DNA of 64,000 nucleotides from an uncultured Gemmataceae bacterium (GCA_963750165.1 CAVVPN010000003.1:2016001-2080000); one strand, 5' to 3'. Counted from the stretch's first letter, positions 1 through 64,000 are shown. Made by a program: numbers and translations. Notes: generated by a model from the sequence alone, not told the origin.

Positions 1-578
1 TAGGGCAGCCCGAGAAGGACTATCGCGCAGCCCAGGATGATCAGCCCACCCCGGCCCAGCCACTTGTGGAGGACGTCCCAGCTCTGCCCGCAATAGTAGC
101 CAAGCAAGGACATGCTCACGGCCCAGGCCACCGCGCCCCCCACGTTGGCCAGGAGGAAGCGCGGCCAGGCCATCCCCGAAGTACCCGCGGCCAACGCTGC
201 CACCACCCGCAGACCGGCGATGAACCGGGAGAAGAAGATGGTCAACGTACCGTAGTGCTCGAAGTAGCCCTCGACAACCTGTAGGGTCCGGGGTGTCAGG
301 AAGAGGAAGCGCTTGCTCTGCTGGAGCCGGCGCCGGGCCCAGCGCCGCCCGAGCCAGAAGCCCAGGTTGTCGCCCAGCACGGCGGCGATCGCGGTGACGA
401 CCATGACGCAGACGAGGGAGAGCGGCGAGCCGGACCGGCTGGCGAGCAGGCTGGCCAACAGGACGGCGGTCTCGCCTGGTACCGGCAGCCCGGCGCTTTC
501 CGCCAATACGGCGGCGAAGAGGACAGGGTAGCCATAGAGGCTGAGCCACCCAGCCAGGGCCTGGAAGTTCTCATCCAC
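1..578 (-). CDS. DedA-family membrane protein (3' end outside window); paralogue of 5593-6870
   Basis: Manual translation from GTG at 578: MDENFQALAGWLSLYGYPVLFAAVLAESAGLPVPGETAVLLA...GDNLGFWLGR...RFIAGLR (DedA motifs); highly similar to 6293-6870. Confidence 0.85.
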   Translation of the reverse strand, partial: MDENFQALAGWLSLYGYPVLFAAVLAESAGLPVPGETAVLLASLLASRSGSPLSLVCVMVVTAIAAVLGDNLGFWLGRRWARRRLQQSKRFLFLTPRTLQVVEGYFEHYGTLTIFFSRFIAGLRVVAALAAGTSGMAWPRFLLANVGGAVAWAVSMSLLGYYCGQSWDVLHKWLGRGGLIILGCAIVLLGLP

Positions 579-600
579 GGGTTTCCCCTTCGATCGGACC

Positions 601-858
601 CTACCGCCTCTGCGGCGCCGCCCCAAACCACTGAATCAGACCGCAGTTGTCGCACATCAAGTTCGTGACTTTCTTCTCCGTCGCCCAGTTGAGGTGAGCG
701 AACGAGATGCCCACGGTACTCAGCAGGGCCGAACCCTCAATGAGTTCTTCGGCATGGCAGTGAGGGCAGCGCACCGGAAGTCCACCGGCGACGAACCGGC
801 TCGGACCTGGGTGGACGGCCGCATTCACATCCTGCGTGATCTCGTGCCAGATGCTCAT
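601..858 (-). CDS. Small zinc-ribbon protein
   Basis: Two CxxC pairs (CPHC, CDNC) in 85 aa. Confidence 0.65.
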   Translation of the reverse strand: MSIWHEITQDVNAAVHPGPSRFVAGGLPVRCPHCHAEELIEGSALLSTVGISFAHLNWATEKKVTNLMCDNCGLIQWFGAAPQRR

Positions 859-914
859 GGGGTTTCTCTCTTCTTAGTTCATGCCTTGCCCGGCCACCCC
901 GAGCCTCTCCGCCA

Positions 915-1291
915 TCATCCTTGGACGACCAGCAGGTCTGCATGGATCCACGCTTCGGCCTGCTCAGCCTCGCTAGTGCGGTCGAAGTACCGGATCGTGG
1001 CGGTGGTAAAAGGCTTGCAGAACACGGTCATGCCGTGCTCCCACGCTTTCTCGCCAACCAGAGCGAGGCGTTCGATGTCACGGAAGTGCTTCAGATCGAA
1101 CTTGATGTCCTGCCAGAGCGCACCGCCGTCCAGCCGTGGAAATCGTGCATTTGAACCAGCATCCGCAGCTTGCCGTGCTGCTTGACCAGACGCTCCACTT
1201 CCGGGATGAAACGCTCGTAGTCATCCTTTGTGAGCTTGCCCGTGAGGTTGATCACCAGAATCTTCCCATCCTCGTGCAAATCAACTGACAT
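915..1291 (-). pseudogene. SpoIIAA-like (STAS/SEC14) protein, frameshifted near 1125
   Basis: MSVDLHEDGKILVINLTGKLTKDDYE...HDFHGWTA continues in another frame as ALWQDIKFDLKHFRDIERLALVGEKAWEHGM; adding one G restores the frame. Confidence 0.8.
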
Positions 1292-1348
1292 GACTCATCT
1301 CCTCAAATGCTTTGAAATCCCGTATCACACGTGATCACCGTAGCGCGG

Positions 1349-1573
1349 CTAACACACCTCGATCTCGTTTGCCAGGATAGGCAGGTCTGTTATTTCCATG
1401 ACTAAATGTTGGGCGAGTTGCTTGGCATGGTAGGTGCGCGCACTCCCGTGAAGGACAACCCCGTCGTTTCGACACAACACCCGAAGCTGACGAACGCGTG
1501 AGCCCAACCGAGTCTGAAGATGCGTCGCAAGCCGGGTTTCCTTTTCCGAGGTTCTGTCATCTACGTCTGTCAT
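1349..1573 (-). CDS. BON-domain-like protein
   Basis: VVLHGSARTYHAKQLAQH...ANEIEV pattern typical of small planctomycete BON proteins. Confidence 0.7.
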   Translation of the reverse strand: MTDVDDRTSEKETRLATHLQTRLGSRVRQLRVLCRNDGVVLHGSARTYHAKQLAQHLVMEITDLPILANEIEVC

Positions 1574-1669
1574 CGTGATCTCCGTAGCGAAGTCCCTGGA
1601 GAATCTGTCCGGACTCCTCGAACTCGTGGGCCGACCGTCAGCCGGCCCACGAAGTGTCGCCTGGGAGCA

Positions 1670-1948
1670 CTACGCCTTGGTGGCCATCGCCGGAATATGC
1701 TTTCCGGATTCGATGGCCGTCGCCACGGTCTTGTCGTCCTTGGACGTGGTCACACGGACGCACGTCCCCGCCTTCAGGTCCGCGGCCTTGCTGGCCTTAC
1801 CGTCACAGGTCACCTTGGCGTCCTTGGCCATCGTGTGACAGTGCTGTTTGCCTTCGTTGCACGTCGTCGTGAGCTTGTCGCCTGCCACGCTGACGACTTT
1901 GCCTTCGTGCGTCTTGCCGTCGTGCGTCTTCGCGCAAGTTTCCGTCAT
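1670..1948 (-). CDS. Small conserved hypothetical protein (predicted beta-rich)
   Basis: AAGGAG RBS before ATG 1948; THEGKVVSVAGDKLTTT...AKDAKVTCDGK...DLKAG. Confidence 0.65.
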   Translation of the reverse strand: MTETCAKTHDGKTHEGKVVSVAGDKLTTTCNEGKQHCHTMAKDAKVTCDGKASKAADLKAGTCVRVTTSKDDKTVATAIESGKHIPAMATKA

Positions 1949-2200
1949 AACAGTCTCCTTGAATGTGAAACGAACCCTTCGAGCAGACGCAACATGCGGC
2001 CGCCCAGACCAATGTGTGCCTCGTTGCGGGAGGGACAGCGGCGAGTCACCTCGCGAGTGCTGCCCATTTCGACCAGAGGCGGTCGAATTCAACCGCCACG
2101 CGTACGAGACGACGATGTCGTTCGGGACGCTGTTGACGCCTCGCCACGCGAAGGGCAGGCCCGGATGTTCCGGGCCTGCGGTGCATCGTTTCCCGATCTC

Positions 2201-2626
2201 TTACGCCGGCGCGGCTACTGGCGCTTTGGGCTGTTGGCCAGCCGGTGCCTTCCCACTAACGCGCGCAGCTGCCGGCAGCTCCCCTCCAGTTGCAATTGTT
2301 TTGGGCTTGGTTTCCGCGGCTCCCGATTTGATGGCGACTTTCACAGCATCTTCCATCGGATCTTTGAAGGGCACCTCGATCCGGAGGAGGCCGTTCTCGT
2401 AGGTCGCTTCGGCCTTGCCAGGCTTGACCGCCCAACCTAAAGCCAGTGCTGCAACATACTCGATGTCCCGTGCTGGCGCTGTCAGGTGAACGCTGTCTTC
2501 CAGGATCTTCACATCGATGGTATCCGATGGCGCTCCTGGGATGGCGAACTCCACAACCAGCTTGTGGTTCTCGCCGTCAGCATACGCCACGGTATCGGGC
2601 GCAACCTTCATTTGAAATTTCGGCAT
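2201..2626 (-). CDS. Hsp20/alpha-crystallin family protein
   Basis: EFAIPG...IDVKI...AEATYENGLLRIEVP signature; AGGAG RBS. Confidence 0.85.
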   Translation of the reverse strand: MPKFQMKVAPDTVAYADGENHKLVVEFAIPGAPSDTIDVKILEDSVHLTAPARDIEYVAALALGWAVKPGKAEATYENGLLRIEVPFKDPMEDAVKVAIKSGAAETKPKTIATGGELPAAARVSGKAPAGQQPKAPVAAPA

Positions 2627-2715
2627 TTTGACACTCTCCTTTTGGGTAACTGTTTACACACGATGCATGTGAACTTGTGGGGGTCTCCAGTTTGTGGCCC
2701 CCTCCAGAGGGACGG

Positions 2716-3474
2716 TTACTTCTTGCTAACCGCGAGCTTGAAATCGTGCTCAGCATCAGGACCATTGGACGGGTGTCCTGTGACTTTGATCGTGAAGTCG
2801 CCCGTGGCAGCATCGTCCGCAACCTTGACCATCAGTTTTGCTTCGGTCTCTCCGTGCTTGATGATCGGAGCGGCGGGATCGATGGTAACCCCTTTGGGCA
2901 TGTCGTCGAACTTGAGCGCGACGTCCTCGTCAAAGTGCTTATCGCGCTTGATGCTGATCGAGACCTCTTTCCTCTCACCCTGCTTGAGTCCGGTGGACGA
3001 AGATGGCACACTCAGTGTAAACGTGTCTTTCTTCTCCACGCTGATTTTGAATTCATTGGCGGCGTCAGCGCCCTTGGTCGGGTGGCCCGTCACCTTGACC
3101 ATAAAGTCACCCAGGGAGGCGTTCTGCCCGGCTTTAAGCATCAATTTCGCTTCCGTCTCCCCGTGCTTGATGACGGGAGCGGCGGGATCGATGGTAACCC
3201 CTTTGGGCAGCTCGTTGAACTTGAGCGTGACATCCTGGTCGAAGTTCTTGCCCCGCTTCAAGCTGATAACGACTTTGGCCGTCTCTCCCTGCTTGACGGT
3301 GGTTGAGTTGAGAGGCAGGTTGGAAGGCACGCTCAGATCGAACGTGTTGTCTGCTTCTCCATAGAGAGGTTTCTTTTGGTCCGAGCCGGCTCCCGGACCT
3401 CCCGGAGTGCCCTTATCGCAACCAGTAAGGGAGACCAGCGCCAGCACCAACAACACGGTTAATGAACTCTTCAT
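2716..3474 (-). CDS. Lipoprotein with two tandem ~100-aa Ig-like repeats
   Basis: Signal peptide with lipobox LTG-C; internal duplication (PKGVTIDPAAP[V/I]IKHGETEAKLM twice). Confidence 0.75.
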   Translation of the reverse strand: MKSSLTVLLVLALVSLTGCDKGTPGGPGAGSDQKKPLYGEADNTFDLSVPSNLPLNSTTVKQGETAKVVISLKRGKNFDQDVTLKFNELPKGVTIDPAAPVIKHGETEAKLMLKAGQNASLGDFMVKVTGHPTKGADAANEFKISVEKKDTFTLSVPSSSTGLKQGERKEVSISIKRDKHFDEDVALKFDDMPKGVTIDPAAPIIKHGETEAKLMVKVADDAATGDFTIKVTGHPSNGPDAEHDFKLAVSKK

Positions 3475-3629
3475 ACGGAAGCACCTTTCTGAACGCCGGA
3501 GCCGCATGTATTCACTATGTGTGAGATCCACGGGGCTCCGTAACAAGGTCGTTAGGAACAGCAAGTAGAAACTGAGATAACGCGGATTGCGTGGAGGGCT
3601 GGGGCCACCCGCCATTCGCTGCCATGCGG

Positions 3630-3791
3630 TTAGATTCTCCCCATGAGGACAAACACCAGGACGATCACCAGGATCAGTCCCAGGCCTCCGGTTGGCCCGT
3701 AACCCCAATTCCGGCTATGCCCCCAGGTCGGCAAGGCTCCCAGGATAAGCATGACCAGGAAGACCATCAGAATGATGCCTAGCAAAGACAT
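3630..3791 (-). CDS. DUF3309-family small membrane protein
   Basis: Manual translation: MSLLGIILMVFLVMLILGALPTWGHSRNWGYGPTGGLGLILVIVLVFVLMGRI. Confidence 0.85.
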   Translation of the reverse strand: MSLLGIILMVFLVMLILGALPTWGHSRNWGYGPTGGLGLILVIVLVFVLMGRI

Positions 3792-3836
3792 GAGAGATAC
3801 CTTTCATCGGTTAGAGAGTCCCCATAACACACCGCC

Positions 3837-4238
3837 CTAACGAACGCCATGTCGATGGCCTCGTTCCCCGTGATTCTGGAACATCCTGTTGTTGTCCCGG
3901 TAGTGGCTGTCCACGCTCGCCTGGCTCTCCTTGACGGCCTTCTCGGCGTCCAGCCTTTCATGCTCGTGACGCGCCTCCGAGCCGACCCGCCGGTCGGAGT
4001 TCTCATTCTTTCCTTCCACCAACTCTTGCTCCGCTTCCAGCCAGAACTGGACACCGTCCCCGGTCGGCTGTCCGGCGGCCTCCCATTTCTGGTAGGCACA
4101 AAGCCGAATGGCCTCCTCCGAAACCAACATTCCATGGTGGTTGTTGTCGCAGGAGGCAACGGCTGCCTTCATCGGAGTCGTCGATTGGTCTGGATGAGCG
4201 TCTGCCGGGACTGCATGTTTGTGGTGGCGTTTGGTCAT
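3837..4238 (-). CDS. DUF2934-domain protein
   Basis: EAIRLCAYQKWEAAGQPTGDGVQFWLEAEQEL motif; AAGGAG RBS. Confidence 0.8.
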   Translation of the reverse strand: MTKRHHKHAVPADAHPDQSTTPMKAAVASCDNNHHGMLVSEEAIRLCAYQKWEAAGQPTGDGVQFWLEAEQELVEGKNENSDRRVGSEARHEHERLDAEKAVKESQASVDSHYRDNNRMFQNHGERGHRHGVR

Positions 4239-4275
4239 GATTTCGCTCCTTTGATCCCGAGAATAGCTGGAGTTG

Positions 4276-4788
4276 TTACTGTTGCGAATCCACGTGTCTG
4301 GTCTTGCTGTGCCGGTCCGCATCCTGGCTATGGTCGTGCGCGGAGGCAGCCTGCTTCGGGGCATTGACATCAAGATCGCCCGGTGCATTGCCGCTCCACG
4401 TTTCTGGAGGAGCACTGCCAGCCAGTTGGAAGACTTGCACAACATTACCGGTCGTGAACGCCTGCACGACGGCACCGCTTTTCGGCTCGATTTCCGCAGT
4501 CGCCTCGCGCACGTCCATCCCGGTGATTCTTCTGATCTCCTGCCGCAACGAGTCAGAGGAGTTGGCGAACAGTTGTCGGTGGAACTCCTGCATCTGAGCG
4601 GCACCTTCCGGAGTCTTGGCCAGGTTTCTTTCGGCCGGCGACAAGGCATCGTGAAGCGTGATCACCAGGGTTCCCTCGCTCAGGACCACGGTCACGGATT
4701 TGGGCACGTGGTTGCCCGTTCGTCGCTGCTCGAAAGCGATAGCCGCCTGGGCAATCTGTTGCGCCATGGTTGATTTGGCCCTGTCCAC
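4276..4788 (-). CDS. DUF2294 / MpsC-family protein (divergent subtype)
   Basis: QQIAQAAIAFEQRRTG..PKSVTVVL..TLVITLHDALSPAERNLA, homologous to the other DUF2294 copies. Confidence 0.75.
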   Translation of the reverse strand: MDRAKSTMAQQIAQAAIAFEQRRTGNHVPKSVTVVLSEGTLVITLHDALSPAERNLAKTPEGAAQMQEFHRQLFANSSDSLRQEIRRITGMDVREATAEIEPKSGAVVQAFTTGNVVQVFQLAGSAPPETWSGNAPGDLDVNAPKQAASAHDHSQDADRHSKTRHVDSQQ

Positions 4789-4836
4789 TGAGGTTCCCCC
4801 TTCGTCCCCGGCAACCGTCGAGTACCACCGCGAGCG

Positions 4837-4889
4837 AAAAAAAAAGCCGGCGTGGCCGAACACCCCAAGGTATTCGACCACGCCGGCTT
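4837..4889 (-). terminator. Intrinsic terminator in the 5' leader of the DUF2294 gene (attenuator candidate)
   Basis: Minus strand AAGCCGGCGTGGTCGAATACC-TTGG-GGTGTTCGGCCACGCCGGCTT followed by a T run, ~50 nt before the start codon. Confidence 0.75.
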
Positions 4890-5191
4890 ACTCGTCTGAC
4901 GGACCCCTCGGCACGGCCGGGTTGTCGTTCAGCTAGTCTTCCGACAAGATCAACCGAAGTCTTTTGCGGAGCCGGTAAAGAACCGAAACTCCCCTTCACC
5001 CTTTAATGTACGCCTCGCGACGGGGAACGACAAGGGGAAGGCCGGGAAGGCCGGTGGATCATCGCCCCGCGCCCGGTATCATCATCCCTGGGACGGTCCG
5101 GGAACCGCAGGCCCGCATGCTCCTGCCGTGCCGTCCAGGCCCGGCGCTCGCGCGGGTGCCGAACAGGACTCGGAACGATTTGGAAGTTGCC

Positions 5192-5572
5192 ATGAAGACG
5201 CAGGGGGAAATCGAAGCCGGCATCTGCGAAGGGATGACGCGGTTTGAGCAGGAATACATGGGCCGGGGGCCCAAGGACATTCACGCCCACCTGATCGGTG
5301 ACCTGCTCGTGGTCCGCCTCCAGGGCGTCCTGACCGCAGCCGAACGGCAACTGGTCAAGACGCTGCCGACCGAAAAGGGGCGGAACCTGCTCAAAGAAGT
5401 CCGCACGCAGCTGATGGAAACGGCGCGACCGGTCCTGGAAGCGCTGGTCCAGGAGGTCACTGGCGTCAAGGCATTGAGCCTGCACCACGACATCAGCACC
5501 GTTACCGGCGAAGAGGTCGTGCTCTTCACCCTGTCCGGATCGCCTGCGTTCTGCGAAATGAAGAAGAAATAA
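5192..5572 (+). CDS. DUF2294 / MpsC-family protein
   Basis: MKTQGEIEAGICEG...EYMGRGPKDIHAHLIGDLLVVRLQGVLTAAE...HHDISTVTGEEVVLFTL. Confidence 0.9.
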   Translation: MKTQGEIEAGICEGMTRFEQEYMGRGPKDIHAHLIGDLLVVRLQGVLTAAERQLVKTLPTEKGRNLLKEVRTQLMETARPVLEALVQEVTGVKALSLHHDISTVTGEEVVLFTLSGSPAFCEMKKK

Positions 5573-5592
5573 GGCCCTCTGGGCGGCGTCGC

Positions 5593-6870
5593 TTACGGGC
5601 TTTTCGCCGGCAGGGCAGGTCGGGGTCCCCACCCCTGCCCTTCCAGCCACCACAGCCCGAGGAAGAGCACCAGGCCCCCCGCCACGTACTCCACGAGGAC
5701 TTCCGTCAACAGCTGTTCGTGCGACCAGACCACGCTGAATCCGATGAGGAAGGCGAGGGTGACCGCCAGGGCGCCGACCGTGCGACCCCACGCCGGGAGT
5801 GGCCGCTGGAAGAGATGTGCCATCATCCCGTAGACCGCCGCCCCTCGGAGCGGGGCCAACCCGGCGAAGCCAAAGGGCCAGGCCAGGGCCTTGGCCGGCT
5901 CGACGTCCTCGTGCCGGAGCAGGCCGAGGAGAACAAGTCCCACCCCTTCGCTCGCCACGAGGGCCCACAAGAGCGCGACCGCCTCCCGCCACGGGCGACC
6001 GTCCTGCCACAACCGCACCATGAAGAGCGCCACGACGGCAGCAACGGCGGGGAGGCTCCCCAGATAGCTCCCCCCGGTCGCCATGGCGTCCAGCCACGGA
6101 ACGTGCCGGTCCGCGATCCATTGCTCGACCTGCCGGTCCTCATTCGGCGGCGCGGGGTGACGCTCGGCCAGCATCACGATCACCTCCAGGCAGACCACGA
6201 CGAGGACTGCCGCGACGACCCCTTGCCAGACCTGGGAGCGGAGCAGGCGGTCCCATGAGCCGGCCGGCAGCCGCTGGACACGCCGCCACAGGTAGGGCAG
6301 CCCGAGAAGGAGGACCGCGCAGCCCAAGAGGATCAGCCCACCCCGGCCCAGCCACTTGTGCAGGGCGTGCCAGCTCTGCCCGCAGTAGTAACCCAGTAAA
6401 GACATGCTCACGGCCCAGGCCACCGCGCCCCCCGCGTTGGCCAGGAGGAAGCGCGGCCAGGCCATCCGCGAGGTGCCGGCGGCCAGCGCTGCCACCACGC
6501 GCAGCCCGGCGATGAACCGGGCGAAGAAGATGGTCAAGGTGCCGTAGTGCTCGAAGTAGCCCTCGACAACCAGCAAGGTTCGGGGGGTCAGGAAAAGGAA
6601 GCGCTTGCCCTGCTGAAGCCGGCGCCGAGCCCAGCGCCGCCCGAGCCAGAAGCCCAGGTTGTCGCCCAGCACGGCGGCGACGGCGGCGACGACCATGACC
6701 CAGACGAGGGAGAGCGGCGAGCCGGGCCGGCTGGCGAGCAGGCCGGCCAGAAGGACGGCGGTCTCACCGGGTACTGGCAGCCCGGCGGTTTCTGCGAGTA
6801 CGGCGGCAAAGAGGATAGGGTAGCCATAGAGGCTGAGCCACCCGGCCAGGGCCTGGAAGATCTCATCCAC
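5593..6870 (-). CDS. DedA-family protein with C-terminal PAP2-like membrane region
   Basis: N-terminal DedA motifs (LPVPGE, GDNLGFWLG, RFIAGLR); multi-TM C-terminal half resembles a degenerate PAP2 domain. Confidence 0.85.
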   Translation of the reverse strand: MDEIFQALAGWLSLYGYPILFAAVLAETAGLPVPGETAVLLAGLLASRPGSPLSLVWVMVVAAVAAVLGDNLGFWLGRRWARRRLQQGKRFLFLTPRTLLVVEGYFEHYGTLTIFFARFIAGLRVVAALAAGTSRMAWPRFLLANAGGAVAWAVSMSLLGYYCGQSWHALHKWLGRGGLILLGCAVLLLGLPYLWRRVQRLPAGSWDRLLRSQVWQGVVAAVLVVVCLEVIVMLAERHPAPPNEDRQVEQWIADRHVPWLDAMATGGSYLGSLPAVAAVVALFMVRLWQDGRPWREAVALLWALVASEGVGLVLLGLLRHEDVEPAKALAWPFGFAGLAPLRGAAVYGMMAHLFQRPLPAWGRTVGALAVTLAFLIGFSVVWSHEQLLTEVLVEYVAGGLVLFLGLWWLEGQGWGPRPALPAKSP

Positions 6871-7027
6871 GGCTTCCCCTTGATCGGGCTTTCGGGAGTC
6901 TCACGATCGCGCCATTCCTTTTGCCGATGCGGACGGCGGCGGTGCGGACCTTGTCGGCGAGTTTCGTTTCGAGCAGGTCGTAATTGAAGCCGATGACGAC
7001 CAACTCGCCCTTGGGCTGTTTGGCCAC
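6863..7027 (-). pseudogene. Short ORF, possible truncated DUF3102-like N-terminus
   Basis: GGAG RBS; VAKQPKGELVVIGFNYDLLETKLADKVRTAAVRIG; resemblance by eye only. Confidence 0.3.
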
Positions 7028-7312
7028 GGTTTGCTCTCCGGTGCAGGCGATGGTTTTGCTGCCGTGGGCGGATACCGTTAACTGCGTCTACCTCTCTACA
7101 CATCTGCCGTTGTTTCGGCAACGCCTGGTTTTGCTTGGGGGAATCGTGGCAATTGTTCCTTCGGGTGATTTCAGAGCGCGTGAAAAGAAGACGCTTGTAT
7201 CGATGCGCCAGCTGGCGGCCCAAAGCTCGCCGTACAGAAGGGTTGACGCACCGCCTGGGAAGTCCGCAGCGGCTGTCCGACCATCAACCGTTTCAAGGCT
7301 TCCACCATGCGG

Positions 7313-8167
7313 CTACCCGAAGCGAGGCGCTCCGGCCAGGGAAAAGATGACCACTTCTTCGCCGGTCACGGTGCTGATGTCATGGTGCATACTCAACACC
7401 TTGACGCCAGTGACCTCGTGGACCAGAGATTCCAGCATCGGGCGTGCCAACTCCAGCAGTTGCTTCCGTACTTGCTTGATGAGATCCCTTCCTTTCTCCG
7501 GCGACAACGATTTGCCGAGTTGGCGTTCGGCCAGCGTCAAAACACCTTGAATGCGGACCACCAGGAGGTCTTTGATGAGATGGGTGTGGATGTGCTCCGA
7601 CCGCCATCCCAGATACTCCTCTTGAAAGCGAATGATCCCATCACAGATCGCCGCCTCGCACTCTGCTTGCGTAAGGGTTTTTGACTTGCGCTCGTTCCTG
7701 ATTCGTCGAGCTTCGTCAATCGGCAAGCGCCGCTCTGCTCCGACACCCGCACGCTCTTTCGCCCGTTTTGGCGCTTGGCCCGCACCTGAGACCGCGACAC
7801 TGGCTAAGACCGCTTTTATTTCTGTCAGAGCAACGGGCTTGACGAGGACTGCATCGCACCCGGCCTTCATCGCCGAGGATCTGTGTTCCTCGTCTTTCTG
7901 GCCTGTGATGGCCACGATTTTCGTTTGAGCGAAGGCACGAATCTGGCGAAAGCGCGTAACGAGACCACAGCCATTCATGTCAGGCATGACCAAATCGACC
8001 AGCATCAGATCCGGCCGAAATGCGGTTGCAACTTCCAGTGCCTTCGCCCCGCCATAGGTCACATGCACCTGGTTGCCGAGTTCCTCAATCAGCAAACCCA
8101 AGGCGTCAGCGCCGTCGCGGTTGTCATCAACTACGAGAACCCGAAGAGTCTTATCGGTCGCAGGCAT
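7313..8167 (-). CDS. Receiver (REC) domain fused to DUF2294/MpsC domain
   Basis: RVLVVDD...DLVMPDMNG...TG...KP receiver motifs, then KTLTQAECEAAICDG...HHDISTVTGEEVVIFSL. Confidence 0.9.
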   Translation of the reverse strand: MPATDKTLRVLVVDDNRDGADALGLLIEELGNQVHVTYGGAKALEVATAFRPDLMLVDLVMPDMNGCGLVTRFRQIRAFAQTKIVAITGQKDEEHRSSAMKAGCDAVLVKPVALTEIKAVLASVAVSGAGQAPKRAKERAGVGAERRLPIDEARRIRNERKSKTLTQAECEAAICDGIIRFQEEYLGWRSEHIHTHLIKDLLVVRIQGVLTLAERQLGKSLSPEKGRDLIKQVRKQLLELARPMLESLVHEVTGVKVLSMHHDISTVTGEEVVIFSLAGAPRFG

Positions 8168-8242
8168 AAGGTCCTTTCCTTTCGCGAGCCTACGGCTTTG
8201 GTGATGCCAGAACCGCAAGTCATCATCGCCGCTCCGTGGGCA

Positions 8243-11200
8243 TCACGTCGCCTTCTCCGGGACGCTCGCCAGTATTTCCTGCACCTTCTCGAACTTGGCG
8301 GGTTTGACCAGGAAGTGATCGAACCCGGCTTCCTGCGAACGCCGCCGGTCTGACTCCTTCCCGTAGCCCGTCATGGCAACCAGGACGACCCTCTGGAAAA
8401 CCGGTTGCTGACGCATCCTCTTCGCTACCTCATAACCGTCGAGCCCCGGCAAGCCAATGTCCAACAGGGCCACGTGAGGCCGGTAGTCGAGGGCCGCTTC
8501 CAGCGCGGTCGGGCCGTCTGGAGCCGTCCGAACATCATGCCCTGACTCCGTCAAGAGCAGCGCTAAACTCGCAGCCGTATCTGCGTTGTCATCAACCACC
8601 AGCACCCGCAAGGATGGTCCGGTCGGTTTGGCCGTTTCAGTAGGAGGCGACGGCGGCTGCGGTTCGGCTGTCAGCACCACCGGCAGGCGCACGACGAACT
8701 CGCTGCCTTGCCCCAAAGCACTGGAGGCCGCCACCTTTCCTCCGTGCATTGCCACAATCCGTTGCACCAACGCCAGCCCAATGCCCAACCCGCCTTGCGA
8801 GCGGGCCAGGGATCGTTCGGCTTGCGTGAACAAGTCGAAGATGCGTGGCAGGAGGTCGGGGGCGATGCCGACGCCCGAATCCCGCACTTGCAGCACAGCT
8901 TCATTGCCCTCTTGTTGAAGGCTCAGCCCAATCTGACCGCCTTCGTCCGTGTATTTCGCGGCGTTGTTGAGCAGGTTAACGACCACCTGGACCAGACGGG
9001 TCGAGTCGCCGTCGATCCAAATGGGCGAAGGCGGGAGATGCACGGCGAGGGTGTGCCGACGCTGCTCGATCATGGAACGAACCGTCTCTACGCCATCTTC
9101 CACAATGGCCCGCATGTCCAATTGCTCCCGCCGGAGATGAATCCTACCCGTCGAAAAGCGGGACACTTCCAAAAGATCATCGACCAGATGGACCAGTTGC
9201 CCAACTTGACGCTCAATGATCATCCCGGCCTGTTGCAGAAGCCCGCTCTCGCCCCGCCGAAGCTGAAGAAGTTGCACAGCGTTCAAGATGGGGGCAAGGG
9301 GGTTGCGGAGTTCGTGCGACAGCATCGCCAAGAACTCGTCCTTGCGGCGGTCGGAGTCCCGTAGCTTGTTCAGCAGCCGCAGCCGCTCGTAGGCCACCGC
9401 GACGTAGTGGGCGACGGTTTGCAGAACGGCCAGTTCGTCGGGATCGAACTCGTCCCTCGTCCGGCTGGCGAAGGAGAGCGTGCCGATCAGCAGTTTGTCG
9501 GACATCAGCGGGTTGCAGGCGTAAGCCCGGAGGCCGAACGACTTGGCCAACTGGGCCTTCGGGTCGTCGGTCTGCTGGATGTGGGTCGCCACGATGGGCT
9601 GGCGCTGCAAGGCCACCATGCCGCAGATGTGTTGGCCGAACTTCAGCCGCTCGATGGAACGGGCCGTGTCTTCGGGGATGCCGACGTACGATGCCAGCCG
9701 CAGGGCATCGCCGCTATCGTCCACCATGTAATTGAAGTAAGCGTCCACGCCAAGCGGCGGGCCGATCTTGTCGAGCAGGCCGTGCAGCATGGCGTCTGGG
9801 GCGCCGGTGGACAGCAGCACTCCCGCCGCCTCCCAGAGGAGATGCAACCGCTCGTTCTGGGTCTTGACGGCGGCTTCGGCGCGCTTGCGGTCGGTCATGT
9901 CCACCAGCATCACGACCACGCCGTCAATCTTGTTCTCCAGGGTCCGATACGGGCGAAGGCGCAAGGAGTACCAGCGGCCGCCCTTGTCCCGGACATCACA
10001 CTCCTTGGTGCTGACCGTGTCGAACACCTCCGCCAGGAGCAGCTCCAGGTCGGGGAGGTCGTCGAGGTTGTGCATGATGTCGGCCAACGGCCGGCCCAGG
10101 GCGGCGGGGCCAAGGTTAAGCAGCTTCTCCGCTGCCGGCGTGAACCGCCGCACACACAGGTCCGGCCCAAGCATGACGATGGCCATCTGGACGCTGCCGA
10201 GCAGGTTGACGAGGTCGTTGTTGACCCGGTTCAGCTCCGCGTTGCGGTTGTTCAGCTCGTCGTTGACGGTGGCCAGCTCTTCGTTGCTCGACTGGATCTC
10301 CTCCTTGGAGGTTTCCAGCTCTTCGTTCGTGCTTTGCAGCTCTTCGTTGGCCGACTGGACCTCCTCGTTGGCGGATTGCAGTTCCTCGTTGGCGGCCTCC
10401 TGCTGCTCGATCAACGATTGCAGATACTCGCGCGTGGCGGATAACTCTTGCGCCAGGCGTGCGTTGTCAGGGTCTGGCGAGCCGGGTTGCGTTTGCACCC
10501 GGAGCGCTGCTTCGCTCGCATCTCCTGCGAGAGCTGACGGCGCCTTGCTCGCCTGGGACGAATCTTCGAACAGGACCAGGAAGCCGCCTTCCTTTCCCCC
10601 GCTACCCTTAATCGGAATCACTTCGATAGCGACCTCGCGGTAGCCGCCGTTGGACTTGACGCGCAAGCCCTCCTCCCGCACCGGAGCCTGCTCCTTGCCC
10701 GCCCGGAGGACGGCCGCGCGGACGGCGACGAGCAGTCCTTCACGGAGCATCTTCAGCAGGCTCAGGCTGGCCTTGCCGGGGGACGGCGCCAGGTACGGGC
10801 CGGTGTCGCCGCGGTATTGCAGGATGTCCAGGTCGGCGGTGACGAGCACGCCGGGCGGGGCGAACTTGGCCGAGAGGACGCGGTCCGCCTCCCGGTGCAG
10901 GTCCGCGCCGTCGTTCGGCCGCGCCGTGATGGGCGTGAACGGGGACTGTAGTGCCCCGCCGTGTTGCAGTGGGAAATGGCCGTGCCCCGGACCGGAACCC
11001 GGTTTCCTGGAGTAGATCTTGTGCTTGGCATCCTCCGCCTCGAACAGGTTCCGGTAGGTGCCGATCGTCTCCGAGCCGCCCAGCCACAGGCAACCCGCCG
11101 GCTTGAGCGCATAGTGCAGGGTCGGCACGATCTTCTGTTGCAGCACCGGCTCCAGGTAGATGAGCAGGTTGCGGCAGCTAATCAGGTCGATGCGCGAGAA

Positions 11201-12472
11201 AGGCGGGTCGGCCAGCACGTTGTGCCGGGAGAAGACGCAGGCATCGCGGATCGACTTGCTGATCCGGTAGCTGCCGTCCACCTCGGTGAAGAATCGCCGC
11301 AGGCGTTCCGGCGAAACGTCCTGGGCGATGTCCTTTGAGTAGACGCCCGCGCGGGCTTTCTCGATGCCCGCGGGGTTCAGGTCGGTGGCGAAGAGCTGGA
11401 GCGGCACGGAGCTGCCCGCGGCCTCGGCGGCCTCCGCGAACACCATTGCCAGGGAGTACGCTTCCTGCCCGGTCGAGCAGCCAAGCGTCCAGAGCCGCAC
11501 CGGGTCCTGCCGGGACCGGTCTTTGAGCAAGCGAGGGAACACTTTGCTTTTGAGCGCCTCGAACGACTCCTTGTCGCGGAAGAAGCTGGTGACGCTGATC
11601 AGGATGTCCTGGTACAGGGCGTCCACTTCGGCCGGCGTCTCGCGCAGGAACCGCACGTATTCGGGCAGCGTGTCCATCTTCTGAAAGACCATGCGGCGGG
11701 TGACGCGGCGGAAGAGGGTGTTGAACTTGTAGTGGGTGAAATCGACGCCGGTGGCGTGGTGGAGCAGTTGCACGACCTCGGCGAGGTTCGGCTTGTCGTC
11801 CGTCTCCCGGGCCTCCGCCACCGGCGCCGCATACGGGTGTTGACTGATGCGGACGATCTCCCGGGCGATCCCGTCCGGAGGCAGCACGAAGTCCACGCAC
11901 CCGGAGGCGATGGCGCTGTGCGGCATCCCCTCGTGCTGGGCCGTCGCGTCCTGGGCGAAGGTGATGCCGCCCTCCCCCTTGATCGCTTCCAGGCCGACGG
12001 TTCCGTCCGAGGCCGTGCCGGACAGAACCACACCGATGGCCTGGTGCCGCCGGTCTTCCGCCAGCGCGCGGAAGAACTGATCCACCGGCCGGTGCAGCCC
12101 GCCCTCGCGCGGCAGGAGCTGCAACGCCCCGCGGACGAGGATCATGCTTCGGTCAGGCGGGATTACGTAGACGTGGTTCGGCTCGACCGTCGCCTCTTCG
12201 TTAACCTCCATGACCGGCATTTTCGTTGCCCGCGACAGGATTTCCGCCAGGGCGCTGGGATGCGTGGGCGCCAGGTGCTGCACCAGGACGAAGGCCATGC
12301 CGGTATCGGCCGGCAGCGCCTTGAGCAGTTGCGTGAACGCCTCCAGCCCGCCGGCCGAGGCGCCGACGCCGACAATCGGGAACGCCTCGCCTTCGACCAG
12401 CACGTCGCATTCGTCCGCGGCATCGTTCGCCGCCGGCGATTCAGGAAGTTGGTCGGCTGGCGTTTTTGTCAT
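8243..12472 (-). CDS. CheB-CheR-coiled coil-PAS-GAF hybrid histidine kinase with C-terminal REC
   Basis: GASAGG, QHL, LSGTASDG (CheB); VTSFFRD, GCSTGQEAYS, CRNLLIY (CheR); EELQSANEE coil; SHELRNPL H-box; NAAKYT, DSGVG, GLGIGL; REC domain. Start uncertain. Confidence 0.93.
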   Translation of the reverse strand: MTKTPADQLPESPAANDAADECDVLVEGEAFPIVGVGASAGGLEAFTQLLKALPADTGMAFVLVQHLAPTHPSALAEILSRATKMPVMEVNEEATVEPNHVYVIPPDRSMILVRGALQLLPREGGLHRPVDQFFRALAEDRRHQAIGVVLSGTASDGTVGLEAIKGEGGITFAQDATAQHEGMPHSAIASGCVDFVLPPDGIAREIVRISQHPYAAPVAEARETDDKPNLAEVVQLLHHATGVDFTHYKFNTLFRRVTRRMVFQKMDTLPEYVRFLRETPAEVDALYQDILISVTSFFRDKESFEALKSKVFPRLLKDRSRQDPVRLWTLGCSTGQEAYSLAMVFAEAAEAAGSSVPLQLFATDLNPAGIEKARAGVYSKDIAQDVSPERLRRFFTEVDGSYRISKSIRDACVFSRHNVLADPPFSRIDLISCRNLLIYLEPVLQQKIVPTLHYALKPAGCLWLGGSETIGTYRNLFEAEDAKHKIYSRKPGSGPGHGHFPLQHGGALQSPFTPITARPNDGADLHREADRVLSAKFAPPGVLVTADLDILQYRGDTGPYLAPSPGKASLSLLKMLREGLLVAVRAAVLRAGKEQAPVREEGLRVKSNGGYREVAIEVIPIKGSGGKEGGFLVLFEDSSQASKAPSALAGDASEAALRVQTQPGSPDPDNARLAQELSATREYLQSLIEQQEAANEELQSANEEVQSANEELQSTNEELETSKEEIQSSNEELATVNDELNNRNAELNRVNNDLVNLLGSVQMAIVMLGPDLCVRRFTPAAEKLLNLGPAALGRPLADIMHNLDDLPDLELLLAEVFDTVSTKECDVRDKGGRWYSLRLRPYRTLENKIDGVVVMLVDMTDRKRAEAAVKTQNERLHLLWEAAGVLLSTGAPDAMLHGLLDKIGPPLGVDAYFNYMVDDSGDALRLASYVGIPEDTARSIERLKFGQHICGMVALQRQPIVATHIQQTDDPKAQLAKSFGLRAYACNPLMSDKLLIGTLSFASRTRDEFDPDELAVLQTVAHYVAVAYERLRLLNKLRDSDRRKDEFLAMLSHELRNPLAPILNAVQLLQLRRGESGLLQQAGMIIERQVGQLVHLVDDLLEVSRFSTGRIHLRREQLDMRAIVEDGVETVRSMIEQRRHTLAVHLPPSPIWIDGDSTRLVQVVVNLLNNAAKYTDEGGQIGLSLQQEGNEAVLQVRDSGVGIAPDLLPRIFDLFTQAERSLARSQGGLGIGLALVQRIVAMHGGKVAASSALGQGSEFVVRLPVVLTAEPQPPSPPTETAKPTGPSLRVLVVDDNADTAASLALLLTESGHDVRTAPDGPTALEAALDYRPHVALLDIGLPGLDGYEVAKRMRQQPVFQRVVLVAMTGYGKESDRRRSQEAGFDHFLVKPAKFEKVQEILASVPEKAT

Positions 12473-12725
12473 GGGGAGTTCTCCGTCGGCAGTGCCGCTG
12501 CCAGTGCCGTCGCCAGCACTGCCACGAGTCGCCCCCCCCCCACCTGAATTTGTGTACATCATCGTTTCCACGGCTGTATTCCCTTCAACCACCTGGCGAC
12601 GACAAGAGGAAGAAATGCGATCAGTATATCGGATCGTGCCGCTGACGGACACGCTCGCCACGGGCGGTCCACGGCGCTCGCGCATTGGGAACAGGTGATG
12701 GGGCAGGCGAAAAAGTGCGTTAAGC

Positions 12726-13130
12726 ATGATCCGAAGTAAAAGTAACCAAACCGCAGAGAAACGGGTCGCCAGCGTCTTGATCGTTGATGATCACCCGGCC
12801 GTCCGCGAGGCCCTAACCATCCGATTGTCTCGCGAACGCGACCTGGACGTTTGCGGCGACGCAGCCGATGTCACCGAAGCCTTACGGGTGTTCGACGCCA
12901 CCAACCCCGATGTGGCCGTCATCGACATCTCGCTCAAGGGCGGCGACGGCATCGACCTGATCAAGCGGATCAAGGCACGCAACGATTCCGGCTGTTGATT
13001 TGGTCCATGTATAGCGAGAAGCGAGAGCCTCTGTGCCGAGCGGGCTTTGCCAGCCGGAGCGCTGGGCTACATCAACTAAGGAACAGGCGACCGATCAGAT
13101 CATCTTGGCGATTCGCCGCGTGCCGTACAG
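12726..13130 (+). pseudogene. NarL-type response regulator remnant
   Basis: VLIVDDHPAVREAL...DISLKGGDGIDLIKRIK, then several indels; fragments WSMYSE, GALGYIN, EQATDQII; no LuxR HTH. Confidence 0.8.
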
Positions 13131-13379
13131 AAGCGATGAGCTTTCAGGTAGGGACGGTGCGGCCCGGTCGGCATAACGCTTGTAGGGCCTTTCTGTGGAC
13201 CTGCAAAGGGCTATTGGATTGCAGGGTTCGGTACTCTTTCGGTGGGTGAAGGGTGGACTCTGTGGCGCGGCCTTTTTGTCCCGGTGGCTGTTTCGGCGAG
13301 CCCCTCGTTGCTTCCGTGCGGTACAGGCCAGGCTCTCGCGCCGGTGCAGTACAGGACACTTAACGATTGGGAGGTTGCC

Positions 13380-13760
13380 ATGAAGACGCAGGGTGAAATC
13401 GAAGCCGGCATCTGCGAAGGCATGGCGCGGTTTGAGCAGGAATACATGGGCAGGGGGCCCAAGGACATTCACGCCCACCTGATCGGTGACCTGCTCGTGG
13501 TCCGCCTCCAGGGCGTCCTGACCGCGGCCGAACAGCAACTGGTCAAGACGCTGCCGGCCGGGAAGGGGCGGAACCTGCTCAAAGAAGTCCGGACGCAGCT
13601 GATAGAAACGGCGCGACCGGTCCTGGAAGCGCTGGTCCAGGAGGTCACCGGCGTCAAGGTGTTGAGCCTGCACCACGACATCAGCACTGTTACCGGCGAA
13701 GAGATCGTGCTCTTCACCCTGGCCGGATCGCCTGCGTTCCGGGAAACGAAGAAGAAATAG
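13380..13760 (+). CDS. DUF2294 / MpsC-family protein, near-identical to 5192-5572
   Basis: Same length (126 aa) with about ten substitutions; GGAGG RBS. Confidence 0.9.
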   Translation: MKTQGEIEAGICEGMARFEQEYMGRGPKDIHAHLIGDLLVVRLQGVLTAAEQQLVKTLPAGKGRNLLKEVRTQLIETARPVLEALVQEVTGVKVLSLHHDISTVTGEEIVLFTLAGSPAFRETKKK

Positions 13761-14410
13761 GCCCTTCAAAGGCTGCCACAAACATTTGTCGTCTGTGACC
13801 AAGGCGAGACTTCTGGCGGGTGAGTTCCTTGCCGCCCCGGGCCATCGGCTCGGCCGCCTCGGTGTCGTGGGTTTGGTCTCCTCCGCGCCGCTGGTACTTT
13901 GGTGGTACTTTGGTGGTTGCGGGCTTTAGCGGGCCCGACAAGCGGCGCCGATCTTGCAGATGATATAGCGTGCGGCCCCCAACGCGCGACGGTACAACAC
14001 CAGCTTTGCTGATCAACACCTCGGGAAGGCCTCGGGAAGGCCCGGGGCAAAGTGAACGCAAGCACCCAGCCGGATTCCGACGGTGACCAGCCAAATCCAG
14101 ATCAGGCGGGCTGCGCGCTTGTCGGTGGGAGTACGAGGCGCCCTTCGACGCCGCACCTATTCATAGCATCGACGACGGTATACCTTCGAGCACGGCGCTG
14201 GCCGGTCCAAGCGACCGCCTGAATCCAGGTCAGGCGCGCCTTCCTTGTCAGACATAGAGAAGGGCATTGCCTGGCGCGTCTCGGTCAAGGAGATTGGACA
14301 GCCGAAGTGGGACCGAGGTACTTCATCCGGGCGAACTCATCCCGGCCTCTGAAGAATTGCCGAGAGCTTTTCCTCACCAGCCCTGCGAGACAAAATGGTA
14401 AAGCAGAGGG

Positions 14411-14826
14411 TCATTCGGCCGGCCTCACCTTGTGGGCCAGCAGGGTGTCGCTCGCCACATCCTGGCCGTTCGCTAGTAGGGCCACCTCGTATTTCCCCGG
14501 TCCCGGAATCTGCATCGGCAGATGGTGGAGGGGAATCATCCAAATCTGAAGAGGGTCGTGAGTCTCGAACGGTGCCTCCAGCTTGCAGCTAAAGAGGAAG
14601 TCCCCCTCAAGAACCCCTCAAGGGTCCGCAGCTGCACCTCGACGACGTATGAGCCGTGAGCGTTCGTCCAGCGGGCGACGACCCCGAAGTCTTCGGTCAG
14701 AGGATAGCGAGCGGAAAAAACCTGATGAACCGGCGAGACGATGGTGCAGTCCTGCCGAGCGGGATCGACGAAAAGGTCACGGCAGGGTACGAAGCACCTG
14801 CACCCTGGAGTCGGTCGGCGTTCCAC
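14411..14826 (-). pseudogene. Ig-like (DUF6941-like) protein broken by an 11-bp duplication
   Basis: VERRPTPGCRCFVPCRDLFVD...VQLRTLEG | DFLFSCKLEAPFETHDPLQ...PGPGKYEVALLANG; removing 11 nt at 14603-14622 gives a 135-codon frame. Confidence 0.6.
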
Positions 14827-15329
14827 GGCTACGGCCTCTGAAGGAACTGACCCAGTTCCTTCTGGAAGGGGAACCCGCTCGGCGGGTTTTCGGGGCTCCG
14901 AAGAAGGTTGAGGACGGGCAACTCCATCGTTTTCGCCACGCCCCCTCGGCGAACGCTTCCTCGACTTCGTACTCGCAAAGTTTGTGAACGAAACCCGCGA
15001 GATGCCGTTATCAGCTGGTTCTCCCAGGTTTCTCGGCGTCGCCCGCGTTAACAAGATGTCATCGTTATCAACGTGATAACGCCACAAGCCGCACGGAAAG
15101 GCCGGTACCGCCTACAGTTGCATACCTGGGCGAGCGATTTCGTTCCCGCGGCGGTGCACGGGTGTGGGATTACAGTTCGGTATCAGTGAGAACTCTCGTC
15201 GTGAATGATTGAGGGGTATCGACAGTCGATATGGTGCATGGGTCAACAACGCAAAAACGCGCCGGGAAAGAGGATAACCGACCGAAAACCGGGTTCCGCC
15301 CGAAGCCTCGCCTCGGGCGGAACCCATCT

Positions 15330-15815
15330 TCAGAGTAACCCGTGTTCCGCAAAACTGTAGGCACCGTCTCTCCCAAGGATAATGTGGTCGAGAAGTGGAA
15401 TTCGGAGAAGCTCTCCAGCTTCTTTCAGTTTTCTCGTCATGGCTTTGTCCTCGGGTGAAGGCGAGAGCGAACCAGCGGGATGGTTATGCGCCACAATAAT
15501 CCGAGTCGCCGCCGTCTGGAGCGCCACTCCGAACACAATTCGTGGATCGACCGCAGCATAATCGAGCCCGCCCGTCGCCACTCGTACCCAGCCCAAAGGC
15601 TCAACTGCGTTATTGAGGCAAAGCACAACAAAGTCTTCCGCGTACTCGATTCGGTCCTTGTCCCAGACGGACCGCAAATACTCCTCCGCCGTCTGTGGCG
15701 TCGAGCACACCCAGGGCATCCTCACCTGCCCGGTCTCAGCCTTCCTAATCCTCTTGTACGACACCTTGAGTTCAGCGAGCCTCGCACTCCGTTCAAACGT
15801 CTTTAGCACGATCAT
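15330..15815 (-). CDS. radC: RadC-like JAB-domain protein
   Basis: EDFVVLCLN...VDPR...IVAHNHPAG.LSPSPED...LLDHIILG. Confidence 0.93.
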   Translation of the reverse strand: MIVLKTFERSARLAELKVSYKRIRKAETGQVRMPWVCSTPQTAEEYLRSVWDKDRIEYAEDFVVLCLNNAVEPLGWVRVATGGLDYAAVDPRIVFGVALQTAATRIIVAHNHPAGSLSPSPEDKAMTRKLKEAGELLRIPLLDHIILGRDGAYSFAEHGLL

Positions 15816-15873
15816 GATGAAATCCTCCGTGATGCAAGCCGGGGGTTCTCACCCCGGCTCCTCGTTTGTTTCG

Positions 15874-16251
15874 CTAGTCCTCGTCCGGAAGCATCACGGT
15901 GATGCACGGCGATGCGTCGTCACTTGGTCCGCAGACGGCTTTCAGCGTCACGGGTTTCGGTTCCCCCTCGTCGTTTTGAACGAGGAGGCTGTAAAGAATT
16001 GTCGAAGCTTCCCAGCGGGAACGGCGCACCGCATCCCGGAGCATCCAGAGAATGTCCCAGAGTCGCCCGCGTTCATCCTGTCCGGTGACACCCTCCGGCA
16101 CCGTCACATACTTCCCGTAGGCCGTCCCGGTGATGGCGACCGGGAAGCGGATGCCCGCTTCCTTTGCCGTTTCCGTCACGTCGACAAGAACGCCGTCCGC
16201 AATCGCCTCTTTCCTCGTGTAAGCAAAGATAACGTTCCAATCATCTGACAT
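15874..16251 (-). CDS. DUF6573-family mobile-element protein
   Basis: IFAYTRKEAIADGVLVDV...QDERGRLWDILWM...CGPSD..PCITVMLPDED. Confidence 0.8.
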   Translation of the reverse strand: MSDDWNVIFAYTRKEAIADGVLVDVTETAKEAGIRFPVAITGTAYGKYVTVPEGVTGQDERGRLWDILWMLRDAVRRSRWEASTILYSLLVQNDEGEPKPVTLKAVCGPSDDASPCITVMLPDED

Positions 16252-16345
16252 GGTGGTTCTCCAAAGCGGGCCGACCTTCACCCGCCACCCGTGGCGGTCG
16301 ACCGCGGTTTCGAGCCTCCATCCCGGAAACCGGACTCCCGGAAGA

Positions 16346-16565
16346 GGAGGGGGCAGCGGGCTTCATTCGAAATTGCTCATGAAGCCCGCTGCCCCCTCCG
16401 ACGGGAGTTAAAAAACAAAGCCTCGGGCCTTCAGGCCCGAGACGATATAGTGCGACGGCTCAAGCGTCCTCCGGGTGCGGAGCAAAGCAAGGGGCGTGAC
16501 AGGCAAAGCCTGGCGCGACCGTTGCTGCGGAGTGCCCGGAGGACGCGCCGGCCGTCGCCAAAAAA
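16346..16565 (+). promoter_or_regulatory. Structured leader element, copy A (ssDNA promoter candidate)
   Basis: Perfect 21-bp inverted repeat 16346-16366/16379-16399 with a 12-nt loop; second nested hairpin ~16452-16560. Confidence 0.55.
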
Positions 16566-16605
16566 ACCACTTCCCTCAATTGATTCTCGGAAGAGACTCG
16601 AAGTG

Positions 16606-16836
16606 CTACTCGCCCAGTAACCGCTCAATGACCGCGTCTCCCTCGGATGGCTCCATTCCTCGATTGACGTAGTCGGTGAAGTCCACAACGGCACCGAGGA
16701 AACGGGACCTGGCCTCGCGGTCCATTTGCTCGTACCGGATTCTCTTTTCAGTCCCGTCTTCTTGGGGAATGACTTGGGCTCCTTCGGCAATTGCCGCCGT
16801 CAATTCCCGCGTAAATTCTTCGATAAGTGTGTCCAT
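16606..16836 (-). CDS. Hypothetical protein
   Basis: GGAGGAG RBS; 76 aa; co-oriented with neighbours. Confidence 0.6.
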   Translation of the reverse strand: MDTLIEEFTRELTAAIAEGAQVIPQEDGTEKRIRYEQMDREARSRFLGAVVDFTDYVNRGMEPSEGDAVIERLLGE

Positions 16837-16918
16837 GCTCCTCCTTGGTTAATTGGGACCACACCACTAACAAAGGCCGACTATCGGCCGCTTTCTGTGG
16901 CGGCGGTCCCGAAAAGCC

Positions 16919-17125
16919 TCACTTTCGCCTGCTTCCTCGAATCGGCCTCGCCGTATCCTGCACTACGCTGTCCAGCCATCCGCGAAGGAAGCAAATATCA
17001 CCGTAAATGTGATTTGCCCGGTCGTGTTCAGGCGCACGTTGGTAGTCCTTCTCTTCGTCCAATTCGAGGTAATTCAGAAGCCTCGTCAACGTGTCGATTA
17101 CTTCGGGGGTAATTTTCTGCTGCAT
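16919..17125 (-). CDS. Hypothetical protein
   Basis: AAGGAG RBS; MQQKITPEVIDTLTRLLNYLELDEEKDY...HIY. Confidence 0.6.
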   Translation of the reverse strand: MQQKITPEVIDTLTRLLNYLELDEEKDYQRAPEHDRANHIYGDICFLRGWLDSVVQDTARPIRGSRRK

Positions 17126-17191
17126 GCTGCTCCTTGCCGGAAAATGGCCGGGGGGATTTCTCTCCAGATATGTCTCCCCCGGCACGTTCAT

Positions 17192-17992
17192 TTACTGCAC
17201 GGCCTTTTCAAGCTCCTCCGCGAGCCGCCAAAGCTCCCGGTTTATCCGCAGGTCCTCGTCGATGTTTTTCACGGCTCGGCTGCGGAAGCGGCGTCCATCG
17301 CTCCGAACGTTCGGAACTCCTCCTCGCATCAGATTCTCTTGCACCGAGTTCAGCACGTTCCAAAGGGTCGGCTCCGTCTGCTCGAACCGGCGCGGCAAAA
17401 GAACCTCCTTCGGGTCAACCTCGACGGCCTGGGGGTCGAAGCGGAGCGAAATTGCGGCGTCGGCGAAGGCGAACTGCTCATCAAGCTTGAGTCGAATTCC
17501 CCTCCAGCGTTCCCGCTGCTCGAAGGTCGCGGGAATCGACGCCGTGAAATGCCTGACGGCTCCCTCAACGAAAAAAGCCACGTCCCCGACGTGCGGAATT
17601 GAGAGACGGTCTTGAACCTCCCGCCAGACGACGAGACCATTTCCGCACACAAATTCGAGAAGCCCCGAGAATAGGTGCAAGCTCGATTGTCCGTTGTGGG
17701 CGTGCTTCACGAGGATTTCCGGGGCGGCGTCCTTACTCCGAAGTTCGGCGTGTTGAAGCCGGACCATGTGCCCCTGGAAGCCCCGATTTTCAGGCTTTCT
17801 GACACGGGCCTCGATGACGGAGGCGGGGTGCCAGTCGAATTCCGCGAAGGCGTCCAGAACCTCCTTCGTGCTGATAAACCGATACTGCTCAGAGGTTTTC
17901 GAGGGGTGACGGTTTTCCTGCTGGACGGTGGCGAAATGCTCCACGTTCAGCGGAGAATATTCGAGGACAGTGGCGAATCGATTCGTTTGCAT
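17192..17992 (-). CDS. DUF932/DUF945-family protein
   Basis: SEQYRFIST...HMVRL...PEILVKHAHNGQSS...VCGNGLV...LWNVLNSVQENLMRGG...NRELW. Confidence 0.9.
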   Translation of the reverse strand: MQTNRFATVLEYSPLNVEHFATVQQENRHPSKTSEQYRFISTKEVLDAFAEFDWHPASVIEARVRKPENRGFQGHMVRLQHAELRSKDAAPEILVKHAHNGQSSLHLFSGLLEFVCGNGLVVWREVQDRLSIPHVGDVAFFVEGAVRHFTASIPATFEQRERWRGIRLKLDEQFAFADAAISLRFDPQAVEVDPKEVLLPRRFEQTEPTLWNVLNSVQENLMRGGVPNVRSDGRRFRSRAVKNIDEDLRINRELWRLAEELEKAVQ

Positions 17993-18032
17993 TTTCGTTC
18001 CTTCGGTTACGCCAACCCTCCCTCACCGGACT

Positions 18033-18270
18033 TTCGGGAAGGGGGGATCGACTGTTGTTTCGCCCCTTTTGAACAACAGTCGATCCCCCCTTCCCGAATA
18101 CGGCGAAGCCGACAATAATGCCGAGCGAAGCGAGACCGCTGGTTGCCGCCGGATCGGGCCGGAGACGGAAGCAGGAAGCATGACAGGGGTGCTGTTTCCC
18201 TGGCATGCTTCCTGCGTGTCGGAGGACCGACCGCCGGGAGAGAAAAAGGCCGGGCGAAGCCCGACCTCAG
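18033..18270 (+). promoter_or_regulatory. Structured leader element, copy B (ssDNA promoter candidate)
   Basis: Perfect 27-bp inverted repeat 18033-18059/18072-18098 with a 12-nt loop; GCGAAGC mini-hairpins; GCAGGAAGCATG...CATGCTTCCTGC stem. Confidence 0.6.
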
Positions 18271-18330
18271 AGAGGCTTTCCAGATGCGATGGCGAAGACC
18301 CTTCCGTGTGGTCTCAGCCATCGCGGCATG

Positions 18331-19080
18331 TCATCTCGGTGGGCGTTGAGACTCGAGGACGAGGCACACATCGTGAAGGCGCGGGATGAAGGCTGTCCGA
18401 TAGACCCGACCTGACGAGGTCGCACCGTGGCTGAAGCGGATAATCTCTGGTGCTGCGAGCCAATACCCCTCAGCCACTGCGGCGTTCAGCGTTCGGAAAG
18501 GGAGACCCAGGTAGCGGCCCTCGTGTTTCCCGTCGCCCATCAGAACCGCAAGCTTCCCGCCTTCGGCAAGGACGCCACGACAGTTCCTGAGAACCGAGCG
18601 AAGCTGCGTCACGAATTCCGGAACGCTCCCGGCACTCGACAAGCATCGGCCATCGCCCCCGTTGTACCGGACCATGTTCCAGTAAGGCGGATGAAGCCAG
18701 ATGAAGTCGAACTTGCCGAGGTCCTGGAAGAACTCCGCCCGTGTGGCGTCGAATCCGGATTTCAAGTCTCGTCCCACGTACTCAAGCCCGAGTTCCTTGC
18801 ACACGTCGCGGCAGGTGCCGCCACCCTCCATTGGGTCCAGGACCCGCCGGGCCCTGTAGAAAAGGAGAAGGTCCCTGATGAGGAGCCCCGAGCAGTTCCC
18901 TCGGTAGGCCGGGTCGCCGTAGTCGCCCCGTCCCGGTATCGCGTGGATACTCGTGAGCCAGGGAACGGGGCTTGCCGTCCGCGGGCATTCGGGGAGGGGA
19001 ACGGTTGTGGGTCCGTTGTCAGGCTGATTAATTCTCGACGCGAGTGTCTTTTTGCAATTCTTCGTGTCCATCGTCTTCAA
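18331..19080 (-). CDS. Orphan amino-type (m6A/m4C) DNA methyltransferase
   Basis: VLDPMEGGGT (motif I) and FDFIWLHPPYW (motif IV variant). Confidence 0.8.
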   Translation of the reverse strand: MKTMDTKNCKKTLASRINQPDNGPTTVPLPECPRTASPVPWLTSIHAIPGRGDYGDPAYRGNCSGLLIRDLLLFYRARRVLDPMEGGGTCRDVCKELGLEYVGRDLKSGFDATRAEFFQDLGKFDFIWLHPPYWNMVRYNGGDGRCLSSAGSVPEFVTQLRSVLRNCRGVLAEGGKLAVLMGDGKHEGRYLGLPFRTLNAAVAEGYWLAAPEIIRFSHGATSSGRVYRTAFIPRLHDVCLVLESQRPPR

Positions 19081-19118
19081 AATTAAGGGATGGGCCGGAA
19101 ACCCCGGCCCACCGCGTT

Positions 19119-19712
19119 TTAATATTCGTCCGGGAGCAACACCGTGGTCACGCTCCTGTCTGCCTCGGTCAACACCCAGAACTTTTGACCGCCACTCGTC
19201 CGGTAGGCCGAGAGAAGCCGGTCACCGTCCCGGAGGGCAGCATCGTTTTCTGCCTTGTCCGAATCACATACGTCGCCCCAGTCGCACGCCAGGTGGCGTC
19301 CGAGCGCGTCCTGGATGTCGGCTTGCGACAACGCCTCAAGGGCTCCGGGCGTCGCGACAAGGCGGCCCGCCAGGAACTTGGCCTCAGTCGGCACCTCGAC
19401 AGGTGAGGGAATCGTCCGCACCAGGTCGTCCCACGAAGTGGTGAAGGTCAAGCCGTGGAACGGACTGTCCGGACGGATGAGGGCCGTTAGGGCCGGGCCG
19501 TTGCAGGCGGCATTGTCCAACTCCCCCGCAGTAACGCCGTGCTGCATGACGGCATGCTGAAGAGCCGCATAGTGTCGTTCCGAGTCGATGCCGAAGTCCA
19601 CGACTGCCGCAGGGCTGGGCCAGGAGTCGAGAATGAGCGCTAGATAGAGTTGCTGAGTGACGGGCCGCACCGGCGGCCGGGAGTGTGCGTCTGCTTTCCT
19701 GTCTTTTTTCAT
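19119..19712 (-). CDS. Plasmid-associated conserved protein
   Basis: C-terminal GRLVATPGAL...RHLACDWGDV...ND.AL..G.RLLSAY...TEADRSVTTVLLPDEY domain, common on mobile elements; GGAGG RBS. Confidence 0.75.
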   Translation of the reverse strand: MKKDRKADAHSRPPVRPVTQQLYLALILDSWPSPAAVVDFGIDSERHYAALQHAVMQHGVTAGELDNAACNGPALTALIRPDSPFHGLTFTTSWDDLVRTIPSPVEVPTEAKFLAGRLVATPGALEALSQADIQDALGRHLACDWGDVCDSDKAENDAALRDGDRLLSAYRTSGGQKFWVLTEADRSVTTVLLPDEY

Positions 19713-19832
19713 GGTGTTTCCTCCGTGTTGTTGCGTGTCACGACTATCCGCGCCGGATGTTACGCCTTTTAGAGCCCGCACCCGCGCTGATGAATCATCC
19801 TTCCGTTGGCCCCGCCTCCAGAAAACCGCTTT

Positions 19833-20075
19833 TTCGGCGGAAGGTGGGCTTTTTTTGCTGTTCGTCACTTCTGACAGCAAAAAAAGCCCACCTTCTGACG
19901 AAGAACGGCGAAGCCGAAAAGATAAGGCCGGGCGAAGCCCGACCTTGTAGATGCCGCCGGATCGCGACGGAGGCGAAAAGCACGGGACATGACGGGCGGC
20001 TTTTTGCCCGGCGTGGCCCGTGCGGGCCGGAGGAGGGCCGCCGGCCGGTAAGTGGTCAGGCGAAGCCTGACGATT
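19833..20075 (+). promoter_or_regulatory. Structured leader element, copy C (ssDNA promoter candidate)
   Basis: Perfect 22-bp inverted repeat 19840-19861/19874-19895 with a 12-nt loop; GGCGAAGCC mini-hairpins; TGCCGCCGGATCG shared with copy B. Confidence 0.6.
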
Positions 20076-20144
20076 GGGTCCCGTCGCAGCATTCGCTCCG
20101 GGGACGTCACCTGGCGTTACTTGGTCCCTCCCGCTTGCGCCGTG

Positions 20145-20327
20145 TGTCAGAAGCGGTTTGAAAGTATACCACTTTCGCGGAGCCAGTTGAGCCACCCTCG
20201 GAGAGGGTGTGGTCGCCGTAAGTCCAAGTACGGGTTCCTCTTCTCTGTTGCCGGTCGCTGGAAAAGGGCCTGCGGGGTGGCTCACTTCTGGCCGCGAAAA
20301 TGGTACACTTTCTGGCCGCGATTGACA
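20145..20327. mobile_element. IS21-type MITE, copy 1 (183 bp)
   Basis: TGTCA...TGACA ends with tandem subterminal repeats; flanked by 6-bp direct repeat GCCGTG (20139-20144, 20328-20333); no transposase. Confidence 0.85.
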
Positions 20328-20679
20328 GCCGTGACGGCGGCACGTGTAGAATCCTTCCGTTCCTTGCAAACTTCCTTCGGTTTCACCCCACTCCATCGAG
20401 CCAATGGAGGGCCGACGGAGTGGGGCCTTTTCCTCTCTGAAGGTGGAGGCCACGGCCAGTGGCTCAGGCTTGTTTCAGATCCGTCCACCATTCACGCTTT
20501 TCCTCCCGGACCAGAGTCACGAGGGTTGACGCGGAGCAGCAGAGCGTGCCAGAGTCTCCCGAACATTTCCAATTTGGGTAGAAGGGCCTTCTTCCACCTC
20601 CCAACCGACCATTGGGAGGTGGGCGATAGCACGAAGGTTTTTTGTGCCCCGCCTCTCCTGTCTTCTGGGGAGAGCATTC

Positions 20680-21429
20680 ATGGCTACGGCCAGTCTGGTC
20701 CTCCACCGCGGGGCGCGCCCCGTCAACGTGGAGGAACTGCAGGAGTTCCGGGCCCCGCCGCCCGAAGGGCGCTGGTTCCCGGTCTGTCATTCCCGTGTCG
20801 TGGAGACCGTGAAATCCACGCTCCGGGAAGCCGGCTACGAGATCCGCAAGGAGCAGTATGGCGTGATGCGGGACGGCGGCCGTTTCTTCGGCACGCTCGA
20901 TCTCGGCACGCCCATCGCGTCTGGCGTTACGCTCGCGGTCGGCATCCGCAACTCTGTGGACAAGTCGTTCCCGCTGGGCTTCTGTGCCGGCAACCGCGTG
21001 TTCGTGTGCGACAACCTCGCCTTCCGGTCGGAACTTCTCGTCCGGAAGAAGCACACGCTCAACGGCGAGCGGAACTTCGTGAAGTCGATTGCCGGTGCGG
21101 TCACGTCGCTCACGAGTTTCAAAGAGCAGGAGGCGGACCGTATCCGGCGCTTCATGCGTCTTGAACTCTCGCCCGAACTCGCGGACGCGCTCATCCTGCG
21201 TGCCTACGAGAAAGGCATCGTGGGGGCGCATCAGCTGGCCCGGGTCATTCACGAGTGGCGGAATCCCGCCTACGAGGAATTCCGGGAGCGGAACGTCTGG
21301 AGCCTCTTCAACGCCTTCACTTCGGCACTTCGGGACAGGTCGGTCGAGCAGCCGCACGCTTTCGCGGTCCAGACCATGCAACTCAACGGCCTGCTCGACT
21401 TTCGCCCGGAATTGGCTGTCTCAGCGTAA
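20680..21429 (+). CDS. DUF932/DUF945-family protein (second subfamily)
   Basis: WFPVCH...FFGTLDL...GIRNSVDKSF...GNRVFVCDNLAF...KHT...WSLFNAFT. Confidence 0.8.
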   Translation: MATASLVLHRGARPVNVEELQEFRAPPPEGRWFPVCHSRVVETVKSTLREAGYEIRKEQYGVMRDGGRFFGTLDLGTPIASGVTLAVGIRNSVDKSFPLGFCAGNRVFVCDNLAFRSELLVRKKHTLNGERNFVKSIAGAVTSLTSFKEQEADRIRRFMRLELSPELADALILRAYEKGIVGAHQLARVIHEWRNPAYEEFRERNVWSLFNAFTSALRDRSVEQPHAFAVQTMQLNGLLDFRPELAVSA

Positions 21430-21573
21430 GTTCACGCGGGAAGAGGGCCGGCGCGGCGTTCTTCCGGCACATCCGAAGTCACCACCGCGAAAGTCACAAC
21501 CGTGGATGAAGACCATCTCTGTGGTTGCATGTTGAACCGAACCCATTACTCACAAGAAAGGCAGGTATCGGAC

Positions 21574-21912
21574 ATGGCAAAGAAAGACGGCCCGCCCGCC
21601 GGGCCAAAGCCGGAACGGCAGCGGCCGGCACACGAATGCCGCATCGGGCGCATCCGCGCGACGATCTGGGCAAACCAGCACGAGACGCAAGGCACCTGGT
21701 ACAGCATCACCCTCTCCCGGTCGTACAAGACCGGTGAGGGACAGTGGAAGTCAGCATCGAGCTTCGGCCGCGATGACCTTCTGGTTGTCGGGGAAGTCAC
21801 CCGCATGGCCTTCCACTGGATCCAGCGACAATACCAGGAGAAAAACAACGGGGCTGGACAAAAGGAGCCGGGAGAAGAAGCTCCTTCGGACGAAATGGAC
21901 ATCCCCTTCTGA
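21574..21912 (+). CDS. Putative ssDNA-binding protein with SSB-type acidic tail
   Basis: RIGRIRATIWAN...YSITLSRSYK...WKSASSFGRDDL; ends EMDIPF. Confidence 0.65.
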   Translation: MAKKDGPPAGPKPERQRPAHECRIGRIRATIWANQHETQGTWYSITLSRSYKTGEGQWKSASSFGRDDLLVVGEVTRMAFHWIQRQYQEKNNGAGQKEPGEEAPSDEMDIPF

Positions 21913-21971
21913 TCTGTGATTGCGGGAACCTGGGCAGGGAAGCCCTGGTTTTCTTCGCCGCCAGAAAGGGG

Positions 21972-22418
21972 GTGTTCGTGAAAACTGTCACAAGTTGGGA
22001 CCAGCTTCGCCCGTTCGGCATCGACGTGCTGACCGGCGAAGCGTGCGGGCTCGGCTACCGGCTTCTTTGTGACCTGACCGCCAAGGGAAAGGTCATCGTC
22101 GAGAAGTGCCTGGGCATGCCGGACTTGCCGCTCTACGAGCAGTGGAACAGCGGGAGCAAGGAGGAGCCGCACGTCGGGTGCATCATGCTCGTTCCCGAGA
22201 TGTTCACGCCGCTGGCGGTCTTCGCCGTTCTCGAATCCGGCTACAAAGAATGCTGGGTAACCAAGAACGGGAGCGTTTACGCCATCGACCCGGACGATCC
22301 GCAGGACGCCATCGAAGCGGTTCGCACTTGGCTCGGCGTTGAGTCCATGCGGCGGTTCTCCTACCGGGGAACTGCTCGCGACCGGAACGTTCACGTCATG
22401 TCAGGAAGGACGCAGTGA
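21972..22418 (+). CDS. Hypothetical protein
   Basis: GC3-rich ORF in operon context; LTGEACGLGYRLLCDL motif. Confidence 0.65.
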   Translation: MFVKTVTSWDQLRPFGIDVLTGEACGLGYRLLCDLTAKGKVIVEKCLGMPDLPLYEQWNSGSKEEPHVGCIMLVPEMFTPLAVFAVLESGYKECWVTKNGSVYAIDPDDPQDAIEAVRTWLGVESMRRFSYRGTARDRNVHVMSGRTQ

Positions 22419-22676
22419 CAGACCGGGCGACCTCGCGAGGGAATGTCCTGGGCTAACCGCGGCTGACGCAGCCCAGGGGTTCGGCACGGTGTCTTCGGAC
22501 ACGACCTCACCCGAGCGCGAACCAGCCGCAAGCGAGGCGCCCGTCCTTCTTCGGAGAGGTTTTTGCAAAGGATTCTGCATCGCTCCACCTCTCCACTCAT
22601 TTGACTACAGGTCGGCCGCGGTGCATTCTGTCAGTTTAACGCCTGGTCATCTTCCAACCCATTTCCCAAATACTCT

Positions 22677-23189
22677 ATGTCGCTAGCCGGCAGCATCCTT
22701 GTCTGTGCAGGTCTCGGATCGCTCACCGGTCTTGCGGTCCGGCTTCTCTGGCTGTGGCGATTACGACGCAAGTTTCGGGAGCCGGTTCCCGACGTGTTTC
22801 CCTACCGGCCGCGCTGCGCCCTCCTCAGCCCTACGGAACTCGACTTCTACAAAGCTCTCGAACGCAGCCTGGGAGGGCGCTACACCGTCTGCATGAAGGT
22901 ACGGCTGGCGGACGTGATCGATTGCCCCAGGGCGGCCTGGAGCATGGGCTACGGCCGGTTGATCGCGCAGAAACACCTCGACTTCGTTCTCATCGACCCG
23001 GCGACCACTCGGATCCGGGCTGCAATCGAATTGGATGATCGCTCGCACAGGCTTCAGGTTCGCCGGGCCAGGGACCGGTTCGTCGAGGCGGCCATGCACG
23101 CCGCCGGCGTCCCCTTAGTTCGCCTGCCGGCCGCGAGCGCGTACCGGCCGCACGAAGTCTGGCGGACGGTCAAGAAAGCGCTGGGGTAG
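22677..23189 (+). CDS. DUF2726-domain protein (TM anchor plus nuclease-like fold)
   Basis: LLSPTELDFY...KVRLADVI...KHLDFVL...IELDDRSH...RD.FV...AGVPLVR. Confidence 0.9.
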   Translation: MSLAGSILVCAGLGSLTGLAVRLLWLWRLRRKFREPVPDVFPYRPRCALLSPTELDFYKALERSLGGRYTVCMKVRLADVIDCPRAAWSMGYGRLIAQKHLDFVLIDPATTRIRAAIELDDRSHRLQVRRARDRFVEAAMHAAGVPLVRLPAASAYRPHEVWRTVKKALG

Positions 23190-23248
23190 GGTCCCGGCGG
23201 CGACGACCCACTTGTTTTGCGTGCGGGTTATCGCATAAAGTACGCTCG

Positions 23249-24166
23249 ATGAAGAAAAACAGCCGCACACCCGAAACCCGCTCCGTCCTCTTCAGCTTCA
23301 AGTTCGTCAGCATCGCCCTTGTCGGCTCGCTGACGATGGCGCTGGTCTCCACCTTCGCGCCCGTGCCGGCGCAGGTGGCGGTCCTCGGCGCCTGCGTGAG
23401 CATTCTCGCCGGGCTCTTCGTGGCCTACGCGGAACAAGAAGAGGCCCGCGAGCGCCGGCGGGCGGAACTGCTCGAACGGCTCCGCATTCCACTGGCGCTG
23501 GCGCGCGAGCACGATCTCTTCGACCAGTATTGCGTCATCGCCGAGGCGCTTGCCGACCTCGCCGGCCAGCCGGACGCCGTCCTCCGCCAGTTCGCGCTGC
23601 TCAAGCTGTCGTCCATCGCCGGCCAGGTCGAATCGCTCGCCCAGGGGACGGTGGTTTTCTCAAGCACGGAAACGTGGCGTACCGTCTACGAGCAGCTCCT
23701 GGAATGCGACCTGTCGCTCTATCAGTCAGTCGCATGGGTCAAGACGAAGGACTACTGGCAGGACCGGCCCGGTTGGCAGAGCATGCGCCTGAATTTCGAC
23801 CTCGTTCGGCGGGGGCTGCGCATCGAGCGGGTCGTGATCCTCCGCAACCACCTCTGGCCCGTCGGCGAACGATTGCCAACGGACGAAGTTTGCCCGTGGA
23901 TTCAGGAGCAGCACGACCACGGCATCTGGATTCTCCTCGTTCGCGAGTCCGACATCGCCAGCGAACCCGATTTACTTGCCGACTTTGGAATTTACGGCGA
24001 GAGAGCGACTGGCCTACAGGAGCTCGATGACCAGTCGCGAACCCTTCGCTTCATCCTCCACTTCGACCCCCAAAACGTTCGGCTGGCGCGCGACCGCTGG
24101 ACCCGGCTGCTGCTGTACACCACGTCATTCGCAGGTCTACTGGATCAAACAAATCTCAATGGATAA
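23249..24166 (+). CDS. Two-TM protein with soluble C-terminal domain of unknown function
   Basis: Two N-terminal hydrophobic helices; RRGLRIERVVIL...DFGIYG in the C-terminal domain. Confidence 0.75.
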   Translation: MKKNSRTPETRSVLFSFKFVSIALVGSLTMALVSTFAPVPAQVAVLGACVSILAGLFVAYAEQEEARERRRAELLERLRIPLALAREHDLFDQYCVIAEALADLAGQPDAVLRQFALLKLSSIAGQVESLAQGTVVFSSTETWRTVYEQLLECDLSLYQSVAWVKTKDYWQDRPGWQSMRLNFDLVRRGLRIERVVILRNHLWPVGERLPTDEVCPWIQEQHDHGIWILLVRESDIASEPDLLADFGIYGERATGLQELDDQSRTLRFILHFDPQNVRLARDRWTRLLLYTTSFAGLLDQTNLNG

Positions 24167-24198
24167 GATCGGATCAGCTGCAAGGCGCCCGTGTCCCC

Positions 24199-25428
24199 GT
24201 GCCCGGAACCGCGATGCCGACCGACCTTTACCTGGATACCGCCCGGTTCGGACTGATGGTCCCCGCCACCCAGCGGGCTCAGGTCGATTTCGCGCGCGTC
24301 TGCGGGGAGGAAGGCGGCTCGGCCCACATCGACGAGCTGCTGCGTGGTGGGTCTGAAGCGTGGCCGGTGAGCATGCGCCAGCGCTATCCGGGGTTGGCCG
24401 ACTGGCACGGCACCGCACGGCTCAAAGAACTGCTCGCTCGCCTGGCCGGCGCGCCGCCACGGACCCCCATGCTGCTGGCCAACCGCTCGGCCGAGCTGAT
24501 GAAGCTCGCCGCGCGAGCCCTGTTCCGCCGTTGTGGATCTGTCCTCCACACCGACCTGGAATGGCCCGGCTTCCTGGCAATCCTGGACGCCGAACGCCGC
24601 CGTGCTCGGGGCCGTCTGGTTGTATTCCCGGCCCGCGAGGCATGCTTCCGTCGGGGGCTGCAAGCCGCAGAATTCGTGAGGGCGCTCGCCACCCAGTATC
24701 GGCGTGAGCAGTGCGAGGGCCTTTTTCTGAGCGCGGTCAGCTTCGAGGGACTCCGGCTACCCATTGGGGAAGTCATCGCCTCGCTCTCCGACGTGCGGCC
24801 GCCGCGGTTTGTCGTGGTGGACGGCGCCCAGGCCCTGGCCCACGTGCCGGGAGACATTCCCGCCTGCGACGTGTACCTGGCCGGCTGCCACAAGTGGTTG
24901 GCCGCCGGTCATCCCATGGGACTGGCTTTCCACCCCCGGCAAAACTCCCAGGACTTTCTGCGGACTCTCGCCGACGAGATGGTGGCGGACGGCGACCTGG
25001 ACGACCCGCTTCTCCTCTTCACCGCGCAACTGGAAAACCGTTGCCTGAAACCTTTCTCCGAGACCGTTAGCCTCGCCGGTTTGTTCTCCAGCGCTGCCGC
25101 GGCGGCCGACCTGGCGGACCCGCTTGGGCCTGCTGCCTGTTTTCCAGCTCGCCTCGAGAACGCCGACCTGCTGGCGGAAGCAGCCCGGCCGAGTGGCTGG
25201 GAGCCAGTCATTCCCGACGCCCCCTTGCGGTGCGGGATCCTTCTGCTCCAGGGCCGCGATCCCCACGTCCAGGCGGCACCGGCGGAAGAACTTCGGGCAG
25301 GCTTTCAGCAGCACGGGGTCGCGGTCACGACGTACCCGGCCGGAATCGCCCGAGTCTCCCTTCCGCCCCGGCCGTGGAAAGGAAAGGAACTGGACCGGCT
25401 GCGGTCCGTCCTGCAAGCCTGCGCCTGA
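24199..25428 (+). CDS. Aminotransferase class V-fold PLP-dependent enzyme
   Basis: LYLDTAR, VVDGAQA, DVYLAGCHKW (PLP lysine). Confidence 0.8.
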   Translation: MPGTAMPTDLYLDTARFGLMVPATQRAQVDFARVCGEEGGSAHIDELLRGGSEAWPVSMRQRYPGLADWHGTARLKELLARLAGAPPRTPMLLANRSAELMKLAARALFRRCGSVLHTDLEWPGFLAILDAERRRARGRLVVFPAREACFRRGLQAAEFVRALATQYRREQCEGLFLSAVSFEGLRLPIGEVIASLSDVRPPRFVVVDGAQALAHVPGDIPACDVYLAGCHKWLAAGHPMGLAFHPRQNSQDFLRTLADEMVADGDLDDPLLLFTAQLENRCLKPFSETVSLAGLFSSAAAAADLADPLGPAACFPARLENADLLAEAARPSGWEPVIPDAPLRCGILLLQGRDPHVQAAPAEELRAGFQQHGVAVTTYPAGIARVSLPPRPWKGKELDRLRSVLQACA

Positions 25429-25701
25429 TCACGGCTCATTCGTTGGCGGAATGCGAGCCTCACGCCTGGCGCGGAGGGCCAGAACGTTTTTCAACGCGAG
25501 TTGCCGGGCTTCTTCCGACACTACCGGCAGCGCCCTGTCCGCGGCCGCCCGGGCCGCCTCCGCGAGTCTTCTTTCATCGTCGCGGATGATCAGGAGCGCG
25601 ACGTACGTCGCGAGATCCGTGTGTTCGGCCGCGGCCCCTGCTCTCGCCATTTCTTCCACGAACTCTGGTAAATCGAAAGTCATCGTTACCCTCCAAGCCA
25701 T
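25429..25701 (-). CDS. Hypothetical protein
   Basis: Helical 90-aa ORF downstream of the YdcF gene. Confidence 0.45.
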   Translation of the reverse strand: MAWRVTMTFDLPEFVEEMARAGAAAEHTDLATYVALLIIRDDERRLAEAARAAADRALPVVSEEARQLALKNVLALRARREARIPPTNEP

Positions 25702-25722
25702 CTCCCGGAAACAATGAGGGGC

Positions 25723-26283
25723 CTAACCTTGCCGTCGCCTCAGTGCACGTACAACCTCGCTGTAAAGTGCCAGTTCGGTGGCGACGCATGTCCGGCCCTC
25801 GGCCGACTGTTGCCAGCTATCGGCGCTGACACCGTCTTCGTGCGGACAGGCCAGGAGGCAGACACCCGCCGGGAAGATGGCCCGCGCGAGCAGCCGGGCC
25901 CGGCCCATGTGGTATCCGCACGAGACCAGGATGACCGTCGAGAGCGATTCCAAAAGGTCACGTTCGCGGAGCAACGCGAGAGACCGCGTAACATTCTCCA
26001 TCGTCGTCCGCGCCAGGGGTTCTACAAGGACACCTTCCGGACGGACGCCGGCCTCGACAGCAACTGCGGCCATCAACTTCGCCTCCGCAGGGCCGCCGGG
26101 CGCCGTGACCCCGCCGGTCACGAGGAGCCGGGGGACGAACCTCTCGGTGTAGAGGCGAGCCGCTTGCCTCACCCGCCGGGCTGACGTATCCGGGTCGTGG
26201 TGACCGAAGACCAGCGCAAGGTCCGCCCGTTCCGGTTCGTCCCGCACGAACAGCCAACGGGCGACTTCTTCCACTTGCTTCAC
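25723..26283 (-). CDS. YdcF/DUF218-family protein
   Basis: ADLALVFG...LLVTGG...EA..M...VEPLARTTMEN...VSCGYHMGRA. Confidence 0.9.
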   Translation of the reverse strand: MKQVEEVARWLFVRDEPERADLALVFGHHDPDTSARRVRQAARLYTERFVPRLLVTGGVTAPGGPAEAKLMAAVAVEAGVRPEGVLVEPLARTTMENVTRSLALLRERDLLESLSTVILVSCGYHMGRARLLARAIFPAGVCLLACPHEDGVSADSWQQSAEGRTCVATELALYSEVVRALRRRQG

Positions 26284-26399
26284 GGCGAAGCCTCCACGCG
26301 TGCGACGTTTTCTCTTCCCCCGGAAGAGCCTGTCCTGAAAGAATAGCGAGTATGTAGCCCCGGCCAGGGAGCCCGAGAAAAAAGGAAAAAGAAAGCTAG

Positions 26400-26708
26400 C
26401 TAGAACGGAAGCCCGGTGCGCACGTCATGCACGACGCGCAGGATGGAACGCACACGGTCTTCATGCGCTTCCATCTCACGCTCGATCACGTACGGGTACA
26501 GATCGGGATGATGCGAACCTTCCAGTTCCTTGATGCGCCGGCGGGCGGTCCGCAGCGATTCGGCGATGAGGAACTTCTCGGTCCGGTCCAACTCCGCTTT
26601 CGTTTCAAGATTCGGATCGAGACTCGCCCCCAGGTCCCAGACCGAATACTCAGGTTGATGAAAACCGTTGTTCATCATCGCCTTCCTCCCCAGCAACAAG
26701 TCGCTCAC
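26400..26708 (-). CDS. Hypothetical protein
   Basis: 102-aa ORF with plausible composition. Confidence 0.5.
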   Translation of the reverse strand: MSDLLLGRKAMMNNGFHQPEYSVWDLGASLDPNLETKAELDRTEKFLIAESLRTARRRIKELEGSHHPDLYPYVIEREMEAHEDRVRSILRVVHDVRTGLPF

Positions 26709-26929
26709 GGCCTGTCTCGCTGCTCAAGACAATGCGCACAGGGTTGAACCCGGACAGAACGTGCGACCCAACCCTCAAAATACGATCGCGCTCCGTCTCT
26801 TGTCGATGCCCGTTGGCCTACTTTCCACAAAAAGTTCAGGCTCGCGTGCGGCTCCCTCTTGGAGCACACGACATCTTTATGAAGGAGGGTAAGCGTCAGC
26901 CGGGAGGGCCGGAATTCCCTTGCCCAATG

Positions 26930-27140
26930 CCGTTTTGAAAATAATTGAGGGCATTGAGGCGCGCTCACTCCTGGACACCATCGACGGGTGCGGCATCTCG
27001 GGCTTGCGCGACAGGGCTTTTATCGGTCAAATGGTCTACTCGTTCGCCTTTGCCAGAGCAGCCGTCGGAATGAACGTGGAGGGCTACTTTCAGCAAGGAA
27101 AGCGGTGGTGGCTCCATCTGCATGAGAAGGACGGCCGAAA
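26930..27140 (+). pseudogene. Tyrosine recombinase fragment
   Basis: EARSLLDTID...GLRDRAFIGQMVYSFA...GMNVEGYFQQGKRWWLHLHEK; no intact start or C-terminal catalytic motifs. Confidence 0.7.
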
Positions 27141-27150
27141 AGGGCCACGC

Positions 27151-27438
27151 CTACTCGGATTTGTTCATGCCGAGCGGACTCTCCTCGAATGGGATGGAGT
27201 CGTAAAGCTCGTAGACCAGAATGGGATTCCCTTCGGCATCGTGGGTGTGGGTCACATCCACCTCACCCGATTCAGTCGGGACGATATACATATCGTTGTC
27301 GGGATCGACGACAAAGAACAGTTTGCCGCCTTCCCAATACCACTGTTTTAGTTCGTGTTTCTGGATGGAAACACCTCGATCACCGAACCAGTTCAAAACC
27401 TGCTGCTTGGTCCAGCCAGATTTCGGTGTTCTCGGCAT
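27151..27438 (-). CDS. Hypothetical protein (lower GC)
   Basis: 95-aa ORF MPRTPKSGWTKQQVLNWF... Confidence 0.5.
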   Translation of the reverse strand: MPRTPKSGWTKQQVLNWFGDRGVSIQKHELKQWYWEGGKLFFVVDPDNDMYIVPTESGEVDVTHTHDAEGNPILVYELYDSIPFEESPLGMNKSE

Positions 27439-27632
27439 TTTGAAGCCCTCTAGGTGATACGGGTTCGTTTGCTTGTACTGCAACGGACGCACGTGGCCAG
27501 CACCGCGCATGCCCCACAACCACACCGTTTCTTCCAGGGGGCGCTTACGACGAGAGCAACAGGCTACGATTGGGGCCCTCGCACTGTCTGGTATTGGAGC
27601 CATGCCGAGTCAGCAGATCGATGCCCCTTAAG

Positions 27633-27893
27633 TTACGGGTCGATCCTCGCCAAAGCCCATCGGACCACGTCCCGAATGTAGGGACTTTCATCATTGCACA
27701 GGGCCTTCAGTGCTGGAATAGCTTCCACTGCAGGGCGGCCGATGTATCCCAAACCGCGAACCGCCTTCTTGCGAATCCGCGGGTTACTGTCGTGCAGCCC
27801 GGCCAGATAATTCTGAACCAACCTTTGTTGAAGCGTCTGGATTCCCATGGCAAGTTCGTCGTTCGGGGTCGATGTAAAATGAGTCCGTTTCAT
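27633..27893 (-). CDS. HEAT-repeat protein
   Basis: LHDSNPRIRKKAVRGLG...AIPALKALCNDESPYIRDVVRWALARI. Confidence 0.75.
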   Translation of the reverse strand: MKRTHFTSTPNDELAMGIQTLQQRLVQNYLAGLHDSNPRIRKKAVRGLGYIGRPAVEAIPALKALCNDESPYIRDVVRWALARIDP

Positions 27894-28013
27894 AGGGGAA
27901 CCTTATCATGCTGCCTCGGGGGACAAAAGGCTGTTAAGAGGATCCGTAAAAACTCTATTGCATTCCACCTCAGCCCACTCTAATCCAATCCACACGAAAA
28001 CAAGGAGGCGACA

Positions 28014-28289
28014 ATGGGCAAAAACAAGCCAATCCACGAAATCCGCATCGGTCGGCTCCGGGCAGCCATTTGGCAGAACGAGACCGAGGCCGGCGTCCGC
28101 CACAACGTCACCTTCGCGAGGCTCTACAAGGACGGCGACCGGTGGAAGGACTCGGCCAGCTTCGGCCGTGACGACCTGCCGCTCTTGGAGAAGCTCGCGG
28201 ACGCGGCCCACGGGTGGCTGTATCGGGGCGGGGTCGAGCCCCAGCCCCAGGAGGAATGCAACGAGGAGCCCGACCCCGTGGCCGGGTAA
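28014..28289 (+). CDS. Putative ssDNA-binding protein, paralogue of 21574-21912
   Basis: RIGRLRAAIWQN...HNVTFARLYK...WKDSASFGRDDL; AGGAGG RBS. Confidence 0.7.
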   Translation: MGKNKPIHEIRIGRLRAAIWQNETEAGVRHNVTFARLYKDGDRWKDSASFGRDDLPLLEKLADAAHGWLYRGGVEPQPQEECNEEPDPVAG

Positions 28290-28593
28290 GTGGCCCGGCC
28301 TACTGTTTCCCGCTGGTCGCCGCCCCGGTTTTCGCCTGGCTGAGGAAACGCGCGCCGCGTTCGGAGTAGAGTCGCTTCCAGCCACGTTCGGCCTGCTCAA
28401 GAGTGGGCAACCCCTTGCGCTCGATCCGCGCGGTAATCGCCGGGCTGAACACCGAGTATCCCCCGCGGGTCTTCTTTCCTGGTCGCCAGGAGCATGACCG
28501 CCCACACACCAGCGACAGGTATTCTGAGCCACGCTAGGTTCAGTTCGTCGAAGAATGCGAGCTTGCCGCCCCAGAACGACAACAACGCGGCCG

Positions 28594-30609
28594 TCATCGA
28601 AGACGCTCCCGCGCTGCCTTTCCTGGCTCGCCTTTTAACTTGGAAAGGGCTTCGAGGGTTTCCCTCGACGTGCTCTGGTGAAGCGCCACAAGCAGTTTGA
28701 CTGACGGGAACCGCGACCTGGCCAGCTGGCCAAGCACGCTCGCCGGCGTCACCGCATTCTTCGCCAGCGCCTCCTGTACCTCCTTCTCGCCGTCCTGCCC
28801 CTGGCAACGTTCCGCGACCGCTTGGAGTATCTGCGCTGGGGCTTGGTCGTTCCCAGCCAGTGCTTCGGCCATCCGCCAACCCTGGCCAGGCCACTCACTC
28901 AGCGCAAGCTCCGTTAACAACCCCGCGTCCGAACAGTTCCCGGCGAGGCTCCTGCCAATCCCTGTATCGTGCCCGAACCTGCCGAGGAGCAGCCGGCCTT
29001 CATCCCCGGTAACGTCCTTCCGCTCGGCCAGGCATCCGGCCAACTCCCGCGGAGCCGCCTCGGCGATAGGCCGCCGCAGGCCGACGGGCAGGGCGGCCGA
29101 GCGGGCGAAGAGAAGGGCATTCCCGGTCACATTCTTCCCTATGCCCAGCGCGTCCATGAGGAGGTAACGCTCGGCGTCACCCACCTTCGGGTGCTCCCAC
29201 ACTTCAACGAAACCCTCTTCCGCGGCGGCCTGCAAGCCCCGTTCGGGCAGGTTCGGGTGCTTCAGGGCCACTTCGACGAGCTCCGAGTACCGGCAAGCGT
29301 CCAGAAGCAACTCCGGCGGCGTCGAGGCCGCTTCCAGCAACTCCTTCACTTCGTACACGCTCAAGCACCCGGCCCCGGCTGACTTTTCCGGGGTGCCCTC
29401 GTAGACCATGCGCTGCACCTCGTCGTCATAGCGGTACTCCAGAGGGCGGAGTTCCGGCGCCGCCGCGAAGAAAACACTCCGTGCTTTCTCGGCCAGCAGG
29501 CGGGCCTCTTCCTCCCTTCGCTCGCCGACGGCGATCCGTGCCCTCAAAGTGTCCGGCGTTTCCCGCGAGCTTTGTGCAGTCTCCAGCAGCGCCTTCGTCA
29601 GGATGTCCCCGGTCGCCTCGGCCAAAGCGTCCGGCCGTGTCAGCGCCTCCAGCAGGAGGGAGGCCATGCCCACGCCCCCCCGCGTCCCCAACTCCGCCAG
29701 CCGCGTGAAGACGTAATCGGCAAGCTTCTCCCGGTCACACGCGCCGGCACTGCGCCAGCACACGAGGCCGACAAGTCCCGCCGCCTGCAGGCACAGCTCC
29801 GCCTGGCCGGGGAAGACCCGCCACCATTTCGTCGGCACCTTGGGCACCCACACCCCAATGAGCGGCCCACTCTGGCGAACCACGGGGTGAACGCCCACCG
29901 ACCGGGCCTCCCGCGGGACCTCGACGTAATGGAACCTCAGGTGGCGCCCCGCCGGCCACAACGCGGGCTCCAGCTCCAGCAGCCGCGCCACCGACGAATC
30001 GGGGCTCTTGCCATGAAAGAGGTCCTTGCGTTCAATCACTGTCTCCACCGGCCCGGCCACCGACTGTTGCAGTTCTTGAACGACGTCGTGCTGGGGGCAC
30101 GGTGTTGCCCGGGGGTACACGCTGACCACCCCCTGAAGCCCGACCAGGGCGTACCTGTCGTCGGGCAGATGGCAAACCCGGCACAGTTCCTGGCGACCCG
30201 CCAGGCGGACCAGGGAGCCGTCCCTGGGAACGGTCGTTCGGGCAGCCACGACCTCACTCGCCGACGCGTCAGCCCGTGCAACAACCTGGTAGGGGGCAAA
30301 GACGTGAAGACTTGCCAGCGGGCCGCCGTGGAGGGGCTCGATGACGAGGCGGTCACCGTCCTTGCGCAGGACGGTCCAGGGCTTCCGGTCCCATTCGATC
30401 CGTGAGCCGCCGGGGGGGCCGTTCAACCGGCCGGCAAGGCTCTGCGTTTCCTCGTTGGTCGCCTCTCGAACGGGCGTCCCCTCACGCCAGCGAATTCGTC
30501 CGGCACCGGTGAAATCGGTCCGCACGACGACAACCCAGACCTTCGCCGACTTCAGCACGTGGTAAGTGTTCCCCTGGAACGTCACGACCTGACCCGTTCT
30601 CGGTAACAT
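28594..30609 (-). CDS. Large hypothetical protein with C-terminal LRV/HEAT-like repeats
   Basis: AGGAGG RBS; repeated ALKHPN, LAGN, ALAKNAVTP, ALHQST motifs. Confidence 0.7.
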   Translation of the reverse strand: MLPRTGQVVTFQGNTYHVLKSAKVWVVVVRTDFTGAGRIRWREGTPVREATNEETQSLAGRLNGPPGGSRIEWDRKPWTVLRKDGDRLVIEPLHGGPLASLHVFAPYQVVARADASASEVVAARTTVPRDGSLVRLAGRQELCRVCHLPDDRYALVGLQGVVSVYPRATPCPQHDVVQELQQSVAGPVETVIERKDLFHGKSPDSSVARLLELEPALWPAGRHLRFHYVEVPREARSVGVHPVVRQSGPLIGVWVPKVPTKWWRVFPGQAELCLQAAGLVGLVCWRSAGACDREKLADYVFTRLAELGTRGGVGMASLLLEALTRPDALAEATGDILTKALLETAQSSRETPDTLRARIAVGERREEEARLLAEKARSVFFAAAPELRPLEYRYDDEVQRMVYEGTPEKSAGAGCLSVYEVKELLEAASTPPELLLDACRYSELVEVALKHPNLPERGLQAAAEEGFVEVWEHPKVGDAERYLLMDALGIGKNVTGNALLFARSAALPVGLRRPIAEAAPRELAGCLAERKDVTGDEGRLLLGRFGHDTGIGRSLAGNCSDAGLLTELALSEWPGQGWRMAEALAGNDQAPAQILQAVAERCQGQDGEKEVQEALAKNAVTPASVLGQLARSRFPSVKLLVALHQSTSRETLEALSKLKGEPGKAARERLR

Positions 30610-30876
30610 GAACTCGCCTCCTTTCCTCACATCGGTCGGGCGAAGCCTGCGGATGGTCCCGTACGTGGCGGTAGCAAGCCGCTCCTGCCATATCTCCCAG
30701 TGCGGCTTCGCGAGCTGATGCAGGCCAAGCTCTCCCGGGTGCTGGTGATGGTAGCCTCCACGAAGGATGCTGGCGAAGGGCGTCAAAACCACCGCCAGGA
30801 ACGGCATCCGCGGCGTGAGGCTGGGGGTTGGAGTCCGCCGCCTCGACTGTCCCCCAACACCTTCGGTTCATGCCGG

Positions 30877-31500
30877 TCAGGGTTCGGACAGCGCGGCCTC
30901 GAAGGCCCGCAGCGTCACCGAGATTCGGCGGCCCCGGTGCCGGCCCGACTTGGGGACCGCGTGCTTCCACACCTCGTTCGTGTCTTGCGGGAGGATGAAC
31001 ACGGTCCCCGCTGGGGCGGGGAAGTCCCGGACGCGGCGAACGGCTCCCGACCCCCGGCTCAGGCGAAACACCCGCGTCTCGCCGAACGAAACGGTGACGA
31101 TCGGCGCCCCGGCAGCCATGCCGCGGGTGCTGTCGTGGTGCGCGCCGATGTAGTGGGCCGGCCCCTCATACCAGTTGAGCAGGAGCCCGTTGAGCCTGGG
31201 ATCAACGGCCTGCCGCGCCCAGTCCCGGAGCGGCAGCAGCACCGGGGGCGCCGGCAGCGCGCGGCTCGTCTGACCGCTGAAATGGTAGTCGGCGCCGTAG
31301 GCCTGCTGCCACCGCGGGATCTCGACTTCCTTGTTGATCATGCGGATGCGGGGCTTCGTCGTCGGGTGCAGCCGCCACACCTCCTCGAAGGTGTGGTCGT
31401 CCCAGAGGAGTTCCTCGGGAAGGCAACCGCAGTAGAACGGCGAGCCATCGTCCAGGGCTTGCTCCTTGAAGCCGTTGTCCCGCCAGGTTGTTCCGGTCAT
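30877..31500 (-). CDS. AlkB-family 2OG-Fe(II) dioxygenase
   Basis: PRWQQAYG..Y...LLNWY...IGAHHD...VSFG..R.F...WKHAVPK...RISVTLR. Confidence 0.9.
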   Translation of the reverse strand: MTGTTWRDNGFKEQALDDGSPFYCGCLPEELLWDDHTFEEVWRLHPTTKPRIRMINKEVEIPRWQQAYGADYHFSGQTSRALPAPPVLLPLRDWARQAVDPRLNGLLLNWYEGPAHYIGAHHDSTRGMAAGAPIVTVSFGETRVFRLSRGSGAVRRVRDFPAPAGTVFILPQDTNEVWKHAVPKSGRHRGRRISVTLRAFEAALSEP

Positions 31501-31558
31501 GCTCTGTTTCCCCAGATGATTGCATCTTCGCCCGGCACAGCCGCTCGGTCAAAGCGTC

Positions 31559-32425
31559 TCAAACGAGATCGCTCGGATCGCGCACAACAACGGCCGGCAC
31601 GCAACATTCCTGGGCCTCCTCCGACAGCACGAGCAGCGGCATCCTTACCGGCATCTCGTCCCACATGCGACCGTCCAGGGAGCGACCGGCTGCTTTCTTG
31701 TTCCGTCCGCCCCACTGTTTGAAAAAGAATGGCACCCCGGCGGTCTGACATTGGTCCCTGACGGACTGCACCCAGGCCGCCTCCATCGGCCGGGCGGAGG
31801 GACCACTCTCACCGCCGGCGATGACCCAACGGATGCCGGTCAGGTCGAGCGGCCCGAGATCCTCGAGCAACGGCTCGACGGACAGGAAGCGGACCTGGGC
31901 CGGAGTCTGCCGCAGATGCTCGATCCTCGGCACGCCGTGCCGCCTGTTCTCGACGCTCGTTCCCCACCAGACGTGTGGCATCTCAGCGAACTCGCGCAGT
32001 GCGCCGGACAGAAGCTCCTTCATGCGGTCGGCCCGCTTGGTGAGCACCTGGTAGGTGTGGTGATCGGCCTGAGCCATCGCCACGCACACTTTCCGAATGT
32101 CCTCGGCCGGCAGATTTTCATGGAAGAGGTCGCTCATGGAGTTGACGAACACGGTCTGCGGACGCCGCCACCGGAGCGGGTCGGCAAGGGCATCGGACAC
32201 GAGGACCATCTTGCCGTTCCAGCGACCGTCGGCGCCGATGACCTCGATGTAGTAGCGCAGCCGCCCCGGCTCCTCGCCGCGCACGCGCTTCGCGAGCGCG
32301 ACCCCCTTCAAGCGCCGGGCCATTGCCATTGCGTAGCAGTGGTGGCAGCCGGGCGAACAGATCGAGCACCCCAGAACGGGATTCCAGGTCACCCCGGTCC
32401 ACTCGATAGCGGATTTAGTAGACAT
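31559..32425 (-). CDS. DUF5131 / phage Gp37-Gp68 family (three-Cys motif) protein
   Basis: SAIEWT..TWNPVLGC...SPGCHHCYA...FVNSMSDLFH...LTKR...EPLL...GGESG...FFFKQWGG. Confidence 0.93.
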   Translation of the reverse strand: MSTKSAIEWTGVTWNPVLGCSICSPGCHHCYAMAMARRLKGVALAKRVRGEEPGRLRYYIEVIGADGRWNGKMVLVSDALADPLRWRRPQTVFVNSMSDLFHENLPAEDIRKVCVAMAQADHHTYQVLTKRADRMKELLSGALREFAEMPHVWWGTSVENRRHGVPRIEHLRQTPAQVRFLSVEPLLEDLGPLDLTGIRWVIAGGESGPSARPMEAAWVQSVRDQCQTAGVPFFFKQWGGRNKKAAGRSLDGRMWDEMPVRMPLLVLSEEAQECCVPAVVVRDPSDLV

Positions 32426-32646
32426 CGTTATCTCCGATCAACAATTCCAGGCCTTGCCCGATTCGCCCGCTTCTCAGCGAAGGTCAGGCTGGCGACTCTA
32501 GCGGCGCGTCATCTACAGTAGATTGTTGAGGCTTCGGGCTGCCTGGTCAATTCTGTTTTACAGAATAGAATTACACTACCGTTCTGTTATTCTGAGCGCG
32601 CGTCGCGTTTTTCTGAACCGCCGCACAGAGGTCTGGCTCGAGGAGG

Positions 32647-33678
32647 ATGGTCGTGACAGGTGAAGAAGCTAAAATCGGAGGCGTAGAAGCCGCGGAAATC
32701 GTGGCTGAATCAAACGCCAGCGGGCGGCGGCCGAGACTCCAGCCATCCATCGAGTCCGTAGAGCTGTACGACCGGATTTGCGACTGCATCCGAGCCGGAA
32801 AGAAAGAAACGCTGGAGGGCGTGGCCCGCGCGCTTCGGTGTGCTCCCTCCGCCGTTTCCGCGTGTCTCAAGACCTGGAAGGACATCCGGCATGCCGAACT
32901 GGTGAACCTCGCCGTCTCCCCGATCATTCTTCTCCCACCAGGGGAGGAGTTGCACAAGATGGCGAAGGCGGTTCTGGCCGCCCACCAGGTGATGCGAACG
33001 CCGGGCCCGCCCGGCACCGGGGAAGAGCTGGTGGTCGGCGCCGCCAACGTCTTTGTCCGGCACCTGTTGAGTCGGGCAACCGCCCGATTTTATGCGCAGA
33101 CCGAATTCAAGGGCGCGTCGATCCGACTCATCGAGGAGCGCGAGGGAGCCATCCGGGCGCTCGAAGACGGGGAGGCGCAGTTTGTCCTCGGCGGCTCCGG
33201 ATTTCGCCGCCGGCATCCCTGGCTTCTCTGGGAGAACCTTCATCTCACGATCGACCTGGTGGCCATCACGAGGAAAAAAGACCCCCTCAAAACCGCCCAA
33301 CTGGGATTGACGGAAGAACTGCTCGAACAGCGAGTCGTCTGCTTGCAGGAGGATGACGCCCGGCTGCTGCGATTTCCACAACGCATTGTCGTGACCAATT
33401 ATGCTTCCGTCATGGATTTCGTCCGGGAGGCTGGTGCCATCGGCATCGTTCCCTTGCTCGGAGGCGTCGCGGCGACCGGCCGGGAGGAGTATCGCAAGGA
33501 CTTCCGCGTCTTCAGCCTCAACTTGAAGACGCCGATCGAACCGTGGGAACTCGGTGTTTGGACGCGCCGGGATGCGATGCTCTCCAGGAGCGCCGAGGCC
33601 TATCTTGGCGTGTTGAAGACGTTTCTGAAGAACTCGAATCCGCCGGGAGCGGCCGCACGCTCTGAGTCTGACGGGTAA
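32647..33678 (+). CDS. Divergent LysR-type regulator
   Basis: N-terminal HTH (VARALRCAPSAVS...PGEEL) and substrate-binding-like C-terminus (AIGIVP, LSRSAEAY). Confidence 0.65.
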   Translation: MVVTGEEAKIGGVEAAEIVAESNASGRRPRLQPSIESVELYDRICDCIRAGKKETLEGVARALRCAPSAVSACLKTWKDIRHAELVNLAVSPIILLPPGEELHKMAKAVLAAHQVMRTPGPPGTGEELVVGAANVFVRHLLSRATARFYAQTEFKGASIRLIEEREGAIRALEDGEAQFVLGGSGFRRRHPWLLWENLHLTIDLVAITRKKDPLKTAQLGLTEELLEQRVVCLQEDDARLLRFPQRIVVTNYASVMDFVREAGAIGIVPLLGGVAATGREEYRKDFRVFSLNLKTPIEPWELGVWTRRDAMLSRSAEAYLGVLKTFLKNSNPPGAAARSESDG

Positions 33679-34350
33679 AGTAGCCAGATAAGAGGGCATC
33701 CGTGCCAGGAGCGTCGGCATTGTGCCGAACGGGATTTTCAGAGGCATGTACTCCGGTGTTCGATGGGCGGGAAGAGGCGGGCCGAGAGTCAAGGCGGCGA
33801 GAGGAAGGTGACGGGGTGTTTGGGCGGCACACCCGGTCGAAGCCGAAACCGTCGAAAATAACCGCAAGCAAGAAAGTGGCCCCGGCAAGCTTGTCTCGGG
33901 CCTGCCGGGGCCGGGTGCTGTCCATCGACGCACCGTCGGCTCGGTTATCCCTTGGTCTGGTTGCGTCCCCGCAGAGCCAGCCTCCGTTTCACCGAGCAAC
34001 TACCACGATACTGATTCTCCGCACTGCTACACAAGACCGCCATGTTTCGTCCAGCCAGTTCCTTGCGCCGGACGACTCCCGGTGATAGAACCGGGCCGAC
34101 TTCACCATTTCTGACCGGGGTAGACATCTGCCGTCCCGCCCCTGGATGAGAGAGGCCCAGCCGTTCTCGCCCAGGAGGCAGGCGGCGCCATGCGAAGGTT
34201 CTCCCCAGGTTTTCCGTTCCCCTGTGGCCGCTCCTATCACGCCACCGCCTCTTTTCCCGGGAACGCGGGCGCCGGGTCGTGCAGACAACTCCGCCGGATG
34301 CCTGCACGACCCGGTAATTCCGCTAACCCGTTGCGAAAGGAGAACGGCTG

Positions 34351-34698
34351 ATGGCACACCCCCACTCCGCGCTCGCCGAGTACCTCGCCCGGCTCAAGGC
34401 CGGCGAGGCGGTCCCCTTTTCCCCAGGCCCCTCAGGCGGGGAGGAATGGGACGAGCACGTCCGGCGCATTTCCGCCGAAGGTCAGATCGCCGAGGTGACG
34501 GAGGAGCAGTACTTCTACTGGCTCGAAGTCCTCCCCCCGCACTGGATGAACGGCTCGCACTTCTGCTTTGCCGAGGGCGCCGAGGCTCTTCGGCTCTTCT
34601 GGCGTGACCGCCAGACCGGCCGCTACCTCGCCCGCCAGCTTTCCTGGGATGAGACCCTCCGCTTCTGTGAGCTGGCCGGCATTCCGCGGCCTCACTGA
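34351..34698 (+). CDS. DUF1419-like protein
   Basis: EVTEEQYFYWLEVLPPHWM...FCFAEG; AAGGAG RBS. Confidence 0.55.
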   Translation: MAHPHSALAEYLARLKAGEAVPFSPGPSGGEEWDEHVRRISAEGQIAEVTEEQYFYWLEVLPPHWMNGSHFCFAEGAEALRLFWRDRQTGRYLARQLSWDETLRFCELAGIPRPH

Positions 34699-34725
34699 AG
34701 CGCCTGGCCCAGGAGAAAAAGCACC

Positions 34726-34938
34726 ATGCGCTACGTCATCCACGTTACGACCCTGCGCGACCCGATCCGCTTCTTCGCGAAGGGGCGGACCCGCGCGGAG
34801 GCCCGCGCCGAGGCACTGGCCTTCATCCACGCCTGGCCGCTGACGGCCAAGAACCAACCCTGCGGCTTCCGCATCGAGGAGAGCCACTGGCTCTTCGCCG
34901 ACATCCCATCCACGACGAAAGGAGACCATCCCACATGA
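34726..34938 (+). CDS. Hypothetical protein
   Basis: AGGAG RBS; ATGA overlap with the next gene. Confidence 0.6.
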   Translation: MRYVIHVTTLRDPIRFFAKGRTRAEARAEALAFIHAWPLTAKNQPCGFRIEESHWLFADIPSTTKGDHPT

Positions 34939-35147
34939 TCGTTGATCGCAAAGACGGCTCGTGCCGTTCCTGCGGCGGCACGCTCCGCGTGATCGACGCC
35001 GACGACGCGACCCTGACGGTGATCTGCCTGGACTGTCAGGACACCTACGAAGTAGAGACCGACGCCTTCGGCGACGATTGCATGACCTACTACCTGGGCT
35101 TTCTGGCGGAGGCCCTCCGGCGCAGGCAGAAAGGAGCAAACCCATGA
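34935..35147 (+). CDS. Small zinc-finger protein
   Basis: CRSC...CLDC; AAGGAG RBS. Confidence 0.65.
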   Translation: MIVDRKDGSCRSCGGTLRVIDADDATLTVICLDCQDTYEVETDAFGDDCMTYYLGFLAEALRRRQKGANP

Positions 35148-35207
35148 TACTCGCACGCCGTTGGTGCATCGACGAGCCCGAGGACGCCGATTGGAAAGGA
35201 GAACGAC

Positions 35208-35567
35208 ATGAATGACGCGCCTCACGGTCCGGAGCGCAGCTCCGCCGACGAGTTGCGGCACGAGCTCGAGAACCTCGACCGCGAGCTTGCCCAGGTGGAG
35301 CTGGCCGACATCGTCCGCCTCAAGAAGCCTTATGGCTTGAAGATCGACCGGCAGAAGGGACCGTTCGGGTTCGGCATCGTGGCCGAGATCCTGACGGTGC
35401 TGCCTGACGGCCGCACGCGCAACGTGAGCCTGTACCTTTACGACCCAGAGCGGAAGGAGATCTTCCTTGGGCCGCATGGCGTGCCGGAGTTCGTGGACTG
35501 CCACTGCTCGGAGTTCGAACTGTACAAGCGGGCGACGGACATGGGTTACAGCCCGCTGCTGGAGTGA
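35208..35567 (+). CDS. Hypothetical protein
   Basis: AAGGAG RBS; GC3-rich. Confidence 0.65.
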   Translation: MNDAPHGPERSSADELRHELENLDRELAQVELADIVRLKKPYGLKIDRQKGPFGFGIVAEILTVLPDGRTRNVSLYLYDPERKEIFLGPHGVPEFVDCHCSEFELYKRATDMGYSPLLE

Positions 35568-35718
35568 ACGAGGGGGCGGCGCCGGTCAGAAGCGGCCCGC
35601 CCCATTCCGGCGTTCCGCAAAGGTTGCATGGCGCCGCCCCTCTCTTCCGTCTTCCTCCCTGCGCCGAAATGGGCTGACCACACCAACACGCCGGCTGCGC
35701 GGGGCGGGGCCGGGATCG

Positions 35719-35853
35719 TCACCACCCGGAGAACCGCCGTTTGCCGGAAGCAAGAAAGTGTTTCAGCAGGAGCGCGGCCGCCGCGACCACCAGGGAGGGC
35801 AGCGGATACTTGCAGGCCAGCCAGCCCGCGCCCAGGAAGAACAAAGCCGTCAT
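35719..35853 (-). CDS. Small membrane protein (44 aa)
   Basis: GGAGG RBS; ATGA overlap with upstream stop; hydrophobic MTALFFLGAGWLACKYPLPSLVVAAAALLL. Confidence 0.5.
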   Translation of the reverse strand: MTALFFLGAGWLACKYPLPSLVVAAAALLLKHFLASGKRRFSGW

Positions 35854-36647
35854 CGCGTTTCCTCCTCCGGGAAGGTGCGCGAGAGCGACACCAGACCGGT
35901 CGCGGCGGTCCGGCCCCGCGGCTCGCGGCAGTCCTCCGCTCGTGTTACTCCCTCCCGACTCGAACTCGTTGTCTCCTCGGCACCGTCGAACGGCTTCACG
36001 ATGCGGCGCTGGTAGCGGAGCACCGTCGGCGGCAGCGACTCCTCGCCTGCCCGCCGCCGTGCGTCGTTCAGCAGGCGGAGGACGTTCAGCAGCTGCTGGC
36101 GAACGCGCGCGTAGGGCTCGAACGGGACGGTGTATAGCTGGCGGCTCAGAACATCCGCCGGGGTACGGACCGCCCTCTCCAAAAAGTACGCCTTCAGGTT
36201 CCGGTACGCCTCCTGGCCGATCTGGACCCGGGAGTGCCATTTGTCGTCCGGCTCCGCAGGTTCATCCGACTCGGCCCGGGCCTTGAAATCCCCTTGCTTG
36301 TACGTGATCGAGTAACCCGCGAAGTGGAGCGGCAGCTTGCGGATGTCGCGGACCCGCTCCCCCTCCTCCTCGAAAAAACAGTGCTTGCCGTGGGTGGCAA
36401 GGAGGACGAAGAGACGCCCGTGGCGGAGGTAATGCAGGTTGGCGAGGCCGGCAAGCTTCCGCCGCGCCCGCGACTGGCGCGAGATGGCGATGCCGTACTT
36501 TTCCTGGAGCTTCGCGTCCACGGCTCGCGGGTCCTTGCCCGCCGGCACCCACCCGCTGACGTAGAACCAGTAGCCGTGGGGCAGGTAGCAGCAGGCCAGC
36601 TGCTGGACGAACCCCTCGACCGTCGTTGCTTCACAGCGGTAGTGCAT
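35850..36647 (-). CDS. Conserved hypothetical protein divergent from repA
   Basis: YRCEATTVEGFVQQLA..YL.HGYWFYV.G..P.GKDP..VD.KL..KYGI; long GC3-rich frame. Confidence 0.75.
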   Translation of the reverse strand: MHYRCEATTVEGFVQQLACCYLPHGYWFYVSGWVPAGKDPRAVDAKLQEKYGIAISRQSRARRKLAGLANLHYLRHGRLFVLLATHGKHCFFEEEGERVRDIRKLPLHFAGYSITYKQGDFKARAESDEPAEPDDKWHSRVQIGQEAYRNLKAYFLERAVRTPADVLSRQLYTVPFEPYARVRQQLLNVLRLLNDARRRAGEESLPPTVLRYQRRIVKPFDGAEETTSSSREGVTRAEDCREPRGRTAATGLVSLSRTFPEEETR

Positions 36648-38151
36648 GCGGCGAAAAGACCAATGCCTCCCCAGCGTGGCGGAAGGCGGGGTTGTTTGTT
36701 GACGGCCAACCCCACGCCGATGAAAACCGTTTTCCCCGAGAGGCGCAAGGGTCGGTCGGGGCGTCGTACCCTTCCCGACCACGCAAGCTCCGACCCAGGA
36801 AAAAAACCTCCCTCCTACCTTGAAAACCTTTCCCTCCAAACGGTATCTCGGCGGGCCGCCACTATATTCCAAGTGCGACCCCGCCGAATTTATACGCGTA
36901 CCGTCTGCGAACCTCATGGCGAACGGCGGCGTGTCTCGGTGACACGTCGCCTGTCCGCCGCCAAATTGCCGCCAAAGGAGGCCTTTTCTCCCGAAAAGGC
37001 CTCCTTTGACCGCTTCGCCTCCCGCCAAGGAATGCGGCGCGAGGCCCCGTACCAAGGGAGCCTCGCGCCCGATCTTCCGAACGCTCAAAAAGCCAGTCAG
37101 CCCTTTCGTCGTGGCCAATGTGTCCGGCACCACCCGTTGACACGCCAGCGGGTCGCGACTGCCTTGCCGCGCGCACCGCCCGGTTCCGCCTCTGGCTCCC
37201 GCCACAGGCTTCCCCGACTGTCTACTCAGGCCCCACTCCCAGACTCCAGCATTTCAAGCACGTGGGGGACCAAACCCACGCACCGGCGACCAGGCCGGCC
37301 GCTGGAGCCCTTCCCGCGTTAGCCATCTCCTTCGTCTTCTGGGTCACGTGGCTATCGGGCGTTACCCCGAGGACCTCTGGCCATATGTCCGGGCTCCCGC
37401 CGCGGCATAGTTTCGACAAGGCCGTTCCGTACACGGCTTCGCCATTTCAGGGGGCAGAATATAGAAGCTCCTCCCTTACCCTTCGGCCAGGGTCGTTCGC
37501 CGTCACCACGGGCCGCTATCGGCCTTGAGGTGAGCATTTCGGCATCGTCTCCCAGAGAACTCACCGGCAAGCCCTTACGGGCCTTTCATGGTTGAGCTTT
37601 TCACGTCTCCGCGTTTAACGGAGTACACGGGTCAGTCTTACCCGTTTCCCGCTGTTGCCAGACAGGAAGCTCCCCACGCCGGCCAGCGTTCCACGAACCT
37701 CGCGTAGCGAGGCCCGAGGCCCGCGGGCGGATTTGCGGCCTGCCTGGCAGGACCGCGCACCAGCTTTGCAAGATGGCGGCTTTGGCACGCGCCAAAGGAT
37801 GTCCGCGTCGCCCACATTCAGTGCGAACGCATAGGATAGAACGCTGAGATTGCTCTTCTGGGATACAAAGCCAGGAAGGATTACTTCAGCGAGCCTCCTT
37901 CGAGCACGGACAAGCCACTCTCGCGGCAATCCGGCTCTACTGGCACAGCACGTGACGGCTGGTTAGTGCCATCCTCTTAGCCTGGTTGGTGGCCAGGTTT
38001 ACCGAGTGTGCTGCGCGAACGGAAGACCGTGGTCAAAGCGTTTACGTCATTGACGACCGGCAGGACCTATCCTCGCCCTGCACCAGGGAAACTAGCGCAG
38101 GAGAAGGAACAGGACCATGGATACTTTCCGCCCCGTCGGTGCCTGCCTGAT

Positions 38152-38260
38152 ACCGATTATCCGGGGAGGATTCCCCGATTGTGGGGGGAGATTTTACCGA
38201 TAGCCGAGGGAGGAGTTGACGATGTCCGGGGGAGAAAACACCGATGCGCCGGGGAGAAAT
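38152..38260 (+). repeat. Five degenerate 22-bp direct repeats (iterons) upstream of repA
   Basis: CGAT cores at 38154, 38176, 38198, 38220 and 38242, each followed by GGGAG; exact 22-bp period. Confidence 0.8.
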
Positions 38261-38354
38261 AGGCCGTGCAAGGCCTTGATTCTGCTGGTCTTTCGCAGTC
38301 ACAACTATTCATAACTGAAGAACAAAACGGAACAACAACAGGGAGCTGCCGACG

Positions 38355-39848
38355 TTGTTGCTTTTTTCTTCAAAGCAACACAAGAATAAAAGCGTGAAAC
38401 GGACCCCCCAGGCAGTCCCGGCGGAGCCAGCCCAACTCCCCCGCGAACACAACCAGGGCAGAGACGAACTCAACCTGGCGGAGTTCCCGCTCGCCGCCCT
38501 GTCGAATCGGGTCTCACCCGCGAAGAAGACGCTTGTCTTTCAGGACCGAATCCGGGACCGGGGCAATGGAGAGTTCATTACGAGGCGTCTCATCATCACG
38601 GCCTCGGACAGGTACGGACTACCCACCGCGATCGATGATGACATCATCGTGGGCCTCATTCAGCTGACGAAAGCCAACAACAATTTCACCGACCGAGTTG
38701 TCTCATTTAGCCGGTACGCGCTCGTCGAGCTTCTCGGCTGGCCCGACAGTGGTCAGAGTTACCGGCGCATCGAGGAGTCGCTGAAACGCTGGCTGGGAGT
38801 CACGTTGACCTATGAAAGGGCCTGGTGGGACAAGGAGAGCCAGAGTTGGATCGACGAGCACTTTCACATCCTCGACAACGTCACCCTCGTGAATCGCGAA
38901 GCCCGCCGAAGGAAGGCGGCATGCCGTCAACGGGAGCTGCCCCTTTCTTCGTTCTCTTGGAACAGCGTCGTCTTTCGGAGCTTTCAGGCGGAGAATCTGA
39001 AGCGCCTCGACCTGAATCTCTATTTCCAGCTTCGCCTCGCTCCCGCCAAGCGTGCCTTTCGCTTCCTCGACAAGCGCTTCTATCGTCGCAACCGCCTGGA
39101 GTTTGATTTGCGCAATTTTGCCTGCGAGCACGTGGGGCTCAGTCGCAAATATGACGTCGGGAAGATCAAGGAAAAGCTCCAACCCTCCCTCGAAGAACTC
39201 GAGAAGGCAAACTTCATCGAGCCCCTCCGGCGGGATGAGCGCTACGTGAAGGTGGGCGCCGGTGTCTGGCGGATCATCTTCGTAAGGAAGACCTGGGAGA
39301 GCCCGCCCCGCCCTACGAGGACCGCGAGCAGGGCACACGAGGAGGAACTCATCGCTCGCGGCGTGACGCCTGCTACCGCCGTAAAGCTGGTGGCGACCTA
39401 TCCGGCGGAGCGGATCGGCTCGAAAATCGAGGTTCATGACTGGCTCCGCGCGAACAATGAGCAGCGCCTCTCGAAGAATCCGGCGGGCTACCTCGTGCAT
39501 TCGATCCGGAATGACTATGCCCCGCCCGCGGGTTTCGCTTCGAGGGCCGACCGCGAGAAGACGACCCGGGCGAGGCACAGCAAGCGGTCACAGGTTGCCG
39601 ATCGATTGGCCCGACACAAGGCGGAGGCCGACGCTCGGCTCGATGCGCAAAAGGACCCGATTCTCCGCTATTGGAACTCTCTCAGCCCGGTGGAACAGGA
39701 GCGGCTGCGAGACGCCGCTCTCGCCGATGCTGACTCGTGGCTTCTCGAGCGGTACGAGGGCGCGAAACCTCACCTCGCGAAACACTTCCTGCAAATCATC
39801 ATCGACCGGTACATCGAGAAGCGGGCCCTCGCCCTTTCCGCAGAGTGA
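38355..39848 (+). CDS. repA: Plasmid replication initiator protein (RPA-type)
   Basis: GRDELNLAEFPLAALS...GLPTAIDD...FSRYALVELLGW...Y.RIEESLKR...RFLDKRF; iterons upstream, parA downstream. Confidence 0.85.
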   Translation: MLLFSSKQHKNKSVKRTPQAVPAEPAQLPREHNQGRDELNLAEFPLAALSNRVSPAKKTLVFQDRIRDRGNGEFITRRLIITASDRYGLPTAIDDDIIVGLIQLTKANNNFTDRVVSFSRYALVELLGWPDSGQSYRRIEESLKRWLGVTLTYERAWWDKESQSWIDEHFHILDNVTLVNREARRRKAACRQRELPLSSFSWNSVVFRSFQAENLKRLDLNLYFQLRLAPAKRAFRFLDKRFYRRNRLEFDLRNFACEHVGLSRKYDVGKIKEKLQPSLEELEKANFIEPLRRDERYVKVGAGVWRIIFVRKTWESPPRPTRTASRAHEEELIARGVTPATAVKLVATYPAERIGSKIEVHDWLRANNEQRLSKNPAGYLVHSIRNDYAPPAGFASRADREKTTRARHSKRSQVADRLARHKAEADARLDAQKDPILRYWNSLSPVEQERLRDAALADADSWLLERYEGAKPHLAKHFLQIIIDRYIEKRALALSAE

Positions 39849-40145
39849 GTGCGCCGCAGTCACCGATGCCTTCTTGTCGGAACTGCGAGACGCCGCCACG
39901 CGCTTTCATCACGACCCTGACGGACATCCCCAATATTTCCCGTGCATTGATGACTCTCCGGCACGCCCGCGGGCGGGCCCGCCGGCAGTCTCGCTCGCCG
40001 GCGGGCGGGCGGTCCCGCAGTCCCGACTGCTCGAAAAGGTATTCTCCACTGAGTTAGGGGCTTGTCGCAATGGCCCCAGGCGCGCTACATCAGGAGGGCA
40101 GGGATCCGGGCACGCCGGAATGCCCGCCGGCATGGAGGCAGGATT

Positions 40146-41024
40146 ATGACTACCAGCAGACTCGGCGCGCTCATCGCCGTCGGCAATCAGAAGGGAGGTG
40201 TCGGCAAGACGACCAATACGGTGCATCTCGCCGCGGCACTCGGGGAAAAGGGTTACGCCGTCCTCATCATCGACCTGGACCCGGGCGCTGGAGCAACGAA
40301 GCACCTCGGCATTCCCGTCCAGAGTTTTGCCGGCACGCTCGAACTGCTGACGACCAGCGAGACGCCACAGACCCTGGCCATCACAGAAGGGATGCCGAGA
40401 GGCGTTCATCTCATCCCGTCCAGGACGCAGCTATCGGAACTCGAGACGCTGCTCTCGAAATTTGTCGATCGGACGAGGATCCTCGACCGCCCGGCCGACC
40501 TGGCTCGGCCGCACTACGACTTCATTTTCCTCGACACTCCGCCCTGGGCGGGAGCGACGACTACGGTTGCGGCCTATGCAGTTGCGGACTGGTTTCTCCT
40601 TTCCGCGTTCCCGCACCCGTTGTCGATCGCGGGCCTCAACGAGGCCTTGAAGGACATCGCAGACGTCCGCATCCAGAGGAACCCCGGCCTCGAGGTTCTT
40701 GGGGTCATTCTCACTTGCGTCGATACCCGGACGAATCTCGCCCGGGACGTTGAGGATCTCGTTACGCGGGAATTGCCGGGGCGGGCGTTTCGGACGATCA
40801 TCACCCAAGCGAACGCTCTGCCCGTACTTTCCGGCAGGGGGAAGACACTGTTCGACAGCAAGGTCTATTCGACCCACAAGGTTACCGAACAGTACCGTAG
40901 CCTGGCAGCGGAGGTCGAGGAGCGGGCGGTGAATCGACAACCCTTCCTCCTTCGCGGAAGGGAGGAACCCGAATCCACTGTGAATGAGGGTGCGGAGCCG
41001 AACCGGGCAATTCTGAACGGATAG
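40146..41024 (+). CDS. parA: ParA-family ATPase
   Basis: NQKGGVGKTT deviant Walker A; IDLDP; YDFIFLDTPP. Confidence 0.95.
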   Translation: MTTSRLGALIAVGNQKGGVGKTTNTVHLAAALGEKGYAVLIIDLDPGAGATKHLGIPVQSFAGTLELLTTSETPQTLAITEGMPRGVHLIPSRTQLSELETLLSKFVDRTRILDRPADLARPHYDFIFLDTPPWAGATTTVAAYAVADWFLLSAFPHPLSIAGLNEALKDIADVRIQRNPGLEVLGVILTCVDTRTNLARDVEDLVTRELPGRAFRTIITQANALPVLSGRGKTLFDSKVYSTHKVTEQYRSLAAEVEERAVNRQPFLLRGREEPESTVNEGAEPNRAILNG

Positions 41025-41031
41025 AGGGATC

Positions 41032-41457
41032 GTGGCGAAACCATTGACGAGCGCAGTGCCATCGAGCGCGGTTGCCCGACTCCTCGAGCCGGGGGTGGCC
41101 CGAGCGGCCCTTGTGGAGACGCACCCTGTCACTCCACCGGTCGTCGAGAAGACGGGAGAGACACCGGAGATCAAGCGAGAGTTCATCCTGACCCAGACGA
41201 CCGACGACGCGCTGGGGCACCTCACCATTCTCTATTCCAAGGCGACCGGGACGAACGTCACGAACAGTCATCTCCTCCGGGCTCTCCTCAAGGCGCTCGT
41301 GCACGCTATGCCGGAACTCGAGAGGCAGGCTTGGCAGATAGGCAAGCTCAGGCGGCCGAGCAACGCCCGGGGTAGGGAGGCCGAGCGCGAGGAATACGAG
41401 AGGCGCATCGCGGCATCCCTGCTTGCCGGCATGCGGGCAGGCCTGCCGTTGGACTAG
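41032..41457 (+). CDS. Putative ParA partner (type Ib-like DNA-binding protein)
   Basis: Small ORF 7 nt downstream of parA; no ParB motifs. Confidence 0.6.
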   Translation: MAKPLTSAVPSSAVARLLEPGVARAALVETHPVTPPVVEKTGETPEIKREFILTQTTDDALGHLTILYSKATGTNVTNSHLLRALLKALVHAMPELERQAWQIGKLRRPSNARGREAEREEYERRIAASLLAGMRAGLPLD

Positions 41458-41849
41458 AGGCGGGGCGGGAAAACCTCGACGCATGCCTTGAGGTGTTTGC
41501 AAGAGTTTCCGATGCCACGCGACCGTATCTGTTTACAGGTCGAGGGTGACAAAGGTACAGAGCGGGACCGAGGGCTGAAGGTGCCTCCCAGCTAGTTCGG
41601 TCGATCAGACCGCAGCAGATTGGCGGAAGAGCGGTTCGTGCTGAGGTGGGGCGGACCGACGCACGCAAGCTCGAGCGCTGTTACCAGGGCCCCCCCCACC
41701 CACGCTGGTCGCCGGCGATGACGTTGCTAACCGGCTGGCACTGCGACGATCGACGGCCAGCCGCCGCGGTGGTGGGCCACCACGTCAACCGTTGTGAGCG
41801 GCCAGGAGTGGGACGCTGGTGTCTGCGGCGCGAAGGAGACGGAGGGCAG

Positions 41850-42028
41850 TCGCTCGCGTGGAGGACTTCGTGGATGATGGTGTCGAGGGTGGCCTGCGGG
41901 CTGAGCTGGTCGCGGATCCGGATCTCCTTGCCCCGCCGCGACGGCTCATCGCACTCCCCCTGCGTGCCGCGGGACAGCTCGCGGGTGAAGCGGAAGCGGT
42001 AGCGTCTGCCCAGAATGGTGACGTGCAC
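41850..42028 (-). pseudogene. HExxH metallopeptidase-like fragment
   Basis: VTILGRRYRFRF...GEC...IRI...TLDTIIHEVLHA, then degenerates. Confidence 0.5.
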
Positions 42029-42109
42029 GGATGAGTTCCATTAGCGTCCGTGACGAGTTTCCCACAGGGCTGTTGATCTGGCTACGGGGGCCGTGGCAGG
42101 GGCTGGCAC

Positions 42110-42926
42110 CTAACTGGGCTTGGCCGAGTTCAAGCTGTCGGCCAGGGTCCAACCACGCTTCGTCAGCGCGAACGATTCGCCCGTGTCCCCGCGCGGTTCG
42201 AGAAGGCGGCGGCTGACCAAGTCGTTGACGGCCTCGCGGTAGGCCGCCTCAAGGCGGGCGTCATTGCCGTCCACGAGCTGCATCCCGTGCGCGGCGAGGT
42301 CGAAGCCGTGCATGCTCTTGGTCATGGACAGGGTGCCGCGCGGGTCCTTGCCGGTTTCCGCGAGGATGTGCTTCGCCTCGTCGGAGAGGTCGGGTTCGTC
42401 CGGCGGGGCTGGCTTGTCCGGCGGGTCCGGCGTCGTCACCAGTGTCACCACCTTGCCGAGCTTCCTCTGGAGCGACGGCCAAGACCGGTCGAACGCCTTA
42501 CGCAGGAGCCCCTCGTCGTGAGGGGAGCTCAGCCGACCGTTGATGGTCCGGATGAGCCGCCAGGTGTCGTCCTTCTCGAAGACGGTTGCCTGATACTGCC
42601 CGAGCGGAGTGCCGGAAAGGCTCGACGGCTTGACCTCAACCAGGTACGGGCAGATGAGCGAACCCCGCATCGCGTGGGCGATCGCGCCGGCTTCGTAGTA
42701 GAGCCACGACGACTCGATGTTCTCGGGCGTGACGCAGATGAGACACGCGCCGCTGCGCGAGCTGGTCGGAGATCGCGTTGAACCAGGACGTCCCCTTGGT
42801 GATGTCCTCGCTCGACATCCAGGGCTTGACGCCGGGCAGGGCGTCGGGCAGCCACTCGCTGAACGCCTCGGCGGCCTGGCGACTGCCGGGGCGGGACCAG
42901 CTCACAAAGATTTCAAAGTCGGCCAC
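42110..42926 (-). CDS. TIR-domain protein with C-terminal wHTH-like region (frameshift near 42750)
   Basis: IFVSWS...SRQAAEA...WMSSEDITKGTSW | CLICVTPENIESSWLYYEAGA (catalytic Glu motif); AAGGAG RBS. Confidence 0.8.
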
Positions 42927-43312
42927 GGACGATCTCCTTCTGCTTGGCGGGGCCTTTTTGCGCGGGGCTCGCTGCCGACGAGGACGACCTCATTCGCCTC
43001 GGTCCGCAGGCCCTCCTTCTCGCAAATCGCCCTGAGCTTCTCCTTGTGCTCCGGCGACGTCCCCTCGCCGAGGAGGACAATCGTGAGCGCCTGGAGGATC
43101 TTGTCGACGTCGTCTTCGGAGTTCCAGTCGATGGTGCTCAGATACCGCTGGGTCAGCTTCTGTCGGTCGCCGCCGGACCTGGCCGCGGCCTCGGGCCCGA
43201 GCTCGATGCCGGCACCCTGGAACATGTCGTCGATCTGCTGGAGCTTCAGCCCTTCCCAGCCGCTGCAGAACTTCCGGAGGTCGATCTGAAAAGTAGGCGA
43301 CAGCAGAGGCAC
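42902..43312 (-). CDS. Protein resembling the N-terminal domain of AbiJ/abortive-infection proteins
   Basis: QIDDMFQGAGI...SGGDRQKLTQRYLSTIDW..EDDVDKIL; overlaps the TIR start; resemblance by eye. Confidence 0.5.
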   Translation of the reverse strand: MPLLSPTFQIDLRKFCSGWEGLKLQQIDDMFQGAGIELGPEAAARSGGDRQKLTQRYLSTIDWNSEDDVDKILQALTIVLLGEGTSPEHKEKLRAICEKEGLRTEANEVVLVGSEPRAKRPRQAEGDRPWPTLKSL

Positions 43313-43449
43313 GGCTTGTTCCCTCGGGGAGCCGGGGCTCGCCTCCGGCCCATCTGGTCTGTCGGTTCTTCCATCGCTGATGAGATTCTGACGGCGAATC
43401 GGTCCGCCGGCCGGTTAGCTGAACCGGCCCAGGCGGCACGTCGGATGGG

Positions 43450-44397
43450 TCACCACCCATACTTCTCGCGATGGTCCCGGTCGATCTCGTCCTCCTCCTC
43501 TTCCTCCTCGTCCTCTGGGAGGACGTCGCCCTCGTCCATCGTGAGCAGGACGGCGAGCGTGCCCATGACGGGCACGGGCAGGAACGCCTGCGTCACCTCG
43601 ACGTCGTGGAGATCCTCGCCCCGGTCGAACGTCTGGAACCAGTGGCGCAGCAGGCCGTCTTCCTGGTGTCGGCCGTCGTCGCCTCGTTCAAATGCGGCCC
43701 AGCGGGCCTGCGCCACCGGCGACTCGATGTCCTTCTTGCCGGGATAAATCTTCGCCGCGATCAGCGAGTTCGACGGGAACAGCCAGGCGATGCGGCCCTC
43801 GCGCAGGCCGGCGAGAGCACAGGGCTGGTCGGAAAGGCGGACGCCGCGGCGAGCCGTGCAGAGAAGTGACGCCTGGAACTCGGCGGCAACCTTATCGATC
43901 GTCGCGAGCGTCAACTCGCCGTTGTTCAGCGACCGGTCGACGAGGTGAGTCGGGAGCAGGAGGCTCGCCGCGAAAGCGTCGGCCTCCCGCTCCTTCTGCG
44001 ACGCGTTCTTGAACTCGCCGCTCGACTCGTGGGGCGGCTCGCCGTTCACGAGGTCTTCGTGGTGGCGTTCGAGAAAATAATGACCGAGCTCGTGGCAGAC
44101 CGAGAACCGGGTCCGCGGGTGGTGCTCGCCCTCCGGCATCACGCGGTCGTACTTCGTGTTGTAGTACAGGAGGAACCGCTTCTTCGTCGGCTCATACTCG
44201 AGCTTCCCGTCGTACCGGTCGCCGAGGTCGTCGCCGCCGGTGCGCAGGAACGCTCGCTCCGTCTCTGCGACGGCGAGGGGGTCGATGCGGCCGGTCAGCT
44301 TCAGGCGCTTGACCAGCGCGTCGGCCTCCGCTCCAGCGCGGGCCTGGCACTCCTCGTCGGCCTGCCACTCAAGTTTCGTCTTCCTCGGGCTCGTCAT
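43450..44397 (-). CDS. ImmA/IrrE (CapP-like) zinc metalloprotease
   Basis: RTRFSVCHELGHY, EREADAFAASLLLP, FQASL, extended C-terminal region. Confidence 0.92.
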   Translation of the reverse strand: MTSPRKTKLEWQADEECQARAGAEADALVKRLKLTGRIDPLAVAETERAFLRTGGDDLGDRYDGKLEYEPTKKRFLLYYNTKYDRVMPEGEHHPRTRFSVCHELGHYFLERHHEDLVNGEPPHESSGEFKNASQKEREADAFAASLLLPTHLVDRSLNNGELTLATIDKVAAEFQASLLCTARRGVRLSDQPCALAGLREGRIAWLFPSNSLIAAKIYPGKKDIESPVAQARWAAFERGDDGRHQEDGLLRHWFQTFDRGEDLHDVEVTQAFLPVPVMGTLAVLLTMDEGDVLPEDEEEEEEDEIDRDHREKYGW

Positions 44398-44728
44398 CGC
44401 TCAGCATCTTTCTCTTCAGGTCGTCTTCCTTCTTGTCAGTCTCGGGGGTCTTCTCGCCCTCGTTGCGATGGATCTGATACCTGCCTCGGGCGGCCTCGTC
44501 GACAACCTCGTCGCCGTCCCACTCGCCGTCCTGGTCTGGGGTCCACTCTTCGTCCCCGCTAGACGTCGCCGAATCGACAATTTCTTTGATGCGTTCCTCC
44601 GAGATCTTCACCTCGGGGGCGTCGCGGTACGCCGCCGCGGCCTCCTCCGGGGTGAGCGGGCAGAAACCCTGCTTCTTGCGCAGCTTGGGGGCCAGGTCTT
44701 CCCACAGCTTGTCGGCGTCGGAACTCAT
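44369..44728 (-). CDS. Acidic small protein, putative anti-sigma factor / protease substrate
   Basis: ATGA overlap with the sigma stop codon and 29-nt overlap with the protease; function inferred from position. Confidence 0.6.
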   Translation of the reverse strand: MSSDADKLWEDLAPKLRKKQGFCPLTPEEAAAAYRDAPEVKISEERIKEIVDSATSSGDEEWTPDQDGEWDGDEVVDEAARGRYQIHRNEGEKTPETDKKEDDLKRKMLSDDEPEEDET

Positions 44729-45353
44729 TTGCTCCCTTTCGTGCTGTCCTTGCGGGCTTCGCGCTCCAGAATCCTACTCCTGATTTTTTCTCTGACCTTG
44801 CTCCTTGTCGCGTAGACCGTGTTCAGGCTCTTGCTGTTCTCGGTGGCGAGGCGGTGGGAGTCAGCGGTGCCGCCGACGGCAAGGTCTGCCCGGGCCACGA
44901 TCTGCTCGAAGCCCGTCAGTTCGTTTTCGATGATGTCTTCCATCATTTCGACCCGGGTCATCTCCGCGGACCCGCACTCCGGGGGGTCGTCTTCGCAATG
45001 GTCCGCGGGGTCGTGCTCCGGGTCGAACTCCAGTTCCTTGGCGACGTGCTTCTTCTCCCCGCGGATGATGCTCAGGGCGGCCCGCTGGACGATCCTGATG
45101 AGCCAGCTCCCGAAGTCCCCTTCCGACGGCTTGAAGCGGTCCGCGAATCGCCAGACGTTGTGGAACGCGTCGGTGACAGCCTGGTCCATCTCGGGCTCGC
45201 GCAGGCGCCACGGAACTGGGTCATGAGGTAGCCCATCGCCCTGGGCGTACACCTCCTGACCAGCAGCGTCAGAGCGTCCTTGTCCCGGTCTTCCGCAATG
45301 CGGCGCACCAGGTCAACGTCGATGTCCTCGTCCGGCGGCGTCTCTGTCGCCAT
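44725..45353 (-). CDS. ECF-type sigma factor (1-nt frameshift near 45205)
   Basis: DVDLVRRIA..D.DALTLL | DQAVTDAFHNVWRFADRF....GDFGSWLIRI (region 2); SLNTVYATRSKVREKIR (region 4). Confidence 0.8.
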
Positions 45354-45375
45354 TGAAACCTCCCGCCTCCTGAAC

Positions 45376-45540
45376 GAATACGCACCATCCTTAACCGCGA
45401 CCTTACCGGAACAACACGTCGTTCTGGTTAAGGTTCCAGCGTAATCGATGGCGGGCGGGAAGTCACTGCGACTCGGCCCCGAAAAAAAGCGCCGGGCCGG
45501 TTAAGGCCGGTTAAGGCCCCCCTTAATCCAGGGTGAGGGC
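45376..45540. promoter_or_regulatory. Divergent promoter region with repeated GGTTAAGG-N7/8-TA(A/T)TC motifs
   Basis: Minus 45396-45376; plus 45426-45446 and 45509-45528; extra GGTTAAGG at 45499. Confidence 0.6.
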
Positions 45541-45620
45541 GGGAAGTGCCGCCCGACGGTAAGCCCCGAACGCGGGGCAGGCTCTAGCCGTCGCCGGAAC
45601 AGGCGACAGGAAGGGGTTTT

Positions 45621-45902
45621 ATGTCCACCACCGCTGAAGAGGCCCGTGCGGGCCACGACCAGCACGGGCACCACGCCGACCGCTGCCACACGGTTGACAT
45701 CCACGTCAACAACCACAAGGTCGTCCTCCAGCCGGGCAAGTACGACGTGCCCACCTTCAAGAAGGTCGCCGGCGTGCCGCAGGCCGACGACCTGGAAGAG
45801 CTGGTGAACTGCAAGCTCCGGCCGGTCGCCGAGGACGCGACCATCCACATCCAGGGCTGCGAGGTGTTCATCTCCCACGTCAAGGACGGCGGTGCCTCCT
45901 GA
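45621..45902 (+). CDS. Ubiquitin-like (multi-ubiquitin family) protein
   Basis: VDIHVNNHKV...KKVAGVP...L...IHIQGCEVFISH beta-grasp pattern; ends GG-AS. Confidence 0.8.
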   Translation: MSTTAEEARAGHDQHGHHADRCHTVDIHVNNHKVVLQPGKYDVPTFKKVAGVPQADDLEELVNCKLRPVAEDATIHIQGCEVFISHVKDGGAS

Positions 45903-45910
45903 GCTTTGAG

Positions 45911-46264
45911 GTGACCGCCATGTCGTACCCCGAGGATCAGGTGGCGGAGCTGAAGCTGCTCTGCCCCGGCGTTTGCGAGGTCAAGGAGGCAGGCTGCATC
46001 CTCTACTTTCTTCCGGGGCTGATCCTCCCGGACGGGTGCAACCCGGTGCGCACGGACGCGCTCCTCTGCCCGAGCGCCCGCGACGGCTACGCGTCGCGGC
46101 TGTTCTTCGCGGAAAGGGTGGAGTCGAAGGCCGCGGCTGTGCCCAACTGGAACGCGAACGGTGTCCGCATCGCCGAGCGGAACTGGCACGCCTACAGCTG
46201 GAAGACGAACCCCAACCTGCGGCTCGCGCAGATGGTCGCGGCCCACTTGAGGGCCCTCCGATGA
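45911..46264 (+). CDS. Prokaryotic E2-like protein
   Basis: LILPDG...DALLCP..RDGY.SRLFF...NWN...WHAYSW; position between Ubl and JAB genes. Confidence 0.7.
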   Translation: MTAMSYPEDQVAELKLLCPGVCEVKEAGCILYFLPGLILPDGCNPVRTDALLCPSARDGYASRLFFAERVESKAAAVPNWNANGVRIAERNWHAYSWKTNPNLRLAQMVAAHLRALR

Positions 46265-46770
46265 CAGTCAAGGTGCGCATCCCGCGCAAGCTGCTCGACA
46301 ACGTGCGGGCCGACCTGTCGCGCCCGCACGCTTTTGCCGCCGAGCGAATCGGCTTCCTGTTCGGCCGGCTCGCCGCCGCCGACCAGGCCCTCGTGCTGCT
46401 GACCGGCTACGAGCCGGTGGCAGACGACCGCTACATCAACGACCCCTGGTCGGGTGCGCGCATCGACAGCACCGCCATCCGCGGCGCGATGCAGAGCGTC
46501 CTGGACCGGGGCGAGGGCGGCTTCCACGTACACTTGCACCACTGGCCCGGCCGCCCCGTGCTGAGCCGGATGGACGCCAAGGAGATACCCCCGGTCGTGA
46601 CGGGCCTGCGCCGCGTCGGCCTGGCCCAGGCGCACGGCATCGTGCTGCTCCACGAAGTGGAATGCGCGGCCTGGGTCTGGTTGCCCGGCAAGGAGGAAGC
46701 CGTCGAGGCGGAGTCGGTCTCCGTCGTCGGGTTCCCCCTCTCAATCTTCGGAGGAACGAGCCGTGAGTGA
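46261..46770 (+). CDS. JAB/JAMM metallopeptidase
   Basis: AERIGF...HVHLH-x8-S-x2-D; ATGA overlap with the E2 gene. Confidence 0.8.
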   Translation: MTVKVRIPRKLLDNVRADLSRPHAFAAERIGFLFGRLAAADQALVLLTGYEPVADDRYINDPWSGARIDSTAIRGAMQSVLDRGEGGFHVHLHHWPGRPVLSRMDAKEIPPVVTGLRRVGLAQAHGIVLLHEVECAAWVWLPGKEEAVEAESVSVVGFPLSIFGGTSRE

Positions 46771-47572
46771 CGATCGATTCTCGAGACAGTCCTTCCTCGG
46801 CGAACACAGCCAGGCCGCCATCGAGCGCGCCGTCGTCGGCGTCGTCGGCCTCGGCGGCGGCGGCGGCCACGTCGTGCAGCAGCTCGCCCACATCGGCTTC
46901 ATGAACTATCGCTTGTTCGACCGCGACCACGCGGAGGAGTCGAACCTGAACCGTCTGGTCATCGCCACGGAGGCGGATGCGACGGCGGAGACGCTGAAGG
47001 TGGAGTTGGCGAAGCGCAGGATCTTGTCCGTGCGCAGCGCCGCCAAGGTCGAGACGTTCCCCTGCCGCTGGCAGGATCGGCCCGAGCATCTGCGCGGCTG
47101 CGACGTCGTCTTCGGCTGCGTAGACGGGTTCGCCGAGCGGCGCGAGCTCGAGGTCGCCTGCCGCCGGCACCTGGTGCCGCTCATCGACATCGGCATGGAC
47201 GTCCACGTCGTCGGCGACGAACCGCCGCGGATGGGCGGCCAGGTGATCCTGTCGATGCCCGGCTTCCCCTGCATGACGTGCCTCGGCTTCCTGAGCGAGG
47301 CGAGCCTGGCGCGCGAGGCCGGCCGGTACGGCGACGCCGGCCCGCGGCCCCAGGTCGTGTGGCCGAACGGGGCGCTGGCATCGACGGCGGTCGGGATCGC
47401 CGTCGATCTCGTGACCGACTGGACGCGCAGGATGCGCGGCGCGGTGTACCTGATGTACGACGGCAACACCGGCACCATCACGCCGCACCCGCGGCTTGTC
47501 CACCACGACGGCTCGCCCTGCCCCCACTTCCCGCCGGACCAGGTCGGCGCGCCGGTCTTCAAGAAACTGTGA
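46763..47572 (+). CDS. ThiF/E1-family adenylyltransferase
   Basis: RFSRQ, VVGLGGGG, D.D....SNLNR, KVE, GCVD...R, PCMTC. Confidence 0.93.
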   Translation: MSDDRFSRQSFLGEHSQAAIERAVVGVVGLGGGGGHVVQQLAHIGFMNYRLFDRDHAEESNLNRLVIATEADATAETLKVELAKRRILSVRSAAKVETFPCRWQDRPEHLRGCDVVFGCVDGFAERRELEVACRRHLVPLIDIGMDVHVVGDEPPRMGGQVILSMPGFPCMTCLGFLSEASLAREAGRYGDAGPRPQVVWPNGALASTAVGIAVDLVTDWTRRMRGAVYLMYDGNTGTITPHPRLVHHDGSPCPHFPPDQVGAPVFKKL

Positions 47573-47585
47573 CGGTCGGTTTTTT

Positions 47586-47622
47586 CCGGTTAAGGCCCGC
47601 GTGTAATCAGGGTGAAGGGCGG
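47586..47622 (+). promoter_or_regulatory. Further copy of the promoter-like motif, upstream of DUF1883
   Basis: CCGGTTAAGGCCC-GCGTG-TAATCAGGGTGAAGGGCGG versus CCGGTTAAGGCCC-CCCT-TAATCCAGGGTGAGGGCGG at 45507. Confidence 0.65.
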
Positions 47623-47672
47623 CCGAAGGCGCGCCGCCCGCCCTGTTTCTCGGTTCAGTGGGGGGCTTCATC

Positions 47673-47930
47673 GTGAAGTTCTTGCATTGGCAGGTGGACG
47701 CGGTCGATGGCACCGTCGTCAGGGTCGAGCTGGACGCTCAGGCCAACGTGATGCTCATGGATGACAGCAACTTCTCGTCGTACCGCAGCGGCCGGCAGTA
47801 CCGCTACTTCGGTGGCCACGCCAAACGGTCGCCAGTCACGCTGGCCGCGCCGCACACCGGCCGCTGGCACGTCGTCGTTGACCTCGGCGGCTACGCTGGC
47901 CACGTCAACGCGAGCGTGTCGGTGCTGTAG
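47673..47930 (+). CDS. DUF1883-domain protein
   Basis: ANVMLMDDSNFSSYRSGRQYRYFGG.AKRSPV....P..GRWHVVVD. Confidence 0.85.
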   Translation: MKFLHWQVDAVDGTVVRVELDAQANVMLMDDSNFSSYRSGRQYRYFGGHAKRSPVTLAAPHTGRWHVVVDLGGYAGHVNASVSVL

Positions 47931-47950
47931 CCGCGAGTGCGAAACGACAA

Positions 47951-47978
47951 GGCCTCGGTCTCCCTAACGACCGAGGCC
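47951..47978. terminator. Hairpin between convergent ORFs
   Basis: GGCCTCGGTC-TCCCTAAC-GACCGAGGCC. Confidence 0.45.
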
Positions 47979-47985
47979 CGTGATG

Positions 47986-48108
47986 TCATTTCATCTCTTC
48001 GGTCTTCTGCGGCGGCTTCCGTCGCCGGTCGAGCAAGGCGAGGGCCAGGGTCGCCACTGCGGCGACTGCGCTTGCGATCGTCGCCATTCCAACTGCGAAT
48101 TCGAGCAT
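47986..48108 (-). CDS. 40-aa single-TM peptide
   Basis: GGAGAAGG RBS; MLEFAVGMATIASAVAAVATLALALLDRRRKPPQKTEEMK. Confidence 0.5.
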   Translation of the reverse strand: MLEFAVGMATIASAVAAVATLALALLDRRRKPPQKTEEMK

Positions 48109-48502
48109 GAGCCTTCTCCGAATGCCAGTTACCGGCATCCGGGGAGTCAAACGATTTTGAACTGAGTCAGATCGTTATAGGCTGGCACTCGGCGCTGGCG
48201 CGTGGCTCCGTCGCTGGCTTTGGCCCCTGACCTCCCGCGCGTGGGCGGATGAGGTGCTCGGCACTCGCACTGGACCCTGCCGATGGCTCTGGCTCTTGGC
48301 CGTGGTCGTGTCTGACGGACCCTCGCCGGCATGCCACCGTTCCGGGCGAGCTGCGCTCGCCCTTCCTCAATTATACTTCGGCGGACGGTGGTAATAATTT
48401 GAAATGGGACACGGTGCCAGCTCCTGAACCCCCGATCAGCGTGACGTGACTATTGAGTTTGACGTATTGCGCAAGAAATCGACCTCGAGCGAGGACCTAT
48501 AG

Positions 48503-49399
48503 ATGCTTCCTTTTGAAGACCAGGCGCGCGCGGACGTGGAAGCGGATCATCACAAGGAACTGGCCGAGAGCCGCGAGCTTCTCGGGCTCGCCTTGGACAT
48601 GATCGGCAGCGATGGCCAGGGCGGTCTCCGCATCCCCTCTGAGCCGGTGCCGGGGGTGACCGACAGGGCGAGGTCGTTGGCGCTCGGTCTCTTCGCAAAG
48701 GCGTGCAAACAGTTCCGCGGCATCATCATCCTCGCCGAGCGCGGCTTCGGGGACGAGGTGACCGTCCTGACGCGGTCCCTGTTCGAGACGACGCTCGCGA
48801 TGAACTTCATCATGAACGAGAACGTCGCGCTCAAGAGGGAGGGGAAACCCTTCGACCCAGACCCGTCGCGTCCGCTCGACACCGACTTCCGCACGCTCAT
48901 CTACGGCGCGCACTCCGCCTTCACGCAGGCCAAGCGGTACCGGCAGTGGGGCGAGCGACCGGAACTGCGCCCGAGCATCGGTCTGCGCGGCGCTCCGGAG
49001 GCTATCGCCGCCCAGACGGCCGCAGCCCGTGACGCGGTCGGCGAGAAGTGGTGGGAGGCTCTCAAGGGAGGACAGGCCGGTCTGTCGGTCAGAAACCTGG
49101 CCGACTCGCTCGGGGTACTCTCCTACTACCTCGTGGTCTACGGCGACCAGTCTGAAGTGGCGCACGCGGGCGATGGCCTGATGCACTTCGATCTCGAGGA
49201 CGACACCAACCACGGGGCGCTCGACCTCTGCCCGTCACCTGACGGGATCGGCGGCCTCCTGCATCTCGCGGGGCTTGTGTTCCTCGGCACACTCACGGGC
49301 ATCCACAACCGGCTAAAGTTCGGGGATGCGGTTGACAAGAAGCTCGACGGTTTCGCCGCACGCCTCGGCGTGCCGGCAGGCAATGAGGTTCGATCATGA
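48503..49399 (+). CDS. DUF5677-like (HEPN-related) protein
   Basis: LTRSLFE...SVRNLA...Y...Y...SEVAH pattern; GAGGA RBS. Confidence 0.6.
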   Translation: MLPFEDQARADVEADHHKELAESRELLGLALDMIGSDGQGGLRIPSEPVPGVTDRARSLALGLFAKACKQFRGIIILAERGFGDEVTVLTRSLFETTLAMNFIMNENVALKREGKPFDPDPSRPLDTDFRTLIYGAHSAFTQAKRYRQWGERPELRPSIGLRGAPEAIAAQTAAARDAVGEKWWEALKGGQAGLSVRNLADSLGVLSYYLVVYGDQSEVAHAGDGLMHFDLEDDTNHGALDLCPSPDGIGGLLHLAGLVFLGTLTGIHNRLKFGDAVDKKLDGFAARLGVPAGNEVRS

Positions 49400-50265
49400 A
49401 ATATAGGGAGTACAGCATCTTCTATTCGTGGCAGAGCGACGCCGACCCTGCCACGAACTGGGAGTTCATCCGTGGCGCGCTCGATGTAGCGGTCGAGGAG
49501 ATCAAGCAGCGCAAGGGCTTCGACATCCCGGTCGTCGATTCCGGAATGGAGCGAGTCGGCGGCACGCCCGAGGTGGCGACCGTCATGTTTGACAAGATCC
49601 GCGGCGCGGCCATCTTCGTCGGCGACGTCTCGCTCGTCGGGGAGATCAAGCCCCACGGTAACAAGTCGACTAAGAAGACGGCGAATCCGAACGTGCTCAT
49701 GGAGATGGCCTACGCCGGCGCGAAGCTGGGCTGGCAGCGGGTGATCTGCGTCATGAACCAGGCGTTCGGCCGGGCCGAGAAGCTGCCCGTCGACATCCGC
49801 AACCGACGCTGGCCGGTGCGTTACAGGATGCCGCCGGACGACAAGACGACAGCCGAGCAGGTGAGGGCGAAGCTGGCGGAGGACCTGAAGACCGCCATCG
49901 ATGCGATCATCTACGTGGACGACCAGGCGGTCGCCGACGCGGTCCGCCGGTTCGACTCCAACTGCATCAGCGTGGTCGCGGCCTCGCGGTTCCACCCGAG
50001 CTTCCACGCGCCGCGGGCCAACCAGGTGACGATCGGATCGCCAACCGGCATGGACACCCTGGCGCTGAACGCGGCCATCCCGAGGCTCCTTGACCTCGGC
50101 CTGATCCACTGCGACTTCGACAGCCGGCAGGAGCTCTTCGCCTACCATTGGACCTGGCTGGGGCGGATGTTGATCCGCCAGCACTGGCCCAACGACATCC
50201 CTGAGTGGATTCTGCAGATCGACCGCGAGTCGCCGGCCGCCGGGTACGAGCAGCGACCGCATTGA
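49396..50265 (+). CDS. TIR/deoxyribosyltransferase-like nucleotide-processing domain protein
   Basis: IFYSWQSD...GTPEVA...DKI..A.IFVGDVS...NPNVLME..YA...LP.DI; ATGA overlap with the upstream gene. Confidence 0.7.
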   Translation: MKYREYSIFYSWQSDADPATNWEFIRGALDVAVEEIKQRKGFDIPVVDSGMERVGGTPEVATVMFDKIRGAAIFVGDVSLVGEIKPHGNKSTKKTANPNVLMEMAYAGAKLGWQRVICVMNQAFGRAEKLPVDIRNRRWPVRYRMPPDDKTTAEQVRAKLAEDLKTAIDAIIYVDDQAVADAVRRFDSNCISVVAASRFHPSFHAPRANQVTIGSPTGMDTLALNAAIPRLLDLGLIHCDFDSRQELFAYHWTWLGRMLIRQHWPNDIPEWILQIDRESPAAGYEQRPH

Positions 50266-50352
50266 CTATTGGATGCGCCGATGCCGCCGGTGCCGGAAGG
50301 GTTATGGAAGGGAAATGCCTGCGCGGCGTGCAAAACGCGCATCAGGGACACC

Positions 50353-50546
50353 TGTCACGAGCGGTTTGGAACTGAGCCACTTTCGCGGAGCCACTTGAGC
50401 CACCCTCGGAGCCGCTGGGGCAGGGGCTGGTCGCCGTAAGTCCAAGTACGGGTTCCTCTTCTCTGTTGCCGGTAGCTGCCAATGGGGCCTGCGGGGTGGC
50501 TCACTTCTGGCCGCGAAAGTGGCTCACTTTCTGACCGCGATCGACA
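50353..50546. mobile_element. IS21-type MITE, copy 2 (194 bp)
   Basis: Homologous to 20145-20327; TGTCA...CGACA ends; 6-bp direct repeat GACACC (50347-50352, 50547-50552). Confidence 0.85.
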
Positions 50547-51024
50547 GACACCCCCACCGCCGGCCGCGACCCCAGAAAAGGCCCGGTTTTCACGCATGTT
50601 TTGCACGGCTTGCACCGGAGAAGCCGCTTCTGCATCGGCAAGCAATGAACCGAAACAGTTTCGGGGGTGAGCGCTTTGGTCTTCTCGACCTCCGCGCGCA
50701 AGCCGAAAGGACCAGCGCGAATCGGACCGAAACCCCTCGGGCGATGTGACCGAATGCAGCGCGCTCACTGTTCAGGCAGGCCAGCCTGTAGGCTATAGAA
50801 TGACTTCGCCGTCCACGAGGCCCTGAGCCAGGCCGGGCGAGCCGACGTGATCGACGACGGCTGCGACTGCCTAATCCCGTCACATCCGCATAAGGAGGCG
50901 ATCGAGGCCCCGCTGGCGGCAGGCCAACCGGGCGGTGAACGGGCCGACCAGTGTTCGTTCACCGCGACCCCAGGGCCCGGGAGGTCGGCACCACTGTGTC
51001 CAGGTGCGGCCCCCGAGGCGGACA

Positions 51025-52251
51025 TCAGACCCGGCCGCGCACCAGGTCGATGAGCCGGCCAAGGACGCGCTCCCCGTCGGCGCGTAGGCCGTTGTGCTCG
51101 TATTCATCGGTAACCCACGGCCGCAGGCCCCGGATCGCGACGGCCGTCTCCTCCGCGAAACGCCGCTCGACGTACAGGTCGTTGACGTAAATCGTCGCGG
51201 CAACAGGGACCTCGTTGCGGGCAAGCTGAGCGGCGTCGTACAGGCGCGGCCAGGGGTGCTCCGCCAGGATCTCGGCAGCGGCGCCGTGGGAGTGCAACCC
51301 GGAGAAGTCCTGCCACATCCAGCGGAACACGTGCTCGGCCGTGAAGTAGCGCTCCTGGGCGACCTCGTCGGGCATCGTCCGCTCGGCCGACCAGCGCGTG
51401 GGCACCCCGTCAGCGTACGACGACTCGTGGAGCGTGGCGTAGATCGGGTTCCTCCCGAACCGCGCCGCCTCGTCCACGTCGTGGAGAAATGCCCGCGAGC
51501 CGGGCGGCAGCTCGACGATGTGGTGGATCTGCTCGAAGCCGGCGCTGTCGCCGAGTTTGAAGCCGAGCTGGAGGAAGCGGCGCGCGGTGAGCCGGTCGCC
51601 GGACGGGAGCCGGACGTCCTCGTCATCGAGCCGGTGGAGGATTTCCCTGACCCGTTCGCGGTCCCCAGGGTAGCGCTGGAAGTAGGCTCTGTTCTTCTCG
51701 ATCGCGCGGGCCCACGTCGCGGCGTACACGTCATCGACGGGCCGGCCGACCGGCGAGAGGCCGCCGGTGATGAGCGCCTCGCGCAGGCCTTCCGGGGCAA
51801 ACGAGAGGTAGGTCATTGTGCAGAAACCGCCGAAGCTCTGGCCGAGGACGCTCCACCGATCGACGCCGAGTTCGTGCCGGATCAGTTCCGCGTCGCGGAT
51901 AATGCCATCGGCGCGCAGGTGAGTCATGTACGCAGCCTGCTCTTGCGGCGTTGAGCCAGGAATATCGCCAACCGGAGTCGAGCGACCGGTGCCGCGCTGG
52001 TCGATGAGCAGCACCCGGTAGTCGGCGATCGCCCGCTTCTGCCAGCCCGACGGGGGTGCGGTGGGTCGGGTCGCCTCAAAGCCTGGGCCCCCCTGAAGGA
52101 ACAGCAAATACGGTCGGTCGAGGCCATCGGGCGCAGCAAGTTCGCGAGTGAAAAGAGTGATCTTCTCGCCATCGGGCATCGAGTGGTCCAACGGGACCGA
52201 GTGGGCTCGCTCGGTGAGGACCGCGCCGGGAACGCGGTAGGTAACTGCCAT
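51025..52251 (-). CDS. pip: Proline iminopeptidase (alpha/beta hydrolase)
   Basis: LQGGPG, DQRGTGRS, GQSFGG, DLYV, EYEHNGLR. Confidence 0.9.
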   Translation of the reverse strand: MAVTYRVPGAVLTERAHSVPLDHSMPDGEKITLFTRELAAPDGLDRPYLLFLQGGPGFEATRPTAPPSGWQKRAIADYRVLLIDQRGTGRSTPVGDIPGSTPQEQAAYMTHLRADGIIRDAELIRHELGVDRWSVLGQSFGGFCTMTYLSFAPEGLREALITGGLSPVGRPVDDVYAATWARAIEKNRAYFQRYPGDRERVREILHRLDDEDVRLPSGDRLTARRFLQLGFKLGDSAGFEQIHHIVELPPGSRAFLHDVDEAARFGRNPIYATLHESSYADGVPTRWSAERTMPDEVAQERYFTAEHVFRWMWQDFSGLHSHGAAAEILAEHPWPRLYDAAQLARNEVPVAATIYVNDLYVERRFAEETAVAIRGLRPWVTDEYEHNGLRADGERVLGRLIDLVRGRV

Positions 52252-52431
52252 AAGCGGACTCTCCCCTCGCACTACACTTGCAATGTACGGGCTACGGTAC
52301 AACCGACCCTTAGGACAGGCGACCGTCTGACAATCTCCCCTTTGCGGTGATCAAGACGCAATCCGGGCTTGTTTGGCACCATCTTACAAAGTGGCCTACG
52401 CACTGCATCGACGGCGGCTTGCGTGCTTCGG

Positions 52432-52464
52432 TCCGACCCACATCCGACACACGTCCGACACACC
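52432..52464 (+). repeat. Three tandem 11-bp repeats
   Basis: TCCGACCCACA / TCCGACACACG / TCCGACACACC. Confidence 0.5.
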
Positions 52465-52543
52465 GCTGCGCTTTCGGGGCTGCCTTTCGCGCCTTTGGCC
52501 CTTGCAGCCTCATTGCCCAAAGGATGACGCGACCCGGCCTCAA

Positions 52544-52873
52544 TCACGAAGCACGTCCGCTACGGTGCCGGTCGTTCGGAGAGTCACCCAGAAGATCCGT
52601 GGTCAGAACCTCCTCGGCGGTTCCGCCACGTCGTGCGACCAAGAGTCGCAGCGCCTCGGCTACGAGTTCCTGTTTCCGGATCTTGTGCTCCCACATGCCG
52701 TGGACGTAGGCGTCGAGCCAGTCGTTCAGGCGCGTTGGCACGCGCAGCGTCACCGTTGTCGTCGGACTCGCCGCCAGTTCTTGCGCGAGGGCAATCCGTT
52801 TCTCCAGGACCCTGATTCTGCCTGAGTCCTTCCTTCGCGAACCTTGTTTGGCCGCCCCAGACGATCGCCTCAT
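52544..52873 (-). CDS. Ribbon-helix-helix-like protein
   Basis: TTVTLRVP..LNDWLD...KQELVAEAL; AGGAGG RBS. Confidence 0.6.
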   Translation of the reverse strand: MRRSSGAAKQGSRRKDSGRIRVLEKRIALAQELAASPTTTVTLRVPTRLNDWLDAYVHGMWEHKIRKQELVAEALRLLVARRGGTAEEVLTTDLLGDSPNDRHRSGRAS

Positions 52874-52960
52874 ACCCCTCCTTCTCCGCCGTCGCACGTT
52901 ATGACAGGTCATATTGTCCTATGACGGGCAACCGTGCAAGTCCGTGCGCGAAAAGACGCT

Positions 52961-52991
52961 GACCTCCGATAAGCTTCGATTATCGGAGGTC
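52961..52991. promoter_or_regulatory. Putative tyrosine-recombinase crossover site
   Basis: Perfect 12-bp arms GACCTCCGATAA / TTATCGGAGGTC with 7-bp asymmetric spacer, 128 bp upstream of the recombinase. Confidence 0.7.
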
Positions 52992-53118
52992 AGAAAAACC
53001 GCCGGGAAGGGCGCCTGTGAGCCCGTTTTTCCGGGCAAATTGCCGAATCGGACTCGCGCCGCGGCCACGATCGTGATAGCCTGCCCGGCAGACGTACTCA
53101 ATCATCCACGCTCGGGGC

Positions 53119-54114
53119 ATGGCAGCACGAAGAGCCGCAAACGGCCCAACACCACCCGCCGTCCGGCCCACCGGGGCGGACGCCTTGACGAGACTTGAGA
53201 ACGTCGGCGCTCGCGCCCGCGAATTTGTCCGCCAGGCCAAGGCCGCCAGCACACGGCGGGCTTATCGCGCAGACTGGGCGGATTTCATCGCCTGGTGCGC
53301 ACAGTACCACCTTGTGTCCCTGCCCGCGCGCCCAGACACGGTCGCCTACTACCTGGCTGACAGGTCCAAACGGCTCAAAGTGAGCACGCTCCAGCGCAGG
53401 CTCGCCACCATCGCGGAGGCGCACCGGGCGGCTGGGCACGAGTCTCCCAATCGCCACTCTCAGGTTCGGCTGGTCTGGCAGGGCATCCGGCGTGAAAAAG
53501 GCGTCGCCCAGGTCCACAAGAAGCCAGCATTGACCAGGCACGTCCGACTTATGGTTGGCAAGCTGCCCGACAGCTTGCTCGGCCACCGCGATCGCGCCCT
53601 ACTTCTCCTGGGCTTCGCTGGCGCGATGAGGCGGAGCGAACTCGTGGGCCTTGACGTCTCGGACCTCGCCCAGGCCGACGAGGGGCTTGTCATCACGATC
53701 CGCAAGAGCAAGACCGATCAGGTTCGCCAGGGACGGAAGCTCGGGATTCCGTTCGGGAGCAACCCAGAGACTTGTCCCGTGCGGGCGGTTCTCGGGTGGC
53801 TCGACTCTTCGGGCATCCAGGAAGGAGCGCTTTTCCGACCGGTGAACCGGCATGGGCAACTTTTGGAGAAGCGGTTGTCGGACCGAGCGGTCGCGGAGGT
53901 GGTACAGCGCAGTCTGAAGGCCGCCGGGAAGAGCGCCAGGGGTTACTCGGGGCATTCACTTCGCGCGGGCCTCGTTACCCAGGCAGCCATGAGCGGCGCC
54001 AGCGAGAGGTCGATTCAGGAGCAATCGGGGCATCGAAGCCTGGCTGTCATGCGGCGCTACATCCGGGATGGGTCTCTGTTCCGCGAGAATGCCGCCTCGA
54101 AAGTCGGCCTCTGA
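53119..54114 (+). CDS. Cre-like tyrosine recombinase / resolvase
   Basis: RDRALLLLGF.GAMRRSEL, SKTDQ, CPV, SGHSLRAG, QSGH, RY. Confidence 0.95.
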   Translation: MAARRAANGPTPPAVRPTGADALTRLENVGARAREFVRQAKAASTRRAYRADWADFIAWCAQYHLVSLPARPDTVAYYLADRSKRLKVSTLQRRLATIAEAHRAAGHESPNRHSQVRLVWQGIRREKGVAQVHKKPALTRHVRLMVGKLPDSLLGHRDRALLLLGFAGAMRRSELVGLDVSDLAQADEGLVITIRKSKTDQVRQGRKLGIPFGSNPETCPVRAVLGWLDSSGIQEGALFRPVNRHGQLLEKRLSDRAVAEVVQRSLKAAGKSARGYSGHSLRAGLVTQAAMSGASERSIQEQSGHRSLAVMRRYIRDGSLFRENAASKVGL

Positions 54115-54200
54115 GCACATCCATTCCGGCACCCTGCCTTATCTCAGATCCTTTCGGTTGCAATGAAAATAATGCAAAATCTGTGGCTAACCGGAGGAGT

Positions 54201-57200
54201 ATGACAGGGCTCGACGGCAAGGCATTACCCAACATCGACAAGGAGCAACGGGAGCCCGACCCCTTGGTCCCGGAATCCGCGTCGTTGCTCAGGGCCGAGT
54301 TCCTGGTTGAACTCGCGAAGGACGGCACCGATCTTCCAGTCCTCATCAGGGAACAACCAACGCCTTCGCGTACGCGGCAGCTCTTGTTCGAGTTCCCTCC
54401 GGAGTGGTGCGAGCCGCCCGCGCCAGAAGACCGCGTTCCCTCTCAGGTCCAAGGAGACCATCATGCTGTACAAGACGATCGTTCTCGAACTCCTCCAGCA
54501 GTGCCCCGAGATCCACGAGCGGCTCCGCTGTCGGCGGATGCTACAGCCGGCGCTGGAACGCCACGCGCAGGAGTTGAAGACCAGCCACGAGGTCTGGAAG
54601 GACCGCCTGTCTCAGGCGAAGCCGGGCAGCAACCCGAGCCAGATTGCGAGCGAGGCCCTGGAGATGGCCCTCCGGGAGCTGGAGGGCCGTTTGACCTCTG
54701 GTTTGCCTCCGCACGACAGCGAGCCGCTGTCCCTCGACGCGGCCATGGCGTTCGTCCGCGCTCGCACTCCGCCCGCGTAAAGGCGTCGGAGAAGCTGCCG
54801 ACGCTGTTTGATTTCCTTCCCGCCCAGCCGGCCGGCGACGAGCCCCAGCCACCGGGACCGGAGGAAACACCTCCACCGCCGGTCCCGGCAACGCCCTCGG
54901 TTGCCGAGGCCCCCAACCCGGCCGATGTGTCCGCCTGTCTTGAACGCCCCGCGCCCGCCGTACCGTTCACCAGCGCCAGCGGTGAAAAAGCCAAGGCCCG
55001 CGACATCCTCGCCGCCATCCGCACCGTCCAGACCATCGACCGCGAGCTGCGGCCCGCCACGCCCGAAGAGCGGCAGACGCTCGCAAGCTTCGCCGGCTTC
55101 GGCCCCGTCGCCCTGTCGATCTTTCCCGACCCCGGCACCGGCCACTACAAGGACGCCACCTGGCAGGCACTCGGCGAGGAGTTGAAGGCGCTGCTGTCGC
55201 CCGAGGAATACGCCAGCGCCCGGCGCGCTACCTTCAACGCCTTCTACACATCCCCGACCGTCATCGCGGCCATGCACGAGGCCCTCGACCGCCTGGGAGT
55301 TGCCGGGGACGCCACTCTCCTCGAACCGGGTTGTGGCGCCGGCCATTTCATGAGCCAGGGCCGGCCCGGGCTGCGCTACGTCGGCGTCGAGCTGGACCGC
55401 GTTTCCGGGCGCATCGCCCAACTGCTCCACCCCGATCAGGAGATCCGCATCGAGAACTTCCGCGACACGCGCCTGCCCGAGGGAACGATCGACGCCGTGA
55501 TCGGCAATCCGCCCTTCGCGGACGTCCGGCTCGACTTCCACGGCCTGCGCCTGGCCCTTCACGACTTCTTCCTCGCCAAGTCGCTGGACCTCTTGAAACA
55601 CGGCGGCGTCCTCGCTCTCGTCACCAGCCATTTCAGCCTCGACAAACAGAACGCCCGCCTGCGCGAGCACCTGGCCGAGCAGGCGGATTTCCTGGGGGCA
55701 ATTCGCCTGCCCTCCGACGCCTTCAAGCGCCAGGGCACAAGCGTCGTCACGGACATCGTGTTCTTTCGCAAGCGGGCCCCCGGCGAACCGGCCAACCACG
55801 CGGACCCGGCCTGGCTCGAGACCGAGCCCGTGGACATCGAAGGCGCCACCATCTCGATCAACCGCTACTTCCGGAAATTTCCGGAAATGGTGCTGGGCAA
55901 TTTCAGCCGCAAGGACCGCCTTTACGACGACGGCTACAGTCTCGCCGCGAACGGCGACCTGGCGGAGCAGCTTCGCGCCGCGATCCGCAACCTGCCCGAG
56001 GGCATCGCTTCAGCACCAACCGCGCGTGAGCAAGAGAGCGCCCCGTCGTTCACTCCCCCGCCGCGGCAGCCGCACGTCACGGAAGGCAGCTTCTTCGTCG
56101 GCGACGATCGCACTATCTGCCAGTGCCTGGACGGGCAGACCGTACCAGTCACTTACGGAGGGAAAACCCTGCACGCTGGCGGCGCGCTCACCGGCAAGCG
56201 CCTGGCCGCGCTGGTCGGCCTGCGCAACCGCGCCCGCCGCGTCCTGCAGTCGCAGAACGAAGGCTGGCCCGAGGCGGACCGCCACGACGCCCGCCGGGAA
56301 CTGAACTGGGCCTATGACCGATTCGTCGCTACCTACGGCCCGATCAACAAGACCACCTTCGGGAGAACCGCTGACGGCACCCTGATCCGCCGCATGCCCA
56401 ACCTGGTCAAGTTCCGCGAGGACCCCGACGCGATGCTGGTTCTCTCCCTGGAGGACTACGACGAGGTGACCGGCCAGGCCGCCAAGGCCGCCATAATGAC
56501 CAGGGACGTGGTCGGCAGGAGCCCACCCGTCACGTCGGTCCGCAGCGCCGAGGAAGGGTTGCTCGTCTCCCTCGACCAGCGCGGCACGGTCGATCTGCCG
56601 TTCATCGTCACGCTCTACGGCCAGCCCGAGGAGAAGATCGTGGCCGAACTGGGCGACCTGATCTTCCACGACACGGTGTCCCGGACCTGGCAGACAGCCG
56701 ACGCCTACCTCTCGGGCAACGTGAGGGCCAAGCTCGCCGCGGCCGAGCAGGCCGGCCCGGCTTACCTGCGCAACGCCGAGGCCCTGCGGGCCGTGCAGCC
56801 GGAAGACGTGCTGCCTGGCGACATCGACGCCAACCTCGGGGCGCCGTGGGTCCCCGAAAGCGACATTCAGGCGTTCGCCGCCGATCTCTTCCGTGTCGCG
56901 CCGTCTTCGATCCAGGTCGGGCACCTGCCGAAGGACGCGGTCTGGAGCCTGGACGCCGACTACGCCGCCCAGCAGTCCGTCGCCGCGACCTCCGAGTACG
57001 GCACGCCCCGCGCCAACGGCACCGGCCTCCTTGAAATGGCCCTGAACATGAAGACGCCGACGATCTACGACACGGTCACCCGCGGCGACCGCGAGGAGCG
57101 CGTGCTCAACCGGGAGGCCACGCTGGCCGCCCGCGAGAAGCAAAAGCAAATCAAGGAGCGCTTCCGCTCCTGGCTGTTCGCCGATCCCGAGCGCACGGAG

Positions 57201-59921
57201 CGCCTCGTGCGCCTGTACAACGACGCCTTCAATGCCTTACGTCCCCGGCTCTTTGACGGGTCGCACCTCGACTTCCCCGGCATGAACCAGACCATCCGGC
57301 TCAGGCCCCACCAGAAGGACGCCGTCTGGCGCGGCATGAGTTCGGGCAACACGCTGTTGGCCCATGCCGTCGGCGCCGGCAAGACCTTCACGATGGCCGC
57401 CACCGGTATGAAGCTGAAGCAGGCCGGCCTGATCGCCAAGCCAATGTACGTCGTGCCCAACCACCTGCTGGAGCAATTCGCCCGCGAGTTCCTCCAACTT
57501 TATCCCAACGCCAAGCTGCTCGTCGCCACCAAGGAAGATCTGACGCGCGAGCGCCGCAAGCACCTGACCGCAAGAATCGCCAGCGGCCAGTGGGACGGCA
57601 TCCTCGCCACCCACAGTTCGTTCGAGCGCATCGGCCTGTCGCGGCAATACCAGGAGCAGTTCCTGCGCGAGCAGATCGCCGAATACGACCAGTTGCTCAA
57701 AGACGGCGCCAGCGCCCAAGCGGTCCGCACTCGCCGCAACCTCATCAAGACCGTCGAAAAGGCCAAAAGCAAGCGCGAGGAGAAGCTCAGGGACTTGCTC
57801 GCTGAGGACAAGAAGGATGACGGGCTGGTTTTTGATCAACTCGGCGTCGATCATCTGTTCATCGACGAGTCCCAGTTCTTCAAGAACCTGGAGACGCCGA
57901 CGAAGATGGAGCGTGTCGCCGGCATTCAGACGGGCGGCAGCGAGCGCGCCTTCGACCTCTACATGAAGGCCCGCTACCTGCACCAGCGCCACCCCGGTCA
58001 CGGCTTGACGTTCGCCACTGGCACGCCGATTTCCAACACCATGGTCGAACTCTACACAGTCCAGCGCTTCCTGGACCCCGAGGGGATGCTCCAGCGCGGC
58101 ATCGAGCATTTCGACGGCTGGGCGGCCACCTTCGGCGAGGTCGTCGATACGATGGAGATCGCGCCCGACGGCGCTTCTCTCCGGCCGCGGAGCCGCTTCG
58201 CCCGCTTTACGAACCTGCCCGAGCTACAGCAGCTGTTCCGCGCTTTCGCCGACGTGCAGACCGCCGACATGCTCGACCTGCCCCGGCCGCGCCTCGAAGG
58301 CGGCAAGGCGATCGTCGTGGCCTGCCCGATGTCCCAGGAGCAACGCGCCCTCCAGCAGGAACTGGTGGCCCGCTACGACCGGCTGCGTTCGGAAAAGGTC
58401 GATCCGCGGGAAGACAACGCGCTGGCCATCACCACCGACGGGCGCAAGCTCGCCCTCGACGGACGAATGCTTTCGGGTACGGCAGCAGACTTTCCCGGCT
58501 CGAAGGTCAACGCGCTGGTGGATAACGTCGCGGCCATCTGGCGGCGGACGGCTGCGGCACGCAGCACCCAGATGATTTTCGCCGACATGGGCGTTCACCC
58601 GACGCCCTGGGGCTACTCGGCCTATGAGGAGATCATCGAGAAGCTCGTCACCCGCGGCGTCCCCCGCGACCAGATAGCCGCCGTCGGCGACGCCGACTCC
58701 GACGCCAAGAAACAGGCCCTCTTTGAGAGGGTCCGCAACGGCCAGGTCCGGGTGCTGCTGGGTAGCACGCAGAAGATGGGCACCGGCACCAACGTGCAGA
58801 AACGCCTGGTGGCCCTGCACCACCTCGACGCCCCCTGGAAGCCGGCCGAGGTCGAACAGCGCGATGGCCGCATCCTCCGCCAGGGCAACGACAACGAGGA
58901 AGTGGCGGTCTATCGTTACGTAACCACTGGTTCCTTCGACAGTTACATGTGGCAGGCGCTCGAAACCAAGGCGCGCTTTATCGCGCAGCTCATGGCCGGA
59001 GACATCGCCGTCCGCCGCGCCGAGGACGTCGGCGGCCAGGAACTCTCTTATGCGGAGGTCAAGGCGATTGCGTCGGGCAACCCGGCGGTCCTGACGCTCG
59101 CCGAGGCCGACGCCGAGCTCCAGCGCCTTTCCGTCCTGAAACGGAATCACGCGGACGAGCAGTACCTCACGCGGCGCAGCCTGCGCGTGCTGCCCGAGAC
59201 CATTGCCAGCCTGTCCGGGCGGCTGTCCGACCTCACGGCCGACATGGCCACCGCCGCAGCCCACGCCGCTGACGCCATCACCATCGGCAATCGTACCGCC
59301 TCCCGCGAGGACGCGACGCTCATCCTTGGCAAGCGTCTGGACTCCTTGCCGGAGTGGGCGCTGGAGCCGCGCCGCGTCGCGCTGGGCGTGTATCGCGGCC
59401 TTCGCTTTGGACTTGTTCTTCATCCGCAATTCGCCCCCGAGGTGTACCTGGAAGGGGCAACCACGCGCCAGTCCATGCTCTCGCGGGAACACCACGGACC
59501 GCGAGCCGTCCTGAACGCGGCGGAGCGCCTGGCCAGCGCCTACGGCTCGGAGTGCGCCCGGGTCCGGCAAGACCTTGCGATCGCGGAGGCCCAGCTGCGC
59601 GACTATCAGGCGCGCCTGGGTGCGCCTTTCGCTCATGATTCCTACTTGTCCCGGCTCACCGTCTTGCGCGACCAGCTCAAGTCCGCACTTTCCGGCGCGG
59701 CCCCGGAGCCAGGCGACGAACCACTGCCGGGGGGTTCCGACCTCGCCGACCAGATTAAGGCCCTCAAGGCCGCGCACACCATCGAGGCCACGCCCCAGCG
59801 CGTCGGCAAACGCCGTTGCTCCGCTGAGGAACCCGTCACTGTGCGCATCCGCCGCCGATCGGAATCGCTTCCGTACTCTGACCCAGCGACGGAGTTCGAC
59901 GACGACGCATTGAGAGTATAA
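54201..59921 (+). CDS. DarB-like N6-adenine methyltransferase-SF2 helicase fusion
   Basis: AFYTS, LEPGCGAG, IGNPPF (methyltransferase); HAVGAGKT, DESQFFKN, TGTPISN, EQRDGRILRQGN (helicase); GGAGGAG RBS before ATG 54201; start uncertain. Confidence 0.9.
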   Translation: MTGLDGKALPNIDKEQREPDPLVPESASLLRAEFLVELAKDGTDLPVLIREQPTPSRTRQLLFEFPPEWCEPPAPEDRVPSQVQGDHHAVQDDRSRTPPAVPRDPRAAPLSADATAGAGTPRAGVEDQPRGLEGPPVSGEAGQQPEPDCERGPGDGPPGAGGPFDLWFASARQRAAVPRRGHGVRPRSHSARVKASEKLPTLFDFLPAQPAGDEPQPPGPEETPPPPVPATPSVAEAPNPADVSACLERPAPAVPFTSASGEKAKARDILAAIRTVQTIDRELRPATPEERQTLASFAGFGPVALSIFPDPGTGHYKDATWQALGEELKALLSPEEYASARRATFNAFYTSPTVIAAMHEALDRLGVAGDATLLEPGCGAGHFMSQGRPGLRYVGVELDRVSGRIAQLLHPDQEIRIENFRDTRLPEGTIDAVIGNPPFADVRLDFHGLRLALHDFFLAKSLDLLKHGGVLALVTSHFSLDKQNARLREHLAEQADFLGAIRLPSDAFKRQGTSVVTDIVFFRKRAPGEPANHADPAWLETEPVDIEGATISINRYFRKFPEMVLGNFSRKDRLYDDGYSLAANGDLAEQLRAAIRNLPEGIASAPTAREQESAPSFTPPPRQPHVTEGSFFVGDDRTICQCLDGQTVPVTYGGKTLHAGGALTGKRLAALVGLRNRARRVLQSQNEGWPEADRHDARRELNWAYDRFVATYGPINKTTFGRTADGTLIRRMPNLVKFREDPDAMLVLSLEDYDEVTGQAAKAAIMTRDVVGRSPPVTSVRSAEEGLLVSLDQRGTVDLPFIVTLYGQPEEKIVAELGDLIFHDTVSRTWQTADAYLSGNVRAKLAAAEQAGPAYLRNAEALRAVQPEDVLPGDIDANLGAPWVPESDIQAFAADLFRVAPSSIQVGHLPKDAVWSLDADYAAQQSVAATSEYGTPRANGTGLLEMALNMKTPTIYDTVTRGDREERVLNREATLAAREKQKQIKERFRSWLFADPERTERLVRLYNDAFNALRPRLFDGSHLDFPGMNQTIRLRPHQKDAVWRGMSSGNTLLAHAVGAGKTFTMAATGMKLKQAGLIAKPMYVVPNHLLEQFAREFLQLYPNAKLLVATKEDLTRERRKHLTARIASGQWDGILATHSSFERIGLSRQYQEQFLREQIAEYDQLLKDGASAQAVRTRRNLIKTVEKAKSKREEKLRDLLAEDKKDDGLVFDQLGVDHLFIDESQFFKNLETPTKMERVAGIQTGGSERAFDLYMKARYLHQRHPGHGLTFATGTPISNTMVELYTVQRFLDPEGMLQRGIEHFDGWAATFGEVVDTMEIAPDGASLRPRSRFARFTNLPELQQLFRAFADVQTADMLDLPRPRLEGGKAIVVACPMSQEQRALQQELVARYDRLRSEKVDPREDNALAITTDGRKLALDGRMLSGTAADFPGSKVNALVDNVAAIWRRTAAARSTQMIFADMGVHPTPWGYSAYEEIIEKLVTRGVPRDQIAAVGDADSDAKKQALFERVRNGQVRVLLGSTQKMGTGTNVQKRLVALHHLDAPWKPAEVEQRDGRILRQGNDNEEVAVYRYVTTGSFDSYMWQALETKARFIAQLMAGDIAVRRAEDVGGQELSYAEVKAIASGNPAVLTLAEADAELQRLSVLKRNHADEQYLTRRSLRVLPETIASLSGRLSDLTADMATAAAHAADAITIGNRTASREDATLILGKRLDSLPEWALEPRRVALGVYRGLRFGLVLHPQFAPEVYLEGATTRQSMLSREHHGPRAVLNAAERLASAYGSECARVRQDLAIAEAQLRDYQARLGAPFAHDSYLSRLTVLRDQLKSALSGAAPEPGDEPLPGGSDLADQIKALKAAHTIEATPQRVGKRRCSAEEPVTVRIRRRSESLPYSDPATEFDDDALRV
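54463..54780 (+). CDS. Helical hypothetical protein nested in the helicase ORF (different frame)
   Basis: AAGGAG RBS; MLYKTIVLELLQQCPEIHERL...SQIASEALEMAL; GC3-rich codons. Confidence 0.65.
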   Translation: MLYKTIVLELLQQCPEIHERLRCRRMLQPALERHAQELKTSHEVWKDRLSQAKPGSNPSQIASEALEMALRELEGRLTSGLPPHDSEPLSLDAAMAFVRARTPPA

Positions 59922-60191
59922 ACATCCCTCGTCCTTCGCCTTGCCCGCGACGGCACTTGAGCCCAACTGACCTGAATTCAGGCGCGCTTCCTGTAACTCC
60001 TCTCTACAGGTCGGGGACGTTTCTTTCCTGCCGCGTGACACAGATAGTTTATTCGCTCGCATTTGTCGTATACACGTCAGGCTAGCATCGTTCATTATCA
60101 GGTCGGTTCAGAATTGAAGGTGGTTGGCGTTTTTGCGCTCTATCAGGGACGGCCCCCCGACAGAGCGCAAAGCTGCTACCGAGTACAAGGA

Positions 60192-60390
60192 TGGAGTTCC
60201 CCACGAAAAGTGGACAAGGGGTAAAGGGGGGGTAAGGGTTATTCCGTCTGCTCGTACTCCGCCGGGGCGACGTACCTCAGCGACGAATGCTGACGTTTGA
60301 GGTTGTAGAACACCTCGATGTACTCGAAGATCGCTGCCCGAGCCATCTCCCGCGTAGCGAAGACGGCGGCTCGGGAAATAAGCCGAGTTC
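60192..60390 (-). mobile_element. IS3-family remnant (OrfB C-terminus plus right inverted repeat)
   Basis: [37 protein letters not shown] then stop; terminal TGTCCACTTTTCGTGGGGAACTCCA. Confidence 0.8.
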
Positions 60391-60391
60391 T

Positions 60392-61441
60392 TCATCGCCG
60401 TTCGGCGGGCACTTTGCGGAAAAAATCACAAATGCACTCCATCAATTCACTCACGGTACCCGAAGGGGCCGGCCGAATCGGTACGCACACGGCAACCTTG
60501 TAAGGACCTACTTCCTTAATAGTTCTGACCTCGACATCCTTCTCCCAGGGTCCGTAGGCGTCTCGCCAGGATGCTGCGATGCCGAGGTATTCCCCCGTCG
60601 CCACCGTTGCCGCAACCATCTCGATGGAAGGTGACCACATCCAGCTCTTTCGGCCGCTCGCCCAGTCACCGATCGTGTAGTTACGCGCCCGAAGCTCAGG
60701 AGAATCGTTCACGCACACCGGGTACTTCTCGAGGTCTCGGAGTTCGATTTCTTTTTTCCTGCGAAGCGCGGAGAACGGGTCTCTTTTCCCCCTTCGGGGG
60801 AGGAGGAGAACGTCTCGGACGACGAACTCGGGCACCTCATGGGGTTCCACGTTCCGAACCGCGTCGGTGATCCCCGTTACCGTTACGCCGATTGAGGCCT
60901 CGCTGTAGCCGACCGCCTTCATGAGCTCGATCGGGTTTCCAATGTCGCGGAAGACGAATTCCACGCCCCGGGCCGGAATGCGTCCCGGCACCTCAAGCGC
61001 ACCTTTTGCGTCATCGCGTAGTCGGAAGGTTTTCACGATCCGCGTGAGGGCATGCACGGCGATCGCATATCCGGAAGCGACGGTAATAATCTCACGGTCT
61101 CCCCTCCCGGTCGGTCCGCCGATTGCGTCGAGACGGTCGAGCGTCTCCTTCACTTGACGGTAGACCGACCAACCCGCCGGCGTGACGACGCATCCCTGAT
61201 GACCGCTCCGACTGATGAGTCCATTTCGTTCGGCGTAGGCTTCCTCGATCTCGTTCAGAAGCTCCGACGCCCGAGGGAACGATACCCGTGGAGCAACCTT
61301 CCGGATCACGTCCTTAAGGAGGGGTTTCCTAGGGTGTTCGCGCTCAAGCGCTTCGCACACACCTGCGAAGACGCGGTACGCCTTGAGCGGCGGCAAGTCC
61401 TCCTGTCGGAGTGGTTTCTTCTTAGTGAGCTTCTTTTTCAT
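60392..61441 (-). CDS. Divergent LysR-type regulator
   Basis: VSFPRASELLNEIEE...LISR...VTPAG; substrate-binding-like C-terminus; palindrome TCGAATTT-C-AAATTCGA upstream (~61489-61505). Confidence 0.7.
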   Translation of the reverse strand: MKKKLTKKKPLRQEDLPPLKAYRVFAGVCEALEREHPRKPLLKDVIRKVAPRVSFPRASELLNEIEEAYAERNGLISRSGHQGCVVTPAGWSVYRQVKETLDRLDAIGGPTGRGDREIITVASGYAIAVHALTRIVKTFRLRDDAKGALEVPGRIPARGVEFVFRDIGNPIELMKAVGYSEASIGVTVTGITDAVRNVEPHEVPEFVVRDVLLLPRRGKRDPFSALRRKKEIELRDLEKYPVCVNDSPELRARNYTIGDWASGRKSWMWSPSIEMVAATVATGEYLGIAASWRDAYGPWEKDVEVRTIKEVGPYKVAVCVPIRPAPSGTVSELMECICDFFRKVPAERR

Positions 61442-61536
61442 GTCAGCCTCGATGTCGGGAAAGCGAAACCAGGTCGAATTTTATTATATCGAATTTCAAA
61501 TTCGACATCAAGTTGACCTGCGAAGGAGGTGTCGCG

Positions 61537-62391
61537 ATGATTCTCAATGAGCGCCGAACGTGCCGGCGGGAAAGCCGTGCGCGGGGGGTGCCGTGGGGCA
61601 GCCAAGGTGCTCGTAGCGAGGATCCCTCTCGCAGTGACGAACGGATCGGTGGAGCTTCAGCTATGCCGAAGATTCGAGACACGCAGGAGCACGGTCGTAC
61701 CGAGTCTGAGCAGGAACTCGGCGGGCCGCTGAATGAACGACGCATCAACGAAGTGGGAAACGAGGCTCGATTAGCGGACGGCTCCGCGACCGAGGGCGCT
61801 CCGCAAAAGGGCGTCAAGCCAGAACTTCTCGCCTTCGAGGAAGGAATCCGCTCGCGGCTCGGCGGGTCACCCGAAAAGCTGAACGAGTGGATTCTGTTCT
61901 CTCCATTTGTGCAGGCTCGAATTCACGCCGCGGCTCGCCGATTCCGGTGGGTCGATGATGTCCAGGACATCGCCCACGAAGCGATAATCGCCCTTTCCGA
62001 GTCTCTCGACCGGCCGAGCAGCCCTCTCCTTCGGTGGGACGGGCGCACGGGGAGCGGATTTTGGCCGGCCGTGTTCAGAAACAAAGTGTGGAAGGCGGTC
62101 GATGCTCGCCTCCGAAGGAGGAATTGTCGTCGCCAGGTGGTGGTTGATCAGTTGGCCTGTGATCGGGCGGAGGCACGCGCCGACCATATTACCGCCGAAC
62201 GTTGGGCTGAAGTGATGGATGCGGCTGATTCCCTCCCAGAAATACTTCGCGTCGTATTCAAAAAGCACATCCTTGAAGGATTCTCACGCACCCGACTCGC
62301 ACAAGAGCTTGGATTGGAACGGCACAGAATCGGAAAACTCTTGACCACCGCAATCGAGGAGATCATGCGACTCCTCAATTCTGACCCCTAA
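61537..62391 (+). CDS. ECF-type sigma factor
   Basis: DDVQDIAHEA...RNK (region 2); LPEILR.VF...LEG.S...LAQELG (region 4); start uncertain. Confidence 0.75.
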   Translation: MILNERRTCRRESRARGVPWGSQGARSEDPSRSDERIGGASAMPKIRDTQEHGRTESEQELGGPLNERRINEVGNEARLADGSATEGAPQKGVKPELLAFEEGIRSRLGGSPEKLNEWILFSPFVQARIHAAARRFRWVDDVQDIAHEAIIALSESLDRPSSPLLRWDGRTGSGFWPAVFRNKVWKAVDARLRRRNCRRQVVVDQLACDRAEARADHITAERWAEVMDAADSLPEILRVVFKKHILEGFSRTRLAQELGLERHRIGKLLTTAIEEIMRLLNSDP

Positions 62392-62893
62392 TCTGATCAC
62401 CTATTTCGCGAAGCAGGCGATCGAGGATTTCGGAATTTGCTTCAAACCAGTTACGGTACGTTGCGACCATTCTGTGCAGGCGGAGCCGTTCATCCCGAAG
62501 TTCGTGACTTTTCATTTGACCACGGTTGAGCCTCCAGAGCGCGGCGTGCTCTTCAGGGGTCAACGGAGGACCATCAAGTAGCTTTGACCGATCGATAGCG
62601 AGATTCTCGAATGGTTCGCCTAGCTTTCTCAGCCGCTCCTCCTCGACTCCCTCTTCCCACGCTTCCTCTTCGGTAAGTACTATCGGGTTCTGCTGGCCGG
62701 GAGCCGGCCGCTTTGGCGTCTGTGCGGCCTCGGTCCCATCACCACCCGCAGGTATACCAAAACCAAACTGCGATAGGTCAAACGGCGCTCCAGCCGCGTT
62801 CTCTGGTCTTGCACCGCCGGCGTCGTCTTGGCCCTTTCCGCCCTCCTTTCCAGGCTGCTTCTTTTCTCCTTGCGGGTTCGTCTCTGGTTCCAT
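62375..62893 (-). CDS. Hypothetical protein
   Basis: Open frame convergent on and overlapping the sigma gene end. Confidence 0.5.
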   Translation of the reverse strand: MEPETNPQGEKKQPGKEGGKGQDDAGGARPENAAGAPFDLSQFGFGIPAGGDGTEAAQTPKRPAPGQQNPIVLTEEEAWEEGVEEERLRKLGEPFENLAIDRSKLLDGPPLTPEEHAALWRLNRGQMKSHELRDERLRLHRMVATYRNWFEANSEILDRLLREIGDQIRGQN

Positions 62894-64000
62894 TCCGGCA
62901 CTATAGCACGAACCGACTGACCTCGTCACGTCGGCGTTCACTGCCAATTCTTCCGCCTCCCGGAGAATGATCCTATGGGCAGGTCCCTGAGTCCTTTTCG
63001 CACGAGGTTTTCCCATGACTCACCGCCTGTTGAGGCTGGCTCTTCCCCTAACGCTCTTTCTCGCAGTCCCAGCAGCCCAGGTGCTCCTAGAGCGGGCTAT
63101 TCTTGCGCGGACGGAGCAATCCCCAGCCGCGCTTTCGAGCCACGCCGTTCTGATCGGCGCCGCCACCATCCTCTTTCTGTTCTTGAACGGCTCAAACGTC
63201 TACTCGGTCGTGGCAATTGCCCGGCTCAGGCGAGAGAGGCCGGTCCACGCGACGCTCTTCGCGCAGAACACGATTGCGTTCACCGCCTACAGCGGCCTTC
63301 TCTGTTTTCTACTCATTCCCGCTGCCCATGTCCTTACCTCTCTCCTTCTCGGCCACGAGCCGAGCCAGGACGAGGTGAACTGCGCTCGCCTTCTCCTCGG
63401 CATCGTTGCAGTCCTTCTCGCGCAGCACGCTGCACTCGCACCTGTCCTCGCCCAGGAACGTGTCTGGTCAGCGTTTTTCGTCGTTTCCTCTGGACTTCTG
63501 GTTCACGCCGTTTTTCTTTTCATCGTTCCCACCGCTTGGGGGCTCTCCGGCGTCATTGCCGCTCGCACGGCAGGCACTCTTGTATCCGGCTCCTTCGCCA
63601 CGCGACTGTCACCAATCCCGAAGGTATGGTTCGGCCTCTCCCCAGTTGTTCGACGCGACAAAATGGTTCAAGCCGAACTTCTTCTCCGCGGTGCCGTTGT
63701 CGGCTTTCACGCCGCCATCGGGTCTCTCGTCGTAGGCATCGTCTTCTTCCTCGCACTCTCCCGCAACGGCGCGGCGCCGCTTGCTGCCGCGGCCATCGCG
63801 TTTAGCTGGTATTCCGTTTTGTCAGCCCTTCCTGTTGGCGTCGCCCAGGCAACCGGCATCGTGACGGCCGAGGCCTTGGGACAGAAGGGTTGGCTCCTGG
63901 TCCAGAAAGCGGTGAAGGGCGGGGACCGGGTCTGCTTTCATCTTGCGTACACAATCGCCATTGGGTTTCTTGTTGCAGGCTTCATCTTCTCGTGGGTCAT

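Follow-up and report, generated by a model that had tools for sequence, protein, structure and literature searches.

A sigma factor, a predicted anti-sigma and a CapP-family protease: a proposed switch beside a Bub-like conjugation operon in an uncultured Gemmataceae bacterium

The local DNA-damage controllers of defense operons described in papers of 2026 (CapW, CapH/CapP as well as CapK/CapS) all lift a repressor. In the CapH/CapP pair, CapP cuts CapH at F82/R83 (Lau et al. 2022; mechanism 10.64898/2026.05.16.725639), and capH/capP lie divergently upstream of 15% of Type II Bil operons (PMC10557695). Lau et al. (bioRxiv 10.1101/2022.04.27.489752) also devote one sentence to 24 CBASS systems in which a gene of the sigma-70 family adjoins capH/capP. 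For Bub operons, anti-phage activity has not been shown (PMC13373217). We analyzed a stretch of 64,000 nt, hereafter the window, from an uncultured Gemmataceae soil bacterium (GCA_963750165.1 CAVVPN010000003.1:2016001-2080000). We read its locus at 42110..47930, with a probability of about 0.6, as a DNA-damage switch of the CapH/CapP kind that works through a sigma factor and is wired to a Bub-like four-gene operon on an integrated mobile element.

Gene layout and the conjugation operon

The minus strand encodes an ECF-type sigma factor (sigma2-sigma4, 44725..45353), a 119-aa acidic partner (44369..44728, 31% D+E) that we predict to be an anti-sigma, and a CapP-family (ImmA/IrrE, M78) metallopeptidase with an HELGH motif (43450..44397). 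Sigma and partner overlap by 4 nt and partner and protease by 29 nt, and here the ORFs, overlaps and HELGH motif bear out a sequence-only reading of the same DNA. Two more minus-strand genes follow, one for a 136-aa protein (42902..43312) and one with a TIR domain (42110..42926). The former had been called Abi-NTD-like; no relevant Pfam family matched it, and possible likeness to AbiJ-NTD is a lead from one Atlas row at 0.92, in a cluster with AbiJ_NTD3 in 40% of its members.

The facing plus-strand genes had been read as a coupled Ubl-E2-JAB-E1 operon, and all four ORFs are present, with the E1 assigned by Pfam, the E2 by fold and the JAB by motif and alignment. The first, a 93-aa ORF (45621..45902) with a His-rich N-terminal tail and the C-terminus DGGAS, we infer to be a ubiquitin-like protein from its position, its size and its GG[AS]S end, which is conserved in 3/3 copies. 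The second (45920..46264) is an E2-fold protein for which a fold search ranked BubB at the top (Z 11.4, rmsd 3.2, 111 aligned; runner-up Z 6.2). Its Cys50 and Ser93 are invariant in 74/74 homologues, and it lacks a His two residues past Ser93. The third encodes a JAB/JAMM-type peptidase (46261..46770) with an E..HxH..D motif that aligns to Prok-JAB domains. Neither the Ubl, the E2 nor the JAB matched Pfam, PADLOC or NCBIfam, single-sequence PDB searches with them returned nothing relevant, and a Pfam search of the 74 E2 homologues found nothing. The fourth gene encodes a single-domain ThiF/E1 of 269 aa (46763..47572; PF00899, 2e-27) with a CxxC. Its best PDB match is BubCD (3e-13, residues 21-152), in an alignment that ends before Y370, and its Tyr189, in a putative crossover loop, is found in 3/3 copies and aligns with the Tyr of two JAB-E1 fusions. 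Behind the operon lies a DUF1883 protein (47658..47930, plus strand, 6e-29).

In all three full copies to which the comparison extends, the operon consists of four separate ORFs, and the genes scanned at 42110-52302 include no DUF6527 (BubE) and no Ubl-E2, JAB-E1 or E2-E1 fusion. The E2 family was found in 1/401 genomes of the phylum (the present one) plus one viral contig. The operon is Bub-like and not a canonical Bil, so that of the Bil/Bub link drawn earlier the Bub side is favored, by the E2 fold and the putative crossover-loop tyrosine of the E1, and the canonical Bil side is disfavored by a 269-aa single-domain E1.

Recurrence of the trio and the modeled sigma-partner complex

A query of the genome collection with the single protease gave no match, and an alignment query succeeded. 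We classified 128 non-redundant CapP-like loci for which sufficient upstream DNA was available: 61 carry sigma and partner, 53 an HTH gene, 11 neither, 3 a partial set and none both. Because hand-picked loci of this same set seeded the profiles for sigma, partner and HTH, these class counts are partly circular. Sigma, a partner of about 120 aa and a CapP-family protease thus recur beside defense-type operons in place of CapH, and the earlier remark that no HTH repressor is adjacent extends to the family, as the trio never co-occurs with one (0/128). The trio spans Planctomycetota, Verrucomicrobiota and Bacteroidota, and the partner family forms about 1,100 clusters at 50% identity. Like CapH/CapP, the trio sits divergent to and upstream of the facing operon, and it has the same kinds of cargo: multi-ubiquitin/E2/E1 operons, Pycsar-like, 6A-MBL, TIR-HNH and DUF2188. 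A divergent E1 lies within 5 kb at 14/48 trio loci and 12/39 HTH loci, and none was found within that distance at the other 34/48 trio loci. Two loci, L187 and L027 (the closest named relative), have the identical four genes in the identical layout, and DUF1883 is trio cargo in L030 as well.

The protease matches PADLOC capP at 7.6e-41 over residues 22-277 and is as long as a peptidase-HTH-GAF protein, and its sole match in a PDB search is CapP (7T5T, 1e-14). Its catalytic and zinc residues, H102-E103-H106 and E136, are present in 59/59 trio proteases, a count partly built in by the search patterns. In E. coli CapP, ssDNA is bound by R90, W196 and W280 (Lau et al. 2022, bioRxiv 10.1101/2022.04.27.489752; mechanism 10.64898/2026.05.16.725639). 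R97 and W205 of the window protease align with the Thauera CapP equivalents of such residues. Among the 59 trio proteases R97 is kept in 53 and W253 in 54, and the W205 position is mostly aromatic; we guess that W253 corresponds to W280 of CapP. Judged by its family and these conserved residues, the protease probably senses ssDNA. Its switch loop reads His123-x-Ser125, without Cys, a form shared by 65/66 HTH-type members of the subfamily. In a quick-mode tree of 111 rows, sigma-type and HTH-type proteases are parted by one change with a support of 50, and because of that value a single origin of the sigma type is not shown. Partner-protease fusions also exist (L036 and P0333).

The sigma factors have sigma2 and sigma4 only and are about 200 aa long, an ECF-like architecture. 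Sigma70_r2 was matched in 41/56 and the region-4 families in 8/56 and 5/56, the sigma profile matches ECF structures over 13-199 at 3e-24, and the L027 sigma scores 42.6 bits against TIGR02937, for which the cut-off is 42.9. We modeled the complex of sigma and small protein with the L027 pair and self-built alignments, not with the window pair. The model scored 0.70 (runs 0.70, 0.81 and 0.67) against 0.02 for the best of three controls, and so passes a mark that 116/157 solved complexes and 2/215 mismatched pairs reach, although resemblance to solved sigma/anti-sigma complexes could also let it pass. The runs have at least 63% of contacts in common, and the partner pLDDT is 60-62. The window and L027 partners are 48% identical, with 20/37 interface residues identical. 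The model predicts that the N-terminal half of the partner sits over sigma regions 2 and 4.1, covering sigma residues 83-88, which we take to be readers of the -10 element by likeness to sigma-E; the listed contacts leave out the greater part of the sigma4 recognition helix. In ECF sigmas, covering the region-2 and region-4.1 surfaces keeps the sigma off RNA polymerase.

The partner matched no Pfam family and had no Atlas match, which does not establish novelty. No HTH family was matched among 57 partners, and a CapH-type profile found 0 of 145 further members. Arg88 is the sole invariant column across 57/57 partners, and the position is R in 142/145 further matches. In an alignment to the tails of HTH-type CapH, this Arg falls on their FR/LR motif, by a weak profile match (hhalign: probability 4%, E 0.009, 27 columns). 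From this alignment we predict a cut at H87/R88, ahead of a C-terminal CapH-like helix. The predicted site falls outside the modeled interface (residues 8-57), and release of sigma would therefore probably take a second step. In the earlier proposal that the protease destroys the anti-sigma, the destruction would become a clipping, since R88 lies outside the modeled sigma-binding half. Ala-Ala stands ahead of the cut site in 19/57 and 39/142 partner sequences; the window partner has Ile-His.

Two-box sites and the proposed switch

The site GGTTAAGG-N6-CGTATT lies on the minus strand at 45377..45396, 23 nt ahead of the sigma start codon. On the plus strand, GGTTAAGG-N6-CGTAAT (45426..45445) is oriented to the Ubl operon, GGTTAAGG-N6-TGTAAT (47588..47607) stands ahead of DUF1883, and a tandem GGTTAAGGCC repeat with a 10 bp period (45499..45527) is followed by a degenerate second box, CTTAAT, to which it offers two spacings, one short (5) and one long (15). 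The general motif, GGTTAAGG/TGTAACG plus CGTA, is found ahead of sigma in 34/60 trio loci against 3/55 control HTH loci, and oriented to the cargo in 39/60 against 4/55; about a third of trio loci have no site. It occurs 3 times in the window, where 0.01 would be expected, and all four of its matches in the 9.6-Mb genome are at the present locus; the window scan gave one additional stray site at 27932. The second box, CGTA, is constant, and the first box varies between clades.

We regard these shared sites ahead of sigma and the conjugation operon as candidate promoter-like elements, and the two-box motif with its short spacer is a new observation. On the sigma side, 4-6 nt separate the 8-nt and 6-nt boxes in 29 loci, and 15 in one. 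The spacer of 7-8 bp is one helical turn shorter than the usual ~17. Sigma-H requires a spacer of about 17 bp (bioRxiv 534826), and because of this difference the short sites may not be promoters for the trio sigma. An autoregulatory -35/-10 promoter whose spacer is 16-17 bp was not found ahead of sigma; the same boxes at the canonical spacing of 16-17 nt occur at 7 loci, on the cargo side only. The "15-nt" sites of L039, L040 and L041 reuse or overlap short sites and were dropped. A search for a third conserved box, upstream of the first box and 16-17 nt downstream of it, did not reveal one, and a GRGG signal downstream, itself weak, is probably a ribosome-binding site. When the sigma4 helix is compared with the first box, one position is without Arg/Lys in 9/9 TTAAG-box loci, which are approximately one clade, so that this co-variation is not independent evidence.

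We propose that in the resting cell the N-terminal half of the partner would bind sigma and mask its region-2/4.1 surfaces, as modeled, keeping it off RNA polymerase. Single-stranded DNA from damage or infection would activate the CapP-like protease, as its family and conserved residues suggest, and the protease would cut the partner ahead of the invariant Arg and remove the C-terminal helix, by analogy with CapH. The remaining N-fragment, which in many homologues would end in Ala-Ala, may then be destabilized or degraded. Freed sigma would transcribe its own operon from the two-box site, a positive feedback that remakes partner and protease, and would also transcribe Ubl-E2-JAB-E1 and DUF1883 through their sites. 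The JAB would trim the Ubl to Gly-Gly, and the E1 would adenylate it and hand it over to a target via Tyr/Ser or Cys; such conjugation probably serves anti-phage or stress defense.

An alternative that we consider unlikely, though the best placed of the three weighed here, is that partner and sigma together substitute for CapH as a composite repressor, in which the tail dimerizes, the short sites serve as operators for the sigma4 HTH, and promoters read by a host sigma would be derepressed on cleavage. It would preserve CapH logic, with the cut in a dimerization helix outside the interface, would account for the non-promoter-like spacing, and fits a sigma4 recognition helix that lies mostly outside the listed contacts. 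Against it, CGTA stays constant while the first box changes by clade, the TTAAGG-clade site has no palindrome, the same boxes recur at 16-17 nt in 7 loci, and the model places the partner over the presumed -10 readers. A scan of 41500-48600 for sigma-70 consensus promoters found none, a weak test with 0.4 expected.

Slightly less probable still is that the trio is chiefly a mobile-element switch, acting by ImmA/ImmR-like induction or within a general damage regulon, with the conjugation operon as incidental cargo. Genes around the locus include repA and parA, one for a tyrosine recombinase and one for a helicase/methylase. The facing genes of six other loci (L034, L110, L188, L189, L191 and L043) look prophage/ICE-like, with the long-spacer site pointing into them in L034, L110, L188 and L189. 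The lack of demonstrated anti-phage activity for Bub also favors this view. In the present genome, however, the strict motif is confined to sites ahead of sigma, the Ubl operon and DUF1883, with none before repA or the recombinase.

The sigma gene is broken by a frameshift in the present assembly, a point absent from the sequence-only reading: its N-terminal part runs from 45353 to ~45207 in one frame and the remainder in another. A public 229-nt contig (run X1, depth 2.5) is identical except for one extra C at the break, the same extra C is seen in a contig of ~95% identity (X3/X4, which are probably a single data set deposited twice), and L027 has an intact 204-aa sigma. Because near-identical public DNA retains the frame, the frameshift at 45207 is probably an assembly error. 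The RNA contigs X3/X4 do not amount to a sign of expression. The TIR gene, too, is split, near 42755, by what may be an assembly error or the mark of a pseudogene; it has TIR-type matches (TIR_2 at E 3e-4, below cut-off; both halves match one PADLOC TIR-TM profile, at profile positions 2-55 and 86-169). That both breaks are genuine mutations that leave this strain with a dead switch, as two frameshifts inside ~2.5 kb and a TIR break mended by none of the listed read matches might suggest, is the least probable alternative, given the sigma frame retained in near-identical DNA, frame changes in 8/109 probed genes of the assembly with sigma among them, and the intactness of the remaining genes and every motif copy.

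Comparison with described systems

Our literature search, which covered papers other than subscription ones, gave no account of a short-spacer ECF promoter or of the trio mechanism, and the ECF reclassification paper does not mention IrrE/M78 in its text or in one supplement. We put forward only tentatively the wider proposal of an unnamed, widespread ECF sigma family, released by CapP and initiating from promoters with a 7-8 bp spacing, and in some loci from canonical spacing too, which would add a fourth class of DNA-damage controller for defense operons and an undescribed four-gene Bub-like system. Should the short sites prove to be genuine promoters, they would be an exception to the -35/-10 distance that RNA polymerase fixes for ECF sigmas, and with the 7-8 bp spacing the sigma-70 family would gain a new promoter geometry. 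The motif could be used to find genes under the switch, and hence new defense candidates.

The sequence-only reading did not recognize positive control of a defense locus as described; such control by an ECF sigma is known from DdvS/DdvA, and a sigma beside capH/capP already figures in Lau et al. In Myxococcus xanthus, a CBASS-CRISPR defense island is under positive control by the ECF sigma DdvS with its anti-sigma DdvA; DdvA binds sigma2 and sigma4, and proteolytic release is proposed (PMC11506125). DdvA, 991 aa long, is a transmembrane TPR-CHAT protein that carries a zinc-binding anti-sigma domain and is processed by RseP, whereas the predicted anti-sigma of the window is small and soluble and its protease is of the cytoplasmic ssDNA-sensor type.

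The conjugation genes resemble Bub (Ye et al., bioRxiv 10.1101/2024.11.21.623953) in the E2 fold nearest to BubB, in an E1 with a single adenylation domain and a conserved Tyr, and in the E2 Ser, whose W..[FY]SW motif aligns with WSRH of Prok-E2_E proteins; CapH/CapP control is also frequent in Bub operons. They differ in being four unfused genes without DUF6527/BubE, in an E2 that lacks Ser-x-His and has an additional invariant Cys, and in an E1 that retains CxxC. With Type I/II BilABCD (Chambers et al., PMC10557695) they share the order Ubl-E2-DUB-E1 and Ubl residues past the conserved Gly, whereas BilD is a multidomain IAD-AAD-CYS E1, in contrast to the single-domain 269-aa E1 and BubB-like E2 found here.

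In IrrE/DdrO and ImmA/ImmR, an M78 protease likewise cuts a regulator after DNA damage, but the substrates are HTH repressors. CapH/CapP is similar in its protease family, zinc ligands, R97/W205, divergent site beside defense operons and kinds of cargo, and in having, directly upstream, a substrate-like gene whose product shows a hydrophobic-X/Arg motif ahead of the terminal helix. The window differs in a partner without HTH, a co-encoded dedicated ECF sigma, a protease switch loop with His-x-Ser rather than Cys, and two-box sites that flank the intergenic region. Control would be positive: where the known controllers lift a repressor, the trio would use the same sensor to free a private sigma, giving a switch that is off by default and self-amplifying.

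Recurrence of the sigma, partner and protease genes

The open reading frames proposed by a sequence-only reading of the window were borne out on both strands. The forward strand carries an operon (45621-47572) encoding a 93-aa ubiquitin-like (Ubl) candidate ending in GG-AS, a second protein of 114 aa, a third of 169 aa with an E..HxH..D motif and a 269-aa ThiF/E1 protein, followed by a DUF1883 gene (47658-47930). Facing this cargo on the reverse strand are a sigma-70 region-2 protein, an acidic 119-aa partner (44369-44728), an M78 peptidase (43450-44397; PADLOC capP, 7.6e-41), a 136-aa protein and a TIR gene. All are single copy in the genome (E 1e-5), and the nearest named relatives are Gemmataceae. 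Directly downstream of the TIR gene, an ORF with an HEVLH (HExxH) motif (41681-42028, reverse strand) lacks a Pfam or NCBIfam match and possibly encodes a metallopeptidase, either small or frameshifted. The surrounding region resembles an integrated plasmid-like element, with repA (PF10134), parA, a tyrosine recombinase, a long helicase/methylase gene and DUF932; the plasmid/ICE-like stretch spans 15000-62000 and also holds DUF6573 and DUF5131. No tRNA was found within the window.

One frameshift splits the sigma gene in the assembly and another the TIR gene. Contigs from public sequencing runs carry one additional C at 45207, both in X1 (229 nt, zero substitutions relative to the window) and in X3/X4 (14 substitutions in 287 nt). 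The contigs are single and of low depth; X3 and X4 appear to be the same data set, and X1 is possibly the source sample. Relatives' sigmas are intact at ~195-250 aa, and 56/61 loci passed a length filter on sigma and partner together. Probing the assembly with 1,892 relatives' proteins revealed frame changes in 8 of 109 matched genes, sigma among them. The simplest reading is that the sigma break is an assembly error. A probe from the HTH/CapP locus L097 also matched a gene with a frame change at G000 C3 2430600-2431215.

A 61-sequence protease alignment yielded 240 loci, a sample that leans to the query's kin because the best 80 from each of three collections were taken, and genome searches added 26. 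Collapsing at 90% protease identity gave 198 clusters, 128 of which scored at least 80 and kept 1.3 kb upstream. Using sigma, partner and HTH profiles seeded from hand-picked loci within the same set, we found that 61 of these non-redundant loci encode sigma and partner, 53 an HTH gene, 11 neither, three one of the two, and none both classes. No HTH was found in the partner family either. Named carriers of the trio are Planctomycetota, Verrucomicrobiota and Bacteroidota. Grouped at 50% identity, matches to the partner profile form 1,094 clusters with E up to 0.001, and 261 at 1e-10. Within the phylum the module is patchy, since only 11 of 401 sampled genomes matched the protease (1e-15) and three the partner alone.

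Among the facing genes (99/152 candidates scanned) are multi-ubiquitin/E2/E1 operons, DUF6527 operons, Pycsar-like pairs, 6A-MBL, TIR-HNH, DUF2188, YjzC and lamin-tail proteins. Of the trio loci, 14/48 have a divergent E1 no more than 5 kb away, vs 12/39 HTH loci. The trio does recur beside Ubl/E1 and other defence-type operons, a recurrence that the sequence-only reading had suggested checking. The window's layout is repeated in L027, the closest named relative, which has an intact sigma, and in L187. The trio is very probably one regulatory module. In L028, L029, L030 and L033 the trio faces a lone gene with a lamin-tail domain, a candidate for a role in defence or stress; at L190:5116-7722 and L019:11697-14307 it faces a different type of Ubl-E2-JAB-E1 operon, whose E1 has 440 aa; and L018 (G119:C5) has a ~1.8-kb segment inserted between sigma and partner.

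Two-box sites upstream of sigma and cargo

The pattern GGTTAAGG-N6-9-TA[AT]TC, picked after inspection of the locus, has four matches in 9.6 Mb, all at the locus: one before sigma, two before Ubl and one before DUF1883. A stricter form has three window matches against 0.01 expected. The motif holds on DNA beyond the window: across 61 regions, matches to a loose pattern are most frequent at two neighbouring spacers (10 and 11 regions, vs ~1 for controls and for shuffled sequence), and Gibbs sampling, unaided, recovered TAACG-N6-CGTA or its reverse. A matrix trained on the same loci that it scored places a site before sigma in 34 of 60 trio loci, facing the cargo in 39 and at both in 30, compared with three on the regulator side and four cargo-facing in 55 HTH loci. 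A trio subclade has no motif match (L020, L044, L045, L049, L052, L054, L102, L112 and L159) and may use a different promoter.

When split-half tests left the spacer free (0 to 25), a gap of 4-6 nt separated the 8-nt box from the 6-nt box at ~49 of the 71 best sites, training having allowed 4-7 nt; this gap equals 7-8 bp from TGTAAC/GGTTAA to CGTA. On the sigma side, most sites end 17-54 nt upstream of the start codon, as expected of a -10 box. The boxes resemble SigW/SigX promoter elements. In seven loci of a TTAAGG clade (L028, L030, L033, L034, L110, L188 and L189, of which L034, L110, L188 and L189 are close kin), the cargo-facing boxes are 16-17 nt apart and the sigma-facing site is short; the long spacing adds one helical turn to the same boxes. 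Both spacings are possible in the window's tandem GGTTAAGGCC, whose second box is degenerate. No third conserved box was found around the sites. According to bioRxiv 534826, sigma-H functions optimally with a 17 bp spacer, and altering the spacer costs it activity. At the short spacing, sigma4 could work away from its usual polymerase dock, the first box could be read by another factor, or the sites could be operators. Of all the features of the locus, this short spacing is the most unexpected and lends itself best to testing.

A motif-like site at 27932 (forward strand), TGTTAAGA-N5-CGTAAA, lies ~60 nt upstream of a 91-aa ORF at 28014 and may be chance. Two coupled genes (48503-50265, forward strand), one for a DUF5677 protein and one for a 289-aa protein that weakly matches CAP12/Pycsar TIR, are possible additional defence genes; no motif copy was found upstream of this pair.

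Proposed release of sigma by the protease

Modelling the intact L027 sigma-partner pair, as the sequence-only reading had proposed for the window's proteins, gave a complex score of 0.70 vs 0.02 for the best of three controls. That score was reached by 116/157 solved complexes and 2/215 mismatched pairs, counts that are only rough because our own alignments were used, and it may be helped by likeness to solved sigma/anti-sigma pairs. Runs shared at least 63% of contacts, with partner pLDDT of 60-62. The modelled interface joins partner residues 8-57 to sigma residues 20-91, 126-134, 152-157, 187 and 190 and, going by ECF structures, would cover the core-binding and -10-reading faces.

An Arg is the sole invariant partner residue (57/57; R88 in the window), and the same column is R in 142/145 further matches found by the same profile. 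It is preceded by a hydrophobic-X pair and followed by a helix. Ala-Ala directly precedes it in 19/57 and 39/142 sequences, where cleavage would leave a ClpX-type end; the window has Ile-His instead. The Arg region aligns weakly (probability 4%) with the tails of CapH proteins of the HTH type, and CapP cuts CapH between F82 and R83 (Lau 2022, bioRxiv 10.1101/2022.04.27.489752). In the L027 model the Arg (residue 79) falls outside the predicted interface; cleavage would therefore clip the partner's tail, and release would need destabilisation or a second protease. Thus, of the proposal that the protease destroys an anti-sigma, the model favours binding of the partner to sigma and speaks against outright destruction. 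Anti-sigma release by the protease is the best reading of the mechanism, with a probability of roughly 0.6.

CapP is the only PDB match of the window protease, and the zinc ligands are invariant across 59 trio proteases. A CapP double mutant in the residues equivalent to R97 and W205 loses ssDNA binding, according to Calloji 2026; R97 is kept in 53/59 and W205 in 44/59 trio proteases (otherwise F/Y/H). In the window protease, the switch loop lacks Cys and contains His-x-Ser, a possible histidine switch kept in 55/59 trio and 65/66 HTH-type proteases. Partner-protease fusions in L036:5192-6397 and in the partner match P0333 (402 and 409 aa) resemble CapH-CapP fusions.

Comparison with known systems

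The E2 model (pLDDT 92.7) is nearest to Citrobacter BubB (Z 11.4, rmsd 3.2, 111 aligned; next Z 6.2). E2 Cys50 and Ser93 are invariant in 74/74 aligned homologues, a selection from the best 120 of 351 matches plus two loci. BubCD is the best match of the single-domain E1, whose Tyr is conserved in 3/3 copies. The Bil E1 is multidomain (Chambers, PMC10557695), and Bub has fusions and DUF6527 (Ye, bioRxiv 10.1101/2024.11.21.623953); the operon fits neither definition, and is Bub-like, by E2 fold and E1 match, with Bil gene order.

Lau 2022 mentions, in one sentence, a sigma-70-family gene next to capH/capP in 24 CBASS systems. The CapK/CapS 2026 paper names three repressor-type controllers, and no occurrence of "sigma" was found in the searched text of Calloji 2026. 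The sequence-only reading did not recognise positive, non-repressor control as described; this has to be narrowed, as ECF control of a defence island is already known from DdvS/DdvA (PMC11506125), where the anti-sigma is a membrane protein. The trio is a real, widespread and unstudied variant of CapH/CapP.
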